Virus record (IMG/VR): IMGVR_UViG_2531839374_000010
Location: 1-9,683 of that record
Length of the DNA: 9,683 bases
Reading direction: 5' to 3' (one strand)
Origin: a virus
Lineage: Duplodnaviria > Heunggongvirae > Uroviricota > Caudoviricetes
Shown: piece by piece, positions 1 through 9,683 of the stretch
Layout of the letters: every line of letters starts with the position of its first letter
How positions within the stretch are numbered: the first letter of the stretch is position 1
Position numbers and translations under genes: made by a program
Notes under the pieces: generated by a model
What the model was told of the DNA's origin: nothing
The model's input: the letters and a program-made list of their open reading frames with translations, nothing else
The model's database searches: none

Positions 1-6628: not shown

Positions 6629-6644
6629 AAATTGTTAAAGAGCG
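6629..6644 (-). promoter_or_regulatory. boxA-type antitermination element (minus strand CGCTCTTTAACAATTT)
   Basis: Contains the lambdoid boxA core CGCTCTT(T)A and, as remembered, matches the E. coli rrn leader boxA GCTCTTTAACAATTT over 15 nt. It lies in the leader between the putative pL and the cargo ORF, on the transcribed strand. Confidence 0.5.
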
Positions 6645-6744
6645 AAGCGTCCTATGGGCGTTTTGTTGCTAACGAATCATCTTGGACTTCATATGCCCCA
6701 GGCGGCTACTTCGTGGGCATCCTGCCTGTTTGTTGTTTCGTTTT

Positions 6745-6794
6745 GGTACATTGTGTGTCCATGGGGTACATTGTGTGTCCATGGGGTACATTGT
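6745..6794. repeat. tandem direct repeat, 2.5 copies of the 20-bp unit GGTACATTGTGTGTCCATGG
   Basis: Perfect copies at 6745-6764 and 6765-6784, with a partial third at 6785-6794. Each unit carries the GGTACA half-site found in the cI/cro operators. Confidence 0.9.
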
Positions 6795-6797
6795 CAA
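6770..6797 (-). promoter_or_regulatory. candidate leftward early promoter (pL-like): -35 TTGACA (6797..6792), 16-nt spacer, -10 CACAAT (6775..6770), embedded in the tandem repeats
   Basis: Perfect consensus -35 read on the minus strand just downstream of the cI terminator, overlapped by operator-like repeats. The -10 is a 4/6 match. Confidence 0.35.
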
Positions 6798-6799
6798 GT

Positions 6800-6824
6800 A
6801 TAAAAAAACCTGCCGAAGCAGGTT
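6800..6824 (-). terminator. intrinsic terminator of the repressor gene (stem AACCTGC / GCAGGTT, UUCG tetraloop, U-tract)
   Basis: On the minus strand: AACCUGC-UUCG-GCAGGUU followed by UUUUUAUAC, starting 13 nt after the cI stop codon. Confidence 0.7.
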
Positions 6825-6836
6825 CATAAATATTGA

Positions 6837-7511
6837 TTAGGCCTTTATTTTGTATCTTCTTGGTTTTCCCGAGAAAATCACAGTGCCAATTATAGAGCAA
6901 TTACCGTTAATCTTAATGTAGGGCTCAGGCCAGTTTGGGTGTAATGCTTTGAGATAACGCTGTGTTCCATCTTCTATCAATCGCTTGAAGGTGGTTTCGC
7001 CTGTATCGTGCATCAACGCAATAACGTCGTCACCGTGGCAAGCAGGGACTTCAGGATCAACAAAAATCATGTCTCCCGGACGGTACTCATCAATCATTGA
7101 ATCACCAATCACCCGCAAGATATAAGTCATTTCGCCACAGGGTACAGGGCAGGGATAAGTTTCTGCTGTGCTCAAATCAACCTCAGAATAGCCAACTTCT
7201 TTCCATGCTCCGGCCTGTACCCATGATATGACAGGGACTAACGTTATTTGTTTGTTAGTGATTGAAACATCAGGTTTTTTTGTGATGTTCGTTGTCTGGT
7301 GTTCTTGATCGAGCCATCCGATAGGCAGGTCGAAACATTTTTCAATGTGTCGTGCCATGCTGTCACCGATATTTTTAGTAGCACCATCTCCCATAAACCT
7401 GCTGGTCTGGGTTGGCTCGCGATCAATCATAGTGGCAAAGGAAGAATTCCCGCCAACACCATCTCTCAGTTTTCTGGCGTTAGACCGCCGGATGTCATGG
7501 ATTGTTTTCAT
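6837..7511 (-). CDS. CI-like prophage repressor: N-terminal HTH plus C-terminal LexA-type S24 peptidase domain, 224 aa
   Basis: GDSM serine motif and downstream Lys (FKRL) in the C-terminal half; candidate Ala-Gly autocleavage site (…VQAGAW…, about residues 100-101). It is divergent from the cro-like gene across an operator region. Confidence 0.85.
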   Translation of the reverse strand: MKTIHDIRRSNARKLRDGVGGNSSFATMIDREPTQTSRFMGDGATKNIGDSMARHIEKCFDLPIGWLDQEHQTTNITKKPDVSITNKQITLVPVISWVQAGAWKEVGYSEVDLSTAETYPCPVPCGEMTYILRVIGDSMIDEYRPGDMIFVDPEVPACHGDDVIALMHDTGETTFKRLIEDGTQRYLKALHPNWPEPYIKINGNCSIIGTVIFSGKPRRYKIKA

Positions 7512-7526
7512 AACGAAATTAAAACC

Positions 7527-7595
7527 CTTGTACCGCTAAGGTACAAGTATCTTGAAGGTTCATTTCAATCATGTGATGTGTACACTGGAGGTACA
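7527..7595. promoter_or_regulatory. right operator region between cI and cro: O1 CTTGTACC-GCTAA-GGTACAAG (7527-7547) and O2 TGTACA-CTGGA-GGTACA (7579-7595)
   Basis: Two palindromes with the same TGTAC(C/A)-N5-GGTACA architecture in the 90-bp divergent intergenic region. O1 is perfect over 8-bp arms. Confidence 0.6.
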
Positions 7596-7601
7596 TATTG
7601 T

Positions 7602-7802
7602 ATGAAAGCGTATTGGGACTCTTTAACCAAAGAACAGCAGGGTGAGTTGGCCGGAAAAGTTGGCTCAACACAAGGCTACTTACGGCTGGTTTTCAATGGC
7701 TATAAAAAAGCCAGTTTTGTGCTGGCTAAAAAACTTGAGCAATGCACGTCAGGTGCAATTACGAAATCTGACTTAAGACCGGATATCTATCCGAAAGATT
7801 AG
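7602..7802 (+). CDS. Cro-like small HTH regulator (YdaS-family-like), 66 aa
   Basis: ATG at 7602 with GGAGGT 9 nt upstream. MKAYWDSLTKEQQGELAGKVGSTQGYLRLVFNGYKKASFVLAKKLEQCTSGAITKSDLRPDIYPKD; the C-terminal ...LRPDI motif is recalled from Rac prophage YdaS. The 167-aa track ORF 7299..7802 is an upstream over-extension. Confidence 0.75.
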   Translation: MKAYWDSLTKEQQGELAGKVGSTQGYLRLVFNGYKKASFVLAKKLEQCTSGAITKSDLRPDIYPKD

Positions 7803-7833
7803 CAGAACACTTTCAATTTTTAACCACAGAACG

Positions 7834-8403
7834 ATGAGGCTAATCGTGGGTAAGCATCACTGGAAAATAGAAAAACAGCCTGAGTGGTACGTGAAAGCTG
7901 TCAGAAAAACTATCGCAAAGTTGCCGGGTGGTTACGCTGAAGCGGCTGACTGGCTCGATGTAACAGAAAACGCTTTATTCAACCGCCTTCGTGCAGATGG
8001 CGATCAGATTTTCCCGCTGGGATGGGCAATGGTTTTACAGCGTGCTGGTGGCACTCACTTCATTGCTGATGCTGTGGCGCAGTCTGCAAATGGCGTCTTT
8101 GTGTCTCTTCCTGACATCGAGGATGTGGACAACGCCGATATTAACCAGCGTCTGCTGGAAGTCATTGAACAGATCGGCAGTTATTCAAAACAGATTCGTT
8201 CAGCAATCGAAGACGGTGTAGTGGAACCGCATGAGAAGACAGCAATTAACGACGAGCTGTATCTCTCAATTTCGAAGCTGCAGGAGCATGCAGCACTTGT
8301 CTACAAAATTTTTTGCATTTCAGAAAGTAATGACGCCCGCGAGTGTGCAGCTCCGGGCGTCGTGGCGTCGATTGCTTCTGGTTGTGGAGAAACTAACGCA
8401 TGA
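7834..8403 (+). CDS. prophage regulatory protein following cro (YdaT/CII-like, putative), 189 aa
   Basis: Third gene of the cI-cro-cII arrangement. The start is ambiguous (ATG 7834 with a weak ribosome-binding site, or GTG 7846 with GAGG 6 nt upstream). The functional call is positional and from a weak remembered resemblance. Confidence 0.5.
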   Translation: MRLIVGKHHWKIEKQPEWYVKAVRKTIAKLPGGYAEAADWLDVTENALFNRLRADGDQIFPLGWAMVLQRAGGTHFIADAVAQSANGVFVSLPDIEDVDNADINQRLLEVIEQIGSYSKQIRSAIEDGVVEPHEKTAINDELYLSISKLQEHAALVYKIFCISESNDARECAAPGVVASIASGCGETNA

Positions 8404-8442
8404 ACAGTTTAACAACACACTACCGTCGCTCGCAACTGATTG
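8400..8442 (+). pseudogene. 5' stub (14 codons, MNSLTTHYRRSQLI) of the next prophage gene, truncated by IS911
   Basis: ATG at 8400 overlaps the upstream stop (ATGA) and has GGAGA 9 nt upstream. The frame runs straight into the IS911 left end at 8443. Confidence 0.4.
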
Positions 8443-8514
8443 TGAAGTGGCACACTGAATTTGGCCACCTGAACAGAGGTGATATGCTCACCTCAGAACA
8501 ACACAGGTGCTCCA

Positions 8515-9683
<1,169 letters not shown>

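Follow-up and report, generated by a model that had tools for sequence, protein, structure and literature searches.

A perfect 20-bp tandem repeat lies beside the repressor gene in the 9,683-nucleotide stretch of phage DNA analysed here (the window). It raises the question of whether it is a left operator with its leftward early promoter (OL/pL), as an earlier note on this DNA had proposed, a set of iteron-like sites or simply the product of strand slippage. Sequence comparisons lead us to conclude that the repeat region is most probably the OL/pL of a defective lambdoid prophage of e14/SfV immunity, located at the tRNA-Thr next to proA. The control region is otherwise an ordinary one of the standard lambdoid kind, and the exception is a strain-specific duplication within it.

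The prophage and its immunity region

The window DNA is a degraded lambdoid prophage. It contains, in this order, proA, tRNA-Thr (1369-1441, adjoining proA and predicted to be the prophage integration site), a split integrase, an IS, early-left genes, an AT-rich cargo region, the repressor gene, cro, a CII/YmfL-like gene and a further IS. The integrase is divided into two reading frames (1459-2247 and 2163-2621), and the IS elements, both of the IS3 family, occupy positions 3112-4267 and 8479 to the end of the window (9683), the second of them cutting off the replication region. The repressor gene (6837..7511, minus strand) encodes a protein of 224 aa with a C-terminal S24 self-cleaving peptidase domain, identical at 222 of 224 residues (99%) to YmfK (CohE) of the K-12 cryptic prophage e14. 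On its other side, a cro-like gene (7602..7802, plus strand; 66 aa) encodes a homologue of YmfT, whose gene has the same position in e14. Both genes are intact in the window, and the DNA of the repressor-cro module is 94-97% identical to that of phages SfV, SfIV, Ayreon, cdtI, 2H10, PhiR29 and several Stx2c phages.

Operator-like sites on both flanks of the repressor gene

Tandem Repeats Finder detected a single array in the whole window, at 6745-6794, with a period of 20 bp, 100% matches and the consensus GGTACATTGTGTGTCCATGG. Its 2.5 copies agree with the two perfect copies and partial third described before, and one of these units is lineage-specific. The array adjoins the intrinsic terminator of the repressor gene, as had also been noted: a minus-strand stem (6825..6806) followed by a run of T, which is identical in all relatives and annotated as a terminator in the SfV and Ayreon records.

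The earlier note had recognized GGTACA as an operator half-site, and this hexamer occurs 13 times in the window, against 2.8 occurrences expected. It had also pointed to two 17-mers across the unit junctions, at 6754-6770 and 6774-6790, each of which does show two mismatches to TGTACC-N5-GGTACA, the motif found between cI and cro; a third left 17-mer (6734-6750) was absent from its list. Allowing up to two mismatches, the motif has five matches in the 9.7-kb window, where 0.20 would be expected by chance (a 25-fold enrichment), and none of 200 shuffled sequences reached that number. All five are confined to the two flanks of the repressor gene, three on the left (starting at 6734, 6754 and 6774) and two on the right (7529 and 7579). 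On the right, TGTACC-GCTAA-GGTACA (7529..7545), by the repressor start, is a perfect palindrome without mismatches, and TGTACA-CTGGA-GGTACA (7579..7595), with one mismatch, overlaps the ribosome-binding site of cro. On the left, the predicted equivalent of OL1, the promoter-proximal operator, is TGTGTC-CATGG-GGTACA (6774..6790), followed by a duplicated operator copy (6754..6770) in the place of the ancestral OL2, and then by the ancestral OL2 itself, TGTTTC-GTTTT-GGTACA (6734..6750), whose left half is weak but conserved. Each of the three left sites has two mismatches to the motif derived from OR, which counts against reading them as OL.

Several other elements were observed in the same DNA. 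A weak operator-like 17-mer with three mismatches, AGTATC-TTGAA-GGTTCA (7546-7562), abuts the left OR site, and its equivalent has two mismatches in a few relatives; its significance is doubtful because an offset of 17 bp is out of helical phase. We rejected an alternative definition of the operator with half-sites facing the opposite way around a 3-bp centre (GGTACAT-T-ATGTAyC): this arrangement does not occur in OR and is an automatic by-product of two 17-mers placed 3 bp apart. A search for the LexA box CTGT-N8-ACAG in 6600-6850 gave no match within one mismatch.

Conservation of the left flank in homoimmune relatives

By scanning viral contigs for the junction between the -35 element and the terminator, we retrieved 125 loci with 56 distinct left flanks. 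In the phages of the same type and in e14, the left flank reads TGTTTC-N5-GGTACA-TTA-TGTAyC-N5-GGTACA-TTGTCAAG and then the terminator, that is, 1.5 repeat units forming two operator-like 17-mers with a spacing of 20 bp. Since the retrieval pattern itself specified the -35 element and the right half of OL1, their invariance is uninformative. Across the 56 distinct flanks, the block TACATTATGTAyC, which comprises the right half of OL2, the -10 element and the left half of OL1, is 96-100% conserved except at the y position (86% T), and the -10 element is invariant as CATAAT. The left half of OL2, TGTTTC, is 91-98% conserved, as are the hexamers of the OL2 homologue in its general form TGTTTC-N5-GrTACA. 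Conservation amounts to 62-82% in the N5 spacer of OL1 and to 45-64% in the four bases just upstream of the array. TGTAyC is conserved although it lies in the -35/-10 spacer, where a promoter needs no set sequence.

The same pattern extends to both sides of the repressor gene, with four sites at fixed positions in 96 unique sequences. All 96 unique relatives have the OL1 homologue TGTAyC-N5-GGTACA, in which the spacer varies, and both right sites combine conserved hexamers with varying spacers (GTTAA, GATAA, TCAAA, GCTAA and others). Conserved hexamers separated by variable 5-bp spacers form a pattern that looks like that of operators.

The left array changes with the immunity type

Phages SfII and 569R4 have different repressors and a leftward leader in common with the window up to ~6733, a boundary at which the immunity-specific module begins on its left side. 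Where the window has the repeat, SfII carries TTGCGAGATATGCAA and TTGCGATATATGCAA, 22 bp apart, both matching TTGCGTGATAAGCAA in its own cI-cro region; its motif, TTGCG-N6-GCAA, occurs twice left of cI and again in OR. In 569R4, sites of the CTTAGT type are found at both places (3 matches versus 0.19 expected). Since these two phages carry their own OR-type motifs there, the array is part of the immunity cassette and is exchanged along with the repressor. It lies next to the repressor gene where the immunity module ends on the left, and it reads away from the repressor, as expected of a left operator.

A predicted leftward promoter under the operator-like sites

The earlier note had proposed a minus-strand promoter overlapping the repeats, and our consensus scan found it: the predicted pL (6770..6797, minus strand) consists of a -35 element TTGACA (6797..6792), a 16-nt spacer and a -10 element CACAAT (6775..6770), with 10 of 12 consensus matches, and the repressor terminator (6806..6825, minus strand) lies directly upstream of its -35. 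The region has no excess of promoter-like sites in general (8 found versus 6.9 expected), so the promoter call rests on conservation in relatives, not on the scan. The homologous promoter of K-12 e14, TTGACA-16-CATAAT, matches the consensus at 11 of 12 positions and is the best promoter-like site in the kilobase scanned, and the record of phage Ayreon has a promoter annotated on the bases equivalent to the predicted pL. The operator-like sites overlap sigma-70-type consensus matches of 10/12 in the window and 11/12 in K-12. Because the -10 element changed from CATAAT to CACAAT in the window lineage, the promoter may here be weakened or dead. The supplements of three start-site data sets (in vitro run-off, Cappable-seq and S. 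flexneri M90T) contained no entry for ymfJ/ymfK or for the promoter sequence.

Together, the motif on both flanks, the conservation pattern, the immunity swap, the 11/12 promoter of e14 and the Ayreon annotation argue well for the original suggestion that OL/pL stands directly left of the repressor gene. From this arrangement we infer repressor binding, promoter activity and a minus-strand transcription start ~7 nt past the -10 element, at about 6762-6764. Dimers of the 224-aa LexA-like repressor would bind 17-bp TGTAyC-N5-GGTACA sites, the left ones being placed 20 bp apart, centre to centre, on a leftward sigma-70 promoter. OL1 (6774-6790) would fill the spacer between -35 and -10 and, in the relatives, OL2 would extend from just downstream of the -10 hexamer to ~+9; as both sites overlap the core promoter, bound repressor should exclude RNA polymerase. 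With a spacing of 20 bp, about two helical turns, adjacent dimers would sit on one side of the double helix, a prerequisite for cooperative binding. In an SOS response, the repressor would then cleave itself under stimulation by RecA and free pL and the rightward promoter together.

Comparison with known systems

The ymfK(cohE)-ymfJ region of e14 has the same terminator, -35 element, OL1/OL2 layout and OR sites as the window. It differs in having 1.5 units, the -10 element CATAAT and the OL1 left half TGTATC, whereas the window has 2.5 units, CACAAT and TGTGTC, and in the genes downstream, which start with ymfJ in e14 and are replaced in the window by a leader with a boxA-like element and a cargo pseudogene. 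In K-12, the SOS response induces ymfJ, intE and ymfM at a late stage; the time courses of ymfJ and ymfM nearly coincide, with log2 fold changes (ymfJ/ymfM) of 1.3/1.4, 4.05/4.00 and 4.83/4.77, and this late induction has been attributed to the CI-like repressor (PMC11002266). In e14, ymfJ is the first gene downstream of the promoter described above and ymfM belongs to the rightward operon; the late SOS induction of ymfJ is as expected under control by a CI-like repressor.

Among phages, SfV, SfIV, Ayreon, cdtI, 2H10, PhiR29 and the Stx2c phages have the left flank GGGTACATTATGTATCTCATGGGTACATTGTCAAG followed by the terminator, without the 20-bp duplication. The SfV record annotates a 'putative operator region' only between cI and cro, and no left operator. 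In the literature on e14/SfV-type immunity we found no description of a left operator and no binding, footprint or start-site data; earlier analyses of the SfV genome and of e14 (Mehta 2004) may hold predictions.

The OL/pL regions of lambda and P22 likewise consist of several 17-18-bp sites of two-fold symmetry, common with OR, which overlap an early promoter that reads leftward at the immunity region's left end. Their operators show no sequence similarity to those of the window, and they have three left sites, whereas the ancestral e14/SfV-type design has two. Both of these ancestral sites lie at or downstream of the -35 element, unlike in lambda, where the array reaches upstream; the difference is explained by the repressor terminator, which takes up the upstream side. 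In P22, the OL/pL array stands directly beside the repressor gene. The repeat region would be closest to P22 in layout and, by homology, would represent the e14/SfV version of the lambdoid OL/pL. No homologue of N is known in the e14/SfV-type group, unlike in lambda and P22, and SfIV, whose cI and Cro are identical to those of SfV, lacks N, cII and cIII (PMC3851460).

These comparisons provide a concrete candidate operator model for the e14 repressor, with TGTAyC-N5-GGTACA sites, two on each side of the repressor gene, and the left pair over a near-consensus promoter. The same immunity type is used by the Shigella serotype-converting phages SfV and SfIV and by some Stx2c and cdt phages.

A recent duplication added a third left site

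The 2.5-unit array of the window is lacking from the 125 loci, from the phage records and from all 5,426 complete E. coli genomes searched. Over 6620-6840, the E. coli sequence closest to the window, that of ECONIH4, is 87% identical and 20 bp shorter. Two contigs of the viral collection (L126 and L127) carry the window's own unit sequence in 1.5 copies only; compared with window positions 4289-8964 (4.7 kb), L127 shows two mismatches and one gap of 20 bases. The third operator is a recent slippage duplication, since the relatives have 1.5 units and a near-identical contig lacks exactly these 20 bp. Variation in unit number, which the earlier note had suggested looking for among strains, does exist between near-identical contigs (1.5 versus 2.5). 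Its alternative of a slipped-strand duplication thus proved right for the extra copy and wrong for the 1.5-unit core, which is conserved in every relative. As such, the perfect tandem repeat is not the design that is conserved. The exact 20-mer was not found in scans of genome contigs and metagenome contigs, and a BLAST search of the 63-bp repeat alone against E. coli genomes and phages returned nothing, a result that is uninformative given the short query and low-complexity masking.

L126 has the same segments in a different arrangement, with inversions when compared with the window; this points to rearrangement of closely related strains by way of IS elements.

The window lineage acquired an A>G change (ATTATG to ATTGTG) that lengthened a flanking direct repeat from GGTACATT to GGTACATTGT. 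Replication slippage between the two 10-bp repeats GGTACATTGT, 20 bp apart, would have duplicated one operator together with its 3-bp linker, and slippage between these 10-mers yields exactly the duplication observed. The duplicated copy, which is missing in L126, L127 and all other relatives, spans from just downstream of the -10 element (with a one-base overlap at 6770) to ~+9, over the predicted start. It would thereby replace OL2 at this place, with the old OL2 shifted 20 bp downstream and still in phase, and the leader would be longer by 20 nt. An ancestral design with two left sites would have become, in the window lineage, one with three in-phase sites. Whatever a third site may do, the 1.5- and 2.5-unit versions constitute a natural allele pair in near-identical DNA that can be used to measure the effect of an added in-phase operator.

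Decay or silencing of the window lineage

After deletion of one unit, the window was compared with 64 distinct relatives of the same register and differed from them at only 4 of 496 invariant columns. One difference is the A>G at 6773 that turned the -10 element of pL from CATAAT into CACAAT. Two more A>G changes, at 7575 and 7578, fall in a TA-rich hexamer (TGTAATAT to TGTGATGT) that we tentatively consider the only plausible -10 element of the rightward promoter (putative pR), although it lies below the threshold of the consensus scan. The fourth difference is within the repressor gene. A rough estimate of the chance that three of four changes fall within ~12 of 496 positions is <1e-4, a figure that depends on the tentative -10 of pR. 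In addition, an A>G at 6777 converted the left half of OL1 from TGTATC into TGTGTC at a position kept in 55 of 56 relatives. The changes at 6773 and 6777 are repeated at 6753 and 6757.

At both early promoters the -10-like hexamers have A>G changes, which suggest either promoter-down decay or selected silencing and, together with the IS elements and the cargo pseudogene, indicate a prophage undergoing inactivation. The extra operator may be part of this inactivation or a bystander; since the prophage is decaying, it may be functionless. It is possible, if somewhat unlikely, that the region is a relic, with a real OL/pL ancestry and no working switch in this strain, its -10 damaged and its duplication a neutral scar of slippage. 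Such a reading would accommodate the three A>G changes at 6773, 7575 and 7578, the IS elements, the split integrase, the nonsense mutation in the cargo gene and the fact that the extra copy is unique to the window sequence. It fits poorly with the intact repressor and cro genes, the former 99% identical to YmfK, and with CACAAT and the perfect -35 still making 10 of 12 matches; moreover, the duplication preserved both an entire operator and the phase of 20 bp, as a selected gain of a site also would. It seems to us unlikely that the lineage changes arose by selection for silencing a defective prophage with a retained repressor, and not by random decay. If this were the case, the -10 A>G changes and the third in-phase operator over the pL start would clamp the leftward and rightward early genes, among them a division inhibitor of the ymfM type.

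Two further explanations deny the operator nature of the repeat. The first, that slipped-strand duplication affected arbitrary intergenic DNA and that the likeness to operators is coincidental, would account for the perfect copies and for the copy number differing between near-identical contigs; it is nevertheless very improbable, because the 1.5-unit version is conserved with its operator-like pattern in every relative, the motif is both enriched and restricted to the repressor flanks, and heteroimmune phages swap in their own operator motif. The second, iteron-like repeats bound by a replication initiator or another phage protein instead of the repressor, can hardly be right despite direct repeats at about two helical turns, which resemble the spacing of iterons, because relatives have only 1.5 units, their replication gene lies across the immunity region at a distance of >1.5 kb (here it is cut off by an IS) and the repeat agrees in sequence with the cI-cro operators and varies along with the type of repressor. 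An OL/pL of the e14/SfV type stays our preferred reading of the region.

Leader, boxA-like element and cargo region

The leader of the predicted leftward transcript (6620..6733, minus strand) is conserved and common to heteroimmune phages. It contains a boxA-like element, CGCTCTTTAACAA (6644..6632, minus strand), which comes directly after a hairpin and ~120 nt past the predicted start of pL transcription. Its 12-base core GCTCTTTAACAA (6643..6632) matches the boxA core of rrn and lambdoid nut sites at 12 of 12 positions; a search for this core allowing one mismatch would be expected to give 0.09 matches by chance. The element is present in ECONIH4, SfIV, PhiR29 and 569R4 and absent from e14, SfV and Ayreon. 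None of the first leftward ORFs of the relatives encodes an N-like arginine-rich protein. Tests for a known or structured leader RNA (put- or nut-like) gave no Rfam match, the tRNA being the only one at gathering score and matches in 6400-6850 falling far below the threshold, and an unremarkable folding, no better than that of shuffled sequences (z ~ -1).

The conserved leader also includes a mini-ORF, ATG ATT CGT TAG (6669-6680, minus strand), without a convincing ribosome-binding site; it is kept in heteroimmune relatives with TAG or TGA as stop, and reads ATG CGT CGT TAG in Ayreon. The block GGCTACTTCGTGGGCGTCCTGCCTGTT (6690-6733) shows high conservation across most phages belonging to three or more immunity types, and the Ayreon-type left flank diverges through most of it. 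Within this block, the plus strand of 6713-6729 resembles a terminator followed by a T-rich run, an element that could shield the repressor gene from rightward transcription of the cargo.

Beyond the leader, an AT-rich block (5700-6400) contains the cargo pseudogene (5731-6327, minus strand), corresponding to a protein of 198 aa with a hydrophobic N-terminus for which we found no match in Pfam, PADLOC or phage records. The gene is intact in E. coli ECONIH4 (WP_001764244.1) and stopped at codon 47 (6189) in the window. The cargo cassette includes a promoter-like site of its own, and downstream of it comes a hairpin resembling a terminator (5701-5723, scored on the plus strand).
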